Positions 1 to 64,000 of a stretch of 64,000 nucleotides of DNA are shown here, piece by piece. The notes beneath the pieces were generated by a model. It had not been told where the DNA came from. It saw only the letters and a list, made by a program, of their open reading frames with translations, and ran no database searches. The first letter of the stretch is position 1. Every line of letters begins with the position of its first letter. The translations under genes were made by a program, and so were the position numbers. Origin of the DNA: an uncultured Bacilli bacterium (GTDB taxonomy: Bacteria; Bacillota_I; Bacilli_A; RF39; UBA660); contig CAKPOS010000007.1 in NCBI GenBank assembly GCA_934176955.1, positions 15,328 to 79,327 of the forward strand, given 5' to 3'.

Positions 1-788
1 CCATTGTTAATAGATTGTTGAGGGTTTATGTTGCTAATAAAAGGTTTGATGATTTAGTAACGGATGAATGTGATATTGATTTATTTGATAAAAATGGAGA
101 ATTAGATGATTTTGCTGATCAAAATGGAATTCAAATTAATAAAGTTATTTTTGAAAAAATAGAGTTACCTGAAAGATTAAAAAAATTGTATAATGATGCT
201 GCTGAGGAAGAACAGAGAAAGAAAGCTCAAAGTGTTAGGTTGAAGGCTGAATTAGAAAAAGCTCGATCTGATGCTCAAATTACAGATATTCATGCGGAAG
301 CTGAATCAAAGAAAATTTCTAAATTAGGAGAAGCAAAAACAAAGTCTTTAATTTATAAATTAAATAATTTAAGAGATACATTAATTGAAAAAGGGGTTTC
401 AAATGAAGAAATTGATGAAATGATAAAGACTATTTTTATGTCTGAGAATGGAAATGCTTCATTTTTTATCGGTGGCAATGATACAGCTAAAAGTGTTGGA
501 GCTGGTGTAGCTGCTGGTAGAAATTATAGTTCTAGATTAAATCAAAATCCTGAATCTGATAGAAAAGTTAGTAATTCTGAAAGACTTTTAAATGATTTAA
601 AACTAAGAATGAGTTTGAATCGTTTTTCTAAAGAAAGTTATGATGAAGTTGAAAGTTTATTAAGAAATTCTGAGACGAAAGGACGTATTGATTCTTTAGA
701 TAGGGATGGATATAATAGTTTACTTAATCAATTAATTGAAGAGGAAAGAGGGTATACTTCTTCTTCAAGAACGGGAAATGTAAAATAA
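1..788 (+). CDS. SPFH/band-7-like protein, C-terminal part; 5' end probably outside the window
   Basis: Frame is open from base 3 to the TAA at 786-788; the TTG at 15 is only the first in-window start. VIFEKIELPERLKKLY is followed by a long charged coiled-coil (EEEQRKKAQSVRLKAELEKARSDAQ), resembling SPFH C-termini. Family call from motif memory only. Confidence 0.4.
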   Translation, partial: IVNRLLRVYVANKRFDDLVTDECDIDLFDKNGELDDFADQNGIQINKVIFEKIELPERLKKLYNDAAEEEQRKKAQSVRLKAELEKARSDAQITDIHAEAESKKISKLGEAKTKSLIYKLNNLRDTLIEKGVSNEEIDEMIKTIFMSENGNASFFIGGNDTAKSVGAGVAAGRNYSSRLNQNPESDRKVSNSERLLNDLKLRMSLNRFSKESYDEVESLLRNSETKGRIDSLDRDGYNSLLNQLIEEERGYTSSSRTGNVK

Positions 789-872
789 GAAATAATTGAA
801 TTTTTATTTCTTTTTTTTTATATCTATGTTATAATTTTTTTGAGATATTTATTTGTGAAAGGTGTTTGATTT

Positions 873-1670
873 ATGAAAAAAAGTAGATTTTCTTTTGGAA
901 TAGTTTTATTTATTTTTTCTTTTTTTCTTTTTAATCCTGATGTATATGCTGCTAAAGAATTGACTTGTGTTTATGAAAAATCTGCAACTGCAAAAAAAGT
1001 TGCATTAGTACAAGATTCATCAGGTAAAATTACCATTTATAAAAATAGTAAAGATGCTGGAATTGATGGTAAAATAGAAAATAAAGATAAATATAGTGAT
1101 TGGTCTACTTCTACTGATAAAGTAGTTTATGATGATTCTATTTCTAAAGATAAAGATGGTAATTTGAAAGAATGTCCTGCTTCTAAATCTACTGCTAGAA
1201 CAGGTAGTGGTAAGGTAACTTTTTATGGTAAAGATTCTAAAGGTTCTACTGATGGTCGTGATGAATTAGTTAGTCATTCGAATAAAGCAGAGACTTTTGA
1301 AACTAATAGAAAAGCTACTGTAAAAGCATCAGAGAAATTTACTATTGATATGAAATTCGTAAAGATTACTATTTCTAGTTGTGAGGATTTATTTAAAGGT
1401 GCTGAAGATTTATTGGATATGATTAAATCCGTTATTACTATTGTTAAGATTGCTATACCGCTTATTTTAATTGTTACTGGTACTATGGATTTTGCACAAG
1501 CTATTTTTTCATCTAACGAGGACGGAATAAAAAAAGCACAGGGTAAGTTTACTAAACGTGTAATTATGGCAGTTGTTATATTTTTGATTCCTAGTGTTTT
1601 GAAGGTATTATTATCTATTGCTCATTCAATTTGGCCTGTTGTTGATGCAACATTATGTGGAATTATATAG
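873..1670 (+). CDS. Secreted T4SS protein with C-terminal VirB2/TrbC-like two-helix module
   Basis: N-terminal signal peptide (LFIFSFFLFNPDVYA/AKE). The C-terminal ~90 aa is two hydrophobic helices around a short polar loop (IAIPLILIVTGTMDFAQAIFSSNEDGIKKAQGKFTKRVIMAVVIFLIPSVLKVLL), as in Firmicute TrbC/VirB2-like proteins. Lies directly upstream of VirB6/B3/B4-like genes. Confidence 0.5.
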   Translation: MKKSRFSFGIVLFIFSFFLFNPDVYAAKELTCVYEKSATAKKVALVQDSSGKITIYKNSKDAGIDGKIENKDKYSDWSTSTDKVVYDDSISKDKDGNLKECPASKSTARTGSGKVTFYGKDSKGSTDGRDELVSHSNKAETFETNRKATVKASEKFTIDMKFVKITISSCEDLFKGAEDLLDMIKSVITIVKIAIPLILIVTGTMDFAQAIFSSNEDGIKKAQGKFTKRVIMAVVIFLIPSVLKVLLSIAHSIWPVVDATLCGII

Positions 1671-1689
1671 ATGATTAGGAGGTGTAGTT

Positions 1690-3717
1690 TTGATGATAAA
1701 TTTTGTTTTTTTGGGTTTTTTAAAATCGTGGTTGTCTGATGGTCTTGAAAAAGTTGGTGGTGCAATAATTCAAGGAATTCGGTATCTTATGTTTGCTTTG
1801 TCTACTTTTATTTATGGGTTATTAATGGATTTATACGATATGTTTTTGGCATTGTGTAATGTTCGTTTATTGAGTAATGATATTCTTCAGGAATTGTCAA
1901 GGAGAGTTGGATATATTCTTGGGGTAGTGATGTTATTTTATGTTATTTTAGGATTTATTCAATTATTATTAAATCCAGACGCAATTAATGATGGAGAAAA
2001 AGGTGCAACAGCGATTATTAAAAAAACTATTATAGTTATCGTTATGTTAGGTTCTGCTAATTTTGCTTTTGAACTTTTGTATCAAGTTCAAGTTACTGTT
2101 GTAAAAAGTAATATTATTTCAAAATTGCTATTACCATATTCAGTTACTCCTATTGTTAATGGTCAAGATACTAGCACCAGTCAGGATTCTACTCTTATTA
2201 ATAATGAAACGTTTGGATCTTTGCTTGCTGAGGAGTTGTTTTCTTCTTTTTATTCGATTGAGGAATTTAAGGAGAGTGATATTGATAGTAATGGAGATAT
2301 ATCTAGTTATGAGGATTGTCAAACAGTTGTTAATAATTTTAGGAATCAGCTTATTAATAATCGTAGTTTTGATTTAGGATATACTTGTTTAAATTCAACT
2401 ATTGTAGTTAATTTTAAAATAGATGATAGTACTAAAAGTGATGGACAGGAAACTAATGTTGTTAAATTTAATTGGTTATTGTGTCCGCTTGTTGGTTTAG
2501 TAGCGGTATATTTAATGGTAATGTATTGCTTTAAAGTTGGAATTAGAATGGTTCAATTGATGTTTTTAGAAATTATTTCTCCGATGGCGATTGTTTCTTA
2601 TTTGGCACCTAAAAAAGATACAATGTTTAGTAAATGGAAAAATATTTATATTTCTACATATATTGATGTATTTATTCGAATAGCGATTATAAATTTTGCA
2701 TTTTTCTTAGTTGCAACTGTATTTTCTGTAACGGGGGGAGATGGGTTAGAATTTCAGGGAACAGATTTTAGTTCAAATCCATTTTTTAAAGTAATTATGA
2801 TTTTATCTATTTTAACATTTGCTAAAAAGGCTCCTGAATTGGTAGGGGAGTTATTGCCGAAGAGTGCTAGTAAGTTAGGATTTGGAGCTAGTATGAAAGA
2901 AATCTTTGGGTTAGGTGCAATTACTGGAGGTATTGCAGGACTTGGTATAGGTGCTGCTGTAGGTGTACCTAGTGCATTAGGAAAAGTTGGAAGAAGTGCT
3001 GCAGTTGGTTATACTAATTCTAGAGCAAAAGGTCGAGGGGTATTTTCATCAGGTGCAATTGGCGCAGTTAGGGGTGCTGGTAGTGCATTTATGGCTCCGT
3101 TTCGGGTTGGTTCTTCTGTTGTTTCTGGTGCTGCCCGTGGAATGCAAGCCGGGCACGGTGCAAAAGGACAAATGCTTTCTGCTGCTAGGGCAGGGCAACA
3201 AGCTGCTGCTAAAGGCAATTTAGAAAGAGCTCAGCGAGTTGCTAGTGGTTCTACTAGAAGAGAACGTGCTGGGGATGCTGTAAAAGGATTTTTTGGTATT
3301 CAGGGAGGAAATCAATCAATTAGCAATAGGTTGACTATTAGTAATAATGTTAAATCTGCAGTAGAAAATGATGCTAATGTTAAAAGGCTTGATGAATTAA
3401 AAGAGGCTTATACTCATTCTGGGCGTACTGTTACAGCAAAAGATTTAGAACAATTTGATACGGCTCGTAAAAAATTAGTAGAAGCTGTTTATAATTTAAA
3501 TACTGGTGCTAGGAGAGAAAACGATGACTTTAACTTAGATCTTCCTCCTGATGTAGGAGAGTTTAATCCTAAATTTGAAGTAGATTCTGTTATTCAAAAT
3601 GCGATAAATGATAATATGAGAGTTGCTGGTAAGAACTTAAGTACATATGATGAATTTAAGGCTGATAATAAAGAACTTAAGATTCAAAATTCTCAGACAC
3701 ATGGAGAAAAAAAATAA
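1690..3717 (+). CDS. VirB6/TrbL-like polytopic T4SS membrane protein with Gly/Ala-rich and coiled C-terminal region
   Basis: AGGAGG RBS at 1677-1682. Multiple TM helices across the first ~400 aa, then a GA-rich tract (GLGAITGGIAGLGIGAAVG...). Position between VirB2-like and PrgI/VirB4-like genes. Confidence 0.55.
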   Translation: MMINFVFLGFLKSWLSDGLEKVGGAIIQGIRYLMFALSTFIYGLLMDLYDMFLALCNVRLLSNDILQELSRRVGYILGVVMLFYVILGFIQLLLNPDAINDGEKGATAIIKKTIIVIVMLGSANFAFELLYQVQVTVVKSNIISKLLLPYSVTPIVNGQDTSTSQDSTLINNETFGSLLAEELFSSFYSIEEFKESDIDSNGDISSYEDCQTVVNNFRNQLINNRSFDLGYTCLNSTIVVNFKIDDSTKSDGQETNVVKFNWLLCPLVGLVAVYLMVMYCFKVGIRMVQLMFLEIISPMAIVSYLAPKKDTMFSKWKNIYISTYIDVFIRIAIINFAFFLVATVFSVTGGDGLEFQGTDFSSNPFFKVIMILSILTFAKKAPELVGELLPKSASKLGFGASMKEIFGLGAITGGIAGLGIGAAVGVPSALGKVGRSAAVGYTNSRAKGRGVFSSGAIGAVRGAGSAFMAPFRVGSSVVSGAARGMQAGHGAKGQMLSAARAGQQAAAKGNLERAQRVASGSTRRERAGDAVKGFFGIQGGNQSISNRLTISNNVKSAVENDANVKRLDELKEAYTHSGRTVTAKDLEQFDTARKKLVEAVYNLNTGARRENDDFNLDLPPDVGEFNPKFEVDSVIQNAINDNMRVAGKNLSTYDEFKADNKELKIQNSQTHGEKK

Positions 3718-3801
3718 TTATTAATTGCAGTTTCGTTTATTAATCAAAATTTTATATAAGTATTTTATGTTTATAAGAAAATAAGAGGAGTGTGATATAT
3801 A

Positions 3802-4134
3802 GTGAATGGTTATTTAGTACCTGCTAATGCAAAGAAAGGGACTTTAATATTTAATATCTTTAGACCCTTTGACTTGATTTTGTTTTGTACTGGGGTTGCG
3901 GTTTCTATGATTTTGTTGGCAATTCTTCCTTCTGATAATTTGGTGGCTGTTACCATTGGGTTATTACCTGGTTGTGTATGTGGTTTATTGGTTTTTCCAA
4001 TTCCTAATTATCAGAATGTGATGTGTGCTTTAATTAGTATTTATAGATTTTATACTGAAAGAAGAAAGTATGTATGGAGAGGATGGTGCTTTTATGAACA
4101 ATTCAAAGATACCAACACCAAGTCAAAAAAGTAA
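3802..4134 (+). CDS. PrgI/VirB3-like small T4SS membrane protein
   Basis: GTG start after AAGAGGAG RBS. 110 aa with two TM helices and an N-terminus (YLVPANAKKGTLIFNIFRPFDLILF) like PrgI-family proteins. Its 3' end overlaps the VirB4-like gene. Confidence 0.6.
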   Translation: MNGYLVPANAKKGTLIFNIFRPFDLILFCTGVAVSMILLAILPSDNLVAVTIGLLPGCVCGLLVFPIPNYQNVMCALISIYRFYTERRKYVWRGWCFYEQFKDTNTKSKK

Positions 4135-4660
4135 ATATACAGAAGATTGGATTCCTGTTAAGGCAATTGAGAATGGTATGATTATTTTAAATAATAAGAT
4201 GAGGGTAACTGGTGTTAAAATTAGACCAAGGAATATTTTTATTCTTGATCAAGGAACACAAGACAATGTTATTATTGGATTAAAGAATTTTTATAATACT
4301 GTTGATTTTGATTTTTGGTTGATTAGTGCAGATAGGCCAGTTGATATTTCTGGTTATCTTGCTAGATTACAACTTTTATATAATCAAACTTCTAGTCCTG
4401 TTATTCGTAAAATGATTAATCAAGATATTTTGAAGGCTAATAGTTTTATGGATAATAATGTTACTGATACAGAATATTATATTTTGTTTAAGGAAAAGAA
4501 TTTAGAGATGATTCAGAAAAGGCTTCGTACGATTATTACTGGTCTTGCTAATTGTGGTTTAGATAGTGCACAAACTTCGAATGATGATTTGCGTATGATT
4601 TTGGATAATTTCTTAAATGGTGGTATGAGAACTGATTTTGGGACGGTGGTTAGTGTATGA
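4094..4660 (+). CDS. VirB4-like conjugative ATPase, N-terminal segment (separate ORF)
   Basis: ATG at 4094 is in frame with the 4070 ORF. EDWIPVKAIENGMIILNNKMRVTGVKIRPRNIF matches the characteristic N-terminus of Gram-positive VirB4/TcpF/PrgJ-type ATPases. Ends with TGA at 4658-4660, overlapping the next ATG by 4 nt. Confidence 0.6.
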   Translation: MNNSKIPTPSQKSKYTEDWIPVKAIENGMIILNNKMRVTGVKIRPRNIFILDQGTQDNVIIGLKNFYNTVDFDFWLISADRPVDISGYLARLQLLYNQTSSPVIRKMINQDILKANSFMDNNVTDTEYYILFKEKNLEMIQKRLRTIITGLANCGLDSAQTSNDDLRMILDNFLNGGMRTDFGTVVSV

Positions 4661-6441
4661 TGTTTAAAAGTGAACTTGCTCCTAAAGGAATTGAATTCCG
4701 TTCGGCTGATTTTAGTATTAGTGATAAGTATGCTACTATTTTGACTGTAGTTTCTTATCCTAGATATATTTCACATGGTTATCTTGCTAATCTTACTAAT
4801 ATGTCTGGTGTTAAATTGATTATTAAACATATGCCTTTACCATTTTCTGTTTTATCTAAAATGTTAAATAAGGAAATTGCTGATTTGAAGGCTAAGTACC
4901 AACAAGAAAAAGATGTTACTATTCAAGAGAGAATTCGTCAAGATGTGGAAAGTTTGGAATATTATATTCAGCAATTTACAGCTAGTCAAACGAAAACTTT
5001 TGATTTTCAGATGCATTTAATGGTTACTGCTGATACTAAAGATCAATTGGATAGTAAGAAGTTAGCTTTACGTAACTATTTGGATGCTATGGAAATGAGA
5101 GCTATTCCTTTACGTTTTGAACAAGAAAGAGTTTTAAAATCAATGCTTCCTATTTTTGAAAGTCAAGAAATAGAGCAAAGAATAGGTACTCCTATGCCTT
5201 CTTCTACTATGGCTGCTATGTATCCTTTTGTTTTTGATAGTATTAAGGATGAGGGATTATCTACATTGCTTGGTGTTGATTTTTCTGGTGGTGTTGTATT
5301 ATTTAATCAATTTTTATATCAAGTTCGAAAGGAAAATAATAGAAATAATGCTAATATGATTATTTTAGGTACATCTGGTTCTGGTAAAAGTACTGCTGCT
5401 AAATTGATGCTTCGTAGTCATATTCGTAATGGATATCAGATTGTTGCTATTGATCCTGAAGGTGAAATTAGTGAGATGACGAATATGTATGGTGGACAAG
5501 TTATTGATTTAGGTAAGGGTGGAGCATATGGCTTAATTAATCCTTTAGATATTGTTGTTGATGCTGATGAAGATGATATTAGGAATGGTCTTGGATATAC
5601 AGTATTAAATAGAACTTTACAGAATTTAAAGGCTTTTATGAAATATTATTCTCCTGATATTGAAGAAGATGTTTTGAATATGTTTAGTGAAGTTGTTCAA
5701 GATACTTATGCTAGGTTTGGAATTAATTTTAATTCTGATTTTAGTCGATTTACTTCTAAGGATTTTCCTATTTTTGATGATGTTTATGCTACTGTTATTG
5801 GTAGACTTCGTTCTATGACGGAAAAGACTAGGGAAAGAGATATTATGGAGAGACTTGAGATTAAGATTCGTCCTTTTACTAGGGAATTAAAGTATTATTT
5901 TAATGGTCATACTAGTGTTGATTCTGATGGAGATTTCTTAGTCTTTAATATTAAAGAACTTATGAATAGTGATGCTAATATTAGAAATGCTTTATTATTT
6001 AATGTATTAAAGTATGCTTGGGGGTTATGTTTAAATCCTTCAGTTAATACGGTGTTGTCTGTAGATGAGGCTCATGTACTTTTAAGTGCTAAAAATACAC
6101 TTGGTGCAGAATTCTTGGCTCAAGTACAAAGACGTGCTAGAAAGTATAATACTGGTACAATTATTATTACTCAACAGCCTAGTGATTTTGTTGGTGAAGA
6201 TATTATTGTTCATGGTAAGGCTATTTTTGATAATGCTTCTTATTATTTAATTATGGGATTAAAGAAACAATCTGTTGATGATTTATCAATGTTAGTTGAT
6301 TTGAATGATAATGAACGTGAGGGAATAAAGAGATATAATCAAGGTGATGCGTTATTTGTATGTGGTAGTCGTAGAATGCAAATTAATGTTGTTGTTAGTG
6401 AAGATGAATTAGAGTCATTTGGTTCAGGTGGTGGATTCTAA
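4657..6441 (+). CDS. VirB4-like conjugative ATPase, NTPase segment
   Basis: Walker A GTSGSGKST and Walker B LSVDEAHVLL, with the IIITQQPSDF motif typical of VirB4/TraE-type T4SS ATPases. Confidence 0.85.
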   Translation: MMFKSELAPKGIEFRSADFSISDKYATILTVVSYPRYISHGYLANLTNMSGVKLIIKHMPLPFSVLSKMLNKEIADLKAKYQQEKDVTIQERIRQDVESLEYYIQQFTASQTKTFDFQMHLMVTADTKDQLDSKKLALRNYLDAMEMRAIPLRFEQERVLKSMLPIFESQEIEQRIGTPMPSSTMAAMYPFVFDSIKDEGLSTLLGVDFSGGVVLFNQFLYQVRKENNRNNANMIILGTSGSGKSTAAKLMLRSHIRNGYQIVAIDPEGEISEMTNMYGGQVIDLGKGGAYGLINPLDIVVDADEDDIRNGLGYTVLNRTLQNLKAFMKYYSPDIEEDVLNMFSEVVQDTYARFGINFNSDFSRFTSKDFPIFDDVYATVIGRLRSMTEKTRERDIMERLEIKIRPFTRELKYYFNGHTSVDSDGDFLVFNIKELMNSDANIRNALLFNVLKYAWGLCLNPSVNTVLSVDEAHVLLSAKNTLGAEFLAQVQRRARKYNTGTIIITQQPSDFVGEDIIVHGKAIFDNASYYLIMGLKKQSVDDLSMLVDLNDNEREGIKRYNQGDALFVCGSRRMQINVVVSEDELESFGSGGGF

Positions 6442-6461
6442 TATAAAGTGGTGATGTATTT

Positions 6462-8720
6462 ATGAATAATGGCAAAGGTAATGTTGTCTCTGATGTTGCA
6501 AAAGGATTTGTTAAAAAGAAAATTATATTGTTCTTGTTAGGCGGAAGTGGTGGTGCCGCCTTTTCTGCAATATTAATAGCTTTACCTCTTTTTATTGCAC
6601 TTTTAGTTGTTCTTGGTATTATTTCTGGTGGAGATTCATCGAATGGCTCTACCTGTATTAGTACTGAAACTGTTAATGAAGTTTGTAAATCAATTACAGT
6701 AAATGGCGAAACAATGTCTGTTGATGATTATGTTGCTCATGTTATTACGAATGAATTTGGTGGAGCTCCTGAAGAAACTTTAAAAGCTCAGGCTATTGCT
6801 GCTAGAAGTTATGGTGTTGCAGGTGCTAAAAAGGATAGTCAAGGAAATTGTGTTATTAGTGATACGTCAGAAGGATTTCAAACTTATGCAGCAACGGCAT
6901 CTGAAAGATCTATTCAGGCGGCAAAAGATACTAGTGGAATGGTTTTGTTGAATAAGGATGGTAATGTTGCAAGAGCTGAGTATTCTTCTAATTCTTTAAC
7001 GAAAGCTTATAGTTCTTTTGGTAATACGATTACAATGTCAGAAAGAAATTTAGAGATTCCACGAGATTGGTATTCTAAGAATAAAACTTGTAGTGATGAT
7101 TCTTTAAATAAAGCTAATAGTAATAAAGATGCTTATGGTAGGACTGTTTACGGTTGTGGTCATGGTCGTGGAATGGGGCAGATTGCTGCTAAGTATTTAG
7201 CGGAAGAAAAAAACTATACTTATAGTCAAATTATTGAATATTTTTATGGTAAAGATTCTCCTTATCAGTGGACTTTGGGTTCGTCTAATAGTTCCTCATC
7301 TAATTGTGGTAGTTCTTTAACAACTTTAGATCATTATACATTGGGACATGCTGGATTAAATGTTTTAAACAGGACTCTTTCTTCATCAGAAATTTCTGAT
7401 TTAAATAGTTATTTGGAACAAGAAATTGCTAAGGCTGGTCGTGGTAGTGGTGCTGCTGTTGCAGCAGCTGGTCAAGGGCTAGTTTATTGGTTAGAGCAAA
7501 AAAAATATTATTTACAGTATCGATGGGGAGGAGGCCATAGTGGATATGGTGATGGTAATTCTACTTTTATTGGTGCTAATCCTAATTGGGGAAGTGATAA
7601 GTATGGAGTAGATAATAATGGTGGAACTAATAGAAAGTATTTGGGAATGGATTGTTCAGGTTTTGTTTCTTGGGCAACTAGAACAGCTTGTAAGTCTTCC
7701 TTTGGGTCAGAAACTTCTGATAGTTGGGAAAGTTATGGTTCTAGCATATCTCTTTCTGAAGCTCAACCTGGTGATGTTATTGCTAGTGCATCTCATATTC
7801 AATTGATTGTAAAAAATAATGGAGATGGTTCGGTATATGTTGCTGAATCGGCTGGCGCTCCTACTGATGGTTTAGTTTTTTCTAAATTAACTTCTACTGG
7901 TTCTATGGTTGTTAGTATGCAAAAATGGTATGCTAATAATTGTGAAAATATTACTCCACCTGTTAATAATTCTGGGAGTTCTGGAAATTCCTCCTCTTCA
8001 TCATCTTCATCTGATGGTAGTTTGAAAAGTCAAATTAATAGTTATCTTTCAAGTAGTGTTGCTTCTGGTACTTGGTCTGTTTATGTTAAAAACTTAAAAA
8101 CAAATAAGGTTGTTGATATAAATGCAAGTAAGAAGATGAATTCTGCTAGTTCTATTAAACTATTTGTGTTGGCTTCTGCATATGATAAAGCAAAGAGTGG
8201 TAGTGTTTCTGAAGCAAGTTTTAAGGCAAATGCAAGAAAGATGATTGTTTATAGTGATAATTCTGCTACTAATAGTGTAATTGATACTATAGGAGGAATG
8301 AGTGTTGTTAATAGTTATGTTAGAAAAAATGGTTATTCTAGTACAACATTAAATCGTAAATTTGGTGGAAGTTATACAAGTAGTGGTGTTAATAATTATA
8401 CTAGTGCTAGAGATACTGGAGTTTTATTAGAAAAGATATATAATGGTTCATTAGTTTCTAGTAGTTATTCTAAAACGATGTTAGATTTCTTAAAAAATCA
8501 AAATACTAGAAGCAAAATACCTGCTGGAGTTTCTAGTGGTACTGTTGCTAATAAAACTGGTGAAATTCCTGATCAAGGAATAGAAAATGATTCTGCTATT
8601 GTTTATACTAGTGGAGCTGATTATGTTATTTCTGTAATGTCTAATACTTCTAATTATTCCAAAGCAATTACAGATATTGCTAAAATTTCAAATATTGTCT
8701 ATAAATATTATAATAAGTAG
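6462..8720 (+). CDS. Three-domain cell-wall hydrolase: SpoIID/LytB-like + NlpC/P60 + class-A beta-lactamase/DD-peptidase-like
   Basis: N-terminal TM. SpoIID/LytB signature YVAHVITNEFGGAPEETLKAQAIAARSY. NlpC/P60 catalytic Cys GMDCSGFVSWA with downstream His (ASHIQLIV). Poly-Ser linker. C-terminal serine-hydrolase triad of motifs SSIK, SDN and KTG. Confidence 0.75.
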   Translation: MNNGKGNVVSDVAKGFVKKKIILFLLGGSGGAAFSAILIALPLFIALLVVLGIISGGDSSNGSTCISTETVNEVCKSITVNGETMSVDDYVAHVITNEFGGAPEETLKAQAIAARSYGVAGAKKDSQGNCVISDTSEGFQTYAATASERSIQAAKDTSGMVLLNKDGNVARAEYSSNSLTKAYSSFGNTITMSERNLEIPRDWYSKNKTCSDDSLNKANSNKDAYGRTVYGCGHGRGMGQIAAKYLAEEKNYTYSQIIEYFYGKDSPYQWTLGSSNSSSSNCGSSLTTLDHYTLGHAGLNVLNRTLSSSEISDLNSYLEQEIAKAGRGSGAAVAAAGQGLVYWLEQKKYYLQYRWGGGHSGYGDGNSTFIGANPNWGSDKYGVDNNGGTNRKYLGMDCSGFVSWATRTACKSSFGSETSDSWESYGSSISLSEAQPGDVIASASHIQLIVKNNGDGSVYVAESAGAPTDGLVFSKLTSTGSMVVSMQKWYANNCENITPPVNNSGSSGNSSSSSSSSDGSLKSQINSYLSSSVASGTWSVYVKNLKTNKVVDINASKKMNSASSIKLFVLASAYDKAKSGSVSEASFKANARKMIVYSDNSATNSVIDTIGGMSVVNSYVRKNGYSSTTLNRKFGGSYTSSGVNNYTSARDTGVLLEKIYNGSLVSSSYSKTMLDFLKNQNTRSKIPAGVSSGTVANKTGEIPDQGIENDSAIVYTSGADYVISVMSNTSNYSKAITDIAKISNIVYKYYNK

Positions 8721-8728
8721 GTGAATAT

Positions 8729-9427
8729 ATGAAAAATGGTAAATTTTTGTTTCTTCTTTTGATATTAATGATTTGTTCAGGATGTTCTGTTGAATATAAT
8801 TTGAATATTGATAAGGATGATAAAATTAAAGAGATTATTACTCTTTCGGCAGAAGATGGGAATGATATTGAGCAAATAGAAAAATATCAAACTTATCTTC
8901 CTATTGATAAAGATGCAGATGATGCTGGTGTTTTTGAGAAAAAAATGGATGGTGTTTCTTACTATGATCAGAAAAAAAGTACTTCTTATGATAAGTTAAA
9001 ATTTAGTTATTTGCATAATTTTGATACTTTTCAACGAGATTATATTACAAATAGTAGCTATCAATATGTTACGATTACTAAGGATGATAATCAACTTATT
9101 CTTTCTACTAGTAGGGTTAGTTCAGTATTTGAACGTTATGATAATTTAAGTTCTGTTACGATTAATATTACTTCTAGGTATAAATTAGTTGATACAAATG
9201 CAGATACACATAGTAAATATAAATATACTTGGGTTATTGACAGAGAAAATTATAATAATAAATATTTATATTTAGCATTGGATACTTCTAATCGAAAGAA
9301 AACAGCATCAGAGGAAATTAATGATATGGGTATATTTTCCTATTTGCCACTTATTTTAATTATTGTTGGTATTATTGTTATTGGTTGGTTAGTTGTTAAG
9401 AATGGAAATAAGAGGAATCAAGTTTAG
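8729..9427 (+). CDS. Probable lipoprotein with C-terminal TM anchor (T4SS accessory)
   Basis: Signal peptide ending in a Cys-containing lipobox-like LMICSGC. C-terminal hydrophobic helix LPLILIIVGIIVIGWLVV. Last gene of the co-directional T4SS block. Confidence 0.5.
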   Translation: MKNGKFLFLLLILMICSGCSVEYNLNIDKDDKIKEIITLSAEDGNDIEQIEKYQTYLPIDKDADDAGVFEKKMDGVSYYDQKKSTSYDKLKFSYLHNFDTFQRDYITNSSYQYVTITKDDNQLILSTSRVSSVFERYDNLSSVTINITSRYKLVDTNADTHSKYKYTWVIDRENYNNKYLYLALDTSNRKKTASEEINDMGIFSYLPLILIIVGIIVIGWLVVKNGNKRNQV

Positions 9428-9514
9428 ATTCTTCTTTTTCTTTTGGGGGATAATATTCACATTTTTAAGGAATTTCCATAAAATAATCATGAAAGAAGAA
9501 AAGGGGGGATATCA

Positions 9515-9595
9515 ATGAATGGTTATGGATCTTCGGCTGCTATCGTATTGGTATTATTTATTTTACTGATTATCATACTAGGAGCATGGATTTAG
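9515..9595 (+). CDS. YjcZ-like small hydrophobic peptide (26 aa), not in the ORF track
   Basis: ATG at 9515 is preceded by AAGGGGGGA. Translation MNGYGSSAAIVLVLFILLIIILGAWI ends at TAG 9593-9595. A Gly/Tyr-rich head plus the (I)VLVLFILLIIxG core matches the YjcZ sporulation-peptide family as I remember it. Confidence 0.6.
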   Translation: MNGYGSSAAIVLVLFILLIIILGAWI

Positions 9596-9614
9596 GAAAG
9601 GGGAGGTGAAGATT

Positions 9615-9734
9615 ATGTCTTCTAATTGTAATTCATCTTGTAACAATAATTGTTCAGGTGTAGGAAATGGTTTCTTAATTATAATTGTGTTATATATTTT
9701 ACTTGCAATTATATTGGGATCTTGTTTCTTTTAA
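9615..9734 (+). CDS. YjcZ-like small Cys/Asn-rich hydrophobic peptide (39 aa), not in the ORF track
   Basis: ATG at 9615 is preceded by GGGGAGGTG. Translation MSSNCNSSCNNNCSGVGNGFLIIIVLYILLAIILGSCFF ends at TAA 9732-9734. It is a tandem partner of the upstream micro-ORF. Confidence 0.55.
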   Translation: MSSNCNSSCNNNCSGVGNGFLIIIVLYILLAIILGSCFF

Positions 9735-9783
9735 TTAATAGTTAAAGTCTAGATTAGTATTTTATTTTTTTGAATTTTATTTT

Positions 9784-9818
9784 GAGATTAAAAGGTTATC
9801 TTTTGGTCTCTTTTTTTT
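9784..9818 (+). terminator. Rho-independent terminator after the micro-ORF pair
   Basis: GAGATTAAAAG / CTTTTGGTCTC stem (11 bp including two G-U pairs), 5-nt loop, then T8. Confidence 0.6.
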
Positions 9819-9840
9819 CGAAAAAAGTTAATGAAAAGTA

Positions 9841-9869
9841 TTGCAAAAAAATATAAAGCATGGCATAAT
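9841..9869 (+). promoter_or_regulatory. Sigma-A-type promoter for the XRE regulator gene
   Basis: TTGCAA (9841-9846), 17-bp spacer, TGg-CATAAT extended -10 (9861-9869). Confidence 0.5.
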
Positions 9870-9934
9870 ATTACTTGTTAGTTTAATTTGATATGTAAAA
9901 GCTTTAAAATTAAATTAAATATTTTATTAACAAT

Positions 9935-9950
9935 TGGTAATTTGTTACCA
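9935..9950. promoter_or_regulatory. Palindromic operator candidate TGGTAA-N4-TTACCA
   Basis: Perfect 6-bp inverted repeat between the predicted promoter and the XRE start codon at 9971. Confidence 0.4.
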
Positions 9951-9970
9951 GAAGTAAGCGAGGGATAAAT

Positions 9971-10324
9971 ATGTTAATTGGTAAAAGAATAAAAGATATG
10001 AGATTAGAAAAGGGTATGAGTCAACAAGAGCTAGGTGATATGATTGGAGTAACAAAGGTATCTATTTGTGGGTATGAAAATGGTACTAGAACTCCTAGTT
10101 TGGAGACTTTTTGTATATTAGCTGATATTTTTGAAACAACTACTGATTATTTACTTGGAAGAGAAGTTCCTATCGTGACAGAAGATGGTAGTGAGTATAT
10201 TGGTGCTATTTCAAGAGATGATATTGATATTATTAATGAAATTCGCCATTATCCTAATTTGTATACAAAATTGATTAAAGATGTTAAAAGATATGTTAGT
10301 TTAATTGTAAAGAAGATGAGATAA
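9971..10324 (+). CDS. XRE-family helix-turn-helix transcriptional regulator
   Basis: Classical Cro/C1 HTH: IGKRIKDMRLEKGMSQQELGDMIGVTKVSICGYENGTRTPSLETFCILADIF. Confidence 0.85.
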   Translation: MLIGKRIKDMRLEKGMSQQELGDMIGVTKVSICGYENGTRTPSLETFCILADIFETTTDYLLGREVPIVTEDGSEYIGAISRDDIDIINEIRHYPNLYTKLIKDVKRYVSLIVKKMR

Positions 10325-10347
10325 TAAGTAATTACTTATTATTTTTT
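10321..10347 (+). terminator. Rho-independent terminator
   Basis: ATAATAAGT / ACTTATTAT stem overlapping the stop codon, followed by a T-run. Confidence 0.5.
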
Positions 10348-10384
10348 CTATTTTGGTGTATAATATTCATAAGGATGTGAAATA

Positions 10385-11737
10385 ATGGAAATAAAAGAGT
10401 TATATTTAAAAAATTATTTAGGACAAGATGTAAAAGTTAATGGGTGGATTCGTAGTCATCGTAAACAAGCTCATTTTGGATTTATTGATCTTTTTGATGG
10501 TACTTGTTTTAAATCTATTCAAATTGTTTATGATGAAGCTTTGCGTAATTTTGAAGAAGTTTCTAAGTTACTAGTTGGTTCTAGTATTTGTGTTTCTGGT
10601 TTAGTGGTAGAAAGTGCTGGAAAGCAAGAGTTTGAGATTAAGGCAACTGAAATTGCTATTCTTGGTTATTGTGAAGAGACTTATCCTATTCAGCCGAAAA
10701 GACATACAAGAGAGTTTCTTCGTGATGTTGCTTATTTGAGACCTAGGACGGCTTTATTTCAAGCTATTTTTCGAATAAGAAGTGTTGCTTCTATGGCAAT
10801 TCATACTTATTTTCAAGATAGAGGTTATGTTTATTTTCATGCTCCAATTATTACGGCTAGTGATTGTGAAGGAGCAGGGGAAATGTTTCGGGTAACGACA
10901 TTAGATTTAAAGAATAAAAATTTGAAGGATGAAGATGATTTTTTTGGTAAAGTTACTGGACTTACGGTTTCTGGGCAATTAGAGGCGGAGACTTTTGCTT
11001 CTGCTTTTTCTAAATGTTATACGTTTGGACCTACTTTTAGAGCAGAGAATTCTAATACGAAGATTCATGCTTCTGAGTTTTGGATGGTAGAGCCTGAGGT
11101 TGCTTTTTGTGATTTAGATGGAATTATGGATATTGAGGAAGAATTTTTGAAGTTTATTGTTTCATATGTTTTGGAGAGATGTCCTGATGAAATTGAATTT
11201 TTGGATAAATTTGTTGAAAAAGGACTTAAAAATAAATTAGAGAGTTTATTGAATAGTCATTTTGTTAGGATTACACATAAAGAGGTTATTGATATATTGA
11301 AGAATGCTGATGTTTCGTTTGAATTTGCTCCTGAATATGGAGAGGATATTGCTAAAGAACATGAGAAGTATATTACTGAATATTTTGGAACGCCTGTATT
11401 TATTAAAGATTGGCCTCGTGATATTAAGGCATTTTATATGAAACAAAATGAGGATGGTGAAACAGTTAGAGCGGTTGATTTGGAAGTTCCTGGTGTTGGA
11501 GAATTGATTGGTGGTTCGGAGAGAGAAGCTGACTATGAAAAATTAGTGACTAGAATGAAGGAACTTGGAATGAATATAGAAGAGCTTGATTGGTATGTGA
11601 ATTTGCGTAAATTTGGTACGGTTCCTCATTCTGGATTTGGTCTTGGGTTTGAGAGACTTCTTATTTATTTAACGGGTGTTGATAATATTCGTGATGTTAT
11701 TCCTTATCCTAGAACTCCTAAATCTTGTGATTTTTAG
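10385..11737 (+). CDS. asnS: Asparagine--tRNA ligase
   Basis: 450 aa class IIb synthetase: N-terminal OB fold (VKVNGWIRSHR), FRAENSNT...EFWMVEPE motif 2 region, and C-terminal GFGLGFERL. Length and the FRAENS motif favour AsnRS over AspRS. Confidence 0.85.
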   Translation: MEIKELYLKNYLGQDVKVNGWIRSHRKQAHFGFIDLFDGTCFKSIQIVYDEALRNFEEVSKLLVGSSICVSGLVVESAGKQEFEIKATEIAILGYCEETYPIQPKRHTREFLRDVAYLRPRTALFQAIFRIRSVASMAIHTYFQDRGYVYFHAPIITASDCEGAGEMFRVTTLDLKNKNLKDEDDFFGKVTGLTVSGQLEAETFASAFSKCYTFGPTFRAENSNTKIHASEFWMVEPEVAFCDLDGIMDIEEEFLKFIVSYVLERCPDEIEFLDKFVEKGLKNKLESLLNSHFVRITHKEVIDILKNADVSFEFAPEYGEDIAKEHEKYITEYFGTPVFIKDWPRDIKAFYMKQNEDGETVRAVDLEVPGVGELIGGSEREADYEKLVTRMKELGMNIEELDWYVNLRKFGTVPHSGFGLGFERLLIYLTGVDNIRDVIPYPRTPKSCDF

Positions 11738-11743
11738 GGGAAT

Positions 11744-11803
11744 AATACTTATTTTTAACTTTATCTTGGTAAGAGATTAGGGTTAAGAATAAGTATTTTT
11801 TTT
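11744..11803 (+). terminator. Probable terminator after asnS (long interrupted hairpin + T-run)
   Basis: AATACTTATT (11744-11753) pairs with AATAAGTATT (11788-11797). An inner TTAAC/GTTAA extension is present, followed by T7. Confidence 0.45.
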
Positions 11804-11867
11804 GGAAAAAATTGGTATGATGAAATAATTTGTTTTTGGTTATATTAATAGTGATAGGAGGGAAGAG

Positions 11868-12533
11868 ATGAGAAAATTATTTTTTGCTTTTTTGGCATTG
11901 TTGGTAATGTCTGGTTGTTCTACTGATATGTCTACTTTGTCTTGTAGTAATACGACGACTTCTAATGGGGTTACGACTAAGACGAAATATGATATTGATT
12001 ATCAAAAAGAAGATGTAAAGAAATTAGTCATTACTTATGATTATGTGCAAGATAATACTAATAATGCTACAGCTAATAATAATACAGATTCTACTACGAA
12101 TAGTGATGCTGCTACAAATAATAATGGTTCTAGGAATGCTACTAATAATACGGCTAGAGAAAAGCAAGATGGGGTAGGTGCAGATACAGATGGTAATTCT
12201 AAAGAAAAAGATAGTAATGGTAATTTGAAGTCTGATGATGTTGTAGATGGTGTTGTTGGAGATGCTATTGATAGTACTATTGATGGTGTTACTAATACTA
12301 TTTTAGATTTGGCAGGTATTCGGAGTACTTATGAAAATCAGATGAATACTTATGGGAATATTGAAGGATTTTCTTATAAGGTAGATAAGGATCTTGATAA
12401 TGAGTATAAGGTTATTTATACGATTGATATGGATAAGATTAGTGATAAAGATTTGTCTACTTTTAATATTCCTTCGAAAAAATTTTCTGATTTGAAGAAG
12501 AATTATATGGATTTAGGTTATACTTGTAAATAA
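11868..12533 (+). CDS. Lipoprotein, Asn/Thr/Asp-rich
   Basis: Lipobox LLVMSGC at the end of the signal peptide; low-complexity N/T-rich middle; no enzymatic motif recognised. Confidence 0.6.
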   Translation: MRKLFFAFLALLVMSGCSTDMSTLSCSNTTTSNGVTTKTKYDIDYQKEDVKKLVITYDYVQDNTNNATANNNTDSTTNSDAATNNNGSRNATNNTAREKQDGVGADTDGNSKEKDSNGNLKSDDVVDGVVGDAIDSTIDGVTNTILDLAGIRSTYENQMNTYGNIEGFSYKVDKDLDNEYKVIYTIDMDKISDKDLSTFNIPSKKFSDLKKNYMDLGYTCK

Positions 12534-12564
12534 AAAAATGGCAAATATGAATGCCATTTTTTTG
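12534..12564. terminator. Bidirectional terminator between convergent genes
   Basis: A-run, AATGGCA / TGCCATT stem, T-run (AAAAAAATGGCAAATATGAATGCCATTTTTTT). Confidence 0.7.
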
Positions 12565-12571
12565 GTTTAAT

Positions 12572-15355
12572 TTATTCAATTGTAACGGTTCTTGTTGCTG
12601 ATTTGGTAATGGTTTCTCCATCGGTTGTAGTGTAAGAAATATGATAAGTTACTTTTAAGGTAGTTGTTTCTGTTATGGAGTTGATTGCTGTTTCTAGTGC
12701 TGATGTAGAGTTGTAAGTACTTCCGTTTACAGAATAAGTGATATTTGGTTTTATTTCTTTTCCTTTATAAGTTACTTTAATGCCATCTTCGGTGTAGTTG
12801 CCTGCGGTCATGGTTTTGTTTCCTCCGTTTAAGCTAACTTTTAAGTCGCTTGATGTGGTATCGGTATCAGTGTTATTTCCTTTAATGGATACGTTGGTAC
12901 TTACACCATTTGAGGCATTATTTTTAAAGTTTCGATATTCTACTTTGACGACAAGTGAGGAAACTGAACTGTTATTTCCATGATAGGTATAAGATTTGTC
13001 TGTTGTGAAGGCTACAAAGTTTAATCCATTTGATGTTTTTGCATATATTCCGTAGCCAATTCCACCTAGGATATTGTTGTTATAAGATAATCTTTCTTGT
13101 ACGAATTGACTGGTACTATTTCCAAATGCCGATTGACTGAAATATTTGTTTAAGTATTCTTGACTTACTACATCTGGAGTTTTATGATCCCATGTTAATT
13201 TGATGGTATTTCCTATACTGGTTGCTTTTAAGTTGGTAACATCATCTAATTTTGCAAATCTTTTTGATTCTTCAGTTGGTTCTGTTCCTGAGATAAAGTA
13301 TTCTGTTTTGATTAAGGCTTCAGGAGTGTATTGACTTGGTTTTGCTGCTGGCCATGATTCATTTTCGACTTGTGCCTGAACGACACTGGATGGTTGGTTG
13401 AATTTTTCTGTGGTAACAGGGATGTTTTTCATGATAGCAGACATTAGATTATCTTTAGGAGTACCTGCTGAATTATAATATTGTCTAGAGATGTCTTTGA
13501 ATTCATATCCGTACCATAAAGCAATGGAGTATTGTGGTGTATAGGCTACTGTCCATAGGTCGTTTACTGCACTGCCTGGTAATTTTTTTGCTTTCATGGT
13601 TGCTTCATCAAAGTTAGATGTACCAGTTTTTGCTGCTACTGTGCCTCGGTAGCTTCCAGTACCTCCACTAAATCCATAGTGAGCAGCGTATTCTAAGACG
13701 TTAGTAATTAGATACGCAGTTGAATCTTTCATGGCTTGTGTTTTTTTGTTTTCAAATTCTGTTGTTTTTCCATTACTTCTATAGGTAATAGATTTTACGG
13801 TATAAGGTTCTGTGTAATATCCTCCGTTTGCAAATGCTGCGTATGCACCAGCCATTTGTGTTGTAGTTACTCCTGGATCTAGGCCACCAATAGCATATGA
13901 TTCGTATGCTGCATTGTCTTTTAATGAAATTCCTAAACCATTAACAAAATTTACAATTTTTTTGTTTCCAACATCTTTTTGAACAGTTTGGAAAGCTTTT
14001 ACAGCGGGAACATTTCTAGAAATACTTAGTGCATCTCTTAAGGTCATTAATCCTTTATATCCAGAGTCCCAGTTATTGAATGGTGTTCCATCGGTATATT
14101 GCCATGCTTCATCAGTGAATAGTTGATAAGTAGAGAAGTTGTCGTATTCAAATCCTGGAGCGTAAGCAAAGATTGGTTTTGCTGTTGATCCTGGTTGTCT
14201 TTTTTCTTGGGTTGCAAAGTTCCATTGTCTTTCTCCTGTACGATTTCTTCCTGCTCCGATTGCTGATATTGCTCCTGTTTTAACATCGACGATAGTAATT
14301 CCTGCTTGAACTTTATCATCTTTCCATTTGTAACTTTCTCCAGCTAGAATTTTGTTAATTCCATTTTGAATGCTAGCATCCATTGTTGTATGAATTTCCA
14401 TAGATACTAAAGCTGGATCTTGGTTTGTTTTTTTCTTTACTTCTGAAACGACAGTATCAATAAATCCTTGATAGTTGTTAGCTTCACTTGTTCCAACTAA
14501 TAGGGAAGGGATATCAATTTTTGCCGCAATATCTGCTTCTTTTTGTGTAATATATCCATGTCTTACCATTAGTTTTAGAACGGTATTCATTCTTTTTTTG
14601 GTTCTTTCTGGGTTTTTATATGGGTTATCACCATTTGGAGATTGGAATAGTCCTGCGATGATGGCAGCTTCTGGTAAACTTAATTGGGAAACGGATTTTC
14701 CAAAGTAGTATTTACTGGCTTCTTCAACGCCGTAAACATTTCCTCCAAGTAAGCTATCATTAACGTAAAATTCCATGATTTCTTCTTTAGTGTATTTCTT
14801 TTCCATGAAAAATACTGATATATAAACATCTTTGAATTTACGAATGATTCCTTCAATTCCGTTTCTTTCTGTTGAGGTTAAGTTATTTTTAACGACTTGC
14901 ATGGTTAAGGTTGATGCTCCACCTGCACTAGAGTTTCCTAGTACTTGCCCAACAGAGGCTTTTAGGAATCTTGCTCCATCTACTCCATTGTGTTGGAAAA
15001 ATCTTGAATCCTCGGTTGCTACAATAGCATCGATTAATACTTGCGGTAATTTATCGTAAGTTACTGATTCTCTTTTTTCCATTCCGAGTTTTCCAATGAC
15101 ATTATTATCTTTGTCATAGATGATTGTTTGATCTTGATTGGCTAGAGCATTTGGATCAAATTTACCACAACTTGCGACAATATAAATACAAAAAGCAAAT
15201 ACGGCAAAGATTCCTACACAACCGCAAACAATTAGAAAACTAACTATTTTTTTCCACCATTTCCTTCTTTCTTTATTTCCTTTTGATTTATTAGAATGAA
15301 GTGATGTGTTCTTTTTGATTATCTTTTTTTTCTTTTTTTTGTTTATTTTTTTCAT
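12572..15355 (-). CDS. ponA: Class A penicillin-binding protein 1A (glycosyltransferase GT51 + transpeptidase) with long C-terminal extension
   Basis: GT51 motifs ATEDSRFFQHNGVD and GGSTLTMQ. Transpeptidase motifs SxxK (STAK, in GSTAKP) and KTGTS. N-terminal TM. Overlaps recU as in the Bacillus recU-ponA operon. Confidence 0.9.
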   Translation of the reverse strand: MKKINKKKKKKIIKKNTSLHSNKSKGNKERRKWWKKIVSFLIVCGCVGIFAVFAFCIYIVASCGKFDPNALANQDQTIIYDKDNNVIGKLGMEKRESVTYDKLPQVLIDAIVATEDSRFFQHNGVDGARFLKASVGQVLGNSSAGGASTLTMQVVKNNLTSTERNGIEGIIRKFKDVYISVFFMEKKYTKEEIMEFYVNDSLLGGNVYGVEEASKYYFGKSVSQLSLPEAAIIAGLFQSPNGDNPYKNPERTKKRMNTVLKLMVRHGYITQKEADIAAKIDIPSLLVGTSEANNYQGFIDTVVSEVKKKTNQDPALVSMEIHTTMDASIQNGINKILAGESYKWKDDKVQAGITIVDVKTGAISAIGAGRNRTGERQWNFATQEKRQPGSTAKPIFAYAPGFEYDNFSTYQLFTDEAWQYTDGTPFNNWDSGYKGLMTLRDALSISRNVPAVKAFQTVQKDVGNKKIVNFVNGLGISLKDNAAYESYAIGGLDPGVTTTQMAGAYAAFANGGYYTEPYTVKSITYRSNGKTTEFENKKTQAMKDSTAYLITNVLEYAAHYGFSGGTGSYRGTVAAKTGTSNFDEATMKAKKLPGSAVNDLWTVAYTPQYSIALWYGYEFKDISRQYYNSAGTPKDNLMSAIMKNIPVTTEKFNQPSSVVQAQVENESWPAAKPSQYTPEALIKTEYFISGTEPTEESKRFAKLDDVTNLKATSIGNTIKLTWDHKTPDVVSQEYLNKYFSQSAFGNSTSQFVQERLSYNNNILGGIGYGIYAKTSNGLNFVAFTTDKSYTYHGNNSSVSSLVVKVEYRNFKNNASNGVSTNVSIKGNNTDTDTTSSDLKVSLNGGNKTMTAGNYTEDGIKVTYKGKEIKPNITYSVNGSTYNSTSALETAINSITETTTLKVTYHISYTTTDGETITKSATRTVTIE

Positions 15356-15906
15356 TTTTTCACTTCCTTAATTTCAATAATTTTATTGATTATTTTTATA
15401 TAATCTAATCTTGGTGTATATTTTATTTCGATTGGGTATCCTACTTTTTGAAAATAATCTAGTGGGATAGATTTTCTTGCGCTTGTTTCAATGAATTTGA
15501 TTAAGTCTTCTCCTAATAGAAGGAAAGTTTGGTTTAAATTGGTAAATCTTACGATAAGGTAAGATATTCCTCCATAGTAGATTACTTTTTTTAGATGTTC
15601 TAGTTGGTGATTATGAATATTCGCTATGGGAAAACTGGTTTTACTTTGCGTTTCTTTTGCGTCAAATTCTAAGTATTTTCCTTTGTAAATTCCAGTATAA
15701 TCTAGTGTTGATGGTTCATTGAAATAAGCTTCTCTAATCTTATTTTTGGGATATTCTACTTGTACTACTCGTATTGGTGTTGGTTTTTTATAGACTAATG
15801 CAATGTTATTATTTTTATAATATTCATTTGTTTGATTAATGTCATTTTCTAGTGTCATCCCACGATTAGCATAAATATTATTTTTAAAGTAACTTTGTAA
15901 TCTCAA
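15352..15906 (-). CDS. recU: Holliday junction resolvase RecU
   Basis: NRGMTLENDINQTNEYY, KKPTPI, DYTGIYKGKYLEFDAKET and HQLEHL match RecU signatures. TTG start. Upstream of and overlapping ponA. Confidence 0.9.
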   Translation of the reverse strand: MRLQSYFKNNIYANRGMTLENDINQTNEYYKNNNIALVYKKPTPIRVVQVEYPKNKIREAYFNEPSTLDYTGIYKGKYLEFDAKETQSKTSFPIANIHNHQLEHLKKVIYYGGISYLIVRFTNLNQTFLLLGEDLIKFIETSARKSIPLDYFQKVGYPIEIKYTPRLDYIKIINKIIEIKEVKK

Positions 15907-16042
15907 ACATTCACCACCTTTTTTTCATTATACTATAAACGGGCTTATTTTACTATATTTTATCTTTCTATATGATTAATTATGTCAATCTTGTGTAAAG
16001 TGATTTTCTTCTCTTTTTTCTTTGCTTTACATATAGTTTAGT

Positions 16043-16810
16043 ATGAATAAGTATTTTGTTTATCCAAAGAAAAAGAAGTCAAAAAAGCATTTGTTTTCTT
16101 TTCTTTTATATCTTTTTTTCGTTTGCTTTATTTTTGCTTTTTTCTTTATTTATTATTTTCATCGTACTTTAGGTCCAGGATTAATTCGGTGTGCGGAGGA
16201 TGAGGTAGAAAAGCTTAGTGTACTAACTTTAAACAATGGAGTTAGGAAATACATGGCTAATCATGATATGGGGGATATTCTTCAAATTGTGAGAAAAGAA
16301 AATGGAGATATTTCCTTAGTTCGCTATGATACTAAAAAATTAAATCAGTTTACGATTGAACTTACGTCTTTATTGACTAAGGATTTGGATTTGCTGGTTA
16401 AGGGAAATTTTGAAGATCTTGATTTAGATATTGGGAGGATATCTAGTAATTCTTATTTGAAAGTTGATGAGGGTATTTTATTTATGATTTCTTTGGGAAG
16501 TGCTACTGGGAATAGTTTACTTGCGAATATTGGACCAAAGATTCCTCTTAATCTTAGTGTAATTGGTAATGTTCAAACTGATGTTCATAGTAAGGTTACA
16601 AATTATGGTCTTAATAATGCAATGATAGAGATTTTTGTAGATGTTCAAATGCAGATGGTTATTCAAATGCCGTTTTTGTCTAAGAAGGTTAAGATTAAAA
16701 AGTCTATTCCTCTTACGATGGAGATGGTTCAGGGAGAGATTCCTAATTATTATTTAGATAGTGAAAGTAAGGATAATTCCTCTATTAAAAATAGTGTTGG
16801 TAATCATTAA
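16043..16810 (+). CDS. yunB: Sporulation protein YunB
   Basis: N-terminal TM. The C-terminal block GNSLLANIGPKIPLNLSVIGNVQTDVHSKVTNYGLNNAMIEIFVDV...MVQGEIPNYY closely follows the YunB pattern as remembered from Bacillus. Confidence 0.7.
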   Translation: MNKYFVYPKKKKSKKHLFSFLLYLFFVCFIFAFFFIYYFHRTLGPGLIRCAEDEVEKLSVLTLNNGVRKYMANHDMGDILQIVRKENGDISLVRYDTKKLNQFTIELTSLLTKDLDLLVKGNFEDLDLDIGRISSNSYLKVDEGILFMISLGSATGNSLLANIGPKIPLNLSVIGNVQTDVHSKVTNYGLNNAMIEIFVDVQMQMVIQMPFLSKKVKIKKSIPLTMEMVQGEIPNYYLDSESKDNSSIKNSVGNH

Positions 16811-16996
16811 GATACTGATGTTGGTAAAATACTGATAGAGAATGTTGATGAGGGAATAAGCTTTAGAATAAAGAATAAGATAAAAAGTTTTATTTTTTTG
16901 AAGTAAATTGTTTAAATTTTAAAAAAAAAATGTTATGATGTTATTAGGATATGGAGGGGTAGATTAGTTGAGAAGGATATGGAGGATTTAGAATAG

Positions 16997-17695
16997 ATGA
17001 GAAGGTTTTATAAAGTTTGGCAATACCTTGGTTTATTTTTCTTTTTTCTTTTTCCTATTATTGTAAAAGCTGATATGTGTAAGGAAGAAGATGTTGCTAA
17101 TTTAAAGGTGCTTGCAGATAATATTTCTGTTCATTATGAATATTTAGATGCTGATAATGAGTCTTTAGATTGGGGAAATACCATTCCTTATGGTTATAAT
17201 TATGCAATTACAGTATCAGGACTTAGTGATGGTATGTATTTTACTAGTATTGGAGATGTTAGTCATGAATTTCATTATTCTAATACAAGTAATGGGAGTG
17301 TTACTTATTATGTTCAAGATGAAGGGACAGGATTAGATATAAGATTTTATCCTGATAATTGTTACAGTAGTTATACTATTAAGAATGTTAAAATTGATTT
17401 ACCTATTTTTAATGAGTATTATTATACAGCTGAATGTGATGAGATAAGAGATAAAAAGATAAATTTAGATGTATGTCAAAAAACAATTCCTAAAGATTTA
17501 ATTAAAGATAGTGATGATTTTTATAATTCGGTTAATAAATATTTGAAAGTTGATATTGGTGATGATGGTTCTATTTTTTATAGGATTCAATATTGGCTTT
17601 CTAGTCCTTTGATTATTATTGGTGGAATTGCGGTTATTGTTGCTATTGTTATTATTATTGTTGTGAGATATATAAAAAGGAGTCGATTAGATTGA
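16997..17695 (+). CDS. Secreted, C-terminally membrane-anchored protein (first gene of Tad-like cluster)
   Basis: Signal peptide (LGLFFFFLFPIIVKA/DM). Cys-containing ectodomain. C-terminal TM IIIGGIAVIVAIVIIIVV followed by a basic tail. Stop overlaps the next gene's TTG start. Confidence 0.5.
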   Translation: MRRFYKVWQYLGLFFFFLFPIIVKADMCKEEDVANLKVLADNISVHYEYLDADNESLDWGNTIPYGYNYAITVSGLSDGMYFTSIGDVSHEFHYSNTSNGSVTYYVQDEGTGLDIRFYPDNCYSSYTIKNVKIDLPIFNEYYYTAECDEIRDKKINLDVCQKTIPKDLIKDSDDFYNSVNKYLKVDIGDDGSIFYRIQYWLSSPLIIIGGIAVIVAIVIIIVVRYIKRSRLD

Positions 17696-20175
17696 AGAAG
17701 TTAGTGAACTATTTTGTATTTTTAATTGTGTTTTTAGTATGTATTCCGATACGTAGTGTATTTGCTGCTGCAGATTATAAGATTAGTTATGATGTTACAG
17801 AATTTAGCATTACAAAGGAAGAGATTATTTTTAAGGGATTTTCTTTTTTAGACCATATGGATAATTATGGTGGAAGAAATATGAAAACTTATATTGCGGC
17901 ATATAGTGGAGGTTGGAACAGTCAGTGGAATAATATTAATAAATGTAAGAGTTCTAAGCATTGTTATGTTGTAGAGTCAACACCTTCGAGTTCATATGAT
18001 TTATATTTTATTCGTTGTATTGGTGGTGCTTGTACAGAAAAAAATCGTGCACAAAGAGCTAGAAATTTAAAAAATGGTACAGAAAAATATGAATTAAATA
18101 CATGTAATCATTCAGGCAGTGCAAGTGGAGTTTATTATCCAGACAGTCATTGTGCTTATCACAATGTTGGTTTTGCCGTTAAGTTTGATTTTGCTAAAGT
18201 AAAAGAAAAATTTTCTAATTCAACAGTTCATTTTAGAATTATTACGAAAGTAAAAAGTTCTTCTAGTACAAAAATTGATAGTAGTGATATTGGTATTATC
18301 CCCAATTCTTGTAAAAGTGTTTTTGGTAAGAGTTGTAATACAAAGAAAGAAGATGCTAAGTATAGTTACAATTATAAAGTTACTTCTAAGGTAGAATCTG
18401 GAGGAAAAACTTACGATGTTAAAGAAAAAAGAAAAATGACTGTTACTTTAGGTGGAATATCTGATAAGGTACAATTTACTGCTGATCAAGCTTCTGGATC
18501 GTATGGAAGTGCTCAGTCTGGGAATAATTCATATGCTAATAATATTAGGGGACGTATGTTTAATTATGGTGCAACTTATACAGTAACAAATGTGGAAAAA
18601 TTTTCTAGTGGTTGGAACAATTGGAAAGGGGATAGAACTGGTACTGTTGCTGGAAGACTTTTCTATTTAGAGGGAATTAATGGTGATTCAGGTGATAAAG
18701 GTTGGGGCTGGAGTGCTTGGGTTAAGTCATCAGGTGATTTAGCGTTAAAACTTAAAGATGAAATTGATAAAACTTGTAATGGTTGTAATTGTGAAGATGG
18801 ACAAGCTGTGACTTGTGTTGGTGGAAATTGTAATTATGATGAAGAGACTTGTAAGAATGATACTACGGTTAAAGATTTAGAGACAAATAAAGATACGGCT
18901 ACTCAAAATACTTGTAAAAATGCTGAAAACGTTGTCGTTAATTATGATGAAGTGTTGCATGATACATATTATTATCCTGTTGATAAGAGCGTTATTGATT
19001 CAACTTTAGGAGATAATACTGCTGCAACTTCTAATACTGGATTGCAATCTTCAGGTGGAAATTATTGGGTTCCTATTGATTTAAGTGTTGTTGTTAATAT
19101 TAAGCAAACATTTAATGTTAAATTAAATGAAAAATTTTATGAACAAATGAGAAAAAGTGTTAAATCTGGTCAGCCTTTCTATTTTTCGGTTGATTATGAT
19201 ACTCAGCTTTCTGTTTCAGGATATAGTAGTAGGTATGATACTTCTTCTAATGAAAACTCAGGGACATCTCAATATAATACATATAATAATGTTCTTACTT
19301 TTAATGTACGTGATAATAAAACTGGTGTGATAACGGAAAGAAGGGTTCTTATTTCTTTAAAAGAAGGAGATACTATTTATAATGAGGTTGGTGGACAATC
19401 TACTTCATATGGAACAGGGGTATATCAAGATATTGTTAATAAAAATGCTTCTTATAGTATAAGTGATTCTGTTGATAAAATGACAGTTTCTTTCCCTGAT
19501 ACCAATAAACCAACTCAGATTAATAGTGGTGCAGGTATCTTTACTACTATTGATGATCTTGCTCAAAATTCTAGAATTGGAAAATATAAAGTAAATCAAG
19601 GATGGCTTAGCAATAATGGAGAAGGTAAGATTGTATATGGAAATAAGACGTCTGGTTATGATGTTACTAATGGTGATGTTAGTATGTACTATGTTTCACC
19701 AACTTGGAAAACTGGGGAAGATTTTAAAGTTAAAATTTATGGTAAATTTGGTATTCCTGGAAAAACTGATTTTACTTATGATGCTACTTGTCATTTGAAT
19801 GTTATTAATGAAATACAAGATACTAAGAAGTTAAGATATCGTTCAATTGATACTTCTACACCTTTTCCTAAAGGAGAAAGTAGTTATCCTGAGAATTGGA
19901 AAGAATATATTGATAGTAATGGTTTAAATAGAATTACAGGAAATTCATTTAGTGCTATTGGTTATCAAACTAATTTCTTTAAAAATAAGAGTGCTATTGA
20001 TGGTTTAAAGACTACTTATGGAGATTATTATTCATATAAAGATATGTCTACTGATGGTAGTGCTACTAGTTTGGTTGTTCGTAATAGAGGAATAAATGAC
20101 TTATTTTCTAAAATTAATGGTAATCATTGTAAAGGTGGATTATATGATCCATCTTGTGATAAAGTTCAAAATTGA
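17692..20175 (+). CDS. Large secreted Cys-rich protein (827 aa), possible pilus-associated adhesin
   Basis: Signal peptide (CIPIRSVFA/AADY). Many Cys, including the CNGCNCEDGQAVTCVGGNCNYDEETC cluster. No enzymatic motif recognised. Translationally coupled to the flanking cluster genes. Confidence 0.45.
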   Translation: MKKLVNYFVFLIVFLVCIPIRSVFAAADYKISYDVTEFSITKEEIIFKGFSFLDHMDNYGGRNMKTYIAAYSGGWNSQWNNINKCKSSKHCYVVESTPSSSYDLYFIRCIGGACTEKNRAQRARNLKNGTEKYELNTCNHSGSASGVYYPDSHCAYHNVGFAVKFDFAKVKEKFSNSTVHFRIITKVKSSSSTKIDSSDIGIIPNSCKSVFGKSCNTKKEDAKYSYNYKVTSKVESGGKTYDVKEKRKMTVTLGGISDKVQFTADQASGSYGSAQSGNNSYANNIRGRMFNYGATYTVTNVEKFSSGWNNWKGDRTGTVAGRLFYLEGINGDSGDKGWGWSAWVKSSGDLALKLKDEIDKTCNGCNCEDGQAVTCVGGNCNYDEETCKNDTTVKDLETNKDTATQNTCKNAENVVVNYDEVLHDTYYYPVDKSVIDSTLGDNTAATSNTGLQSSGGNYWVPIDLSVVVNIKQTFNVKLNEKFYEQMRKSVKSGQPFYFSVDYDTQLSVSGYSSRYDTSSNENSGTSQYNTYNNVLTFNVRDNKTGVITERRVLISLKEGDTIYNEVGGQSTSYGTGVYQDIVNKNASYSISDSVDKMTVSFPDTNKPTQINSGAGIFTTIDDLAQNSRIGKYKVNQGWLSNNGEGKIVYGNKTSGYDVTNGDVSMYYVSPTWKTGEDFKVKIYGKFGIPGKTDFTYDATCHLNVINEIQDTKKLRYRSIDTSTPFPKGESSYPENWKEYIDSNGLNRITGNSFSAIGYQTNFFKNKSAIDGLKTTYGDYYSYKDMSTDGSATSLVVRNRGINDLFSKINGNHCKGGLYDPSCDKVQN

Positions 20176-20191
20176 TGGAGGTGAAGTATAG

Positions 20192-20641
20192 ATGAAATAT
20201 GCTTATTTAAGTTTGGGTATAATTCTAGTTGGTATTCTGGGGTTATCATTTATTACTTTCTTTCAAAATGTTACGATTAATAATGAAAGTGAGTATTATG
20301 TTTTGAAAGAGTCGGTAGAAGCTTCTATGTATGAATCAATTGATATGAGTTATTATATGACAACAGGAAAGTTAAAAATTTTAGAAGAAAAATTTGTTGC
20401 TAATTGTACTAGAAGATTTTATTCAAGTATTGAAGGAAATAGTAATGGTTATTCTTTATCTTTCTATGATATTATGGAAAGTCCTTCTAAAGTAAGTGTA
20501 GTGGCAACTAGTAAAACGGATAATTATCAACTGGGATTTAGTTCTAATGTATCTAGTGCTGATATTCAAAATAAATTAAGTGGAATTTTGGAATTTGATC
20601 CAGATGGTGGCTATGGTTGGGATTTTTTGGAAAGTAGATAA
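20192..20641 (+). CDS. Small N-terminally anchored protein of the Tad-like cluster
   Basis: Single N-terminal TM (YLSLGIILVGILGLSFITFF) and RBS GGAGGTGAAG. Function unknown. Confidence 0.4.
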   Translation: MKYAYLSLGIILVGILGLSFITFFQNVTINNESEYYVLKESVEASMYESIDMSYYMTTGKLKILEEKFVANCTRRFYSSIEGNSNGYSLSFYDIMESPSKVSVVATSKTDNYQLGFSSNVSSADIQNKLSGILEFDPDGGYGWDFLESR

Positions 20642-20667
20642 AATAGTAAATAAAAGGAGGGATAAGA

Positions 20668-21597
20668 ATGAATTTATCTAGTTCATTAAAAAAATTTGTT
20701 AGTAATAAAAATACAATTACTATTATTGGTGTGGTTTTGTGTATTATTATCTTATATTGGGGATATAATTTTAGAATTAATCAAAAAGTTTCTTTATCAA
20801 AGGTTCCTTATGCTAATCAAACGATTCAACCTAGAACTAAAATTACTTCAGATATGATTTCTTTTATGAATGTTCCAGCATCATTTATTAAAGGTAGTTA
20901 TTATTCTAGTTCTGATCAAATTGAAGGTAAATATGCTAAGTCTGATGTTATGATAGCAGAGGGAAGTATATTTTATACTGATTTTTTGACAGATAGTTCT
21001 AATGTTTCTAATTCGGCATTTAGTAGCGTTAAATCGAATGAAACTGTAATTAGTTATAAAGTAGATATGGATGCTACTTATGCAAATAGTATGATGCCTG
21101 GAGATATTATTAATGTTTATTTGAAAGCTAAAAGTGACGATGGAACAATTATGTTTGGTAAATTTATTGGTAATGTTAAAATTTTAGATATGAAAGATGC
21201 AAATGGTCAGAGAGTATTTGAAAATACTACTGAGGCTAGGAGTCCTGCTTATATGTTATTTGCTTTACCAGAAGATATGCATTTATTATTCAGAAAAGCT
21301 CTTTATTTAAGAAATGGTTATGATGTAGAGTTAATTTTAGTTCCTAATACTGAAAAAGTGGAAAAGGATGCTGATGTTTATGTAAGTAGTAAAGATATTC
21401 AAGACTTTATTAATGATAAGACAAAGATGGTTTCTGTTGATGAAATCTTATCTAGTACAGAGGATAAGGTAAATACTACTGATAATAATGATAATAAGAC
21501 GAATGATACTGATAGTAAATCAACTAATCAATCAAATGGTACTAAAAATCAATCAAATGGTACTAAAAATCAATCAAATGGTACTAAAAATCAATAA
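20668..21597 (+). CDS. CpaB/RcpC-like Flp pilus assembly protein (paralogue 1) with C-terminal NQSNGTK repeats
   Basis: N-terminal TM, then a SAF-like segment (VPYANQTIQPRTKITSDMISFMNVPASFIKGSYY...IEGKYAKSDVMIAEGSIF). Located upstream of a CpaF-like ATPase. Confidence 0.6.
   Translation: MNLSSSLKKFVSNKNTITIIGVVLCIIILYWGYNFRINQKVSLSKVPYANQTIQPRTKITSDMISFMNVPASFIKGSYYSSSDQIEGKYAKSDVMIAEGSIFYTDFLTDSSNVSNSAFSSVKSNETVISYKVDMDATYANSMMPGDIINVYLKAKSDDGTIMFGKFIGNVKILDMKDANGQRVFENTTEARSPAYMLFALPEDMHLLFRKALYLRNGYDVELILVPNTEKVEKDADVYVSSKDIQDFINDKTKMVSVDEILSSTEDKVNTTDNNDNKTNDTDSKSTNQSNGTKNQSNGTKNQSNGTKNQ
21526..21594 (+). repeat. 21-bp tandem repeat x3.3 (AATCAATCAAATGGTACTAAA) inside the CpaB-like gene
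   Basis: Three identical units at 21526-21588 plus a partial unit, encoding (NQSNGTK)n at the C-terminus. Confidence 0.9.
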
Positions 21598-21644
21598 CAT
21601 ATGGTTATAGATAATTAAGTATTTTAATTAAAGGAGGAAATATT

Positions 21645-22490
21645 TTGAAAGATTCATTTAGAAAATTTTTAAGTAATAAGAATACAGTTACAATTGTTGG
21701 TGTTATCTTGTGTGTAATTATTTTATTTATTGGTTATTATTATCGAATAAATCAAAAAGTTGCTTTAACAAGAGTACCTTATGCTAATCAGGAGATTAAA
21801 CCTAAGACAAAGATTACGGCAAATATGATTAATTATATGAATGTTCCTGCATCTTTTCTTGTTGGTAGTTATTATAGTGCTCAAGAGGATATTGTAGGTA
21901 AATATTCTCAATATAATACAAAGATTATTGAAGGTAGTTTATTTTATAAAGATTTACTTACTACTTCTAATTTGTTACCTAATTCAGCGTTTTTAAATAT
22001 TAAGAAGAATGAGACTGTAGTTAATTATAAAGTTAATATGGATACGACTTATGCAAATAGCATGCAGCCTGATGATGTAATTAATATTTATTTTAAAGCA
22101 AAAAGTGATGATGGAACGATTATGTTTGGTAAATTTATTAGTAATATTACTATTTTAGATGTAAAAGATAGTGAAGGTAGACATGTATTTGATGATTCTT
22201 CTGAAGTTAAAACTCCTGCTTATATGATTTTTGCTTTACCAGAAGATATGCATTTATTGTTTAGAAAGGCTGTTTATTTAAGTGATAGTTATGGAGTAGA
22301 GTTAATTTTAGTACCTAATACGCAAGAACTTACTAAAGAAAATACGGTTTATGTAAATAGTAAGGATATTCAGAATTTTATTAATGAAAAGACAAAAATG
22401 GTTTCTGTTGATGAAATTTTAACTAGTACGAAGGATGAAGTTACTACCGATAGTGATACTAATAATAGTGATAGAAATGGTAATTCTTAA
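21645..22490 (+). CDS. CpaB/RcpC-like Flp pilus assembly protein (paralogue 2)
   Basis: TTG start after AAGGAGG. Collinear with and highly similar to the preceding gene (e.g. DDGTIMFGKFI and ALPEDMHLLFRKA.YL are shared). Confidence 0.6.
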   Translation: MKDSFRKFLSNKNTVTIVGVILCVIILFIGYYYRINQKVALTRVPYANQEIKPKTKITANMINYMNVPASFLVGSYYSAQEDIVGKYSQYNTKIIEGSLFYKDLLTTSNLLPNSAFLNIKKNETVVNYKVNMDTTYANSMQPDDVINIYFKAKSDDGTIMFGKFISNITILDVKDSEGRHVFDDSSEVKTPAYMIFALPEDMHLLFRKAVYLSDSYGVELILVPNTQELTKENTVYVNSKDIQNFINEKTKMVSVDEILTSTKDEVTTDSDTNNSDRNGNS

Positions 22491-22501
22491 GGAGTGGTTC
22501 G

Positions 22502-24073
22502 ATGAAAAATGAATTTACACAAGTTGATTTTGGGGCTCTTCAACCATATTTGGATAATGATGATATTACAGATATTTCTTATAGTAATGGAGGACAAGTA
22601 TGGTTAAAATCTTTATCAAAAGGTGTATATCGTGTAGAAAATCCTGCTGTCGATAATGCTTTTATGGAAAAAATGGCTTTTCAGTGCGCTAATTCTATGG
22701 GGAAATCTTTTAATATGGCTAATCCTTTTTTGGATGCTGAGAGTGCTGAACTTCGTATGAACTTTGTTCATGAATCTATTGCTAGGAATGGAATTGCAGT
22801 TTTAATTCGTAAGACACCTGCTAAGATAAGATTAGAGAAAGATAAAATTATTAAAGAGGATTATATTCGATTAGATATTCATGATTTTATTTTAAAATGT
22901 GTAGAAGGGCATTGCAATATTTTGGTAAGTGGAGAGACTGGTAGTGGTAAAACTGAATTTGTTAAGTATATGGCTGCTCATACGAAATATGATGAAAAAA
23001 TTATTACAATAGAAGATACATTGGAACTTCATTTGGATAGAATTTTTCCTGAGAGAGATATTGTTGCGATGAAGACGAATAATATTGCTAGCTATGCTGA
23101 CGTGCTTGTTACTTGTATGAGACAGAATCCAAGATGGATTTTACTTTCTGAGGTTCGTAGTGCTGAGGCTGTTATGGCGGTTAGAGATTCAATTTCTTCT
23201 GGACATAATATTTTATCTACTATTCATGCCGATAAGGCTGAATCGATTCCTAGTCGTTTATATAGTTTGTTAGAATCTAGTATTGATATGGATCAATTTT
23301 TGAGAAGTATTCATCGTTATGTTCAACTTGGGGTTCATATTAAAGGATATTATAGTAAAGAATTACAGCGATTTAAGAGAGAAGTTTCGGAAGTAGTAGA
23401 GTTTTATGTTGATGATAATAATAAACCTAAATATCAAATTATTTATAAAAGGACACCTGATGGCAAAACAGAAATTCATAATCCTACTCAATATTTACTT
23501 GGTTATTTGGAAAGTCAGGGAGTTATTATGCCACCTGATATATTAGTAAAACAAGAATTTAGAGAGCAGAGTATTTCAGATGAAAAAAATAATTTCAATA
23601 CAATGAACTATCCTTCTTCTGTTCAGTCTAATGTTGTTCAGCAAAGTAATTTAAATTCAATGAACACAAAAAATAATGTTACAAATAGTAGTAATATTAG
23701 TTCAAATGGAGAAAGAAATATGACAAATCTTGCTTCAATAAATTCTAATTTTCAAAATGGTAATGTAGGTGTGGTTGAAAATTCTCAAACTATTCATTCG
23801 AGAAATTTATCTGCAAATCAAGTGAATGGAAATAACAATAATTTTTCAAATTTTGCTTATTTAAATAATGTTGGTGTTCAAAGTAAAAGTGTTCCTTATC
23901 AAAACTCTTCTATGAATTATTCTATGGGGGCTAATAATGTTCAAAATGCGCATGCTGTGAATAGAAATAATAATTCTATCCCTGTTCGTGATAATATTTC
24001 TAGTTCTTCTTCTTTGGGTATTGTGAATTCCAATAAAATAGTGTATAATAATTCTAATGTTAATGTAGAGTGA
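22502..24073 (+). CDS. CpaF/TadA-family secretion ATPase with ~170-aa Asn/Ser-rich C-terminal tail
   Basis: Walker A SGETGSGKT, ITIEDTLEL (Asp box), RQNPRWILLSEVR (Walker B region) and STIHAD (His box) are typical of VirB11/CpaF-type hexameric ATPases. Confidence 0.85.
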   Translation: MKNEFTQVDFGALQPYLDNDDITDISYSNGGQVWLKSLSKGVYRVENPAVDNAFMEKMAFQCANSMGKSFNMANPFLDAESAELRMNFVHESIARNGIAVLIRKTPAKIRLEKDKIIKEDYIRLDIHDFILKCVEGHCNILVSGETGSGKTEFVKYMAAHTKYDEKIITIEDTLELHLDRIFPERDIVAMKTNNIASYADVLVTCMRQNPRWILLSEVRSAEAVMAVRDSISSGHNILSTIHADKAESIPSRLYSLLESSIDMDQFLRSIHRYVQLGVHIKGYYSKELQRFKREVSEVVEFYVDDNNKPKYQIIYKRTPDGKTEIHNPTQYLLGYLESQGVIMPPDILVKQEFREQSISDEKNNFNTMNYPSSVQSNVVQQSNLNSMNTKNNVTNSSNISSNGERNMTNLASINSNFQNGNVGVVENSQTIHSRNLSANQVNGNNNNFSNFAYLNNVGVQSKSVPYQNSSMNYSMGANNVQNAHAVNRNNNSIPVRDNISSSSSLGIVNSNKIVYNNSNVNVE

Positions 24074-24074
24074 G

Positions 24075-24977
24075 GTGATTAGTTTGGAAATTATTATTGT
24101 TGGTATTATATTAATTTTTATTATTACTTATCGTTCAAGTACTGGTAGTGGAGTTTATAAATTTGTTAATGAACAAAAAAATCAGTTATATGATAAATAT
24201 GCACCTTATTCTTATAAAGAAATGAGAAGAAAAATAAAGGATTTAGGTCTTGATTATACTCCGAGACAATATTTTATACAAATTGTTTTGCTTGCTGGAA
24301 TTGCTGCTGTAATTGGATATTTATATTTTTATAGTTTAATTATTTCTATTATTTATGCAGTGATTGCTATTGCTTTTGTTCCTTATATTTCGTATCTTCG
24401 TTCTAAGAGGCAATATAGTGAATTTATTTTTGAACAAATTCAAGTTTATGTTACTAATACTATTATGGAATTTGCAACTACGCAAGCTTTTATTAAATCA
24501 CTTGAAGGTGTAGTGGAATCTGGTGTTTTAGAAGATCCTGTTTTGTCTGATGTTAAGACAATGATTGCTCTTTCTTATGAAAAAGGGGATGTAAATGATT
24601 CTATAGCTTATATGAATGCTAAGTATCCTTATTTTATGGTTAAGAATATGCATCAATTGTTTTTACAAGTTACAAAAGAGGGTGCTAAAGATACAGAAGA
24701 AACATTTGATAATATGTTGACCGATATTGATGCTCTTGTAGAAGGTGTATATAGAGATAGGATGGATAGGTCTGAATTTCATAAGCAATTTTTGGTTTTT
24801 GGTGTTGCTTTATATGGAATTGTTATGTTGATTCAGCTATTATTAGGTGTAGATTCTTACATTGCTATGTTGAATAATAAACTTATTTTAGTTTTACTTC
24901 ATGCATTAGTTATTATTAATACATTATTTCTTCTTAAAGGAGAAAAATATTATAATGAGAATGTGGGGGCTGAATAA
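24075..24977 (+). CDS. TadB-like type II secretion system F-domain membrane protein
   Basis: GTG start. N-terminal TM, cytoplasmic helical domain, and paired TMs in the middle and at the C-terminus. Immediately downstream of the CpaF-like ATPase. Confidence 0.6.
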   Translation: MISLEIIIVGIILIFIITYRSSTGSGVYKFVNEQKNQLYDKYAPYSYKEMRRKIKDLGLDYTPRQYFIQIVLLAGIAAVIGYLYFYSLIISIIYAVIAIAFVPYISYLRSKRQYSEFIFEQIQVYVTNTIMEFATTQAFIKSLEGVVESGVLEDPVLSDVKTMIALSYEKGDVNDSIAYMNAKYPYFMVKNMHQLFLQVTKEGAKDTEETFDNMLTDIDALVEGVYRDRMDRSEFHKQFLVFGVALYGIVMLIQLLLGVDSYIAMLNNKLILVLLHALVIINTLFLLKGEKYYNENVGAE

Positions 24978-25771
24978 TGATAGAGATATTTCTTATTGGT
25001 GCAATTATTTTGTTTATATTTTTTTACACGGGGAAAGTTAATTCTGGTAAGTTTGTTTATGATAATAAGGATTTCTTTTATTTATTGAAAGAAAGTGATT
25101 ATGATTTTTTGCTTTATGCAAAGTATGGGGATAAGGTTTATGATCCTAATCAGGTATTTATGAAAAGAATTCGGAATGGCGTGTTAATTACTATTTTATT
25201 TATTTTTGTATTTATTTCTGATTTATCTTTTTTAAATGTAATTTTGGGACTTGTTTGTGGCTTTCTTGTTTTTAAGATGCCATATATGGATTTAAAGAAA
25301 TTTTATCGTAATCATTTGAATGAAGTTGATTCTTTATTGCCTTATTATTTAAAGGGATTAGAAGTTTTAATTCAACACTATACTGTTCCTGTTGCTCTTG
25401 CTAGAAGTATAGATGATGCTCCAGAAGTCTTTAAACCAGGATTGAAAGCAATGATTGCTAAAATTGAAGCTGGAGATTCTTCTGTTCAACCGTATATGGA
25501 TTTTGCCGCAATGTATCCTGTTAGGGATTCGGTTAGAATGATGAGATTGTTATATCGTTTAGGTCTTGGTGAGCAGGAAAAAAAGCATACTCAATTGGTT
25601 GCTTTTTCGAAGAGTGTTTCTGCTTTACAACAAAAAGCAAGAGAACAAAAATATAAAAATAGATTAGATAAGATGGAAAGTATGACTATGGTAATGTTAG
25701 TTTGTACAGGTGGTGGAGGAATGATATTACTTATCGTATCTATGTTACTTTCTTTTACAGCTGTTGCGTAG
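24977..25771 (+). CDS. TadC-like type II secretion system F-domain membrane protein
   Basis: Same topology as the preceding gene. ATG overlaps the upstream stop (TAATGA). Standard TadB/TadC pairing. Confidence 0.55.
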   Translation: MIEIFLIGAIILFIFFYTGKVNSGKFVYDNKDFFYLLKESDYDFLLYAKYGDKVYDPNQVFMKRIRNGVLITILFIFVFISDLSFLNVILGLVCGFLVFKMPYMDLKKFYRNHLNEVDSLLPYYLKGLEVLIQHYTVPVALARSIDDAPEVFKPGLKAMIAKIEAGDSSVQPYMDFAAMYPVRDSVRMMRLLYRLGLGEQEKKHTQLVAFSKSVSALQQKAREQKYKNRLDKMESMTMVMLVCTGGGGMILLIVSMLLSFTAVA

Positions 25772-25806
25772 GAGAAGAAAAATATTAATAAGGGAGGTGA
25801 GACAAA

Positions 25807-25950
25807 ATGAAAGAAGCTACAGGTGAATTAAGTATGGTAGTTGTAACTATTCTTGCAATTGCCTTGATTGCAGGGGTTGTTAAATTTTTAGTTCCTCTTG
25901 CTCAGGATTATGTTGGTAATAAGTGGGCGGATATTACAACACAAGATTAA
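25807..25950 (+). CDS. Flp/type-IV-pilin-like small protein (47 aa), not in the ORF track
   Basis: GGGAGGTGAG RBS, ATG at 25807. MKEATG/ELSMVVVTILAIALIAGVVKFLVPLAQDYVGNKWADITTQD has a short charged leader ending in Gly, then a ~20-residue hydrophobic helix. Sits right after tadC. Confidence 0.6.
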   Translation: MKEATGELSMVVVTILAIALIAGVVKFLVPLAQDYVGNKWADITTQD

Positions 25951-25986
25951 TAAATGATAGGAAGTATTGAAAGGTAGGAAATTGGC

Positions 25987-26445
25987 ATGAGAGATGCATT
26001 TGGAAGTACATTTATGTTTAAAATTATTATAATATTTATTGTTTTTTATGTGTCTTTCATGACAATTGCTGTTAGCTACGCTAAGGCTTTTCGAGTGAAA
26101 AATGGAGTTATTGATATTTTAGAACAATATCAATATGATTCTGAAGGTTCAAGAAAACAAGATGTTATTAATAAGGTTGATGAATATCTAAAGTCATTTC
26201 CTTATAATGAGGGAGATAACCAAAATGTTAAAAATCTTTGTAAAAAAGATTCTCATAATGAAAATTCTTCTGAAGAAACATTTGAAAATCAATTTACTGA
26301 AAATGGTGTTTGTATCATTAGAACTGATTTAGGAGAGAATTCTGTGTTTTATGAGGTTGTTACTTATTTAGTTATTTCTTTCCCTGTATTTAGTTATGAT
26401 TTTATAATTCCTATTCGTGGAGAAACAACAACAATTAAAAATTAG
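25987..26445 (+). CDS. Pilin-like / TadE-like minor pilin candidate (paralogue 1)
   Basis: MRDAFG/STFMFKIIIIFIVFYVSFMTIAV: a short charged leader ending in Gly, then a hydrophobic helix. The C-terminal beta-rich domain is shared with the next gene (PIRGETTTI versus PVSGETKII). Confidence 0.45.
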   Translation: MRDAFGSTFMFKIIIIFIVFYVSFMTIAVSYAKAFRVKNGVIDILEQYQYDSEGSRKQDVINKVDEYLKSFPYNEGDNQNVKNLCKKDSHNENSSEETFENQFTENGVCIIRTDLGENSVFYEVVTYLVISFPVFSYDFIIPIRGETTTIKN

Positions 26446-26456
26446 GTGGTGATTTT

Positions 26457-26894
26457 GTGAAAGATGCATTTGGTGGTTCTTTTGTTTTAAGGATAATGTT
26501 GGTATTTTTTGTTGTTTTTATTTGCTTTATGACTGCATCAATTACCATTTCTAAAACTTTCCGAATAAAAAATAATATTATTAATATTTTAGAAAGATCC
26601 AATCCTAACAGTTATAGTTCAAGTACAAGGGATAGAATTGATTCTTATCTAAGTAAAGTTTCCTATAATTATGGTAGTAATGAAAATGTGGTAAATGACT
26701 GTAGAGGTACTAGTATTTCTGGAACCGATTCAGTGGATTTAACTGATTATGGAGCTTGTATTGTAACGCATAATAGTGGTGATAGAGTGTATTATAAAGT
26801 TACTGCTTATGTAGTTGTTGATTTTCCATTATTTCATATAGGAACTGTTATTCCAGTTAGTGGAGAGACTAAGATTATTTATTTAGATAGATAA
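26457..26894 (+). CDS. Pilin-like / TadE-like minor pilin candidate (paralogue 2)
   Basis: GTG start. MKDAFG/GSFVLRIMLVFFVVFICFMTASI. Paralogue of 25987-26445. Confidence 0.45.
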   Translation: MKDAFGGSFVLRIMLVFFVVFICFMTASITISKTFRIKNNIINILERSNPNSYSSSTRDRIDSYLSKVSYNYGSNENVVNDCRGTSISGTDSVDLTDYGACIVTHNSGDRVYYKVTAYVVVDFPLFHIGTVIPVSGETKIIYLDR

Positions 26895-26904
26895 AGGTGA
26901 TATA

Positions 26905-27849
26905 ATGAATGTTATTGTTTCAAATTTGAATGGTGATAAATTTGATAATTTAAATGTTGATATTATTAAATCCATTAGTGGTGAATTTACTATTGATGAG
27001 ATTGTTCAAACTTTTTCTAATTTTTTCTTTAATAAAATGTTTTTAGATATTACTGCTATTCAAAATTATACAAATATTAATAATATTAAGCAATTATCTG
27101 TTGGACTTGATGTCAGTAAAATTATTCTTTTACTTAATAATGATCCAATTGTTAATGGTGATGGTTATATTTCTAGTTTGATTAGTATGGGAATATATAA
27201 TTTTGCTAGGACAGAAGAAGAATTAATTTATCTTTATAATAATCCAAATAGTTATCGAGATGTTGCTCATTTGCAAAAAATAGCTAATGTCCAATCTTTT
27301 AATCTTGAAAAAATAGCTAGTGATGTTAGAGTTATTGGGTTTCGAAATTTTACTAGTCATGCTGGTTCGACTTCTTTAATTTATATGTTAAAGCAGCAAT
27401 TGTCTAAACATTATTATACTGTTGCTATAGAAGTAAACAAAAAAGATTTTATGTTTTATGGAGATAAAAATATGATTTCTTGTAGTGAACGAGATATTAG
27501 TAATGTCATTTTACAATATAGAGATGCCAATGTTATATTAGTTGATTTAAATAATATGGATATTTCATCTTGTCATTCTATTTGTGGAGATATTATTTAT
27601 TTAATGGAGTCTTCTGTTTTAATGATTAATAAATTAGTAATGTTGGATAATGATTGTTTTGATAAAGTATTAAATGCAAAAGTTGTGTTAAATCGTTCAT
27701 TATTAAATCAACGTGATGTTGAACAGTTAGCCAAAGAAGCTGGAATATCGTTTTTTTCTGTATTACCTCCAATGAATGATCGAGTAGATAATTCAGAAAT
27801 ATTATTTCCTTTTTTAGAAAAATTAAAATTATATAAAAAAGTATCTTAA
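26905..27849 (+). CDS. Possible TadZ/CpaE-like ParA/MinD-fold protein with degenerate P-loop
   Basis: VIGFRNFTSHAGSTSLIYMLKQQL occupies the place of the ParA-type KGGxGKT loop and ILVDLN the place of Walker B. Last gene of the cluster. Weak, position-based call. Confidence 0.3.
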   Translation: MNVIVSNLNGDKFDNLNVDIIKSISGEFTIDEIVQTFSNFFFNKMFLDITAIQNYTNINNIKQLSVGLDVSKIILLLNNDPIVNGDGYISSLISMGIYNFARTEEELIYLYNNPNSYRDVAHLQKIANVQSFNLEKIASDVRVIGFRNFTSHAGSTSLIYMLKQQLSKHYYTVAIEVNKKDFMFYGDKNMISCSERDISNVILQYRDANVILVDLNNMDISSCHSICGDIIYLMESSVLMINKLVMLDNDCFDKVLNAKVVLNRSLLNQRDVEQLAKEAGISFFSVLPPMNDRVDNSEILFPFLEKLKLYKKVS

Positions 27850-27871
27850 CTACAGGATGTAGTTTTTTTTT
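27848..27871 (+). terminator. Rho-independent terminator ending the Tad-like cluster
   Basis: AACTACA-GGA-TGTAGTT hairpin followed by T9. Confidence 0.65.
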
Positions 27872-27946
27872 AGTTAATTATATTGTTAGGTATATTTTTC
27901 TTGTGTATACTTAGTTTAAGTAAAACATTAGTAGAGGAAGATTATA

Positions 27947-29401
27947 ATGAAGAAGTATCGTTTATTTGGAGTAATATCTATTATTTTTTTATGTATTGGG
28001 CTTACTTATAAGTATTTTCAAACTGATACATTTTATATGATTAAATTAGGAGATTTTATTTATCATCATGGGATTGATTTTTTTGATCATTATTGTTGGG
28101 TAACTAAGCTACCTTATACTTATCCTCATTGGCTTTATGACTTGTTTATTTATCTAATTTATTCTAAGTCTGGTTATTTTGGAATTTATGTAAGTACTAT
28201 TGTTACTTATATTATACTTTGTTTATTTATTTATTATGTTAGTTTAAAATTAATTAAGAATGAGTTCTTTTCCTTAGTGCTTTCTATTGTTTGTGTGTTT
28301 CGATTGTCGATGTTTGCTGTTGCTAGGGCTCAATTAATTAGTTTGATTGGTTTTGTTTTAGAATTTTATTTTATTTGTAGATTAGTTGAAACTGGCAAGA
28401 AAAAGTATTCTATCTTTTTGTTTTTGATTTGTCTATTAATTGCTAATGTACATGCGACAGTTTGGCCTTTTTTCTTTATTCTTTTTCTTCCTTTTTTTGG
28501 AGAGTATATTTGTGCAGAATATTTAAAAGTGCAAAAAAATTTTAAATTAAAAATTGAAAAAGTTTCTCATATTCGATTATTAAGTATTACCTTTGGAATT
28601 AGTTTATTTTTAGGAATTTTTTCTCCAAGTAAGATATGTTATACTTATATTTTTAGAATTATGGTAGGGGATAGTCAAAAATACTTACTTGAGCATTTTC
28701 CTTTAACCGTTATTGAACATCCTTATTTTCTTATAATGATTTTAATTTTGTGTGTGGTTTTAATTTTTACTTCTACTAAAATATATTTAAGAGAATTATT
28801 TATGATAGGTGGACTAATTTTTATGTCTTTATCTTCTATTAGGCACCTTTCTTTTTTCTATACGATTGGGATTATTGAGATTAGTATTGTTTGCATGCGT
28901 GCTCTTAATGGACTTCATGATTCTACTTTTGATATTTTAGGAAAGATACTCATTGACAATAAGGGGTTATATTGCATTCTTCTTTTAGGAATAGGTATTT
29001 TTTCTTACTATCAATTTTTAAATCATTCTAAAGAAGAATTTGTTTTAAAAAAAGATTATCCTGTTGATGCAGTTAATTATGTAAAAGAAAATTTAGATGT
29101 TAAAAATATTAAGTTATATAATGGTTACAATTATGGTAGTTATTTGTTATTTCAAGATATTCCTGTTTTTATTGATGCAAGATGTGATTTGTATTTAAAG
29201 GAATTTAATGGAATGAATTATAGTATTTTTGATGAAATGGAGGATATTCCTAAAAATTATGAGAAAATTTTTAAAAAATATGGAGTTACCCATGTTTTAA
29301 TTAGTAAGAAAGAAACATTATTTCTGATTTTAAGGAAAGATGTTCATTATAAAGTTTTATATCAAGATAAGTATTTTATTTTATTTGAGAAAAATTTTTA
29401 G
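27947..29401 (+). CDS. Polytopic membrane protein, putative GT-C-type glycosyltransferase
   Basis: About 11 predicted TM helices followed by a soluble C-terminal domain. Precedes three GT-C-like paralogues. No catalytic motif firmly recognised. Confidence 0.35.
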   Translation: MKKYRLFGVISIIFLCIGLTYKYFQTDTFYMIKLGDFIYHHGIDFFDHYCWVTKLPYTYPHWLYDLFIYLIYSKSGYFGIYVSTIVTYIILCLFIYYVSLKLIKNEFFSLVLSIVCVFRLSMFAVARAQLISLIGFVLEFYFICRLVETGKKKYSIFLFLICLLIANVHATVWPFFFILFLPFFGEYICAEYLKVQKNFKLKIEKVSHIRLLSITFGISLFLGIFSPSKICYTYIFRIMVGDSQKYLLEHFPLTVIEHPYFLIMILILCVVLIFTSTKIYLRELFMIGGLIFMSLSSIRHLSFFYTIGIIEISIVCMRALNGLHDSTFDILGKILIDNKGLYCILLLGIGIFSYYQFLNHSKEEFVLKKDYPVDAVNYVKENLDVKNIKLYNGYNYGSYLLFQDIPVFIDARCDLYLKEFNGMNYSIFDEMEDIPKNYEKIFKKYGVTHVLISKKETLFLILRKDVHYKVLYQDKYFILFEKNF

Positions 29402-29415
29402 GATTGGGTGTATAA

Positions 29416-30723
29416 ATGAGAAGATTTTTTCAATATTTATTTTTGTTTTTTTTAGCTTTTTCTTTTTTCTTTTTAATTGCTATTATTAGGCCTGTGTGGT
29501 GTGATGAAATTTGGGTATATGGTTTTAGTCATAACATATCAGAAGGAATGGTAATTTATCGAGATTTTAATGCATTACAGATGCCGTTATATTTTTTTAT
29601 ATCTAGTTTTTTTCTTTTTATTTTTGGTGATTATGTTATTAGTACTCATTTGTTCGATTGTATTTTGATTGGTCTTTTATTTTTGATGATGTATAAAAAA
29701 ATTGGAATTAAATCAATATTTATTTTATTTATTCTTACTATTGGTTATAGTGGTTATAATTTATTATCTTTATTTTTATTGATGAGTATTTTATTTTTTA
29801 TTGATGCTGGTAAATATCATGATTTTCTAATAGGACTTCTTGTTGGTTTAATTTTTATTACTAAACAGAATATTGGTATTGCTTTATTTGTTCCCTATAT
29901 TTATTATTCTAAAAAGAAATTTCGGAGTATATTTTATTTTTTCATTCCATTTTTAATTATTAGTTTTTATTTTATATTGACTTCTTCGTATTTTTCTTTT
30001 TTAGACTGTGTTTTTGGGAGTATGTTTGATTTTAATCAACAAAATAAAAAACTATTTTTTTCTTTTTTATTGATTGAATTTTTTGTTATTTGTCATTTGT
30101 TAATATTGATAAATAAAAATAGGTCTTATGATAAAAGATTATTGTATACCATGTTTTTTCAAGTTATTTCTTATCCAATTTGTGATGATAGTCATTTGTT
30201 TTTAGCATTAATTCCTTATTTTTATATTTTATTTAGTTATCCATTCGATAAGAAAAAATTCTATTTTCTGTTATTTTTTATTTTTTATTCCTTTTATTCA
30301 CTTTTTTTAAAGCCATTTGATGTTTCTTTTGAAAATAATTCTTTTTATTTAAGAAATTTATCTACTGTTAAAATGGAATTTTTAGATGATTTTTCTTATT
30401 TTTCAAAAAAATATGATTATTCCTACTTTATTGATTGGCAAGCTTATGTTTATAAAATTTATTATCGAAAGCCAATTGATCGATTTGATTTTATGCTTAG
30501 TGGAAATTGTGGATATCATGGAGTGAGAAAATTGATTAAGGAAGTTGAGAATTCTTGTCAAAAGGAAACTTGTTTATTTGTTATTTATCAAGATGATTTT
30601 AATAGTTCAATCTCTCAATGGAAGGAGATTATTGATTATGTAAAAAATCATTATTCATCTATTGAGATTGATGATGGATTTTATTTGTTAGGAAATGAGG
30701 ATTATATTCATGAAAAAGAATAA
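29416..30723 (+). CDS. GT-C-like (ArnT/PMT-like) membrane glycosyltransferase, paralogue A
   Basis: First extracytoplasmic loop carries a DE motif (VWCDEIWVYGFSHNISEGMVIYRDF). Multiple TMs. C-terminal soluble domain with a conserved GNCGYHG...C...C block. Confidence 0.45.
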   Translation: MRRFFQYLFLFFLAFSFFFLIAIIRPVWCDEIWVYGFSHNISEGMVIYRDFNALQMPLYFFISSFFLFIFGDYVISTHLFDCILIGLLFLMMYKKIGIKSIFILFILTIGYSGYNLLSLFLLMSILFFIDAGKYHDFLIGLLVGLIFITKQNIGIALFVPYIYYSKKKFRSIFYFFIPFLIISFYFILTSSYFSFLDCVFGSMFDFNQQNKKLFFSFLLIEFFVICHLLILINKNRSYDKRLLYTMFFQVISYPICDDSHLFLALIPYFYILFSYPFDKKKFYFLLFFIFYSFYSLFLKPFDVSFENNSFYLRNLSTVKMEFLDDFSYFSKKYDYSYFIDWQAYVYKIYYRKPIDRFDFMLSGNCGYHGVRKLIKEVENSCQKETCLFVIYQDDFNSSISQWKEIIDYVKNHYSSIEIDDGFYLLGNEDYIHEKE

Positions 30724-32065
30724 AAAAGATTTTGTTCGTTATCTTGCTATTTTTGTTTTAACTTTTATTGTTAGTTTTTTATATAAGGCTTTTTGTATTC
30801 CTATTACTGGGGATGAGATATGGAATTATGGATTTAGTTATAATCTTACAAAAGGGCTAATGATTTATCGGGATTTTAATTGTTTACAAACGCCGCTTTA
30901 TTTTATGATTAGTAGTTTTTTTATTCGAATTTTTGGAAATTATTTGGTTAGTGTTCATTTATTTGATTGTATTTTAATTTCTTTTTTAATGATAATGCTT
31001 TATAAAAGTATGGGATTCTATAAAAGTATTTTATTGTATACTGTTATTATTTTTAATTATTTTACTACTTATAGTTATTTTTGTATGTTTCTTTTATTTG
31101 TGATGATTTATTTGTTTGATAAAAATAAGGAGACTTGTGATGGAGTGATTTCCTTTTTATCGGGATTGATGTTGATTTCTAAACAGAGTATTGGATTACT
31201 GATGTTAATTCCTGTTTTGTTTTATAGTAAAAATAAAGTAAAGAATTTGATTATTTATTTATTGCCAATTTTTGTTTTAAGTATTTATTTGCTTTTTCGG
31301 GGTGCTTTTTTTGACTTTATTAATTATTGCTTTTTGGGGATAATTGATTTTAATGATCATAATAAGTTTTTTACCGTTTATTTTGTTATTGAAGTACTTT
31401 GCTGTATGTATTTATTGGTTAAGATTTTTCAATGTAAATTTAAGGATAAAAAATACTTATTTATCTTGATGTTTCAAGTTAATGCTTATCCTATTTTTGA
31501 TATTTCTCATTTTATTATTCCTTTTATTCCTGTTTTATATTGTATTTTAAAGGATTTTGATTTTGGGAGGTTAAGGTTTTATTATCGATTTTTAATTCTT
31601 GTTTTGTTTGTTTCTTTTCCTGTTATTTATGTTTTAAAATCTATTTTTTGTTATGATTATGTTGTTAGTTTTGATGTTAGTCATTATTTATTTTTGAGAA
31701 ATAAGGGAGATGTGAATAATGTTTTAGAAAAAGAATCAAAGGTGGTTAAGGAGTATTATCAAAAGTATGATTATTCTTTTTTGATTACTAGAAATAGTTA
31801 TGCGATTAAGCTTTATAATGATATTCCAATTGGTCAGTATGATTTATTGTTAAATGGCAATATGGGGTATCATGGTAGTCAGAGAATAGTAAAAGAAATT
31901 GATAATCTTTGTCAGAATAATTCTTGTGTGTTTTTTGTTGAGGATATGTCTAGTGAAAAAGATGGTCAATTTAGTAAGGTTATTTATTATTATGTATTGA
32001 ATCAATATCATCGAATTGCAGGGAATGGTAGTTTCTTTGTTTATGATAATCAAAAGAAAGAATAG
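30710..32065 (+). CDS. GT-C-like membrane glycosyltransferase, paralogue B
   Basis: ATG at 30710 (MKKNKKDF), in frame with the 30695 ORF. ITGDEIWNYGFSYNLTKGLMIYRDF; collinear with paralogues A and C. Confidence 0.45.
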   Translation: MKKNKKDFVRYLAIFVLTFIVSFLYKAFCIPITGDEIWNYGFSYNLTKGLMIYRDFNCLQTPLYFMISSFFIRIFGNYLVSVHLFDCILISFLMIMLYKSMGFYKSILLYTVIIFNYFTTYSYFCMFLLFVMIYLFDKNKETCDGVISFLSGLMLISKQSIGLLMLIPVLFYSKNKVKNLIIYLLPIFVLSIYLLFRGAFFDFINYCFLGIIDFNDHNKFFTVYFVIEVLCCMYLLVKIFQCKFKDKKYLFILMFQVNAYPIFDISHFIIPFIPVLYCILKDFDFGRLRFYYRFLILVLFVSFPVIYVLKSIFCYDYVVSFDVSHYLFLRNKGDVNNVLEKESKVVKEYYQKYDYSFLITRNSYAIKLYNDIPIGQYDLLLNGNMGYHGSQRIVKEIDNLCQNNSCVFFVEDMSSEKDGQFSKVIYYYVLNQYHRIAGNGSFFVYDNQKKE

Positions 32066-32082
32066 AAAGAGAGGTGATTTAG

Positions 32083-33429
32083 ATGAAGAAAAAAGAATTT
32101 TTAAAGTTGTTGCTTCTTTTTGCTATCTTTTTTATGATAAGTTTTTGTTATGGGGTGTTTTTTCTTCCTTTGAATGGTGATGAGATTTGGAATTATGGTT
32201 TTAGTTATAATATAGCAAAGGGATTGGTAATTTATCGTGATTTTAATGTTATGGTTACACCACTTTACTTTTTTCTTAGTAGTATTTTTATCCATTTATT
32301 TGGAATTTATTTGATTAGTATCCATTTGTTTGATTGTATATTAATTGGTTTTTTAGCAATTATTTTGTATAAGAGATTAGGGTTATATAAGTTGCTGTTA
32401 TTATATCCACTTATTATTATTTATTATTTTCCTTCTTATAATTATTTTTCTATGTTTCTTTTATTTGTGATTATTTATTTGTTAGATAGTCATGATAATA
32501 AATATTATGATGTTGTTTCGTTTCTTGCAGGTCTTATTTTCATTTCTAAACAAAGTATTGGAATGTTTTTGTTAATTCCTGTTTTGTTTTATAGTAAAAA
32601 TAGGTTAAAGAGTTTAGTTATCTATCTTATTCCTTTTTTTATTGTTAGTTTTTATCTTTTTATTCAAGGCGCTTTCTTTGAGTTTATTAATTATTGTTTT
32701 TTAGGGATGTTTGATTTTGGAAAGAGTAATTTAGAATTTAGTATTTTTTTCTGGTTAGAGGGTTTTTTATGTTTATATTTGATTATTCAAATGGTAAAGG
32801 GAAAGTTTAGAGATAAAAAATACTTATTTATCTTGATGTTTCAAGTTAATGCTTATCCTATATTTGATATGAATCATTTTGTTGTTTGTTTGGTGCCGGT
32901 TATTTATTGTGTGGTAAAAGAGTTTAATTTTATGCGATTGAGATTCTATTATCGATTCCTTTTGCTAGGGTGTGTTTGGAGTATTTTTGTAATCTATGTT
33001 TTAAAACTTATCTTTAGTTTGGATTATCGTATTAGTTTGGAAAGTGATAAATTTTGGTATTTGAGGAATAATAGTGGGAATGATATTTCTTTGAAAAAAG
33101 AGTCAGAGATAGTTGAAAAATATTATTCAAAGTATGATTATTTTTTTATTATAGGGAGTGGTAGTTATGCAATTAAGCTTTATAGTGGTATTCCGATTGG
33201 TCAATATGATTTGCTAGCTGATGGTAATTTAGGATATTATGGAGAAGAAAGGGTTATTGGAGAAATTGATTCTCTTTGTGGTAGTCATTCTTGTGGTTTT
33301 TTTGTGGAGAAACAGGAGTTTAAAAAATATAGTCAATTTAGCAAAAAAATTTATGATTATGTTTTAAGTCATTACAAAAAAATGTGGGGAAATGAATTTA
33401 TTTTTATTTATGATAATCAAAATACTTAA
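32083..33429 (+). CDS. GT-C-like membrane glycosyltransferase, paralogue C
   Basis: LNGDEIWNYGFSYNIAKGLVIYRDF. Shares a near-identical DNA stretch with paralogue B (AGATAAAAAATACTTATTTATCTTGATGTTTCAAGTTAATGCTTATCCTAT at ~31447 and ~32810). Confidence 0.45.
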   Translation: MKKKEFLKLLLLFAIFFMISFCYGVFFLPLNGDEIWNYGFSYNIAKGLVIYRDFNVMVTPLYFFLSSIFIHLFGIYLISIHLFDCILIGFLAIILYKRLGLYKLLLLYPLIIIYYFPSYNYFSMFLLFVIIYLLDSHDNKYYDVVSFLAGLIFISKQSIGMFLLIPVLFYSKNRLKSLVIYLIPFFIVSFYLFIQGAFFEFINYCFLGMFDFGKSNLEFSIFFWLEGFLCLYLIIQMVKGKFRDKKYLFILMFQVNAYPIFDMNHFVVCLVPVIYCVVKEFNFMRLRFYYRFLLLGCVWSIFVIYVLKLIFSLDYRISLESDKFWYLRNNSGNDISLKKESEIVEKYYSKYDYFFIIGSGSYAIKLYSGIPIGQYDLLADGNLGYYGEERVIGEIDSLCGSHSCGFFVEKQEFKKYSQFSKKIYDYVLSHYKKMWGNEFIFIYDNQNT

Positions 33430-33515
33430 GTTATTTTACCTATTGAGTAAAGTACTAGATAAGTATTTTAATTTTTTTTAAATCATGATATACTTAGAAT
33501 AAATAAGGAGGAATT

Positions 33516-33980
33516 ATGAAAAAGAGAATCATAATAGAAGAAGAAAATAATCCTAAGGAAAGTACTTTTCAACGAATTGTTCATCATCCATTTTTTGAGT
33601 GGCTACTGTATATGGTAGGGTATACGATTGTGTTAATTACGGTGTCGGTTTTATTTCAAAATCATTTTTATATTAATCCTAAGCATTTTGGAGTTTATGC
33701 GTTTTTGGCATCTGTTATTATTTATGTTTTGAATCAGACGATAAAGCCTATTTTGGTTTATGTTACTTTGCCAATTACGGCAATTACGATGGGGTTATTT
33801 TATCCTATTATTAATGTTTTAATTTTATATCTTGCTAGTTTTCTTTTAGGGAGTAATTTTCAAATTCATGGAATTATTTTGCCATTTTTGATTGCTATTT
33901 TGATTTCTATTTTAAATATGTTTATGGAAGGAATGATTATTAAGCCAATTATTTACAAAAGGAGAGTGAAGGATGAATAG
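33516..33980 (+). CDS. DUF360/YvlD-like (phage holin family 4-like) membrane protein
   Basis: 154 aa with four TM helices and the GY..V......F pattern. Upstream of and overlapping lgt. Confidence 0.45.
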   Translation: MKKRIIIEEENNPKESTFQRIVHHPFFEWLLYMVGYTIVLITVSVLFQNHFYINPKHFGVYAFLASVIIYVLNQTIKPILVYVTLPITAITMGLFYPIINVLILYLASFLLGSNFQIHGIILPFLIAILISILNMFMEGMIIKPIIYKRRVKDE

Positions 33981-34779
33981 GGTATTAGTTCAGATTGGTC
34001 CGATTACTGTTTATTGGTATTCTTTTTTGATATTAGTTGCAGTGATTGTTGGCTATCAAATTGTTGTTTCTTATAGTAGGAAGATTAGTTATAAGACGAA
34101 TGAAATTATGGATATGGTGTTATATCTTGTGATTTTTTCTATTATTGGGGCTAGAGCGTATTATGTTATTTTTAATTTTTCTCTTTATCAAGATGATTTG
34201 TTATCTATTTTTATGATATGGAAGGGTGGTCTTGCAATTTATGGGGGAGTTATTGCGGGTATTCTTTATATTTTGTATTATTGTAAGAAGAAGAATTTAA
34301 ATTTTCTTCGGGTACTGGATATTTATTCTTTGTCTTTATTGTTAGGGCAAGCTATTGGTCGATGGGGAAATTTTTTTAATCAAGAAGCTTATGGTGGAAA
34401 GACTACATTAGCTGCTTTGAAGTCGTTGCATTTGCCTCAATTTATTATTGATGGAATGTATATTGATGGTTTTTATCGTCAACCAACTTTTTTATATGAG
34501 TCTATTTGGTGTTTGATTGGTGTATTTATATTAATTCGTATTCGTAAAAAGTATGAGAATCAGTTTGGGAGACAAGTTTCTTTTTATTTAATTTGGTATG
34601 GGATAGGAAGACTTTTTATTGAGGGACTTCGGAGTGATTCTTTATATTTGGGAATATTTAGAGTTAGTCAACTTGTTTCTGTTGCTATGGTAGTTATCGG
34701 TTGCTTTTTGTCCTTTCGGATAAAACATCGTGGGGGAGTTCAAAATAAAATAATAGGAGGAGAAGATGGAAGAATATAA
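33973..34779 (+). CDS. lgt: Prolipoprotein diacylglyceryl transferase
   Basis: YWYSFLI, WKGGLAIYGGVIAG and GRWGNFFNQEAYG are Lgt signatures. Confidence 0.9.
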   Translation: MNRVLVQIGPITVYWYSFLILVAVIVGYQIVVSYSRKISYKTNEIMDMVLYLVIFSIIGARAYYVIFNFSLYQDDLLSIFMIWKGGLAIYGGVIAGILYILYYCKKKNLNFLRVLDIYSLSLLLGQAIGRWGNFFNQEAYGGKTTLAALKSLHLPQFIIDGMYIDGFYRQPTFLYESIWCLIGVFILIRIRKKYENQFGRQVSFYLIWYGIGRLFIEGLRSDSLYLGIFRVSQLVSVAMVVIGCFLSFRIKHRGGVQNKIIGGEDGRI

Positions 34780-35647
34780 AGTTATTGTTATTGGGGCTGG
34801 TATTAGTGGTATTTCTTGTGCAATTTATTTGAAGCGTGCTGGTATTTCTACTTTGTTGATTGAAAATAATGCTCCTGGTGGTCAGTTGAATAAAATTAGT
34901 AGTATTGAAAATTATCCTGGTTATGAAGAGGTTAGTGGTTCTGATTTAATAATGAATTTGTATTCTCAGGTGATGAAGACTGGGGTTTGTTTTGTTAGTG
35001 ATGAGATTAAAAAAATTGATTACAAGAAGAAACAAGTGATGACTAAAGATAAGTGCTATGGGTTTACTTATTTGGTTTTTGCTACAGGTAGGAGAGAGAG
35101 GCTTTTACATCTTAATCATGAAGAGAAACTTTTAGGAAGAGGAATTAGTTTGTGTGCTACTTGTGATGGTGCCTTTTATCGTGGGCTTGATGTGATGGTT
35201 GTTGGGGGAGGAAGTAGTGCTGTTAGTGAGGCACTTTATTTATCCAATATTTGTCATCATGTTTATTTGGTTTATCGAAAAAGTACTTTAAGGGCTGAGG
35301 ATATTTTAAAAAAGCGTCTTTCTTTGAAAGAGAATGTTACGATTTTATATGATGAGGAAATTTTGAAGTATTTATATGATGAGGAAAAGGTGACTGGGGT
35401 TTTATTAAAGAGCGGGAAAGAGATTCAAGTTGCGGGAATTTTTTTGGCAGTTGGTTCTATTCCTAATAGTGAGTTATTTACTGGTAAAAAAAGAGATGGC
35501 TATATTATTGTTGATCAAAATGGGAAAAGTAGTATTCCTGATGTTTATGCTTGTGGAGATGTTATTTCGAAAGAGGTATATCAATTGGTGACAGCTAGTC
35601 ATGATGGGGTTATGGTTGCTAGTGATATTATTAAGAAATGTGTTTAG
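34766..35647 (+). CDS. trxB: Thioredoxin-disulfide reductase
   Basis: FAD site VIVIGAGISG, redox-active CATCDG, NADPH site VVGGGSSAVSEA, C-terminal ACGDV. Confidence 0.85.
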   Translation: MEEYKVIVIGAGISGISCAIYLKRAGISTLLIENNAPGGQLNKISSIENYPGYEEVSGSDLIMNLYSQVMKTGVCFVSDEIKKIDYKKKQVMTKDKCYGFTYLVFATGRRERLLHLNHEEKLLGRGISLCATCDGAFYRGLDVMVVGGGSSAVSEALYLSNICHHVYLVYRKSTLRAEDILKKRLSLKENVTILYDEEILKYLYDEEKVTGVLLKSGKEIQVAGIFLAVGSIPNSELFTGKKRDGYIIVDQNGKSSIPDVYACGDVISKEVYQLVTASHDGVMVASDIIKKCV

Positions 35648-35660
35648 GAAGTGATTTTTT

Positions 35661-36194
35661 GTGTTTCAGAAAAATTTTAGTTTGAGTACGGTTTTAATGG
35701 GGATTTTGTATTTTGTTTTGGGGATTGTTTTTATTGCGGCTACGGATGAATTACTGAAGACTTTTAATTATATTTTAGTTTGTATTTGTGCTGTGATTGG
35801 GGTTGTTCAAATTTTAGCGTTTTTTTTAGAGAAAGATTATCAGAAGAATAATTATACGGATTTATTAATTGGGGTTGTTTTTATTTGGGTTAGTTTAGTT
35901 TTATATATTTATTATGGCTTTATGATCAATATTTTACCTATTTTGTTTAGTTTATATTTGTTTGTTATGGCAATTGAAATGTGGGTAAGATATGTTCATT
36001 TAAAAGAGTTTGTTAATATTCGAAGAGGAAAGTATTTGTTTCTTGGATTTGTAGCAATTGTTGTTGGATTATTGCTTATCTTTAATCCAGGAGGGGTTAT
36101 TTTAACTTATTTAAAAGTTACTGGGGTTTATTTAATTTTAGTATCTTTATTATATTTTTCGTTGTGTTTTCATTTTCTTAAGAATCGGTCATGA
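35661..36194 (+). CDS. DUF308/HdeD-like small polytopic membrane protein
   Basis: GTG start. Six hydrophobic helices in 177 aa. No other motif. Confidence 0.35.
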   Translation: MFQKNFSLSTVLMGILYFVLGIVFIAATDELLKTFNYILVCICAVIGVVQILAFFLEKDYQKNNYTDLLIGVVFIWVSLVLYIYYGFMINILPILFSLYLFVMAIEMWVRYVHLKEFVNIRRGKYLFLGFVAIVVGLLLIFNPGGVILTYLKVTGVYLILVSLLYFSLCFHFLKNRS

Positions 36195-36238
36195 TATTAG
36201 TTCATAAAGTTTATTGATTTGAATAAGATAAAGTAAGA

Positions 36239-36277
36239 GTTAGTCAAAAAATAATTTGGTTTGATTAACTTTTTTTG
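36239..36277 (+). terminator. Rho-independent terminator
   Basis: GTTAGTCAAA / TTTGATTAAC stem (one G-U pair) followed by T7. Confidence 0.55.
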
Positions 36278-36293
36278 TTTACTACCAAGATAA

Positions 36294-36307
36294 CGAACAA
36301 TTGTTCT
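36294..36307. promoter_or_regulatory. LexA (Cheo/SOS) box candidate CGAACAATTGTTCT
   Basis: Matches the Bacillus-type GAAC-N4-GTTC consensus. Embedded in a longer palindrome AGATAACGAACA/TGTTCTTTATCT. Lies 7 bp upstream of the -35 of the yqeG operon promoter. Confidence 0.45.
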
Positions 36308-36314
36308 TTATCTG

Positions 36315-36343
36315 TTGACTTTGAGAAAATAAAATGATAAAAT
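36315..36343 (+). promoter_or_regulatory. Sigma-A promoter of the yqeG-yqeH-mrnC-rlmB cluster
   Basis: TTGACT (36315-36320), 17-bp spacer, TGaTAAAAT extended -10 (36335-36343). Confidence 0.6.
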
Positions 36344-36381
36344 CTATGATGTGTGTATGAAGAAGAAAGAGGGGGAATGAG

Positions 36382-36900
36382 ATGAAAAAATTTATCCCAA
36401 AAATGTATCAAGAAAGTATTTATCAAATTGATTATCTCTCTTTAAAAAAAAGAGGGGTAAAGTTACTTTTATTTGATTTAGATAATACCTGTGTTGGCTA
36501 TCATGAAAAAAATCCTACGGTAGAATTAAAAAAGTTATTTAAAAAGTTAAAAAAACTTGATTTTACGGTAATTATTTTTTCTAATGCGCCTAAAAAAAGA
36601 CTTGTTCCTTTTCAAGAGTTGGGAGTAGTTTGTCACCATTCTTCGATGAAACCGTTTACTTATCACTTTAAAAAGGTGATGAAAAGGTATCATTTTAAAA
36701 AAGAAGAAGTATGTATTATCGGGGATCAATTGTTTACTGATATTTGTGGGGGAAATAAAGCAGGTATTGTTACTTGTTTAGTTGATCCTGTTACTGAGGA
36801 AGATTTTATTTTTACCAAAATTCTTCGAGCAATGGAAGGATTTGTTTTCTTTCGATTTGCTAATCATGATATCTTAAAAAAGGGGGAGTATTATGAGTAA
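36382..36900 (+). CDS. yqeG: YqeG-family HAD-IIIA phosphatase
   Basis: DxDxT motif LLFDLDNT, later IGDQLFTDI. Synteny with yqeH immediately downstream, as in Bacillus. Confidence 0.8.
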   Translation: MKKFIPKMYQESIYQIDYLSLKKRGVKLLLFDLDNTCVGYHEKNPTVELKKLFKKLKKLDFTVIIFSNAPKKRLVPFQELGVVCHHSSMKPFTYHFKKVMKRYHFKKEEVCIIGDQLFTDICGGNKAGIVTCLVDPVTEEDFIFTKILRAMEGFVFFRFANHDILKKGEYYE

Positions 36901-37870
36901 ATGTCGTGGTTGTGGTGTTTTATTGCAAGATTCTTCACCACTTGAACTTGGCTATACTATGGATATTCAGAGCTATTTATGTGAAAGATGTTTTCGTCTT
37001 AAACATTATGGGGAATATAGAAATGTTTCTTTAACGAATGATGATTATAAAAAGATTATTGCTTCAATTCCTAAAGATGGTTTGGTTTTGTATGTAACAG
37101 ATATTTTATCTTTGGATTTGGATTTTCTTTCTTTTTTTGAAAATGTTTTGTTAGTGGTTACGAAAAGGGATATTATGCCGAAGAGTTTAAATGAAGAGAA
37201 GACTAGAAATTACTTTTTAAAGAGATATTCTAATATTTTGGATGTTGTTGTTGTAAGTAGTATAAAAAATTATCATTTGGATTTATTGTATAAACAAATT
37301 CTTACTTATGTTAAGGATAGAGTTTATTTGGTTGGAAATACAAATTCTGGGAAAAGTACACTTTTAAATCAATTTATTCATGATTACGGTGAAGGAGAAG
37401 GAATGATTACTACTAGTATGTATCCTTCGACGACTTTGAATGAGGTAAGAATTGATTTTCCTGATTTTACATTGATTGATACTCCTGGGTTACTTGGTAA
37501 AGGAAATCTTGTCCATCTTTTAGATAAGAAGGAATTAAAGATGGTAACGCCTAGAAAAGAGATTCGACCTAAGAGTTGTCAAGTAGAGGGTAAAGGTAGT
37601 CTATTGGTTGGGGATTTTGTACGAATAGATTATGAAGCTATGAAAAGAAGTAGTTTTGTGATTTATGTTTCTAATGACGTTCCTATTCGATTTGCTAATT
37701 ATGAAAAAAATATTTATCGGGATAGAAGATGTGTTCAGTATTTTGTGGACAAGGGTAAAGATATTGTTATTCCTGGTCTTGGTTTTATTAAATTTATGGG
37801 GAATTTTACGATAACTTTATATTTACCTTATGAGGTAGATGCGAAGGTGAGGGATAGTTTTATTGCATGA
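36893..37870 (+). CDS. yqeH: Ribosome biogenesis GTPase YqeH (circularly permuted)
   Basis: N-terminal zinc-finger CRGCGVLLQ...CERC, G4 TKRD located before G1 GNTNSGKST, and G3 DTPG. Confidence 0.8.
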   Translation: MSKCRGCGVLLQDSSPLELGYTMDIQSYLCERCFRLKHYGEYRNVSLTNDDYKKIIASIPKDGLVLYVTDILSLDLDFLSFFENVLLVVTKRDIMPKSLNEEKTRNYFLKRYSNILDVVVVSSIKNYHLDLLYKQILTYVKDRVYLVGNTNSGKSTLLNQFIHDYGEGEGMITTSMYPSTTLNEVRIDFPDFTLIDTPGLLGKGNLVHLLDKKELKMVTPRKEIRPKSCQVEGKGSLLVGDFVRIDYEAMKRSSFVIYVSNDVPIRFANYEKNIYRDRRCVQYFVDKGKDIVIPGLGFIKFMGNFTITLYLPYEVDAKVRDSFIA

Positions 37871-38253
37871 AAAATGTAGAAGATGTTCGTTTGATTAATG
37901 TGATTGCACTTGCTTATTTGGGAGATGCAATTTATGAGGTGTATATTCGTGAGTCTTTGATTCGACTTGGTATTGTTCGGGTAGAAGAATTGCAAAAAAA
38001 GGCAGTTTTTTATGTATCTGCTAAAGGACAAGCTAGTATTTTGAAGCGTTTGCTTGATGAAAATAAGCTTACTTCAGAAGAGATTGATATTGTGAAAAGA
38101 GGTAGAAATTATAAGAGAAGTAGTCATCCTAAGCATACGGATATTTTGACTTATAAATTATCTACTGGCTTTGAGACTTTAATTGGTTATTTGTATTTGT
38201 CTAAGAATGAAGAGAGGTTAGCAGAAATATTTGATTATATCGAGGTGAAATAA
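37867..38253 (+). CDS. mrnC: Mini-ribonuclease 3
   Basis: ALAYLGDAIYEVYIR RNase III-like signature, and FETLIGYLY. 128 aa. Confidence 0.85.
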   Translation: MKNVEDVRLINVIALAYLGDAIYEVYIRESLIRLGIVRVEELQKKAVFYVSAKGQASILKRLLDENKLTSEEIDIVKRGRNYKRSSHPKHTDILTYKLSTGFETLIGYLYLSKNEERLAEIFDYIEVK

Positions 38254-38963
38254 TGTATATATATGGTAAAAATGTGGCAAAAGAGGCTTTAAGAAGTGAT
38301 GATGAAATTTTAAAGGTTTATTTAAGTCGGAATTTTCATGATGAAGAAGTTTTTCAATTGATTCGAAAGAGAAAGATAAAAATTACTTTTTTAGATAGTC
38401 AAGTGATGGATAAGAAGGTAGATGGTCATCATCAAGGGATTATTTTAGAAATTTCGGAAGTAAAGACTTATTCTTTGGATAATTTTTTAGAAAGTATCCA
38501 TGATAAGGATAGGGTTCTTATCGTTATGTTGGATCATTTAGAAGATCCACATAATTTTGGAGCAATTATTCGTACTGCTGAAGCTTTAGGGGTAGATGCT
38601 ATTATTATTCCTAATGATCGAAGTGTTACGGTAAATTCTACTGTGGTTAAAATTTCTGCTGGAGCAATTAGTTATATGAAGATTGTTCGTGTAGCAAATT
38701 TGGGAAGTGCTATTTCTAAGTTAAAAAAGCATGATTTTTGGATTGTTGGTACGGATATGGATGGTGAAGATTATTCTAAGATAAATTATCCAGAAAGAAC
38801 TTGTCTTATTATTGGAAATGAAGGTAAGGGGATTTCTAATATTATTAGGAAGAATTGTGATTTTATTGCTAGTATTCCCATGAGTGGTAAGATTAATAGT
38901 TTGAATGCTTCTGTTTCTTGTGGAATAGTTTTATCAGAAATAGTTTTATCAAGGAGAAGATAA
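38253..38963 (+). CDS. rlmB: 23S rRNA (guanosine-2'-O)-methyltransferase RlmB (SpoU/TrmH family)
   Basis: LEDPHNFGAIIRTAEALG, IGNEGKGIS and SLNASV motifs. mrnC-rlmB synteny. Confidence 0.8.
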   Translation: MYIYGKNVAKEALRSDDEILKVYLSRNFHDEEVFQLIRKRKIKITFLDSQVMDKKVDGHHQGIILEISEVKTYSLDNFLESIHDKDRVLIVMLDHLEDPHNFGAIIRTAEALGVDAIIIPNDRSVTVNSTVVKISAGAISYMKIVRVANLGSAISKLKKHDFWIVGTDMDGEDYSKINYPERTCLIIGNEGKGISNIIRKNCDFIASIPMSGKINSLNASVSCGIVLSEIVLSRRR

Positions 38964-39559
38964 TGCAAGAGTTGAATGATTATGAACTTGTTGGTTTAGC
39001 TCAAGAGAATAATGAAGAAGCAGCTGAAATTCTTTATCGTAAATATCAGCCTTTAATTTTGAAAAAGAGTAATAAGTATTTTAAGTATATGCAAAATAAG
39101 GGGATTGAACTCAATGATTTGATTCAGGAGTGTACGATTGGCTTTGAGGAAGCTATTCAGAGATTTAATCAAGATGATCGGAGCAGTTTTTATACTTTTG
39201 CGAGTATTTGTATGGATAGGCAATTGATGAGTGAATTAACTAGGCAAAATCGAGATAAATATCGTTTTTTAAATGAGGCAGTTCCTCTTGATACTATTGA
39301 TAATGAAGAAGATGTTAGTTTAATTAATTGTATAGGGGATAACCGGAATAATCCAGAAGAGGGTCTTTTGCTAGATGAAAATTTTAAGGAGATTTATTTT
39401 AAGATAGCGACAAAGCTTACTGATTTTGAGGAATGTGTTTTTCGGCTTCGGTTACAGGATTTTGATTATTATGAGATTGCTAGTATATTAGATAAAGATA
39501 AGAAGAGTATTGATAATGCTATTCAAAGGATTAAGGGAAAAATTAAGGAAATTATTTAA
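38963..39559 (+). CDS. sigH: Sigma-70 family sigma factor, SigH-like by position
   Basis: ATG at 38963 overlaps the rlmB stop (TAATG). Region 2 ([15 protein letters not shown]...[17 protein letters not shown]) and region 4 HTH ([25 protein letters not shown]). Sits where sigH lies after rlmB in Bacillus. Confidence 0.6.
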
Positions 39560-39590
39560 AAAATACTGATATAGATTGGGGGAAAAGGAT

Positions 39591-42416
39591 ATGGATAAGA
39601 TTGTTGTAAAAGGTGCTAGGGTTAATAATTTAAAGAATATTGATGTAGAAATCCCTAAGAATAAGTTAGTTGTGATTACTGGGGTTAGTGGTTCTGGGAA
39701 GAGTTCACTTGCTTTTGATACGATTTATGCTGAGGGACAAAGAAGATACGTTGAATCGTTGTCGGCTTATGCTAGGCAATTTTTGGGAAATACAGAACGC
39801 GTAGATGTTGATAGTATTGAGGGATTGTCTCCTTCTATTAGTATTGATCAGAAGACTACAAATAATAATCCAAGAAGTACGGTTGGTACAGTTACTGAGA
39901 TTTATGATTATTTGCGTCTTTTGTTTGCAAGAATTGGTGTTCCTTATTGTCCAAATCATCATGTTCCAATTTCTAGTCAAAGTATTGAGGAAATGGTCAA
40001 TAAAGTACTTAGTTATGAAGAGGGTACGAAAATTATGGTTTCTTCTCCTGTGGTTAAAGGAGAGAAAGGGACTCATCAAGAGACTTTAGATATGTTGAGA
40101 CGGGATGGATATGTTCGAGTTAAGATTGATGGAGAAATTTATGATTTGTCTAGTGAAATTAATTTAGAAAAAAATAAAAAGCATACGATTTATGTTATTG
40201 TTGACCGACTTGTTGTTAAAGATTCTATTCGAAGTAGACTTTATGAAGCTATGGAAGTTGCAACGAATTTAAGTCATGGTAAAGTGGTTGTTGATGTTAT
40301 TGGTAAGGGTGAGGTCTTATTTAGTGAAAATTTTGCTTGTCCTTATTGTGATTATTCTTTAGAGGAATTAGAACCTAGAATATTTTCTTTTAATGCTCCT
40401 TATGGAGCTTGTCCTGAATGTAAGGGACTTGGTGTTCAATATAAGATTGATGTTGATTTAGTGATTCCTGATAAAAATAAGTCAATTAGTGATGGGGCAA
40501 TTACGACAATTACTGTAGATGATGAAAATAATATTATAATGACACAACTTAGGACAGTTAGTGATTATTATGGTATAGATTTAAATAAAAAGATTAAAGA
40601 TTTAACGAAGAATGAGTTAGATATTATTTTGTATGGTTCTCCTGATGTTTTAGAGTATCATTATGTTTCTAAAAATGGAAATACTAGAGTTTCGCGAGAT
40701 TACTTCGAGGGAATTATTACTAATTTAGAAAGAAGATATATTGAGACAAAGAGTGGTTGGATTAGAGAATGGATTGAGAGGTTTATGATGGAACTTCCTT
40801 GCCCACATTGTGGGGGTTCAAGACTTAAACCTAGTGTTTTGTCTGTTCTTATTGATGGAAAGAATATTTTTGAAGTAACGAATCTTTCTATTCGTGATTT
40901 AAGAAACTTTATTGATGGATTAACCCTTACTAAAGAGCAAGCAGAAATTTCAGAAATATTAGTAAAAGAAATTTTGTCTCGTTTGGATTTCTTGATGAAT
41001 GTTGGGTTGGACTATTTAACTTTATCTAGAAGTGCTGGTACTTTATCTGGTGGAGAAAGTCAAAGAATACGATTAGCAACGCAGATTGGTTCTAGATTGA
41101 CTGGTGTTTTATATGTTCTTGATGAACCTAGTATTGGTCTTCATCAACGAGATAATCGTAAACTTATTGATTCTTTATTGAAGATGAGAGATTTGGGAAA
41201 TTCTTTAATCGTTGTAGAGCATGATACGGATACGATGCTTGCAGCTGATTATTTGATTGATATTGGTCCTCTTGCTGGAGAAAATGGAGGATTGGTTATG
41301 GCTTGTGGTACCCCAGAAGAAGTGATGGCTGATGAGAATAGTTTAACAGGAAAATATTTAACGGGAGAGTATAAAATTGAAATCCCTAAAAAGCGAAGAA
41401 AAGGAAATAAAAAATACTTAACGATTAAAGGAGCAATGGAGCATAACTTAAAAAATATTCAAGTAAAAATTCCTCTTGGAACATTGACTTGTGTAACGGG
41501 AGTTAGTGGCTCTGGAAAGAGTACCTTAGTGAATGAAATTTTGTATAAGGCACTGGCTAATCAGCTATATCGTTCAAAGGAAAAGCCAGGAAAATATAAG
41601 GATATAAAGGGATTAGAGAATATTGATAAGGTTGTTCAAATTACCCAAAATCCAATTGGAAGAACGCCTCGAAGTAATCCTGCTACTTATGTTGGTGTAT
41701 TTGATGATATTCGAGATATTTTTGCTGAGACGAGAGAGGCAAAGATAAGAGGCTATGACAAGGGAAGATTTTCTTTTAATGTTAAAGGAGGAAGATGTGA
41801 AGCTTGTTGGGGTGATGGTGTTAAGAAAATTGAGATGCATTTTTTGCCTGATGTTTACGTTGCTTGTGAGGTGTGTGGGGGGACGAGATATAATCAGGAA
41901 ACTTTACAAATTAAGTATAAAGACAAAAGTATTTATGATGTTTTAAATATGCGTGTCGATGAAGCTTTAGAATTTTTTGAAAATCATGCTAAAGTGAGAA
42001 ATAAATTACAAGTGCTTCATGATGTTGGATTAGGTTATGTTCAATTGGGACAACCAGCACCAACTTTATCTGGTGGAGAGGCGGCTAGAGTGAAGTTAGC
42101 AAAAGAGTTACAAAAGAAGGCAACTGGGAAAAGTTTATTTATTTTAGATGAACCTACTACTGGTCTTCATTCTCATGATATTAAGAAGTTATTAAAGATA
42201 TTAGAACGGATTGTTGATAATGGAGATACGGTTCTTGTTATTGAACATAATTTAGATGTTATTAAGGTAGCAGACTATCTTATTGATTTAGGACCTGAAG
42301 GTGGAGATTTAGGTGGTAATGTTGTTGCTACGGGAACACCAGAAGAGGTTAGTCAGGTACCAGAATCTTATACGGGGGAATTTTTGAAGGAGATATTAGA
42401 AAAAGATAAATCCTAG
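39591..42416 (+). CDS. uvrA: Excinuclease ABC subunit A
   Basis: ATG at 39591 after GGGGGA. Two ABC modules ([20 protein letters not shown]; [16 protein letters not shown]) and zinc-finger CxxC pairs. Confidence 0.95.
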
Positions 42417-42477
42417 GAAATTCTCTTTTTTGGGAATTTTAGATGTTTAAGTATTTTAAGGGAATAAGTGATAAATA

Positions 42478-43350
42478 ATGAAAGAAATATTGGATTATTT
42501 AAATTATTTGCAGGTGGTAAAGAAGTATTCTGAATGTACGATTTTGGGATATAAAGAGGATTTGTTAGAGTTATATGATTTTAAGAATGATGTATTGTGC
42601 TATGGTGAGGAAGATGTTCGAGATTATTTAGAGTACTTATATAGTAGGGGACTATCTAGAAATACGATTTCTAGGAAACTTAGTTCGATTCGTAGTTTTT
42701 ATCGTTATATGGAAGATGAGGGAAAGGTTTTTTTCAATTATTTTAAAGAAGTTTCTAATCCTAAGAAAAATGGGCGGTTGCCTAAGTATGCTCATGATAA
42801 TGATTTAGAAAAAATGTTTCATGCTTTTCCTATGGATGATGCTTATGGGCAAAGGAATACATTAATTTTGGAAATGCTTTACGCGACTGGTGTTCGAGTT
42901 AGTGAGTTGGTTAATATTCGGATTAGGGATATTAATTTGTATGATAAAACGATTCATATTTTGGGGAAAGGGCGTAAAGAGAGAATAGTTTTCTTTGGTA
43001 GTTATTGTGAAGATGTATTAAGAAAATATATAGATGATGGTTATTTGAAACTTAATCAAAAGGGAAAAGATTATTTATTTTTAAATAAAAATGGAGAGAG
43101 ATTGTCTAGTCGCTATGTTAGGGAAGTGATTGATAGGGCAGTTTTACGATGCGGAGTAGATTATCATATTTCTCCTCATATGTTGAGGCATACTTTTGCT
43201 ACGGATATGTTGAATAATGGGGCTGATTTGATGACCGTAAAAGAATTGTTAGGGCATAGCTCGGTTAATACGACAGGAATTTATACTCATGTTAGTAATG
43301 AGAGATTGAAAAGTGTTTATGAATTTGCACATCCTCGGGGGAAGGAATAA
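42478..43350 (+). CDS. Xer-type tyrosine site-specific recombinase (XerC/XerD family)
   Basis: 290 aa. ATGVRVSEL (Arg I), HMLRHTFAT (H-x-x-R), LGHSSVNTTGIYTHV (catalytic Tyr). Confidence 0.8.
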   Translation: MKEILDYLNYLQVVKKYSECTILGYKEDLLELYDFKNDVLCYGEEDVRDYLEYLYSRGLSRNTISRKLSSIRSFYRYMEDEGKVFFNYFKEVSNPKKNGRLPKYAHDNDLEKMFHAFPMDDAYGQRNTLILEMLYATGVRVSELVNIRIRDINLYDKTIHILGKGRKERIVFFGSYCEDVLRKYIDDGYLKLNQKGKDYLFLNKNGERLSSRYVREVIDRAVLRCGVDYHISPHMLRHTFATDMLNNGADLMTVKELLGHSSVNTTGIYTHVSNERLKSVYEFAHPRGKE

Positions 43351-43536
43351 TGTAACAAACAAATTTTTTTCAATTCTTTGATTTCAATGTTAATTAATAG
43401 TTTTCTTGCTTGTTTCTTATTAATTAAATAAAATTTAACTGAATTAACTTTGATGATAATAGTTGATGAAAAAATCCAAAAAAATAAAATACTAAAATGA
43501 CTTGCTTTTTTTTTATTTTTATATTATGATGATTAT

Positions 43537-43642
43537 GGCATAAGAAATTATGCTCACTCCATACGGAATAAAATGTAGGAGTGTATTCAACCAAAACCCC
43601 CTGAAATCCCAGCCGAGAGGCTGGGATACTTTGTTTATAAGG
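43537..43642 (+). ncRNA. Candidate ~100-nt small RNA whose 3' terminator hairpin is the integration target
   Basis: TTGCTT (43502-43507), 17 bp, TATGAT (43525-43530). Downstream there is no ORF but three hairpins: GCATA..TATGC, CACTCC..GGAGTG and ATCCCAGCC-GAGA-GGCTGGGAT, followed by ACTTTGTTT. Identity unknown. Confidence 0.3.
43597..43642 (+). repeat. att copy A (attL of element E1)
   Basis: CCCCCTGAAAT + 9-bp-stem GAGA-loop hairpin + ATACTTTGTTTATAAGG. The same 46-bp architecture recurs at 53972 and 63946. Confidence 0.8.
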
Positions 43643-43668
43643 ACTCCAAGCCATTTCATATATGTATT

Positions 43669-43689
43669 AGGTACCCAAATAGGTACCCA
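43669..43689 (+). repeat. E1 arm-type repeats, left end (2 x AGGTACCCA, 12-bp phasing)
   Basis: AGGTACCCA at 43669 and 43681, just outside the integrase stop codon. Confidence 0.7.
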
Positions 43690-43691
43690 TT

Positions 43692-44807
43692 TTAATTTAG
43701 TTTGTCGATAATGTCGATAATTTCATTCATTTTATTTTTAAATAGATGGGAATAAGTATTTAATGTCTCATCTATTTTTGTATGCCCTAGATATTTTGCA
43801 ACTACGTTTATACTTGCATTACTATTAATTAGTAATGATGCACAACTATGTCTAAAATCATGAATTCTTATTTGTTTAACTCCTGCTAGTTTACAATTTC
43901 TATTTTTACGACTTCTAATTCTACCGTTAGTAATTGGATCAGTATCTCCAAATACATACCACTTATTATTAAATCCATAATGTTTTTCTGAAACTTTATA
44001 TAAATCTTTTAAATCTTCAAGTAATACTTTAGGTATAGGAATTTCTCTTATGCTAGATTTTGTTTTAGGTGTAGTTACCATATAAGGTTTATTTTCATCA
44101 CCTTGAGTAGCAACTACATTTTTATTAACTCTTAAATAACTATTACCAAAATCTATATCATTCCAAGTAAGACCTCTAAGTTCACCTCTACGAAGACCAC
44201 AATAATATAAAGTTTCGTACATTGTTTTATATAAAATATCTTCTTCTACAGATATAAAACTTTTAAACTCTTCATAAGTAAAGAATAACATTTCTTTAGG
44301 CATTTCATTTGGATTAGTAAAATTAGTCATTTTATTGTAAGTAGTAGTAAAGTTAAAGTTATACCATTTACTAGCATAGTTTAATAATTCTTTAAAGAAT
44401 TTAAATAGATGATTTTTATGATTAGTTGTATAACCATAAGAATTAATTTCTTTTTTCCACTTTTCAAAATGTTCTATATTGAAATCTTTTAATTTAACAT
44501 TTTCTAAATTTTTAAAGAATTTTTGTCTATCTCTATAAGTTTTTAAAGTAGTAAATTTAACTTTATCTTCTTTATAAGCATAAAACAAAGTATATAAATC
44601 TTTAAAAGTCATATTACGATTATTATCAGCTCTTTCTGTATTAAGAGTAAGAAACTCTCTTTCAGCATTTAAAGCTTCCGTTTTAGTAAAAAACTTCTTT
44701 GACTTATATTTTCTTCTTGTGCCATCTAAATTCTTTACATAGTCATAAAATATCCATTTACGGCCATCTTTTGTCCATTCTGATTTATCTAATAATTTAA
44801 CTGCCAT
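43692..44807 (-). CDS. int: Tyrosine integrase with N-terminal arm-binding domain (E1)
   Basis: YCGLRRGEL (Arg I), HDFRHSCASLLI (H-x-x-R), LGHTKIDETLNTYSHL (Tyr). The N-terminal ~60 aa (WTKDGRKWIFYDYVKNLDGTRRKYKSKKFFTKTEA) looks like an arm-type DNA-binding domain. Confidence 0.9.
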   Translation of the reverse strand: MAVKLLDKSEWTKDGRKWIFYDYVKNLDGTRRKYKSKKFFTKTEALNAEREFLTLNTERADNNRNMTFKDLYTLFYAYKEDKVKFTTLKTYRDRQKFFKNLENVKLKDFNIEHFEKWKKEINSYGYTTNHKNHLFKFFKELLNYASKWYNFNFTTTYNKMTNFTNPNEMPKEMLFFTYEEFKSFISVEEDILYKTMYETLYYCGLRRGELRGLTWNDIDFGNSYLRVNKNVVATQGDENKPYMVTTPKTKSSIREIPIPKVLLEDLKDLYKVSEKHYGFNNKWYVFGDTDPITNGRIRSRKNRNCKLAGVKQIRIHDFRHSCASLLINSNASINVVAKYLGHTKIDETLNTYSHLFKNKMNEIIDIIDKLN

Positions 44808-45786
44808 AGTATTCCTCCTTTAAATCTAAATCATCGCTATCAAATTCTAAAGGTTCCTTATATTTAGCAGTATATAATCTTTCTGTTGCAGTTCGTTTAT
44901 TTTCTATTACAAGACCATTTCTTTCTAGTTCTTTTTTATAACTGGCAAGTAACTTACCGAAAGTTGATGGAATAACATTTAATTTTAACTTATTAACCAT
45001 ATCAGATGCTGTAAAAGTAAATTCTTTCATACTAATTGCATATCTAAAGAAAGTCATAATATTTTCATTCCATACTTCATCAGCAAAGTTATCAATATCA
45101 AGTATCAAGTTTTCATTTCTTTTCAGTACGTAATCTTTACTAGGGTAATCTCTGCTTTCATACTTTAAGTAAAAAGTAGATTTAATATTCTCGTCTTGTT
45201 TTAAAGCAATTTTACCATCTACACAGGTATCAATAGCAGTACTACCTAAAGATTTGCCTTTACGATTTAAATGATGAACTATAATAATAGCAACGTTATA
45301 ATTATTACAAAGTTTTCTTAACTGTGGAAATATATTTTGACTCATATCTTGATAATTATTTAAATCATAATTATTACCAAAATTAATTCCATTAAACATA
45401 TCTATAAATACTAATTTGCCATTATACTTTTCACTAAACTCAGCAATTTCTTTTTCAACTTTTAAGATACTTATTTGAGTTAAATTATCCTCAGGAAAAG
45501 TATAAAAGAAATCTTTATCATTTAAATCTAATTCCATAAACTTGATTCTACTAATAGTCTCTGATGGATTCATTTCTGTACTTAAATATAAAACAGGAGT
45601 TTTATTAGTCTTTAAATTTAGAAAAGGAAATCCATTAGCAACAGAGTTTGCTATTTGGAGAGCAATAGCAGATTTACCAACTTTAGCTTCTCCAAGTAAA
45701 CAATATAAACCATTTTCTCTAATCATATCTTCAATAATATAATTAATATCGACAATACTACATTTTAATTCTTCAATTGTTTTCAT
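44797..45786 (-). CDS. RepA-like RecA-fold ATPase (AAA_25-type), E1 replication/mobilisation protein
   Basis: Walker A GEAKVGKS, Walker B LVFIDMF, then IIVHHLNRKG typical of RepA/DnaB-C-like P-loop proteins. Overlaps the integrase start. Confidence 0.65.
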   Translation of the reverse strand: MKTIEELKCSIVDINYIIEDMIRENGLYCLLGEAKVGKSAIALQIANSVANGFPFLNLKTNKTPVLYLSTEMNPSETISRIKFMELDLNDKDFFYTFPEDNLTQISILKVEKEIAEFSEKYNGKLVFIDMFNGINFGNNYDLNNYQDMSQNIFPQLRKLCNNYNVAIIIVHHLNRKGKSLGSTAIDTCVDGKIALKQDENIKSTFYLKYESRDYPSKDYVLKRNENLILDIDNFADEVWNENIMTFFRYAISMKEFTFTASDMVNKLKLNVIPSTFGKLLASYKKELERNGLVIENKRTATERLYTAKYKEPLEFDSDDLDLKEEYYGS

Positions 45787-45798
45787 ATAATTTCCTTC

Positions 45799-46035
45799 CT
45801 ATAAATTTTCTTTAGCCATCTTTTCTAAATAATTAATATTTATTTTTAATTTATTAACGACTTCAATCATTGGTAATCTGTTGTTTGGTAGAGTGTAGCC
45901 TTTAAGTATAAGTTCATCTTTTATTTCACGTCTTAACTTAACAGCATTATTCTTACCAATCTCTGCAAGCTTCATCAAATCATTTATATCACACCATTGC
46001 TTGCTAATTAATTTTAAAGTTTCTCTAGCGTTCAT
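45799..46035 (-). CDS. Small DNA-binding protein, possible excisionase/regulator (E1)
   Basis: 78 aa. Paralogue of 57042-57293 in E2 (ETLKLI.KQWC...D.MKL...G.N.A.K...EIK). Position between the rep-like gene and the divergent XRE gene. Confidence 0.35.
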   Translation of the reverse strand: MNARETLKLISKQWCDINDLMKLAEIGKNNAVKLRREIKDELILKGYTLPNNRLPMIEVVNKLKININYLEKMAKENL

Positions 46036-46125
46036 ATAAAATTGTTCCTCCTTTCGTTTAAACTCTAGATAAAAATGATAACCTTTTATCTATGTAAGTG
46101 ATTACCAACTAAAGAAAGAAATTAT

Positions 46126-46204
46126 ATTGTGAGTATACTCACAATTACATATTATCATATAAAAATAATTTAAGTCAATACTTTTTGTGAGTTTAGTGAC
46201 AAAA
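46126..46204. promoter_or_regulatory. E1 switch region: 20-bp perfect palindrome plus related imperfect palindrome
   Basis: ATTGTGAGTATACTCACAAT (46126-46145) and TTTTGTGAGTTTAGTGACAAAA (46183-46204) lie in the divergent intergenic region. Downstream promoter TTGTTG-17-TGgTAAAAT (46209-46237) for the XRE gene. Confidence 0.5.
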
Positions 46205-46270
46205 TCTATTGTTGATTAATCTGATTTATGGTAAAATTAATATATAAAAAGCAAAAAGAGGTGTACTTTA

Positions 46271-46795
46271 ATGAAAGATAAAACTTTGGCTAGTGTTGTA
46301 AAAGAAGCTAGAGAAAAATTAGGTATTTCACAAAGAGAATTATCTAGAAGAACAGGTATTGATAATAATACAGTTGCTAAGATAGAAAAAGGAGAAAGAA
46401 AAAAGCCTAATATTTTATCATTAAGAAAATTAAGCGTTGTTTTAAATCTTGATTATAGAAACTTGATGGAATTATGTGATTATAGTAAAGAAGAAATAAA
46501 AGCAATTGCAGATAACAATTACTATAGTTTAGCAATTAGAAATAAAGATGCTTCAATATTAATGATGGAAGACTTAATAAATCTTGTACAAGAACAAAAA
46601 TATATTAAGTTAGTTTTAAAAGAGTTATTAGAAAATTGTGATGTTAATAATTTGAAATGTTTATCAGAACTTTCTAAAAAAGAAAAAACACAAGTAATAA
46701 AAAAACTAAATGAATTTATTGATGAGAATACTAAATCAATAGAAAATCATCAAAACTCAATTGAAAATTTAAATGGAATGTTAGGTAATAATTAA
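46271..46795 (+). CDS. XRE-family HTH regulator (E1 repressor candidate)
   Basis: HTH AREKLGISQRELSRRTGIDNNTVAKIEKGERK. C-terminal coiled region. Paralogue of 57739-58260. Confidence 0.8.
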   Translation: MKDKTLASVVKEAREKLGISQRELSRRTGIDNNTVAKIEKGERKKPNILSLRKLSVVLNLDYRNLMELCDYSKEEIKAIADNNYYSLAIRNKDASILMMEDLINLVQEQKYIKLVLKELLENCDVNNLKCLSELSKKEKTQVIKKLNEFIDENTKSIENHQNSIENLNGMLGNN

Positions 46796-46810
46796 TTTTT
46801 TCAGTCAGTA

Positions 46811-46872
46811 ATGACAGTATGACACTTATATAGATACTGTCAGTGGCTCTCGTACTGTTGTCACACTGTCAT
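46811..46872 (+). other. Conserved long hairpin H (E1 copy)
   Basis: ATGACAGTATGACAC ... GTTGTCACACTGTCAT arms around a ~30-nt loop. Homologous to 63737-63797 in E2, including loop bases (GGCTCTCGTAC versus GACTCTCATAC). Confidence 0.6.
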
Positions 46873-46875
46873 AGA

Positions 46876-46948
46876 GTTATTGTCTAGCAAGCAATGAATT
46901 TCTACTCCTGTATGAAATTCTAACGTGGGAATTATCCCAAACCCTTAA
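46876..46948. repeat. Left inverted repeat (IR-L) of the E1 cargo cassette
   Basis: Reverse complement aligns with 52986-53058. The inner 22 bp GGGAATTATCCCAAACCCTTAA matches TTAAGGGTTTGGGATAATCCCC except for one substitution (T for C). Outer parts are roughly three-quarters identical by eye. Confidence 0.75.
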
Positions 46949-46975
46949 AAGAAAATATTACAAAGAAAAAAGGAG

Positions 46976-47338
46976 ATGAAAAATAATATGAAATTGATTA
47001 AAAAGGAACAAGCAGAAATATTGAAAAATAGTGACACAAGTTCACTGTTAGAATACTCGATAGCATTAGATGAGAAAGATTTAGATTTTTGTGTAAATAC
47101 TATCACAGGAAGATATCCTGAAAAAGGTTATTGTACAAATGAAGAATGTAAAGAAATATGCTATATTCTCGAAGGTGAAGGATATATAAATAGAAAAGAT
47201 GAAACTATTAAATTTAAACAAGGTGATGTAATCTTTATAGACAAAAAAGATATTTATTTTTGGAAAGGTAATTGTAAAATAATAATGATATGCTCACCCG
47301 CATGGTATAAACAACAATGTAGGTTAATTGCTGAATGA
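46976..47338 (+). CDS. Cupin-fold small protein
   Basis: 120 aa. The EICYILEGEGYI...FKQGDVIFIDK pattern resembles a cupin barrel. No metal-ligand His pair is obvious. Confidence 0.45.
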   Translation: MKNNMKLIKKEQAEILKNSDTSSLLEYSIALDEKDLDFCVNTITGRYPEKGYCTNEECKEICYILEGEGYINRKDETIKFKQGDVIFIDKKDIYFWKGNCKIIMICSPAWYKQQCRLIAE

Positions 47339-47368
47339 TTTATAAAATGTTTTTGGGAGGAAATAAAG

Positions 47369-48682
47369 GTGAAAGAAAAATTAATTAATAATTTCTTAAG
47401 AATATCCAAAATACCAAGGGAATCAGGAAATGAGGAACATATAGCAAACTTTTTTGTTAATATTGCTAAGGAAAACAATTTAGAATATGTAAAAGATAAA
47501 AATAACAACGTATTAATTAAGAAGAAAGGAAACACTGATAGTGAACCAATTGCATTTCATTCTCACTTGGATATGGTATGTGTAAAATCAAAAGATAGTA
47601 ATCATAATTTTAAGAAAGATGGAATTGATGTCATAATTAATGGCGACAAAGTTACAGCTAATAATACTTCATTAGGAGCTGATCAGGGTGTGGGTTTAGC
47701 TATTATGCTAACGCTAATAGAGGACAAAGAAACGGAACACCCAAATTTAGAATTTCTTTTTACTACAGAAGAAGAAACAACTTTTAATGGAGTAGTTGCA
47801 TTTCCGTTTTCTCTTGTCGAGAGTAAAAGTATAATTAACTTGGATAGCGATAAAGATGATGCTATTTTTGTTGGAGCATATGGCGATATATGTAATGAAT
47901 ATGTATTTAAAGGAAAGTTGATTGAAAATACACTGCCCAGCTATAAAATTTTAATTGAAGACTTACCTGGTGGAAATTCTGGTAATAATGTTGAATTGTC
48001 TGAAAGAAATGCTATAACTACTATGGCTAAATTATTGAGTAATAAAGAAATCTATATAGCAAATATAAATGGCGGTACATCCGATAATGATATAGCTACA
48101 TCTTGTGAAGTAATAATTAGTACAAATCTTAATGTTAATGATATTTTCAGTGAAGTTGGTGTGAAAGTGACTGAAACAGATAACAAATTTACGTTTTCTA
48201 GGCAAGATACAGATTACATATTAAAACAAATATTGCAGTTAAAATGTGGATTTATTTCTTCTGAAAAGGCATCGGCTAATCTTGGGTTAATTAGTACAGG
48301 AAATGATGAGGTAAAAATTTATTATGTAATCAGAAGTATGGATGAAAAAGAATTAGAGGAAATTAGCAATAACAGTAAAAAATTAAATAATAACTTTATT
48401 GTGTCCGAAGTATATAGAGATTCTGTATGGGAAGTAAATAAAGACTCTAAACTAACTGAAAAATATAAAGAAATATATCATATGGAATATTCAGAATATC
48501 CTATAGAAAGTATTGTTCCTGGTGGTAATGAGTGTTCTGCAATTAAAAATAGAATTAAGGAAGTTGATATAATTTCAATTGGATGTAATATGGAAAATAT
48601 ACATACTACCGAAGAAATTACTTATGTTAGTTCGTGGGTAAAAATATATAATTTATTGTTAAATTTAATTAAATCAATATAA
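47369..48682 (+). CDS. pepD: M20C-family dipeptidase (PepD / Xaa-His dipeptidase-like)
   Basis: GTG start. FLRISKIPRESGNEEHIANF...NVLIKKKG...HSHLDMV, GADQGVG and TTEEET follow the PepD pattern. Confidence 0.65.
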   Translation: MKEKLINNFLRISKIPRESGNEEHIANFFVNIAKENNLEYVKDKNNNVLIKKKGNTDSEPIAFHSHLDMVCVKSKDSNHNFKKDGIDVIINGDKVTANNTSLGADQGVGLAIMLTLIEDKETEHPNLEFLFTTEEETTFNGVVAFPFSLVESKSIINLDSDKDDAIFVGAYGDICNEYVFKGKLIENTLPSYKILIEDLPGGNSGNNVELSERNAITTMAKLLSNKEIYIANINGGTSDNDIATSCEVIISTNLNVNDIFSEVGVKVTETDNKFTFSRQDTDYILKQILQLKCGFISSEKASANLGLISTGNDEVKIYYVIRSMDEKELEEISNNSKKLNNNFIVSEVYRDSVWEVNKDSKLTEKYKEIYHMEYSEYPIESIVPGGNECSAIKNRIKEVDIISIGCNMENIHTTEEITYVSSWVKIYNLLLNLIKSI

Positions 48683-48709
48683 ATTTTGAAATAAAGGAAG
48701 GTTAAAGAT

Positions 48710-49855
48710 ATGGATAAAGTAAAGATTCTATGGAGTGGTATAACAGGAAGAACTGGTAAAGAGGCATTCCAATTATCAAAGGAAAGTGATAGTGTAGAAA
48801 TCGTAGCAGGTATATGTAGGAATGATAGTAATTTTTATAATTATGATGAACTAGATAAAATAACTGAAGATTTTGATGTTATTGTGGATTTTTCTCATAA
48901 AGATAGTTTTGATAAAGTATTAAGTTATGCTTTGAAAGTTGGTAAACCAATTATAATTGGAACTGCAGGATTAACTGAAGAACAAATGAATGCTTTTGAA
49001 GAAGCTTCTAAAATTATACCTGTATTTAGAGGTGGAAATTTTAGATTTGATGTTAAGAATTTTATCGATCAAGTTGTTGCGTATGCAAGAACTTGTGAAG
49101 AAAATAATATAGAGTTAATTGAAACGCATTATAAAACTAAAAAAGTACCAAGTGAAACAGCAAAAGTTGTTGCTAAAAGAGTTTTAGATGAAACTGGTAA
49201 GAATGTGGAAATAAAATCATTTTTAGAATATGATGAGCTAATAAATGATTGGAAAGTTGCAGATTTACATTGTAGAGTTGTAGGATTTAAAGAATTAGCT
49301 AGAGATGTTTTAAATATTGCTGTAATGATGAAAAATAAGAAAGCAGATGGAATTTATGATTTAGATAGATTATTTAGAGAAAGAAATATAGATGATTTAT
49401 ATAAATTCTTAATTGAAGCGAAGAAACAAACTTATGCAAATGAAAATGTAAAAAAAGTAAATCCTTCAAGAAAAGGTTCTCATGATTATCATTATGAAAA
49501 TGATAAGATGATGTATCATGATACTTATTTTGGTGGAACTAAATTTATGGGGGAAGAAGTTGTATATTTTAATAATGAGACTCCAATTTGGGGAATGAAC
49601 TATTATGGTGTTACTATTGATGAAACACTTAGTGAGGAAGCTATGGATAAAGCATTAAGACCTGCATTAATGATGGTTGGAGAAGATACTAATGTAATAC
49701 CAGTAAGAGGTCCAAGAAATTATCAAAATGGTGAATATAAATATAATTTTTCAGTAACTGGAAATTTAGAAAACTTTGAAGGATGCGAAACAATTCATAA
49801 AGGAAAAACAAAAGTTTATGAGTTAAAATGTCATGGTGGAATAATTAAAAGATAG
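48710..49855 (+). CDS. DapB-like reductase fused to a DUF5680-like C-terminal domain
   Basis: DapB motifs GITGRTGKE, VDFSHKDS, IIGTAGLTEEQ and ETHYKTKKVPSETA. The C-terminal ~150 aa (TYANE...HDYHYENDKMMYHDTYFGGTKFMGEEVVYFNNETPIWGMNYYG) resembles DUF5680 as I recall it. Confidence 0.5.
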   Translation: MDKVKILWSGITGRTGKEAFQLSKESDSVEIVAGICRNDSNFYNYDELDKITEDFDVIVDFSHKDSFDKVLSYALKVGKPIIIGTAGLTEEQMNAFEEASKIIPVFRGGNFRFDVKNFIDQVVAYARTCEENNIELIETHYKTKKVPSETAKVVAKRVLDETGKNVEIKSFLEYDELINDWKVADLHCRVVGFKELARDVLNIAVMMKNKKADGIYDLDRLFRERNIDDLYKFLIEAKKQTYANENVKKVNPSRKGSHDYHYENDKMMYHDTYFGGTKFMGEEVVYFNNETPIWGMNYYGVTIDETLSEEAMDKALRPALMMVGEDTNVIPVRGPRNYQNGEYKYNFSVTGNLENFEGCETIHKGKTKVYELKCHGGIIKR

Positions 49856-49866
49856 GAGAAATATTT

Positions 49867-50553
49867 ATGAAAAAAACAATAGCAATTACAGGTGGTAGTG
49901 ATGGTTTAGGTAAAGCTATTGCCAGAAGACTTAATGCTGAGAATAATGTTATTATAATTTCAAAGGATGAAGAAAGTTTAATTAAAACTGCTGAAGAAAT
50001 TAATTGTGATTATTATGTTTGCGATGTAACTGATTATAAACAAGTAAATAATACAATAAACGATATTTTAGACAAAAATAATAAAATAGATATATTAATA
50101 AATAATGCAGGAATTTGGTTAGCAGGAGATTTGACCGAAACTGATTATGAAAGAATAAGTAATTGTATTGACGTTAATACAAAAGGGCCTATATATATGA
50201 CAAAAGCAGTATTGCCAAGTATGTATGAAAATAAAGAAGGATTAATTATAAATGTATGTTCACAAGCAAGTTTTGATAGTGATGACTTCTCAACTGTATA
50301 TAATGCATCTAAGTGGGCTATGAGAGGATTTAATCGTTCTATACAAAAAGATGTAAGTAAAAAAGGGGTAAAAGTAACTGGTTTTTATCCTGGGTTTATG
50401 CAAACAGATATATTTAAAAAAGCAGGTAATGACTATGATACTTCAACAGGTTTGGAAGTAGAAAAAGTGGCAAAAGCAATAGAATTTATTGTAAATTGCG
50501 ATGAAGATGTTATTATTCCAGAATTTGGAATTAAAGATATAGAAAATTATTAG
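49867..50553 (+). CDS. Short-chain dehydrogenase/reductase (SDR)
   Basis: TGGSDGLGKAIA cofactor motif, NNAG, catalytic YNASK. Confidence 0.85.
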   Translation: MKKTIAITGGSDGLGKAIARRLNAENNVIIISKDEESLIKTAEEINCDYYVCDVTDYKQVNNTINDILDKNNKIDILINNAGIWLAGDLTETDYERISNCIDVNTKGPIYMTKAVLPSMYENKEGLIINVCSQASFDSDDFSTVYNASKWAMRGFNRSIQKDVSKKGVKVTGFYPGFMQTDIFKKAGNDYDTSTGLEVEKVAKAIEFIVNCDEDVIIPEFGIKDIENY

Positions 50554-50584
50554 AGTAGTTTGATTTATAAATCAGGAGGTTTAA

Positions 50585-51505
50585 ATGGGTAATAAAACTG
50601 TGAAAAAAAAGCAATATGAAAGCTTCAATCTATATTATTTAAATCTGAGCAAAGTATATGAAATATCAATGATGATTAATAATATTATTGTATCTTCATA
50701 TGAAAGAGAAACTGGAAATAGTACAACTAAAAGGAAGTATAAAAAATCATCACTTGATGGACAAATTGATTCTAAATATTTGGCTAGCGTAAAATCAATA
50801 TTAGAAACAGGTAGTTCTAAAGAAAAAGTAACATCTTCAAAAGTTACAGAAAAATTAGATGTTAAAACGACAAAATCAATTTTATTGAAAATGATTAAAA
50901 ACAAATCTAAACAAGTGGAATTTTTAGATAAATGTGATGAGGGAGAATTAGTTTTGTTGAAAAATGTTAAATTATCAATTTTAGATAAAGATAATTTAAG
51001 ACAAATGTTACTTTTAAAGAGAGATGCCTTAAAAGGAATACAAGTTGAAGGAATTGAAATTAATAATATTATAAACTCTATGATAAATGACTATTCATAT
51101 ATTTTGTCCGGAAGTATTAAAGATGAATCTGGAACACAACAATTTATTATTAAAATACCATTTGAAATAGAAAATGAGTTTGAAAACAATTATAGTGTAG
51201 ATGATATTATTCTAGGTAATGTTTCTGTAATTGGTATATATAAAAATAAAAATACAATTGAGGACATAACTAACAATACATTAAATTATTTTTCAAGAGC
51301 AGATTTCATAAATAGTAATGAAAGTAAATATATAAAAAGTGGTAAACAAAATACACAAGACACTAATAATTTTGATGGTATAAAAGAGGCTCATTACATA
51401 GATGTAATAGGAATTATTCAAGAAATAAAATTTGATGATGATGTTAAAGTTGGATTATGGGCTAGATTTAAAGCATTTTTGGAGAAAAAGAAAAATGAGA
51501 AGTAA
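50585..51505 (+). CDS. Hypothetical protein, partner of the ClpB-like AAA+ gene (possible DolA-like)
   Basis: 306 aa with no recognisable catalytic motif. Its 3' end overlaps the start of the AAA+ gene by 11 nt, implying co-translation. Confidence 0.35.
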   Translation: MGNKTVKKKQYESFNLYYLNLSKVYEISMMINNIIVSSYERETGNSTTKRKYKKSSLDGQIDSKYLASVKSILETGSSKEKVTSSKVTEKLDVKTTKSILLKMIKNKSKQVEFLDKCDEGELVLLKNVKLSILDKDNLRQMLLLKRDALKGIQVEGIEINNIINSMINDYSYILSGSIKDESGTQQFIIKIPFEIENEFENNYSVDDIILGNVSVIGIYKNKNTIEDITNNTLNYFSRADFINSNESKYIKSGKQNTQDTNNFDGIKEAHYIDVIGIIQEIKFDDDVKVGLWARFKAFLEKKKNEK

Positions 51506-52970
51506 ACTTTATTATTATAGAGATAAAAATGAATTTGATAGATTTTATAATGAGAGCGACAAAAAAATTGTTCCATTTGAATTTGTAGAAACAAAAAAAA
51601 TAATAGAAGAAGAATCTGGCTATATTATAGATATAACTAATATGGTATCATTTACTGATTCTAATCAATCAAATATCTATTCTGCCATAATTAATTTAAA
51701 GGATTTGGATGAAACAAATCAAATAATAATAAATAAAGATTGGTCAGAAAAAGCTTTGTATTTATTTCCAACAATTTTTGAACAAGCAGTTCCAATCTTT
51801 GATGAAGAAATTACTAAAGAAATTTGCTTAGAAAGTTTTAAAAGAACTCTTTGGTATTATAATGAATCTCAATATGAAAGTTTGCTAAAACATATCGAAG
51901 AAAACAAAATAATAATAACAAATTTTGCAACTTTACAAAAATATAATAATTATGACTATGAAATTTTGCTAGACTTAACAAGTACAATTGATAGTATAAA
52001 AGGAAGTCAGCAATTAATCTTTTTATTAGAACAATTTTTTGTCACTGCCAATACAAACATAAAAGCAATTATAAACTCCAATAGACTTGATGAAATAAAA
52101 GAAACATTGAGGCTCACATTTAAAGAATATAAAAACATTTCAGATTTATATTCGAATATTACTGATAAAAATAATAAATCTTCAGAAATAAAAGAACCAG
52201 TAAGAATTATTGATTTAAATAAAAAGGAAATTTCACAATTGTTTAATAATATAAGTAATAGCTTGATAGGACACGTGGAATTTAAAAATTATTTAATATC
52301 CCAATTAGAAAAGTTTGTAGTTTTAAATAAAATTGGAGAGCGCAAAGTGTTTTCAATGTTTTTATTAGGAAAACCAGGATTAGGTAAAACAGAAATTGGC
52401 AAAATAATTAGTAAATCGTTAAATGAGGATTCTAACGTTATAAAAATAAATTTTGGGAATTACTCAAGCCAAGATGCTCTTAATAGTTTAATTGGCAGTC
52501 CGGCAGGATATATAGGATGTGAAGGTGGAGAATTAGGGAAAAAAGTTAATTCAAATAAAGTTGGAGTTATAATTTGCGATGAATTTGAAAAAGCGGATTC
52601 AGAAATAAAAAACTTTTTTCTCGAATTATTAGAAGATGGAAAATTTACAGATTCAATGAGCAGGGAATATGATATAAATGGTTATATAGTAATATTTACA
52701 TCAAATATAAAAAATGAAAATGAATTTAAAAGTAAGATATCTCCTGAATTTGAGTCGAGAGTAAACTTAATTTGTGAATTTACACCACTAACATATGAAG
52801 AAAAAGCACAATATGTAAGATCCCAAATAAATAGATGTTTAGAAAAAATGAAAAAGAATGATATAAATATTAATTTCAAAGCAAGTGATGTAGATGTTAT
52901 TTTTAGTGATACAGATGATTTGAGAGAGATAAAAAACAGAATTTTAAATAAAATATCTGAATTACTTTAA
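51495..52970 (+). CDS. AAA+ ATPase with ClpA/ClpB D2-type (AAA_2) module and unknown ~280-aa N-terminal domain (possible DolB-like)
   Basis: ATG at 51495 (MRSKLYYY). LIGHVEFKNYL..., Walker A FLLGKPGLGKTEIGK, LIGSPAGYIGCEGGELG, Walker B VIICDEFEKADSEIKNFFLELLEDGKFTDS and IVIFTSN reproduce the ClpB D2 motif order. Confidence 0.75.
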   Translation: MRSKLYYYRDKNEFDRFYNESDKKIVPFEFVETKKIIEEESGYIIDITNMVSFTDSNQSNIYSAIINLKDLDETNQIIINKDWSEKALYLFPTIFEQAVPIFDEEITKEICLESFKRTLWYYNESQYESLLKHIEENKIIITNFATLQKYNNYDYEILLDLTSTIDSIKGSQQLIFLLEQFFVTANTNIKAIINSNRLDEIKETLRLTFKEYKNISDLYSNITDKNNKSSEIKEPVRIIDLNKKEISQLFNNISNSLIGHVEFKNYLISQLEKFVVLNKIGERKVFSMFLLGKPGLGKTEIGKIISKSLNEDSNVIKINFGNYSSQDALNSLIGSPAGYIGCEGGELGKKVNSNKVGVIICDEFEKADSEIKNFFLELLEDGKFTDSMSREYDINGYIVIFTSNIKNENEFKSKISPEFESRVNLICEFTPLTYEEKAQYVRSQINRCLEKMKKNDININFKASDVDVIFSDTDDLREIKNRILNKISELL

Positions 52971-52985
52971 ATAGTTCAATGTTAA

Positions 52986-53058
52986 TTAAGGGTTTGGGAT
53001 AATCCCCATATATGAATTGTTGCGGGAGTAAGAATTCAGTGCTGGCACAGACAACAAT
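52986..53058. repeat. Right inverted repeat (IR-R) of the E1 cargo cassette
   Basis: See IR-L. TTAAGGGTTTGGGATAATCCCC at 52986-53007, then GGAGTAAGAATTCAGTGCTGGCACAGACAACAAT aligning with the reverse complement of 46876-46910. Confidence 0.75.
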
Positions 53059-53079
53059 TTACTCCCTTAAAGACATTTA

Positions 53080-53112
53080 AAGCACTGCCTGAAAAAAGAT
53101 AGTGCTTATTTT
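53080..53112. terminator. Hairpin terminator between convergent genes
   Basis: AAGCACT ... AGTGCTT stem followed by ATTTTTT. Confidence 0.45.
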
Positions 53113-53424
53113 TTAATTAAAATTAATCATTTTAAATTTAGTGATATCTATGATTTTTAAATTGTATTTTATTCTTAAAATTAGTTCTATTTGCGGTATT
53201 AACTTATCAATATTACATCTAACATTAAATACATCAATTGCAGAGTTGATATGATTACGAAGTGGGCAATCTGATAAACAATTTCTGCTATGTCCATTTG
53301 CTAGATAAAATGCTATTGTATCAGGTATAACAAAGTTAATAAGATATTCATTATAATTGTTATAAAATGGTAATAATATTTTTTCAAATTCTTTATCAGT
53401 TATATCTTCTTTGCCTTTAATCAT
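53113..53424 (-). CDS. Hypothetical protein (E1)
   Basis: 103-aa ORF whose start overlaps the stop of the TnpV-like gene by 4 nt (ATGA). No motif recognised. Confidence 0.4.
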   Translation of the reverse strand: MIKGKEDITDKEFEKILLPFYNNYNEYLINFVIPDTIAFYLANGHSRNCLSDCPLRNHINSAIDVFNVRCNIDKLIPQIELILRIKYNLKIIDITKFKMINFN

Positions 53425-53783
53425 ATTTCATCTCCATAGACGATTTCTCTTAAAACTATTTTTTCAGCAATGTTTTTACAAGTATTCATTTTTTGAATCC
53501 ATAACATTTGATTTTTAGCTTTTAATTTTTCAGTAATAGTACCATCGAATTCTATTAGTTCATTTATTAAATAATTAACTTTATTTCCTGCTTCTGTACT
53601 TACTGAAAAAAGATGTTCATTTAATTTATCTTTCATTAGTAATTCTTGATATAATGCCTTCTTATGATTCTTTAAATATTCTAATCTTAATAATCCATAT
53701 TTATTTAATTGTTTGTTTTCTTTTTCAGCAAGTGCTAAATCAGGCAAGTAATAATCTCCATATTTTTTATAATTTATTTTCAT
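53421..53783 (-). CDS. tnpV: TnpV-family protein
   Basis: YKKYGDYYLPDL..., KYGLLRLEYLKNHKKALYQELLMKDKLNEHL, and QMLWIQKMNTCKNIAEKIVLREIVY follow the TnpV pattern of clostridial transposons, from memory. Confidence 0.6.
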   Translation of the reverse strand: MKINYKKYGDYYLPDLALAEKENKQLNKYGLLRLEYLKNHKKALYQELLMKDKLNEHLFSVSTEAGNKVNYLINELIEFDGTITEKLKAKNQMLWIQKMNTCKNIAEKIVLREIVYGDEI

Positions 53784-53836
53784 AATTACAAATCCTTTCT
53801 TTAGTGAAGAATATTAGTAGTATTGTTTTTAATTTT

Positions 53837-53857
53837 AGGTACCCATTTAGGTACTCA
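53837..53857 (+). repeat. E1 arm-type repeats, right end (AGGTACCCA + AGGTACTCA, 12-bp phasing)
   Basis: Same 9-mer, orientation and phasing as at 43669-43689. Confidence 0.7.
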
Positions 53858-53971
53858 ATTACTAAAATCTCTTAAAATTATATAAATTTTTATAATTAGA
53901 ATTAATTTATAATTGCTTAAAATATAAGGATTTAATTAGCAATAATTTATTTTATATATGAAAGATTTTGG

Positions 53972-54017
53972 CCCCCTGAAATTCCCCTCGAGAGAGGGGA
54001 ATACTTTTGTTTATAGG
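53972..54017 (+). repeat. att copy B (junction E1/E2)
   Basis: CCCCCTGAAAT + ATTCCCCTC-GAGA-GAGGGGAAT hairpin + ACTTTTGTTTATAGG. Confidence 0.8.
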
Positions 54018-54043
54018 GGATTTTTAACTATTTTGGATTTATC

Positions 54044-54085
54044 TAGATACCATACTAGATACCAAATATTAGTTTTTAGATACTA
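54044..54085 (+). repeat. E2 arm-type repeats, left end (TAGATACCA x2 + TAGATACTA)
   Basis: 9-mers at 54044, 54056 and 54077. Confidence 0.7.
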
Positions 54086-54108
54086 AATATTTTTTTATTT
54101 GAGTTTAT

Positions 54109-55041
54109 TTAAATACTTAGATTTAAATTATCCATAGTATTTTTTACATCAGTTAGATTATTTGGAAACATATGAGCATATGTGTCTAATGTTTCTTTAG
54201 TACTAGCATGTCCTAAATATTTTGATACAGTTGTTACTGGTTGACCAGTATTTATTAGTAAAGAAGCACAACTATGTCTAAAAGAGTGTAGTGGAATTCT
54301 TCGGATATCTGCATTTTTAGCAATTCTACCATTAATTCTAGACATCATTTTGAAGGTTAATGGTTCATGTTCACCGAAAATAAACCATTTGTCATTGAAG
54401 CCATAGTACTTCTTTTTTTCATTGTATAAATTTACTAAATCATTATATAAAACTTCAGTAAGAGGTAAAGTCCTAATACTTTTAGATGTTTTAGGTGGAG
54501 TTAGTTCATAATATTTTTGACTATCCTTAACACTATTAGCTTGTTTAGTAATAGATACTAACTTATTATTCCAATCTATATCAGACCATTGAAGTCCGCG
54601 ACATTCACCACGACGTAATCCATAATAATATAACATTTCAAACATTGTTTTATCATTTAAACTAGTAGTTCCTGTTATATATTTTTGAAATTCTTCAAAA
54701 GTGTAAACATCGTTTTCTTTTTTCATTTCATTAGGGTCTTTAAAAAACTCTATTTTTTTATAAAATTTCATTAGATTGATATCATACATTTTCATTCCCC
54801 AATTAAGAATAATCTTTAAGAACTTTTGAACATCATTTCTAGTAGAGCATTTAATGGGTTTATTCCATAAATCTTGTTGGAACTTATGATATAGATTTCC
54901 ATCCATATCTTTTAATTTAACATTTTCAAAATCAGCAAAATACCTTCTTCTTTTTAAATATGTTTCCATTGTTCTTCTTCGAACCTTATTTTTTTGAGAT
55001 TCAATATATTGGTCAGTTAGAGTACCAAATGTCATATCCAT
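54109..55041 (-). CDS. int: Tyrosine integrase lacking the N-terminal arm-binding domain (E2)
   Basis: YYGLRRGEC, HSFRHSCASLLI, LGHASTKETLDTYAHM. Met1 aligns with about residue 64 of the E1 integrase (both then share ENVKLKD). Confidence 0.85.
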   Translation of the reverse strand: MDMTFGTLTDQYIESQKNKVRRRTMETYLKRRRYFADFENVKLKDMDGNLYHKFQQDLWNKPIKCSTRNDVQKFLKIILNWGMKMYDINLMKFYKKIEFFKDPNEMKKENDVYTFEEFQKYITGTTSLNDKTMFEMLYYYGLRRGECRGLQWSDIDWNNKLVSITKQANSVKDSQKYYELTPPKTSKSIRTLPLTEVLYNDLVNLYNEKKKYYGFNDKWFIFGEHEPLTFKMMSRINGRIAKNADIRRIPLHSFRHSCASLLINTGQPVTTVSKYLGHASTKETLDTYAHMFPNNLTDVKNTMDNLNLSI

Positions 55042-55821
55042 ATCTCCACCAATTTCTTCTCTAAATAGATTGTGAATCCTTTAGATTTGATAAATTCATT
55101 ATAATCATCTTGAAGTAGAGTATAAGATGCATTACCATCTTTTTGTTTCCAAAATTGATTTGAATTTAGAAATTTACCTTTAACAGTTTCATAAATATTT
55201 TTACCATTCTTATCTTTCTTTTGAATAGGTACTAATTTCTTTTCTCCTTTTTTATTAGTTATTTTGTGTTTTACTTGATGACCATTTTCATCTAGTTCAA
55301 ACACCTTTCTTTTAACTTCATTAACTACTGGAGTAAAATATATATACATATGTGGTGTAGATTCATCAAGATGTTATATTTTCACTACCTACATATTCTT
55401 TAATAAAATTTAAACTTTCGTCAAAGAACATTTTTATTTCAGCTGGTAAATTATGATTTTCATCTATAATTACATGTCTAATTGGTTTACCAGCATTATC
55501 TCCAGTTTTATAAACTTCTCCAGTATCTTTAAATTCCATACCATAATGTTCAAAAAATTCTTGACCACTTGATATAATTAATCCATTTAAAACCTTTGTG
55601 CTTTTTTTATTTGGATTATAGTTTATATTATTAGAATAAAGATAATCAAATGTTGAACTTGCTAGAGTAGGTCCATCATAATTTATTAATTCTATATTAT
55701 ATGGAGTTCTAGTACTATCATATTTACCAGAACCTTTTCTTTCCTTTAATTCTTTATCAAGTCCACCAATATCTGATGCTTTAAACTTTTCTAATCGTAG
55801 TGCTTGTTTTTCTGAGTACAT
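55032..55821 (-). pseudogene. mob: MobV-family relaxase, frameshifted and 3'-truncated
   Basis: N-terminal ORF (55366-55821) has RLEKFKASDIGGLDKELKER...YNIEL. The metal motif HLDESTPHM is encoded at 55347-55373 in a different frame, continuing into ORF 55032-55349. Total is only ~256 aa. Confidence 0.75.
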
Positions 55822-56075
55822 TTATTTTGACCTCCTTTCAATGCTTGTTTTAAAATAATACTCTATCTCACTAGGGCATAATATATGCCCAACCGTGAGC
55901 TAAGGAATATTCCTTAGAATCCTTTATGCTTGTAATAGCTAGAACCAATACCTAATAAATAGGTAATGGCATTCGCTATCACAAGATTAATTAAACGATA
56001 TACCATATCATTTAATTAATGGATAATGAATTTACTATCGCCACTTCCAACCTTACAGGTCAGAACGTGCCACGT
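55822..56075. other. Structured non-coding region, candidate oriT of E2
   Basis: Noticeably more G+C than its surroundings. Nested hairpin CTCAC-TA-GGGCAT-AATAT-ATGCCC-AACC-GTGAG, perfect palindrome CTAAGGAATATTCCTTAG, and TACCT..AGGTA. Immediately 5' of the relaxase relic. Confidence 0.4.
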
Positions 56076-57026
56076 TTATTCATTATTTTCGGAAGGTTCT
56101 TCATAAGAACAATGCCATAATCTTTCGTTAGCAGTTCTTTTACTTGTTATATGAAGACCTTCTTTTTCAAGCAATTGTAGGTTTCTTTGAATTAAACCTC
56201 CAAGTTGTGTTGGTGTTAATAAAATATTTGTTTTAGATAAGATATCTGATATAGTGTAATCAAAATCTTTCTTAGCAACTGCATATTTTATAAATAGAAG
56301 TAGATTATAATCGGTTTCATCATCAGTATTTTCATCTATAACACTAAATGTTTGATTTTCATTTCTTTTCAAATTTAATTCTAATCTACTAAAATCCCTA
56401 CCTTTATAATCTAAAGTTAGTTTATTACAATTACTTTTTGACTCTTTTAATTTCATAATTCCAGATGCATCAGCAGTTAGTCCGACACTACCCATAATTC
56501 CATTACTTTTATTTAAGTGATGTGTAACAAATAATGTGCAGTTATATTTTCTACATATTTCTTTAAACTTTTTAAATACAACATTATTTATTTCTTGATA
56601 ATCATTTTGATTATAGTTACTATCAAATTTAATGTCTTTAAACATATCAATTATTACGAATAAAGGTTCTTTATCAAAGGTTAATTCATGAATGTCTCTT
56701 TCAATATCTCTGATATAAAAATCTGGAATATCATCTATGTCTATAATGTGAAGTTTATCTACATTAGGTTTCAAATTCATTAATTTAAATCGGTCTTATA
56801 ATTGATTTATATCGCCCTCTGTGGTAATATATAAGACATGAGAGGGATTTACTTTGAATCCTAAAAAATCTTCTCCAGTAGTAAGAGAGAAGGCAAGTTG
56901 CTGAGCAAACATTGACTTGCCAACCTTAGGATGAGATACAAGTAGATAAACTCCATTTGATATCATTAGGTTTTCGACGATGATATCTTTTTTTATGCTT
57001 TTATTTACTTCGTTTATTTGTTTCAA
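56076..57026 (-). pseudogene. RepA-like RecA-fold ATPase interrupted by one in-frame TAA (E2)
   Basis: ORFs 56796-57026 (Walker A HPKVGKS) and 56076-56780 are in the same frame, separated only by the TAA at 56796-56798 (...DINQL*DRFKLMNLKP...). Collinear with the intact E1 gene 44797-45786. Confidence 0.8.
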
Positions 57027-57041
57027 TTTGTATCTCCTTTC

Positions 57042-57293
57042 TTACATGTTTTTAATTAATTGTTTACTAGAAACTCTAGATTCTAAATAAGAAATATCTA
57101 TATCAAAGAAAGCTACAACTTCTTTAGTTGGTACAACAGACTTTGGAATAAGATAACCTTGTTTTTCAAGCTTTTCTTTTATTTCCTTTTTAGCCTTTAG
57201 TGCAGAATTTCTTCCTAGATGTCCAAGTTTCATAATATCTTCTAGAGTGCACCATTGTTTAGCTATTAATTTTAATGTTTCTTCTGCAGACAT
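57042..57293 (-). CDS. Small DNA-binding protein, possible excisionase/regulator (E2)
   Basis: Paralogue of 45799-46035. Confidence 0.35.
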   Translation of the reverse strand: MSAEETLKLIAKQWCTLEDIMKLGHLGRNSALKAKKEIKEKLEKQGYLIPKSVVPTKEVVAFFDIDISYLESRVSSKQLIKNM

Positions 57294-57323
57294 TTTTATC
57301 CTTCTTTCTAAATTTTTTAATAA

Positions 57324-57575
57324 TTATTTTTGTGGTGATACATAAACGTAATATGTATCATCTAATGAATTATAGATAATATATTTTTTCTTTCTTAATT
57401 CTCTAAATGCTAGAGCAACATCTTTTTTACTATCATTACTAAGAGAGTAGAGGTCAGTATTTTCAAGTTCATCATTAGATCTAACTAATAGAGAGTTAAG
57501 CATACCTATAGCGCTAACTGACAAATCTTTAGGTATTACATATTCATTAGTAGTTTGTTTCTTTAGTAATTTCAT
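57324..57575 (-). CDS. Hypothetical small protein (83 aa)
   Basis: ATG at 57575 is preceded by an AGGAGGA RBS (57581-57588). The longer 108-aa track ORF has no RBS. Confidence 0.4.
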   Translation of the reverse strand: MKLLKKQTTNEYVIPKDLSVSAIGMLNSLLVRSNDELENTDLYSLSNDSKKDVALAFRELRKKKYIIYNSLDDTYYVYVSPQK

Positions 57576-57598
57576 ACAAGTCCTCCTTTCTATAATTA

Positions 57599-57667
57599 TG
57601 TCCGATATTAAGGACAATTCAAATATAGCATTGTCCGAAAAAGATGTCAATACTTTTTGTCCGAAAA
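57599..57667. promoter_or_regulatory. E2 switch region: three TGTCCGA sites (one within the inverted repeat TGTCC-N8-GGACA)
   Basis: TGTCCGATATTAAGGACA (57599-57616). TTGTCCGAAAA at 57631 and 57657 (26-bp phasing). Downstream promoter TAGACA-17-TGcTAAAAT (57670-57698). Confidence 0.5.
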
Positions 57668-57738
57668 TATAGACAAATTGATAAAAAAGTGCTAAAATTA
57701 AATTGTGAAGGAAGAAAAGGGAAGAAAGAAGTGATTAA

Positions 57739-58260
57739 ATGAACTCAGAAGAACTTAAGAATTTAATTGAATCTGCAAGAGTAGAAAAAGGCATTTCTCA
57801 AAGAGAACTAGCTAAATTAACTGGTATAAGTAGAAGTACATTAAATGATTTAATTAATGGAAAAATAAAAAAAGTAGATATTGATGATCTACGAAAGATT
57901 GCTGAAACATTAGATATGTCTTTACAAAAATTATTAAAGGTTGCAGGTTATGATGAAATGCTTTTCTATTTTTCTAAAGATAAATATGCAAATAAATCTA
58001 GTAAAGATTTAAAAGAAATGATTAAAAATTATGAAGAATCTCAAAGAAATTTATTAGATTTCGATACTGAAAAAAGAAAAAAAGTAAGTGATGCAAGACA
58101 AAAACTATTTTATACAATAGAACACTTACAAATAATGAAAGATAATAAGGATAGCTTATATACAATAGATAAAGCAATTGAAGATATACAATATGCCTTT
58201 GATGAATTAGAATTTGCAGAACATAAATACGATTATAGTAAATTGCCAAAGAAAAACTAA
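57739..58260 (+). CDS. XRE-family HTH regulator (E2 repressor candidate)
   Basis: HTH ARVEKGISQRELAKLTGISRSTLNDLINGKIKK. Confidence 0.8.
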   Translation: MNSEELKNLIESARVEKGISQRELAKLTGISRSTLNDLINGKIKKVDIDDLRKIAETLDMSLQKLLKVAGYDEMLFYFSKDKYANKSSKDLKEMIKNYEESQRNLLDFDTEKRKKVSDARQKLFYTIEHLQIMKDNKDSLYTIDKAIEDIQYAFDELEFAEHKYDYSKLPKKN

Positions 58261-58270
58261 AGGAGATGAG

Positions 58271-58852
58271 ATGATGAATGTTATCAAATTTAATTTAGAT
58301 GATCTTGAAAAACAAGAAACAGGTTTTTCATATTATTTATTAGGGAGAAGTTATGATTTAGAAGAAAACGATGCTACACAGGATTACAATAAAGCATTAG
58401 AATATTATTTAAAAGGTTTTAATATTGATTATCCATTATGCACTTATTCTTTAGGAATTTCTTATGAACTAGGATTAGGAGAATTATTAGAAATAGATAA
58501 AAATAAAGCAAAAGAACTTTTGAATAAGGCTTATCCTAAAATAATTGAATTAATAAATAATCCTGATATATCTGATGTAGAAAGAATTTATGCTAAATTT
58601 GTGTTAGGTGCTTATTACTATTTTGGACTAGGAAATATTGAAAGAGATTATAATAAAGCATTTAAAACTATTAAAGAATGTGCAGATAATGGACATATTG
58701 CTGCAATTTATGATTTAGGTGCTAATTTTTACTATAATGGAAATGGCACTGAAGTTAATTATGAATTAGCAGATTATTATTTAAATATTGCTAAAGAAAA
58801 TGGTTTAAAAAGAGCAATAGACTTATGTAACTCTAGACATAAAACTAAATAA
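58271..58852 (+). CDS. Sel1-like (SLR/TPR) repeat protein
   Basis: ATG at 58271 after AAGGAG. Repeated A..YY.KG......A.Y.LG..Y..G.G units (e.g. YNKALEYYLKGFNIDYPLCTYSLGISYELGLG). Confidence 0.65.
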   Translation: MMNVIKFNLDDLEKQETGFSYYLLGRSYDLEENDATQDYNKALEYYLKGFNIDYPLCTYSLGISYELGLGELLEIDKNKAKELLNKAYPKIIELINNPDISDVERIYAKFVLGAYYYFGLGNIERDYNKAFKTIKECADNGHIAAIYDLGANFYYNGNGTEVNYELADYYLNIAKENGLKRAIDLCNSRHKTK

Positions 58853-58867
58853 AATGGAGGTCAAATA

Positions 58868-59404
58868 ATGCCTAAAATAAATTTAAATAATCTTGAAATT
58901 AGAACTTGTAATAGTAACGATGTTAAAGATATTTATAATATTCAAGAAATAGTAATTAATAACTTTAAAAAAGAAGAAAAAGGGTATTTTTTACCTTTTA
59001 CTGAAGAATGGTATTTAAGAATTGTAAATAATCCTGATAAAGACGGTGAAATATATGGAGCATTTTGTAATAATAAAATGATTGCATGGATATTTTTATC
59101 AGTATCAACACGAATGGAACAAATTAAAAGTTTTATTCCTGATATTGATGGAAAATGTGCTGACATTGATGGAGTTATAGTTTTACCTGAATATAGGGGA
59201 AATGCGCTTCAAAAAATACTTGTAAATTATTTAGAAAGTAAAGCAAAAGAAAAAGGTATTACAAATATAGTTGCAGAAGTTACTTTTGGAAATGATTTCA
59301 GTTTAAATAATTTGCAATCTTTAGGTTATGAAATAAAGACTTGGTATCAAAAAGATGAAAATATAAAAAGACACATTTTGCTAAAGAAGTTAAAAAATGA
59401 TTAA
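58868..59404 (+). CDS. GNAT-family N-acetyltransferase
   Basis: Motif A GVIVLPEYRGNALQKILVNYLESKAKEKG. Confidence 0.75.
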   Translation: MPKINLNNLEIRTCNSNDVKDIYNIQEIVINNFKKEEKGYFLPFTEEWYLRIVNNPDKDGEIYGAFCNNKMIAWIFLSVSTRMEQIKSFIPDIDGKCADIDGVIVLPEYRGNALQKILVNYLESKAKEKGITNIVAEVTFGNDFSLNNLQSLGYEIKTWYQKDENIKRHILLKKLKND

Positions 59405-60314
59405 AATAAACGAGATAAATAGTAATATTGAAAATTTAAAGAAATCTTTACCAAGTTTAGAAATTGATAGTGTATTTTTAGAGCAAGGTGGAAAAATAGA
59501 AAAATTGTTTTATAAAGATGAGAGTTTACATGAACTAAGAAGTTGTGCTAAATTGCTTGTAGCAATGGCTATTGGTATAGCAATTGATAAAGAGATGATA
59601 ACACTAGACACACCAATTTATCCTTCTATTAAAAATATTGTTAATGTTACAAATAAAAGTAATTTAGAAAAAATAAAGCAATGGACTGTAAGAAATCTAT
59701 TAACTCATACAACAGGATATGAAAAACAAATGATGTCGGAAAACTATATAAAAAATATTGATAAAAATAAATTATTAGATTATGCTCTTAACTATGATAT
59801 TCCATACAATGTTGATACTAGGTTTGCTTACAATAATGTTGAACCATTTATTTTGTCAGTATTTTTTCAAGAATCATTTAATATTAATTTAACAGATTTT
59901 ATTAAAGAAAATATATTTGATAAATTAGAAATTGTTGATTATAAATGGGAAAATTATGGAAAATACTGTCCGGCTTCAACTGGACTTTATCTTAATCATA
60001 GTGATTTTCATAAGATTGGTAAATTACTATTAAATGGTGGAAAATATAATAATATCCAAGTTGTTCCTGAAAAGTGGATAAATCAAATGTGTATATTACA
60101 ACTTGAAACACCTTCAGCATATAAACCAGAAAGATTGTTACCTAAAATTGGTGTTGGCTATTATACTTTTATTTCAAGAGATGGCTATGTATTTAGAGAT
60201 GGATCTAATGGTCAATATATTATAATTAATAAAGAAAAAAATCTTTTAATAACTATTATGTCTACAGAAAAAGATATGAAAAATGTAACTGAAATTTTAA
60301 GAAATATGATATAA
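59397..60314 (+). CDS. Beta-lactamase-related serine hydrolase (class C/PBP4*-like)
   Basis: SxxK (SCAK) near the N-terminus, YxN (YNN), LLTHTTGY. Confidence 0.6.
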   Translation: MIKINEINSNIENLKKSLPSLEIDSVFLEQGGKIEKLFYKDESLHELRSCAKLLVAMAIGIAIDKEMITLDTPIYPSIKNIVNVTNKSNLEKIKQWTVRNLLTHTTGYEKQMMSENYIKNIDKNKLLDYALNYDIPYNVDTRFAYNNVEPFILSVFFQESFNINLTDFIKENIFDKLEIVDYKWENYGKYCPASTGLYLNHSDFHKIGKLLLNGGKYNNIQVVPEKWINQMCILQLETPSAYKPERLLPKIGVGYYTFISRDGYVFRDGSNGQYIIINKEKNLLITIMSTEKDMKNVTEILRNMI

Positions 60315-60355
60315 ACTACATGTAAGTTTATCATTTTGCATATGGGAGGTGTAAT

Positions 60356-61099
60356 ATGAGAATTGATTTTCATTGTCATACAAAAGCAGTAAAAAGCGGT
60401 GAAAATAAAACGAGGAATATAAATGCTACAGATTTTAAAGAAGCAATAAAAGATGCTAGAGTTAAAATGGTTGCTATTACAAATCATAATTCTTTTGATA
60501 AAAACCAATTTGATGAATTTTATAAGAAAGTTAACAATGATTTTATTCTATTACCAGGTATAGAATTAGATACAATTGGTATTAAGAATGAAAAAGGTCA
60601 TATTGTTATAGTGTATGATGATAAAGATTTAAACACTTTTGATAATAAAGTTAGTAAATTATTAGAAGGAACTAACCCGGATACTTTCACAATTGATATA
60701 GAAAAGTTGATCGAATTTATAAATAATATTAATTGTATAGTATTAGCTCATTATTTTAAACCCGATGCTTTAGATATTGAATCAATAAATTACATAAAAG
60801 AAAAAATAACAGATAATTTTAGATTGTTTTATGAACCAAGTAATTATAGAACATTAGGCATAATGATAAATCACAATTTTAGGGCTTTAAAAGGAACAGA
60901 TATTGTTGATTGGAAAGACTATGGGAAGCAAGAATTTGCTAACATTAAATTAGATATTGATTCATATAAACAATTTATTAAATTTTTAAAGAAAGATAAA
61001 ACGGTAATAGAAAGTCTTTTAAATAAACAAACAAAGTATAGTGTTGACATCGGATATAAAGTGATGGTCATGAATTTGTTGATTTATATGATGACGTGA
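60356..61099 (+). CDS. PHP-domain phosphoesterase/nuclease (N-terminal half of a Ppl/TrlF-like protein)
   Basis: MRIDFHCHTKAV...MVAITNHNSFD and LAHYF follow the PHP His/Asp motif order. Its last ~14 codons look out of frame relative to the downstream ATPase. Confidence 0.7.
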   Translation: MRIDFHCHTKAVKSGENKTRNINATDFKEAIKDARVKMVAITNHNSFDKNQFDEFYKKVNNDFILLPGIELDTIGIKNEKGHIVIVYDDKDLNTFDNKVSKLLEGTNPDTFTIDIEKLIEFINNINCIVLAHYFKPDALDIESINYIKEKITDNFRLFYEPSNYRTLGIMINHNFRALKGTDIVDWKDYGKQEFANIKLDIDSYKQFIKFLKKDKTVIESLLNKQTKYSVDIGYKVMVMNLLIYMMT

Positions 61100-62457
61100 A
61101 TGTGTTTTTTGGTACAAAAGGAACTGGAAAATCTGTCAGTTTAGAAAAAATTGAAAAATATTTCAAAGATAATGGAAAGAAAACAAGTTCTTATTCTCCA
61201 AATGATAATAAAGATAAACTTGATCAAAGATTAAAAATATTAGATGATGAAAGAAAAATGTCTTCTTATGATAGGAATAATTATTCTTATGAGTTTTCAG
61301 ATATTAATGAATGGACAGAACCAGATGTTACTCAGTTTATTGATTATATAAATTATGTAAAATATAAGGATCAAAATGCTAATAAAAAGCGAATGAAAAT
61401 AGTTGAGATAAGAAATGTGTTAGGATATAATAATAAAATATTACAAACCAGCAAACAGGACTTTGAAAACTTAAATACGGTAATGAATTTATTGAATAAT
61501 ATTGATATAAAAAAATATATCGTCCAAGAAAAAGAAGGACAATTGATAAAATTAACTAATGAATTATTGGAAAGCATAAAAGAAGCATATTCTTATAATT
61601 TTGATGAAAAAACATCAATTAAACTTACTAATAATGCCGTAAGTAAAATTAAAACAATTGTCGAGAAGAAAACCGAAACAAAAACTATTCCAAATGAAAC
61701 TGGATTTATCAATTTTGCAAAAAAGCATTTTTCCTTAGAAATTAGTATTAACAAAATATTAGATGGCTTTAAATTTGAATATGTATCTAATCCTGAGTAT
61801 ATAGGAAAACTTGAAGAAGAAAAATTATTATATAAAAAGACCATGATAACTATGCTAAATGATTCTAGTAAATCAGATGATGGATTTAAAGGTATAAATA
61901 ATTTAAAAGAAATAAAAGGAATTCTAAAAGCTATAAAAAATGATGTTTATAATGACAATCTTGCTGAGGATATTAGCAACTATAAAGAAAAATATGAGCA
62001 GAATTTATCGTTAGATGATTTTATAGGGATTACAAAGAAATTTGTTGTAGATGGTAAAGACTATAAGCCTTCAACCGGAGAAGCAACTATGATTGTTCTT
62101 AACGATGCACTTGATGATAAATATGACATTTATATTTTAGATGAGCCAGAAAAAAGTTTGGGAAACAATTATGTTAGTGACGTTTTGGTTTCAAGATTAA
62201 ACGATTTAGCAAAAATGAAAAAAGTCGTAGTTGTAGCAACTCACAATGCTAATGTTGCAGTTAGAACCATGCCATATAGATCAATTTTGAAAGTCTATGA
62301 TAATGGCGAATATAAAACATTTATAGGCAATCCATATGTTAATAAATTAGTAAATATTAAAGATGAAAATGACTATAAAGATTGGAAAGAAGAGAGTATT
62401 AGAATACTAGAGGGTGGAAAAGAAGCTTTTGAGGAAAGAATTGATATTTATGCTTAA
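61096..62457 (+). CDS. ABC/SMC-like ATPase (C-terminal half of a Ppl/TrlF-like protein)
   Basis: Walker A GTKGTGKS only 6 codons after the nominal GTG start. Long helical insert. PSTGE (signature-like), Walker B IYILDEPEKSLG, and ATHN (H-loop). Confidence 0.7.
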   Translation: MNVFFGTKGTGKSVSLEKIEKYFKDNGKKTSSYSPNDNKDKLDQRLKILDDERKMSSYDRNNYSYEFSDINEWTEPDVTQFIDYINYVKYKDQNANKKRMKIVEIRNVLGYNNKILQTSKQDFENLNTVMNLLNNIDIKKYIVQEKEGQLIKLTNELLESIKEAYSYNFDEKTSIKLTNNAVSKIKTIVEKKTETKTIPNETGFINFAKKHFSLEISINKILDGFKFEYVSNPEYIGKLEEEKLLYKKTMITMLNDSSKSDDGFKGINNLKEIKGILKAIKNDVYNDNLAEDISNYKEKYEQNLSLDDFIGITKKFVVDGKDYKPSTGEATMIVLNDALDDKYDIYILDEPEKSLGNNYVSDVLVSRLNDLAKMKKVVVVATHNANVAVRTMPYRSILKVYDNGEYKTFIGNPYVNKLVNIKDENDYKDWKEESIRILEGGKEAFEERIDIYA

Positions 62458-62821
62458 TGAAAGAATTAATCTAATAGATGCAACTCTTACAAGAAATGAT
62501 ATTGAACAAATAGTTATTAGGTTTAATATTGATAGTAATAACTATGACTTAAACTTACAGAGTAATAATTCTGAAGACATAAAAAAGGTGTTTTTAGAAT
62601 TATCAAGGATAATTAGAATTACACCTATTAAAATAGAACTAAAGATAAATGAAAATATTGATGAAAAAAAAGATAATTTATTTATAGAAACAGCATATGA
62701 GTATATTAATCAGTTAAATGATGAAATGCTTGAATTGGAAAATGATGATGATTTGAAGACCATTAGAAATTTTATTAATAATGGCAATGAAAATAAAGGA
62801 GAGGACAATAATGAAAAATAA
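62450..62821 (+). CDS. Small acidic protein coupled to the ATPase
   Basis: ATG at 62450 overlaps the ATPase stop by 8 nt. 123 aa, Asp/Glu/Asn-rich C-terminus. No motif recognised. Confidence 0.45.
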   Translation: MLNERINLIDATLTRNDIEQIVIRFNIDSNNYDLNLQSNNSEDIKKVFLELSRIIRITPIKIELKINENIDEKKDNLFIETAYEYINQLNDEMLELENDDDLKTIRNFINNGNENKGEDNNEK

Positions 62822-63365
62822 TTATTTACTAATACATGGTAGTTTTGGAAGCCCATTTGTGAATTGGTTTCCATATTTGAGAAGAGAAATTGAAAACAAA
62901 AATTTAGAAGTATATACTCCAGATTTTCCAACAGGAGTTGGATATCAAAATTATGTAAATTGGTCAAAAATATTGAAATGCTATCTAGATGCAGGAATAA
63001 TAAATGAAAATACAACTATATTTGCTCATTCGATTGCACCTGTATTTATTTGCAAGTTCTTAATTGAAAACAAAGTAAAAGTTAAAAGATTAGTATTTGT
63101 ATGTGGATTTAACAATTATTTAGGAATAAATGAAGAATACGATGCGGTAAATGAAAGTATGTTTTTAGATAATTTAGGAGATGTAAAAAAATATTGTTCT
63201 GATATTGTTTGTTATTATTCTGATAATGATCCTTATGTTAAATATGATGGGGAAAAAGAATTTGCTGATGCCATAACAAATAATCAAATAATAATAAAAG
63301 ATGGTGGACATTTAAATTCTGAATCTGGATACTCAGAATTTGCGGATTTATTAAAATATTTATAA
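62811..63365 (+). CDS. YdeN/RBBP9-like alpha/beta serine hydrolase
   Basis: ATG at 62811. LLIHGSFGSPFVNWF, nucleophile elbow FAHSIA, DGGHLN. Confidence 0.6.
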   Translation: MKNNYLLIHGSFGSPFVNWFPYLRREIENKNLEVYTPDFPTGVGYQNYVNWSKILKCYLDAGIINENTTIFAHSIAPVFICKFLIENKVKVKRLVFVCGFNNYLGINEEYDAVNESMFLDNLGDVKKYCSDIVCYYSDNDPYVKYDGEKEFADAITNNQIIIKDGGHLNSESGYSEFADLLKYL

Positions 63366-63382
63366 TCTGAAAGGAATAAAAT

Positions 63383-63730
63383 ATGAATAGAGATTTTGCT
63401 GAACAGTGGCTTAATGATTTAAAAAAATATTGGTTTAATAAAGATATTGAAAGTGCAGTTTCATTATTTAACAAAACAACATTCTATCAAGAAACACCAT
63501 TCATGAATCCGTATACTACTATAGAAGAAATTAATCAAGAATGGCAACATATAAAAAATGAGAATATACAAGATATAGAAATAAATATATTAGCAATAGA
63601 TGAAAATATATTAATTGCACATTAGATATTAAAACAAAATGATAAAGATTATGATGGAATTTATGAAATAAAATTTAATAATAATTCAGAATGTATATAT
63701 TTTAAAAGTTGGGAAATGGTAAATGAATAA
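63383..63730 (+). pseudogene. NTF2/SnoaL-like small protein with an in-frame TAG
   Basis: The 80-aa ORF stops at TAG 63623-63625, but the same frame continues for 34 more codons (ILKQNDKDYDGIYEIKFNNNSECIYFKSWEMVNE) to TAA 63728-63730, completing a typical NTF2-like beta-sheet. Confidence 0.6.
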
Positions 63731-63736
63731 GAAAAA

Positions 63737-63805
63737 ATGACACAGTGACACTATAAATGCATGTGGGGGACTCTCATACAATGTGTCACTGTGTCATTTT
63801 TGTTT
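63737..63805 (+). terminator. Conserved long hairpin H (E2 copy), terminator-like
   Basis: Perfect 15-bp arms ATGACACAGTGACAC / GTGTCACTGTGTCAT, 31-nt loop, then TTTTGTTTT. Confidence 0.6.
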
Positions 63806-63807
63806 TC

Positions 63808-63829
63808 CAGATACCAAATCTAGATACTA
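63808..63829 (+). repeat. E2 arm-type repeats, right end (CAGATACCA + TAGATACTA)
   Basis: Same 9-mer family and orientation as at 54044-54085. Confidence 0.65.
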
Positions 63830-63945
63830 ATTGCAAAAAATAAAGTTATTTTAATAAACTTTAGTAAATTTAACAAAATTAAAAAGCCTTATAATATAAG
63901 ACTTTAACTAATTATTAAATTGTTACGAACTGATATTAAGATTTT

Positions 63946-63992
63946 CCCCTGAAATTCTCCTCGAGAGAGGGGAATACTTTTGTTTATAAGGG
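63946..63992 (+). repeat. att copy C (right end of E2)
   Basis: CCCCTGAAAT + ATTCTCCTC-GAGA-GAGGGGAAT hairpin + ACTTTTGTTTATAAGG. The flanking GGATTTTTAA matches the left end of E2. Confidence 0.8.
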
Positions 63993-64000
63993 ATTTTTAA

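Follow-up and report, generated by a model that had tools for sequence, protein, structure and literature searches.

A 64,000-nt stretch of DNA from an uncultured Bacilli bacterium (GenBank assembly GCA_934176955.1, contig CAKPOS010000007.1), hereafter the window, carries two overlapping genes, A and B, whose joint function is the question raised by this locus. An initial annotation, made from the sequence alone, had described them as a module in which a protein devoid of recognizable motifs precedes an AAA+ ATPase resembling the second ring (D2) of ClpB. It regarded the module as a candidate defence system, possibly related to Dodola, and reasoned that the pair would be an undescribed system if protein A did not belong to DUF6414. 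Dodola consists of DolA (DUF6414) and the ClpB-like DolB, and one system each of B. cereus FM1 and B. thuringiensis BMB3201 has been tested (Millman et al. 2022). Here, we ask whether A and B are a Dodola system, a new kind of system, genes that serve the element carrying them, or a housekeeping chaperone beside an unrelated gene.

Results

Organization of the A-B locus

Both open reading frames, and all four motif strings that the initial annotation had quoted from B, were present in the translations, and the 11-nt overlap between the genes was located at 51495-51505. The longest open reading frame of B encodes 512 aa from a TTG at 51432; the ATG at 51495, which has a GGAG ~10 nt upstream, gives the 491-aa form used in this work. 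The two genes show translational coupling and share a tight six-gene operon with metabolic-looking genes, the gaps being 11 to 31 nt. The hairpin downstream of B is more stable than its shuffled versions (z=-3.2) and was not picked up by a consensus terminator scan. A promoter scan gave no enrichment over shuffles (52 found versus 58.9 expected). The features of the locus are listed in Table 1.

Table 1. Positions of the A-B genes and of their signals, protein modules and carrier element in the window
Feature	Coordinates	Strand	Description
Integrative element	43600..53990	.	~10.4 kb; delimited from Pfam matches and boundary motifs
Ribosome-binding site of gene A	50574..50579	+	AGGAGG, read from sequence; 5 nt before ATG 50585
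Gene A	50585..51505	+	ORF from ATG, 306 aa; DolA-like, PADLOC PDC-M37A, predicted remote DUF6414 homologue
A C-terminal tail	51446..51502	+	Residues ~288-306, VKVGLWARFKAFLEKKKNEK; putative Trp-containing amphipathic helix, then basic end
Gene B	51495..52970	+	ORF from ATG 51495, 491 aa; predicted single-ring ClpB-D2-like AAA+ ATPase, PDC-M37B long form
B N1 module	51498..51797	+	Residues 2-101; first ~100-aa alpha/beta copy; conserved Y8, D46
B N2 module	51840..52139	+	Residues 116-215; second copy; conserved Y122, D160, T162, E179
B AAA+ module	52230..52967	+	Residues ~246-491, ClpB/ClpC D2 type; PDB profile search
Walker A	52368..52394	+	GKPGLGKTE, G292-E300; G292, G295, G297, K298, E300 invariant in 55 members
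Pore loop	52494..52517	+	GSPAGYIG, G334-G341, carrying Tyr339; family conservation
Walker B	52566..52583	+	VIICDE, V358-E363; D362, E363 invariant
Sensor-1	52698..52706	+	T402-S403-N404; T402, N404 invariant
Terminator-like hairpin and U-run	53080..53115	+	Downstream of B; RNA fold -11.3 kcal/mol, then AUUUUUU

A and B match the catalogued candidate system PDC-M37

Neither Pfam nor NCBIfam gave any match to A, which bears out the description of this protein as lacking a recognizable motif as far as these two collections are concerned, but PADLOC recognises it. The PDC-M37A model (PDLC04602) matched residues 12-284 at 4.2e-76 (model positions 3-275 of 277), and the PDC-M37B model (PDLC04605) matched residues 1-488 of B at 3.8e-132 (model positions 1-508 of 518). 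PDC-M37 is a phage-defence candidate of PADLOC-DB v2.0.0, covered by models PDLC04601-04606. We found no structural difference between the window pair and this system; in both, the genes are adjacent, on the same strand and ordered A then B. Judged by these profile matches, A and B are a real and typical long-form member of PDC-M37. The expectation of an undescribed system thus failed, even though A is indeed not DUF6414 by Pfam (see below); since the pair is already in PADLOC, it is a useful example rather than a novelty.

The family is large and varied. It counts no fewer than 343 clusters when grouped at 50% identity, and a long form of B (~490-525 aa), a short form (~390 aa) and forms of A with a transmembrane (TM) extension were all recovered. 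Members occur in Bacillota and Coriobacteriia, and single loci in metagenome-assembled genomes were assigned to Gastranaerophilales, Chitinophagaceae and Methanobrevibacter. Across 80 species genomes, A and B were on the same strand in 75/75 informative loci, with A directly upstream in 74, and among the TM variants B was downstream of A in all 57 informative loci. The A-then-B operon is thus co-inherited across phyla, and the failure of the two genes to co-occur, which the initial annotation had named as refuting its reading, was not seen. In one metagenome, the A gene is split. A literature search found no published phage challenge, validation or mechanism for PDC-M37, so the defence role is argued from homology and context.

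B resembles a single Clp-type ring behind a duplicated N-terminal module

The AAA+ assignment of B was confirmed by the Pfam AAA_2 search that the initial annotation had proposed (residues 284-431, 2.1e-22). Its AlphaFold model has a mean pLDDT of 86.5, and the fold matched ClpC1, ClpA and ClpB at ~1e-15 in Foldseek; a viral fold search in BFVD returned only generic AAA+ proteins. PDB profile matches were confined to D2, the best being ClpC (6em9, 5.7e-40) and ClpB (4lj4, 3.1e-38) over profile positions 246-418. Across 55 family members, little or no variation was seen in Walker A, Walker B, the pore loop, sensor-1, R422 and R477. The pore loop, which we take to correspond to the ClpB D2 motif GAPPGYVG, has four invariant residues (G334, S335, G338, G341), and at least 90% of members share Y339. 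By sequence, then, B is a single-ring AAA+ ATPase of the ClpB/ClpC-D2 type in which the catalytic motifs and the pore-loop tyrosine are intact.

Such motifs, shared with ClpB and ClpA (D2-type Walker A, Walker B, pore-loop Tyr and sensor motifs), are what one would expect if B belonged to the housekeeping Clp-type chaperones or protease subunits and A were an unrelated gene beside it. This explanation is effectively refuted by the rest of the protein and by its distribution. The NCBIfam ClpB and ClpA models match B by the D2 part only and reach 94-102 bits, where the curated cut-offs lie at about 1000-1200 (ClpB model: 101.8 bits versus 1232, over positions 592-803 of 853). The restriction of both the NCBIfam and the PDB profile matches to D2 indicated that B lacks the D1 ring, the middle domain and the Clp N-domain; the first two absences had already been noted in the initial annotation. 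ClpB/Hsp104, in contrast, has two rings, a coiled-coil M-domain and a Clp N-domain. The ClpP partners ClpA, ClpC and ClpX carry an IGF/IGL-type docking loop after sensor-1, whereas only 13 residues, IKNENEFKSKIS, separate TSN404 from PEF in B, with no IG(F/L) tripeptide. This linker is presumably too short for such a loop. With no space for docking to ClpP, B should unfold or remodel its substrates by itself and not in partnership with a protease. In addition, B is strictly coupled to A (75/75 loci), patchily distributed and carried on mobile elements.

The non-AAA+ N-terminus of B was described in the initial annotation as an unrelated region of ~280 aa forming a novel domain. It is indeed unrelated to Clp N-termini, but it measures ~235 aa and is composed of two tandem copies of one module, N1 and N2, that match each other with a probability of 99.1% (E=1.9e-18 over 99 columns; hhalign). 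The comparison indicates that this region is a tandem duplication of a single ~100-aa alpha/beta module, and the feature is conserved family-wide rather than peculiar to B. N2 is the copy kept in the ~390-aa short form of B, from which N1 is absent. No relative was found when the N-terminal profile was searched against the PDB. A degenerate D1 ring was considered for this region and set aside for want of support: N1 and N2 matched the AAA+ module only at E=0.22 and 0.48 (hhalign), and although Foldseek alignments extend across both Clp rings, their TM-score of ~0.43 is what D2 by itself would account for.

Possible membrane-linked features of A

The AlphaFold model of A is of moderate quality at best (pLDDT 65.4). 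Foldseek retrieved nothing from the PDB below E=0.08 with this model, and a PDB sequence-profile search with A gave no match. Among the weak Foldseek matches, nucleic-acid binders with an OB fold were over-represented, which may serve as a lead.

The C-terminal tail of A is predicted to be helical at residues 291-305. Its hydrophobic moment is moderate, 0.37 in a protein 95% identical to the window A (P0001), which is below the cut-off of 0.5 used here. Many relatives have the same core with one to five N-terminal TM helices in place of the tail. Such helices, called by a simple hydropathy window and not by a dedicated predictor, were present in 32 of the 93 A-family representatives at 50% identity (about a third of the clusters). 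Of the 60 representatives that lack an N-terminal extension, 33 had the tail, compared with 0/32 of the TM-bearing ones; the two features never occurred together. In 53 of 54 genome loci, the partner of long-form B is an A with the tail, a pattern which would suit docking of the tail on the N1 module. This idea is weakened by 15 A proteins that have TM helices but no tail and occur with a B of ~520 aa.

PDC-M37 and Dodola are related but distinguishable

The suggestion of a Dodola-like pair was well founded. The PADLOC DolB model matched B at 3.2e-28, aligning only from residue ~121 (residues 121-490, model positions 8-366 of 375), and comparison with the tested DolB sequences gave 99.2% probability and E=2.1e-19 over residues 237-485 (hhalign). 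The relationship of A to DolA is more remote. The PADLOC DolA model did not match the window A; it did match three A-family members near full length at ~1e-5. When a deep A-family profile was compared with a deep DolA profile, hhalign reported 91.3% and E=9.4e-7 over 168 columns, and a global alignment was collinear end to end (A 12-286 to DolA 1-256). In the controls, E was 0.0067 for the reversed profile, 0.09-0.5 for ten column shuffles and 0.11-0.15 for unrelated profiles. Significance was reached only when both profiles were diverse: a narrow profile built from long-form partners only (Neff 2.6) and compared with two DolA sequences gave E=0.022 and 2%. Motifs shared by eye include KTTKSILL versus TITNTILT, FENNY versus RNGY/RNNY, and YIDVI versus IYDIV/IIDII. 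The profile comparisons indicate remote homology between A and DolA. Gene order is also shared: Dodola, too, is a two-gene operon in which a functionally uncharacterized protein precedes a single-ring ClpB-D2-like AAA+ ATPase.

This raises the alternative that the pair is plain canonical Dodola, with a DUF6414 DolA and a DolB of ~360-390 aa, and needs no separate label. The homology of both proteins in the same order speaks for it, as does usage: DefenseFinder labels PDC-M37-type pairs of PADLOC as Dodola in a B. cereus survey (PMC11811056 supplement). Nevertheless, we regard it as improbable. The DUF6414 search proposed in the initial annotation (PF19952) was negative for A at E<=1 and at E<=10, and it was negative for all 48 A-family members searched in three batches of relatives (28, 10 and 10), whereas authentic DolA proteins, the positive control, passed at 1.2e-21 and 3.7e-29. 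Each of the 120 best-ranking DolA homologues contains PF19952, and the A-family match list includes none of them. The PDC-M37A and PDC-M37B models outperform DolB by 50-100 orders of magnitude.

The proteins also differ in build. DolA has ~256-260 aa and falls within Pfam DUF6414; the 306-aa A lies below DUF6414 detection and has the extra amphipathic C-terminal tail, to which nothing in canonical DolA corresponds in the global alignment, while its relatives have TM extensions. DolB has 362-391 aa with one N-terminal region, as opposed to the 491 aa and two N-modules of B, N1 being the extra one. The B N-modules matched the DolB N-terminus only at E=0.2-0.6 in an hhalign comparison with two DolB sequences. 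The pore loop of DolB reads FxxYxFG, whereas B retains the full ClpB motif, GSPAGYIGxxGGEL. Furthermore, a canonical DolA coexists with a PDC-M37 pair in Halobacillus amylolyticus, which is what one would expect if the systems were paralogous. Together, the comparisons set PDC-M37 beside the validated Dodola as a divergent sister clade.

Dodola itself has experimental support. The supplement of the Millman preprint marks the B. cereus FM1 system as validated, and a later study found Dodola broadly protective in S. thermophilus, with an influence of copy number (10.1101/2024.10.22.618286). The same supplement gives one tested canonical Dodola a "v" and the other an "x", which we read as protective and not protective; protection would then not be guaranteed for every homologue. 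The later system names are absent from the main text of the preprint and present in its supplement. A literature search found no published mechanism for Dodola.

The pair travels on diverse mobile elements

The mobile-element context described in the initial annotation was confirmed. The element carries an integrase (43692-44807), followed by an AAA_25 protein, a small Xis-like ORF, an XRE regulator and then the cargo, in the order cupin, M20 peptidase, DapB_N/DUF5680, SDR, A and B. A boundary hairpin motif is repeated at ~43.6, ~53.99 and ~63.96 kb, and element-specific TAGGTACCCA repeats lie at both ends. The statement that the pair closes the cargo cassette is correct insofar as A and B are the last forward-strand cargo; a 103-aa ORF and TnpV still precede the right end. 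No defence annotation was found for the remaining cargo genes, which, like the operon shared with metabolic-looking genes, speaks against a defence role. The element occupies the same uvrA/xerD-like site in at least six metagenome contigs, and a 73%-identical relative likewise shows an integrative element, with different cargo.

Megablast of the element against plasmids gave no match. By tblastn against plasmids, B retrieved mostly ClpK, ClpL and TssH, together with four true short-form PDC-M37 pairs; two of the matches were followed up and proved to be ClpL and ClpA. Elsewhere, the pair is found in Listeria at the margin of a Tn916-like ICE, inside an ICE between type IV secretion genes in Faecalispora, on plasmids with HEPN or DUF4062 neighbours, and next to a KAP NTPase, bAvd, three integrases and QatB in Robertmurraya. 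In the contexts examined, the pair sits in mobile elements and defence-gene neighbourhoods, and not in the housekeeping settings that the initial annotation had named as speaking against a defence role.

Carriage on an integrative element, ICE or plasmid in every context examined could instead mean that the pair serves the element, as an addiction or toxin-antitoxin-like module, in exclusion, or as a chaperone of transfer or integration. The position between type IV secretion genes in Faecalispora fits such a role, as does the constancy of A, B, the 103-aa ORF and TnpV in the integrative-element lineage while the remaining cargo varies. We give this explanation a low probability all the same. 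The element types are diverse and share no common backbone gene beside the pair; the homologous Dodola protects against phages when cloned alone; and the Robertmurraya neighbours KAP NTPase, bAvd and QatB are of defence type. Mobile elements of such types, moreover, commonly carry defence systems as cargo.

Discussion

Taken as a whole, the pair is probably a long-form PDC-M37 candidate system, a member of the Dodola superfamily and divergent sister of Dodola that is carried as cargo by an integrative mobilizable element. The parts of this explanation deserve different degrees of confidence: family assignment and defence role appear likely, while a membrane-associated unfoldase mechanism is favoured at low confidence. 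In this mechanism, A would be the sensor or adaptor and would tether the complex to the membrane's inner face, by its amphipathic tail here and by TM helices in relatives. Upon infection, hexameric B would be engaged via its N-modules and would thread a polypeptide through its pore at the expense of ATP. Either A would present a phage protein as the substrate, or A would itself be threaded and thereby switched to a toxic, membrane-active state. Phage multiplication would be blocked in either case, possibly via abortive infection.

A bolder version holds that long-form PDC-M37 is mechanistically distinct, a membrane-associated unfoldase defence made up of an A anchor, a B ring and receiver-like N-modules. 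There, the duplicated (beta-alpha)5 N-module, with its invariant Asp ending strand 3, would be a receiver-like sensing or docking domain, and the ring would either capture and unfold phage proteins entering with the DNA or turn A into a membrane-damaging effector. We found no published description of these membrane-unfoldase features for Dodola, and we consider the bolder version unlikely.

For the window, the practical message is that A and B are a catalogued candidate, not a new kind of system. PADLOC and DefenseFinder split and lump Dodola and PDC-M37 differently, which matters for censuses of defence systems. More generally, Dodola, a validated system for which no published mechanism was found, is now linked to a larger and more varied sister, PDC-M37. 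The variants of this sister offer experimental handles: a full ClpB-like pore loop, an N-module present once or twice, and a partner protein with either TM anchors or an amphipathic tail.

The A-B pair belongs to a catalogued candidate family

HMM searches of PADLOC and Pfam, as called for in the initial annotation, were conducted with both proteins of the pair, A and the AAA+ ATPase B (see the table below). A matched PDLC04602 (4.2e-76) and B matched PDLC04605 (3.8e-132), both over the full length and both belonging to PDC-M37; B also matched DolB (3.2e-28), and A gave no match to the PADLOC DolA model or to Pfam DUF6414 (PF19952). The full-length matches of both proteins indicated that the pair is already catalogued, as the PADLOC candidate anti-phage system PDC-M37, and the proposal that a pair lacking DUF6414 would be an undescribed two-gene system had to be abandoned. 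In a defence survey of the Bacillus cereus group, PDC systems are termed unpublished candidates, and identical protein pairs appear in its supplement as "Dodola" by DefenseFinder and as "PDC-M37" by PADLOC (PMC11811056); our literature search for the name PDC-M37 retrieved this survey alone.

All four ClpA/ClpB D2 motif strings quoted initially were found in the B translation. The description of B as ClpB-D2-like, with neither D1 nor middle domain, was also right, since Pfam returned only AAA+ families (AAA_2, 2.1e-22, residues 284-431), NCBIfam ClpB/ClpA models aligned through their D2 portions only (~100 bits versus cut-offs of ~1000-1200), and a PDB profile search retrieved the D2 of ClpC and ClpB (5.7e-40). 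The ORF list likewise contains the 491-aa B overlapping the upstream gene by 11 nt. AGGAGG is located 5 nt 5' of the A start codon and GGAG ~10 nt 5' of the B ATG, and this arrangement with its ribosome-binding sites is compatible with translational coupling. A hairpin followed by a U-run lies ~110 nt past the B stop codon (-11.3 kcal/mol, z=-3.2).

Features of the A-B pair and its surroundings in the window
Feature	Position	Strand	Remarks
Gene A	50585..51505	+	ATG start, 306 aa; ORF list
Gene B	longest ORF from TTG 51432; ATG 51495	+	491 aa from ATG; ORF list
N-module copies of B	51498-52139		B residues 2-215
Operon 5' of A-B	46976-50553	+	gaps of 11-31 nt
103-aa ORF and TnpV gene	53113-53783	-	convergent with B
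Tandem integrative elements	43600-63990		two of ~10 kb each, third one beginning
Boundary motif copies	~43600-43650, ~53975-54020, 63959-63988		last two with common 30-nt exact repeat
Element 2, part that looks decayed	55366-57026	-	AAA_25 gene split into ORFs 56076-56780 and 56796-57026

PDC-M37 is related to Dodola in both components

Dodola is a validated system of DolA and DolB. Among its tested sequences in the supplement of Millman et al., that of B. cereus FM1 is marked "v" and that of B. thuringiensis BMB3201 "x" (10.1101/2022.05.11.491447). Both DolA proteins, used as a positive control, matched PF19952 (1.2e-21 and 3.7e-29), whereas none of the 48 A-family members scanned did so, even at E<=10. 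A search for DolA homologues yielded 181 proteins; the 120 listed all carried PF19952, and none of them occurred in the A-family list. Three A-family partners of short-form B (~390 aa) matched the PADLOC DolA model nearly over the full length (~1e-5).

In profile-profile comparisons, a narrow A profile reached no better than E=0.022 against the two DolA sequences. A 165-sequence A-family profile (Neff 5.4) reached 73% and E=3.1e-5 against the same two sequences. When these were replaced by a 120-sequence DolA profile, the values were 91.3% and E=9.4e-7 over 168 columns, with A 12-286 aligned globally to DolA 1-256. Controls gave E=0.0067 (reversed profile), 0.09-0.5 (ten column shuffles) and 0.11-0.15 (unrelated profiles), all weaker than the real match by four or more orders of magnitude. 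For B versus DolB, 99.2% and E=2.1e-19 were obtained, spanning the AAA+ half. The initial guess of a possibly Dodola-like system was supported. By Pfam, A is not a DUF6414 protein; its relation to DolA is one of remote homology.

With both components homologous and the gene order identical, we regard PDC-M37 as a divergent sister of Dodola on the strength of these comparisons. The two differ in that DolA carries PF19952, below the detection of which the A-family falls, and lacks an additional C-terminal helix of A, VKVGLWARFKAFLEKKKNEK. Halobacillus amylolyticus possesses a canonical DolA plus a PDC-M37 pair, the latter on a plasmid, which is consistent with paralogous systems. The pair is an additional member of a known candidate family, which is now linked more firmly to Dodola.

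Anatomy of B and A

The structure model of B was confident (pLDDT 86.5). A ~100-aa alpha/beta module occurs in it twice, at residues 2-101 and 116-215 (99.1%, E=1.9e-18 by hhalign), and for neither copy did we find a relation to the AAA+ module of B or sequence relatives in the PDB. The first-copy region is absent from short-form B, the alignment with the PADLOC DolB model starts no earlier than residue ~121, and equivalence of the N-module with the DolB N terminus could not be demonstrated. For each copy a (beta-alpha)5 unit is predicted, in which strand 1 ends in a conserved tyrosine and strand 3 in an invariant Asp-x-Thr (D46, D160), a modelled topology that recalls CheY-like receivers. In 55 members compared, conservation was complete or almost so for Walker A (G292-E300) and Walker B (D362, E363), for the pore loop GSPAGYIG with Tyr339, for sensor-1 (TSN) and for R422 and R477. 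The linker after sensor-1 has 13 residues only, which we take, judging by ClpA/ClpB, to be too short for a ClpP-docking loop. With these motifs and the short linker, B should be an active, pore-threading, stand-alone unfoldase.

The A model was only moderately confident (pLDDT 65.4), and no significant Foldseek match was found with it. We then surveyed 93 A-family representatives at 50% identity with a complete core, calling transmembrane (TM) helices by a simple hydropathy window. One to five N-terminal TM helices were predicted in 32, none of which carried the C-terminal amphipathic tail, versus a tail in 33 of the 60 representatives without the extension. That TM helices and tail exclude each other suggests two different routes to the membrane; the tail of A in the window is moderately amphipathic. 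One 745-aa representative (P0273) has a non-transmembrane N-terminal extension of ~450 aa fused to a complete A core; the extension had no Pfam match and is possibly an effector or sensor domain of another type.

A and B co-occur in mobile and defence-related contexts

A species scan with one genome each yielded 231 B relatives, and 80 loci were fetched. An A-family ORF was co-stranded with B in 75, directly 5' of B in 74 and 2.5 kb upstream in one (L059); in the other five, B starts within ~160 nt of a contig end, placing the A position outside the contig. Co-occurrence of A and B was found in other genomes as well, contrary to what would have refuted the initial proposal. B-bearing taxa are mainly Bacillota, plus Coriobacteriia, with one MAG locus each from Gastranaerophilales, Chitinophagaceae and Methanobrevibacter by their assignment. 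TM-bearing A variants had a B-type gene downstream in 57/57 informative loci (adjoining in 54), and partner both short-form and ~520-aa B.

Several loci deviate. The sole informative A-without-B case noted (L155, metagenome contig Ga0183097_10271) lacks a B-type gene in the 3.6 kb downstream of A; in its near-identical counterpart (L154, metagenome contig Ga0183095_10080) a long-form B follows after 222 nt. On one metagenome contig (L087:6969-7833), where B is 100% identical to that of the window, A is broken up into ORFs of 200 and 95 aa, and the dehydrogenase gene upstream is altered too; the system could be decaying in this population, or the assembly could be at fault. The PDC-M37-type pair of the archaeal Methanobrevibacter MAG (L045:5023-7362) has A split into 130-aa and 184-aa ORFs; DefenseFinder "Dodola" was reported in Methanobrevibacter intestini in 2026 (PMC13078230).

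Every context examined was mobile or defence-related, not housekeeping. The identical pair occurs in the same integrative element, 3' of uvrA and a xerD-like gene, on at least six metagenome contigs, and a 73%-identical pair ends an element of this kind whose cargo differs, the 103-aa ORF and TnpV being kept after it. The pair lies at the edge of a Tn916-like ICE in Listeria, within an ICE in Faecalispora, and beside bAvd, a KAP NTPase, three integrases and QatB in Robertmurraya; it is plasmid-borne in Halobacillus, Priestia and Listeria seeligeri, with DUF4062 or HEPN genes nearby in two. The family assignment and a defence role of the pair are likely.

Architecture of the integrative elements

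Each element in the window carries genes for an integrase and an AAA_25 protein, a small Xis-like ORF, and an XRE regulator in divergent orientation, and then its cargo. The elements are separated by the boundary motif, composed of CCCCCTGAAAT, a hairpin and ACTTT(T)GTTTATA in that order, and short direct repeats specific to each element (TAGGTACCCA and TAGATACCA) adjoin the boundaries. The tight operon 5' of A-B encodes a cupin, an M20 peptidase, a DapB_N-DUF5680 fusion and a short-chain dehydrogenase, none with a PADLOC match; in the 73%-identical relative of the element these are swapped for acetyltransferases and a Ser_hydrolase-NUDIX fusion. The 103-aa ORF had no family match; with TnpV it is kept beside A-B in a related element with other cargo (L093-L095), and the two may be part of one conserved end-module. 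Element 2, the next downstream, looks decayed: its AAA_25 gene is broken and its Mob_Pre relaxase cut down to 151 aa, whereas the relative in L085 has a Mob_Pre that is intact at 470 aa and an AAA_25 gene for 318 aa. In that locus, from another metagenome, the second position is taken by a different element with other cargo.

A possible mechanism

Our literature search found no published mechanism for Dodola; an AlphaFold study predicted a hexameric ATPase, and a partner protein with weak nucleic-acid-related matches only (PMC11514479). Tentatively, A may be a membrane-associated sensor or adaptor, the N-modules of hexameric B could mediate recruitment of B, and B would use ATP to thread a substrate polypeptide, which may be a phage protein or else A; threading would then block infection, possibly through abortive infection. 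The tandem N-module in B, the alternation between TM helices and tail in A and the homology to DolA as quantified here are possibly new, and they are of moderate interest, chiefly as handles on the mechanism of Dodola.

Follow-up and report, generated by a model that had tools for sequence, protein, structure and literature searches.

Two overlapping reading frames in a 64,000-nt stretch of DNA from an uncultured Bacilli bacterium of the gut (28% GC; hereafter the window), one nuclease-like and the other ATPase-like, raise the question of whether they are two genes or the halves of a single one, and what they would do together with the small acidic ORF that follows them. The answer reached here is that both frames belong to one large gene interrupted by the deletion of a single nucleotide, and that the locus is, with a probability that we put at roughly 0.6, the decayed version of a compact module of two genes, probably one of anti-phage or anti-plasmid defence.

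One large gene in two reading frames

According to the ORF list and its translations, ORF1 (60356-61099, 247 aa) has the N-terminus MRIDFHCHT and, further on, ITNHN, and thus carries both PHP motifs (IDFHCHT and ITNHN) named in the preliminary description. ORF2 (61096-62457) starts with GTG and has GTKGTGKS at codons 6-13, a P-loop as close behind the nominal start as had been noted, and its frame is indeed open back to the TAA at 61057-61059, the residues upstream of the GTG being SDGHEFVDLYDDVNVFFGTKGTGKS. The alignment with four 97%-identical, syntenic metagenomic relatives (L001-L004) locates the break: the relatives read AAAGATGATGG where the window has AAAG-TGATGG (its own letters being AAAGTGATGG), so that GAT GAT has become G-T GAT. 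Across the same point, the intact homologue P0001, an uninterrupted protein of 700 aa that is 99% identical to the fused conceptual protein, reads ...GYKDDGHEF.... The relatives' alignment therefore bears out the earlier proposal of a 1-nt frameshift splitting a PHP-ATPase of ~700 aa, whereas the slip had been placed within TATAAAG and the A is in fact lost at the edge of that site, between 61061 and 61062.

The fused form is also the norm elsewhere. Asked whether homologues are fused or encoded by two genes, the searches returned nearly exclusively single proteins of 700-726 aa among the best-scoring 120 of 600 homologues with E <= 0.001. The fused 700-aa conceptual protein aligns through residues 2-699 with positions 3-669 of the 674 in the PADLOC profile PDC-M49A (91 bits, E=1e-26), and because this end-to-end match is joined by the 99%-identical uninterrupted homologue, the split is not a product of chance. 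ORF1 and ORF2 are thereby confirmed, at the level of sequence, as two halves of one gene, and the out-of-frame tail of ORF1 is, to judge from the homologues, a by-product of the frameshift rather than conserved coding sequence. In the annotation, both ORFs are to be merged as one frameshifted gene, and the small ORF is to stay as a real gene (Table 1). An alternative code (TGA = Trp) was rejected for the window, in which TGA terminates 9 of the 53 long ORFs; two Mollicute homologues (L054 and L055) contain in-frame TGA codons.

The break falls inside the predicted N-terminal beta-sheet of the ABC ATPase, and the window copy would therefore be either a pseudogene or a base-call error. Since, without the A, the P-loop and the remaining ATPase are no longer joined to the PHP domain and the first ATPase strand, the large protein of the window allele is most likely non-functional. 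The small gene is untouched by the lesion.

Table 1. Features of the locus, in positions of the window.
Feature	Position	Strand	Remarks
Shine-Dalgarno-like GGGAGG	60344..60349	+	6 nt 5' of the large-gene ATG; direct sequence reading
5' part of the disrupted large gene	60356..61061	+	Codons 1-235 and first G of codon 236; PHP metallo-phosphoesterase domain (~residues 1-190), linker, first ABC ATPase beta-strand
Frameshift site	61061..61062	+	One A absent between these bases; DNA alignment with L001-L004
ORF1 out-of-frame tail	61062..61099	+	..VMVMNLLIYMMT then TGA; in no homologue
3' part of the large gene, -1 frame	61060..62457	+	Residues 236-700, SMC/Rad50-like ABC ATPase
Walker A GTKGTGKS	61111-61134	+	Invariant in A1
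Coiled-coil insert, predicted long helices	~61432-61764	+	Helices span about residues 360-470
Signature-like STGE	62071-62082	+	Invariant in A1
Walker B ILDEPE	62134-62151	+	Invariant in A1
H-loop His	62242-62244	+	THNAN invariant in A1
Small acidic partner gene	62450..62821	+	123 aa, pI 4.4; ATG 62450, 8-nt overlap with the ATPase stop (ATGCTTAA)
Ser_hydrolase (PF06821) neighbour gene	62812..63365	+	Pfam E=2e-13; likely ATG 62812, 10-nt overlap with the small-gene stop

Predicted domains and family placement

The calls of invariant residues are based on an alignment of 22 sequences (A1). At the N-terminus, the candidate metal ligands D4, H6, H8, H44, E70, H82, H132 and D182 are all present in the window and occupy invariant columns in A1, and a Foldseek search places this part close to the PHP domain of Pol III alpha (4gx9, 2hnh; probability 1.00, rmsd 3.6 A over ~178 columns), so that the ligand series HxH, H, E, H, H, D is found on a PHP barrel. 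The final His that forms the canonical ninth PHP ligand was not found. Pfam PHP gave no match to the window half, and PF02811 was matched on one homologue; PDC-M49A and the NCBIfam TrlF model both match the N-terminal half. Alignment and structural comparison together thus assign the N-terminus to the PHP metallo-nuclease fold of the Pol III alpha type, from which we infer a nuclease activity.

The C-terminal half has the characteristics of an ABC ATPase of the SMC/Rad50 type, namely a Walker A motif, a signature-like motif, Walker B, an H-loop, strands ahead of the P-loop and a coiled-coil insert, followed by a conserved C-terminal motif, LEGGKEAFEER-DIY. A profile search of the PDB matched this half to AriA and ABC transporters, and Foldseek matched it to the retron-IA ATPase, the RecN head, Rad50, AriA, JetC and cohesin heads. 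The break lies at residue 235/236 and the alignment with AriA begins before it, at profile position 227, and in the AF2 model of the large protein (pLDDT 83.9) the strands 227-231, 241-245 and 248-253 precede the P-loop, in agreement with the earlier claim that the upstream residues are needed for an ABC N-terminus. This half is therefore best described, on alignments and the model, as a predicted SMC/Rad50/AriA-like ABC ATPase with a short coiled-coil insert.

A PHP nuclease and an NTPase in one polypeptide are found in the repaired or ancestral 700-aa protein and not in the frameshifted window allele. By its sequence, the large protein belongs within the Ppl/TrlF/PDC-M49A superfamily, and the label 'Ppl/TrlF-like' used in the preliminary description is sound for architecture and superfamily; it does not hold for membership. 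ORF1 and ORF2 score 47.7 and 45.7 bits against NCBIfam TrlF (NF045780), far below its curated cut-off of 350 bits, and the Ppl model (PADLOC PDLC02208) gave no match to the fused window protein at E <= 1. Two homologues are matched weakly by the Ppl model, and only over its C-terminal ~110 positions (E=6e-5 and 2.6e-5), and TrlF-annotated proteins of E. coli and Listeria reach 123-140 bits against it. The best match in the library is the PADLOC candidate PDC-M49A (PDLC04678, PDLC04679, PDLC04680), which agrees with the window family in length (674-681 positions) and is covered from one end to the other, with weak scores in a library that has no curated cut-off (91 bits for the window protein, 100-127 bits for five other members); the member on the S. 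aureus plasmid gave no PDC-M49A match at E <= 1e-4. As the scores are only 91-127 bits, the window family would be a sister of the modelled PDC-M49A. The term 'PDC-M49' was absent from the literature searched.

Among the systems that have been characterised or named, 'ppl' is said to have been named as a defence gene by Gao et al. in 2020. Like the window family, it joins a PHP nuclease at the N-terminus to an ABC-type NTPase at the C-terminus in one chain and lies in defence contexts, but it is a single-gene system with a model of 894 positions, whereas the present family has ~700 aa and an overlapping partner in 51 of 55 loci. Ppl has been described as a ssDNA 3'-5' exonuclease that is inhibited by NTP and activated at 3'-OH ends (PMC12904381), and this published mechanism is a plausible template for the window family. 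The name TrlF comes from the Photorhabdus temperature-restriction locus trlG-trlF-trlR (bioRxiv 10.1101/2020.06.02.129163). TrlF proteins likewise combine PHP and an ABC ATPase, are often plasmid-borne, and have the C-terminal block from Walker B to EGGxEAFxxRxxxY in common with the window family (hhalign probability 97%, E. coli plasmid TrlF); their model is longer (944 positions vs 700 aa), their partners are trlG, trlR or none, and the TrlF-annotated relatives examined have 867-873 aa and no overlapping small ORF. The haloarchaeal, CRISPR-supervised Wukong, a PHP-ATPase DNase that degrades DNA in vitro and whose immunity needs both active sites (bioRxiv 10.1101/2024.12.27.630466), resembles the window family, compared by description only, in its N-terminal PHP exonuclease and C-terminal ATPase, and differs in being a single protein of ~1026 aa with no partner described. 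Mre11-Rad50/SbcCD, AriA of PARIS, LmuB of Lamassu and the PtuA-like ATPase of retron-IA also unite ABC heads interrupted by a coiled coil with a nuclease, often with small accessory subunits, and ATPases of this group gave the top Foldseek and profile matches to the C-terminal half; here, in contrast, the coiled coil is short and a PHP nuclease is fused in cis, where the others have Mre11, Toprim or HNH as a protein of its own.

The acidic partner and its genomic surroundings

That a 123-aa acidic ORF overlaps the ATPase stop by 8 nt, as described earlier, is correct (D+E 27 vs K+R 15), and its suggested status as a possible uncharacterised partner has gained in substance. Of the 55 loci examined, 51 have a homologous acidic ORF, ~100 aa long, that overlaps the ATPase stop; on three plasmids, RefSeq lists the partner as an overlapping CDS in its own right, and profile searches returned 104 matches in one case and 459 stand-alone clusters in another, net negative charge being found in 98% of 245 family members. 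The AF2 model of the partner (pLDDT 86) has a beta3-alpha-beta-alpha2 fold, for which the best Foldseek match in the PDB had an E of only 0.18. Pfam and PADLOC scans of 24 members returned nothing consistent, PADLOC models, including PDC-M49, matched 0 of 27 small partner proteins, no fusion to other domains was seen among the best 150 of the 459 clusters, and the literature searched yielded no account of a small protein accompanying a PHP-ATPase. The recurrence of the ORF at the ATPase stop shows that it encodes a genuine conserved partner, previously undescribed.

A genome scan with the single protein recovered only two distant loci, and an alignment-based scan was needed to find the remainder. 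The pair occurs in Bacillota, Saccharibacteria, Actinomycetota, Pseudomonadota, Verrucomicrobiota, Bacteroidota, one archaeal MAG and three plasmids, and intact alleles are available from L001-L004 and from the S. aureus, Photobacterium and Clostridium plasmids, the operon of L001 spanning 6001-8467 and the S. aureus pair being carried by pCOL52-A5. Phage genomes yielded only two partial Listeria TrlF-like matches. No third conserved gene was found among ~45 loci, the largest cluster in an all-against-all BLAST of 610 flanking ORFs comprising 7 loci; the Ser_hydrolase gene is syntenic in L001-L004 and L092-L094 and not kept at other loci, and is thus linked only within the window's clade and lies outside the conserved module. 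Genes on the flanks match AbiLi, AriA, a type III REase, PbeA and mad3; a type II RM pair and a NucC-like gene adjoin the Coprococcus locus, an Eco57I-like MTase and a PstI-family REase lie on the flanks in the Photobacterium plasmid, IS257 and a DUF4238 gene flank the S. aureus locus, and plasmid copies adjoin Fst toxins and ParA. As qualitative evidence, the flanks are variable, mobile and rich in defence genes.

Decay of the large gene recurs. A sister lineage carries a different frameshift (552 + 122 aa) on 19 contigs, and the large gene is also disrupted in L027, L036 and L057. Such repeated, independent inactivation with the small gene kept hints at a fitness cost or autoimmunity, and bears on the partner's mode of action.

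Rival readings and a possible mechanism

The missing A might be a sequencing or assembly artefact, in which case the 700-aa gene would be intact in the organism and its two-gene module functional. A single-base lesion in a gene whose catalytic motifs are all intact, which shows just 15 codon differences from its intact relatives (7 synonymous, 8 non-synonymous), and whose partner protein is identical to those of L001, L003 and L004, is what such an error would leave behind. However, the lesion site, GATGAT, is not a homopolymer, where indel errors concentrate, and natural changes of this kind are at hand: the independent frameshift in the sister lineage is one, and an indel at 60235 (A7 vs A6), where three relatives are truncated and the beta-lactamase-like ORF of the window is longer and more complete, means that natural indel polymorphism exists in this block. 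Two further suspicious pairs of overlapping ORFs in the window were checked (38253/38918 and 50585/51432), and 38253/38918 turned out to be separate genes for an rRNA methyltransferase and a sigma factor, which also speaks against an artefact. We consider an artefact possible and distinctly the less probable account. Far less credible is a programmed -1 ribosomal frameshift that would yield one protein, or an arrangement in which the PHP protein and the ATPase are two functional polypeptides. ORF2 does lie in the -1 frame relative to ORF1, the frames overlapping over 61060-61099, but GGA TAT AAA GTG offers no X XXY YYZ slippery heptamer, and the 97%-identical relatives, like nearly all of the best 120 of 600 homologues, have a single frame; the programmed event was rejected on these grounds. 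For two polypeptides, the GTG at 61096 lacks a Shine-Dalgarno sequence and leaves five residues before a P-loop that three strands precede in the model and the AriA alignment.

The function of the intact module could also be of another kind, either that of a nuclease for DNA repair or recombination, as a miniature counterpart of SbcCD/Mre11-Rad50, or that of a TA-like addiction module of mobile elements with the acidic protein as antitoxin. The likeness of the fold to Rad50, RecN and SMC heads, the Fst toxins and ParA beside the plasmid copies, and the repeated decay of the large gene beside a small gene that is kept, as expected of a costly or toxic large protein, would fit. This reading is nevertheless unlikely in view of the patchy distribution, which looks horizontally transferred, of flanks that differ in almost every genome and contain no linked repair genes, of neighbours that include restriction-modification, AbiL, PARIS-like and other defence genes, and of closest characterised relatives (Ppl, Wukong) that are defence nucleases; moreover, TA-like behaviour and defence are not mutually exclusive.

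For the preferred reading, a decayed defence module, the following mechanism can be proposed. Gene 1 normally encodes a protein of ~700 aa, with a predicted PHP metal-dependent nuclease and an SMC/Rad50-like ABC ATPase with a short coiled-coil insert, and the translationally coupled gene 2 a very acidic alpha/beta protein of ~100 aa. With Ppl, Wukong and Mre11-Rad50/SbcCD as models, the ATPase heads may dimerise on ATP and engage DNA, probably DNA ends, and the dimerised heads would then permit the PHP nuclease fused to them to degrade the DNA of an invader. The acidic protein may be a stoichiometric regulatory subunit that holds the nuclease off until infection or acts as a sensor, a role that is a guess because the partner has no recognisable fold or motif. 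More tentatively, and with rather more doubt than belief, the module may be regarded as a distinct, widespread and unnamed two-component immune nuclease with the partner, which has no known fold relative, as its switch; in such a system the partner might act as an inhibitor, either by mimicking DNA or by binding the heads, until infection releases or titrates it.

PHP-ATPase nucleases such as Ppl and Wukong have only recently been recognised as a class of immune effectors, and the compact branch described here travels with a translationally coupled acidic protein that has no database name. The coupled pair is therefore a clean, testable two-gene unit with intact alleles. If the partner is indeed such a switch, this branch of the Ppl superfamily would be gated by its partner rather than by NTP, as reported for Ppl.

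Reading frame of the large gene

The window (G+C 28%) derives from an uncultured gut 'Bacilli bacterium' whose related MAGs are labelled Bacilli, Tenericutes or Mollicutes; its closest housekeeping match is MAG SUG1421 (95% amino-acid identity), and it uses the standard bacterial genetic code, 9 of its 53 long ORFs ending in TGA. When the sequence was re-read, all coordinates and motifs given in the preliminary description for ORF1, ORF2 and the 123-aa ORF were correct, and its overall reading was essentially right, the finding being real. In the window sequence, GGGAGG lies 6 nt 5' of the ORF1 ATG, no Shine-Dalgarno sequence precedes the GTG start of ORF2, and the ORF2 frame has no stop back as far as the TAA at 61057-61059.

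Features of the large gene, its partner and their surroundings (window positions)
Feature	Position	Strand	Remarks
Tyrosine integrase	54112-55041	-	upstream of block
Mob_Pre fragment	55369-55821	-	151 aa; upstream of block
AAA_25 protein	56079-56780	-	upstream of block
Beta-lactamase-like gene	59397-60314		A-run 60232-60238
ORF1	60356-61099	+	247 aa; N-terminus MRIDFHCHT; ITNHN inside
ORF2	61096-62457	+	GTG start; GTKGTGKS = codons 6-13
Small ORF	62450-62821	+	ATG 62450; 123 aa; 27 D+E vs 15 K+R; 8-nt overlap with ATPase stop
Ser_hydrolase (PF06821)	62812-63365	+	probable start ATG 62812, preceded by AGGAGAGG

Read through ORF1 as far as ...GYK and then in the ORF2 frame, the gene encodes 700 aa, and this product aligns end to end with PDC-M49A, a PADLOC candidate defence model of 674 positions (E=1e-26). 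Among 5.8 billion proteins searched was an intact 700-aa homologue (P0001) at 99% identity and 100% query coverage, and among the best 120 of 600 homologues with E<=0.001 almost all are 700-726 aa long. The gene for P0001 lies on four metagenomic contigs (L001-L004) that are syntenic with the window, match it at ~97% identity over 57786-63951 and share with it the gene order Sel1-repeat gene, GNAT, beta-lactamase-like gene, 700-aa gene, small gene and Ser_hydrolase. Against AAAG-TGATGG in the window, the four contigs have AAAGATGATGG: the window lacks one A between 61061 and 61062. Across this site the intact protein reads GYKDDGHEF. P0001, its contigs and PDC-M49A thus bear out the proposal that ORF1 and ORF2 are one gene of ~700 aa split by a 1-nt frameshift. 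Programmed frameshifting was rejected because the relatives are in frame and the site, which is also not a homopolymer, holds no slippery heptamer.

From position 227 onward the family profile aligns with the N-terminal part of AriA, the PARIS ATPase, and in the AF2 model (pLDDT 83.9) the P-loop is preceded by strands 227-231, 241-245 and 248-253. The frameshift at residue 235/236 therefore bisects the ABC N-terminal sheet and is structurally destructive. Both lines of evidence agree with the earlier assignment of the residues upstream of ORF2 to the ABC N-terminus.

Domains and family placement of the large protein

The large protein fuses a PHP nuclease and an SMC-like ATPase in one chain. 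Residues 1 to ~190 form a PHP metallo-phosphoesterase domain, in which D4, H6, H8, H44, E70, H82, H132 and D182 are invariant in a 22-sequence alignment (A1) and whose Foldseek match is the PHP domain of DNA polymerase III alpha (probability 1.00). Residues ~227 to 700 form an SMC/Rad50-type ABC ATPase, its head interrupted by long helices (~360-470), with Walker A, a signature-like STGE, Walker B ILDEPE and the H-loop THNAN in A1, and Foldseek matches including the retron-IA ATPase, the RecN head, Rad50, AriA, JetC and cohesin.

The label 'Ppl/TrlF-like' used in the preliminary description holds for the superfamily but not for either family: NCBIfam TrlF, whose cut-off is 350 bits, gives 47.7 bits for ORF1 and 45.7 for ORF2, the PADLOC Ppl model (894 positions) leaves the window protein unmatched and reaches two of its homologues at the C-terminus only, and the best model match, PDC-M49A, scores just 91-127 bits for family members. 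These scores make the family most likely a compact sister branch in the Ppl/TrlF/PDC-M49A superfamily; by their definitions, neither Ppl nor TrlF includes it. By contrast, TrlF-annotated plasmid proteins of E. coli (873 aa) and Listeria (867 aa) match Ppl at 123-140 bits, and their genes, unlike those of the window family, lack an overlapping acidic partner. The E. coli protein and the window family have in common a block from Walker B to the C-terminal EGGxEAFxxRxxxY (hhalign probability 97%). This motif, as (L/M)EGGxEAFxxRxxxY, lies at the C-terminus of A1 (window ~62395-62454) and in the TrlF-annotated E. coli plasmid proteins (L091 3219-5840); since it is kept there without an overlapping downstream gene, coding for the partner's RBS is an insufficient explanation.

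The acidic partner and the genomic setting

Scanning 185,579 species genomes with the family alignment yielded ~50 full-length loci in Bacillota, Saccharibacteria, Actinomycetota (Collinsella, Eggerthella), Pseudomonadota (Variovorax, Burkholderiales), Verrucomicrobiota, a Nitrospinales MAG, Bacteroidota, Mollicutes and a Nitrososphaeraceae archaeon. An overlapping acidic ORF accompanies the large gene in 51 of 55 loci examined; it encodes ~94-130 aa, and its start lies 4-26 nt inside the 3' end of the large gene. The exceptions are three disrupted loci (L027, L036, L057) and a Mollicute locus (L055). The partner is obligate and co-translated. Partner ORFs are alignable to that of the window, with F48 and Y85 invariant, K45, L89 and E92 nearly so, and the recurring motif LK-VF...LY-V-EYI--LN-E. 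When 1.84 billion representatives were searched with a partner profile, 459 clusters matched, and the best 150 are all stand-alone proteins of ~100 aa. Net charge is negative in 98% of the family (n=245), and the median pI is 4.5. The small ORF, suspected earlier to be an uncharacterised partner, is on these grounds a conserved partner of the large gene. AF2 models it with confidence (pLDDT 86; beta-beta-beta-alpha-beta-alpha-alpha). Nothing in the PDB resembles this model (best E 0.18), and Pfam and PADLOC scans of family members matched no family consistently. RefSeq treats the two genes as separate, overlapping CDSs on S. aureus, Photobacterium damselae and Clostridium sp. plasmids, under the product names 'hypothetical', 'AAA family ATPase' or 'histidinol phosphatase'.

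The large-gene homologues of Mesoplasma grammopterae (L054) and Mycoplasma sp. (L055) carry 3 and 11 in-frame TGA codons, as code 4 predicts, and the module therefore extends to code-4 organisms; in L054 a partner-like ORF lies downstream.

No third conserved gene was found among ~45 loci, so the unit consists of two genes. It behaves in genomes as an accessory, horizontally mobile module: its flanks are nearly always different and abound in genes for defence and mobility, such as a type II MTase, a REase and a NucC-like nuclease in Coprococcus, an Eco57I-like MTase and a PstI-family REase on the Photobacterium plasmid, IS257, a DUF4238 gene and Fst toxins in S. aureus, and tyrosine recombinases on the Clostridium plasmid. 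PADLOC matches in 147 flanking ORFs included AbiLi (1e-99), AriA, PbeA, type III REase and mad3. The Ser_hydrolase shares 10 nt with the end of the small gene and so lengthens the chain of overlapping genes; this linkage is retained in a sister lineage (L092-L094) and absent from other phyla.

Homology to L001-L003 begins at ~57786, just past a promoter-like site (57670-57698), and stops at 63951, directly before a terminator-like hairpin (63954-63975); the block from the HTH gene to the 115-aa gene therefore behaves as one cassette with flanks varying by genome. Beyond it the relatives carry a D12 methyltransferase and a NOV_C gene. The adjoining integrase, Mob_Pre fragment and AAA_25 gene look like a small integrated mobilisable element, and RecG occupies their place in L001 and L002. 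Further upstream (50585-52970), two overlapping same-strand ORFs, one of 306 aa without family or PDB match and one of 512 aa with a TTG start and a ClpC-D2-like AAA_2 domain at residues 263-452 only, could be another split gene or two-gene unit.

Status of the window allele and meaning of the module

The window copy is a broken or mis-sequenced allele, ordinary in itself. We put the probability that the missing A is a real mutation at about 65-70%. A sequencing artefact, the less likely alternative, would fit a single-base lesion in a gene with every motif intact and only 15 codon differences from intact relatives (7 synonymous, 8 non-synonymous), but the base is missing from a non-homopolymer context, and the other coding indel in the block (A7 versus A6, 60235) leaves the window with the longer beta-lactamase-like ORF: 305 aa, against 283 aa in three relatives, which are frameshifted and truncated where the window allele is intact. 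Also against an artefact, the large gene has decayed independently elsewhere. The sister lineage (L092 3001-5466; 88% identity), with an AbiEii gene upstream, has, on 19 contigs of which several stem from separate metagenome assemblies, a frameshift of its own (552 + 122 aa) beside an intact 123-aa partner and Ser_hydrolase; the homologue P0011 has an apparent internal deletion, and the large gene is disrupted also in L027, L036 and L057.

Ppl is an ssDNA 3'-5' exonuclease inhibited by NTPs bound to both domains and activated at 3'-OH ends (PMC12904381), and Wukong is a PHP-ATPase DNase requiring both active sites (bioRxiv 10.1101/2024.12.27.630466). By analogy with these and with Mre11-Rad50, the ATPase heads would engage DNA with ATP, probably at ends, and would thereby permit the PHP nuclease to degrade the DNA of an invader. 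More speculatively, the partner may be an infection sensor, or it may block the enzyme by mimicking DNA or by binding the heads; that the large gene is lost time and again but the small one kept is consistent with a costly large protein. The module probably represents a widespread two-gene variant of PHP-ATPase defence nucleases, so far without a name and with a partner fold without known relative, and because intact alleles exist, it is directly testable.
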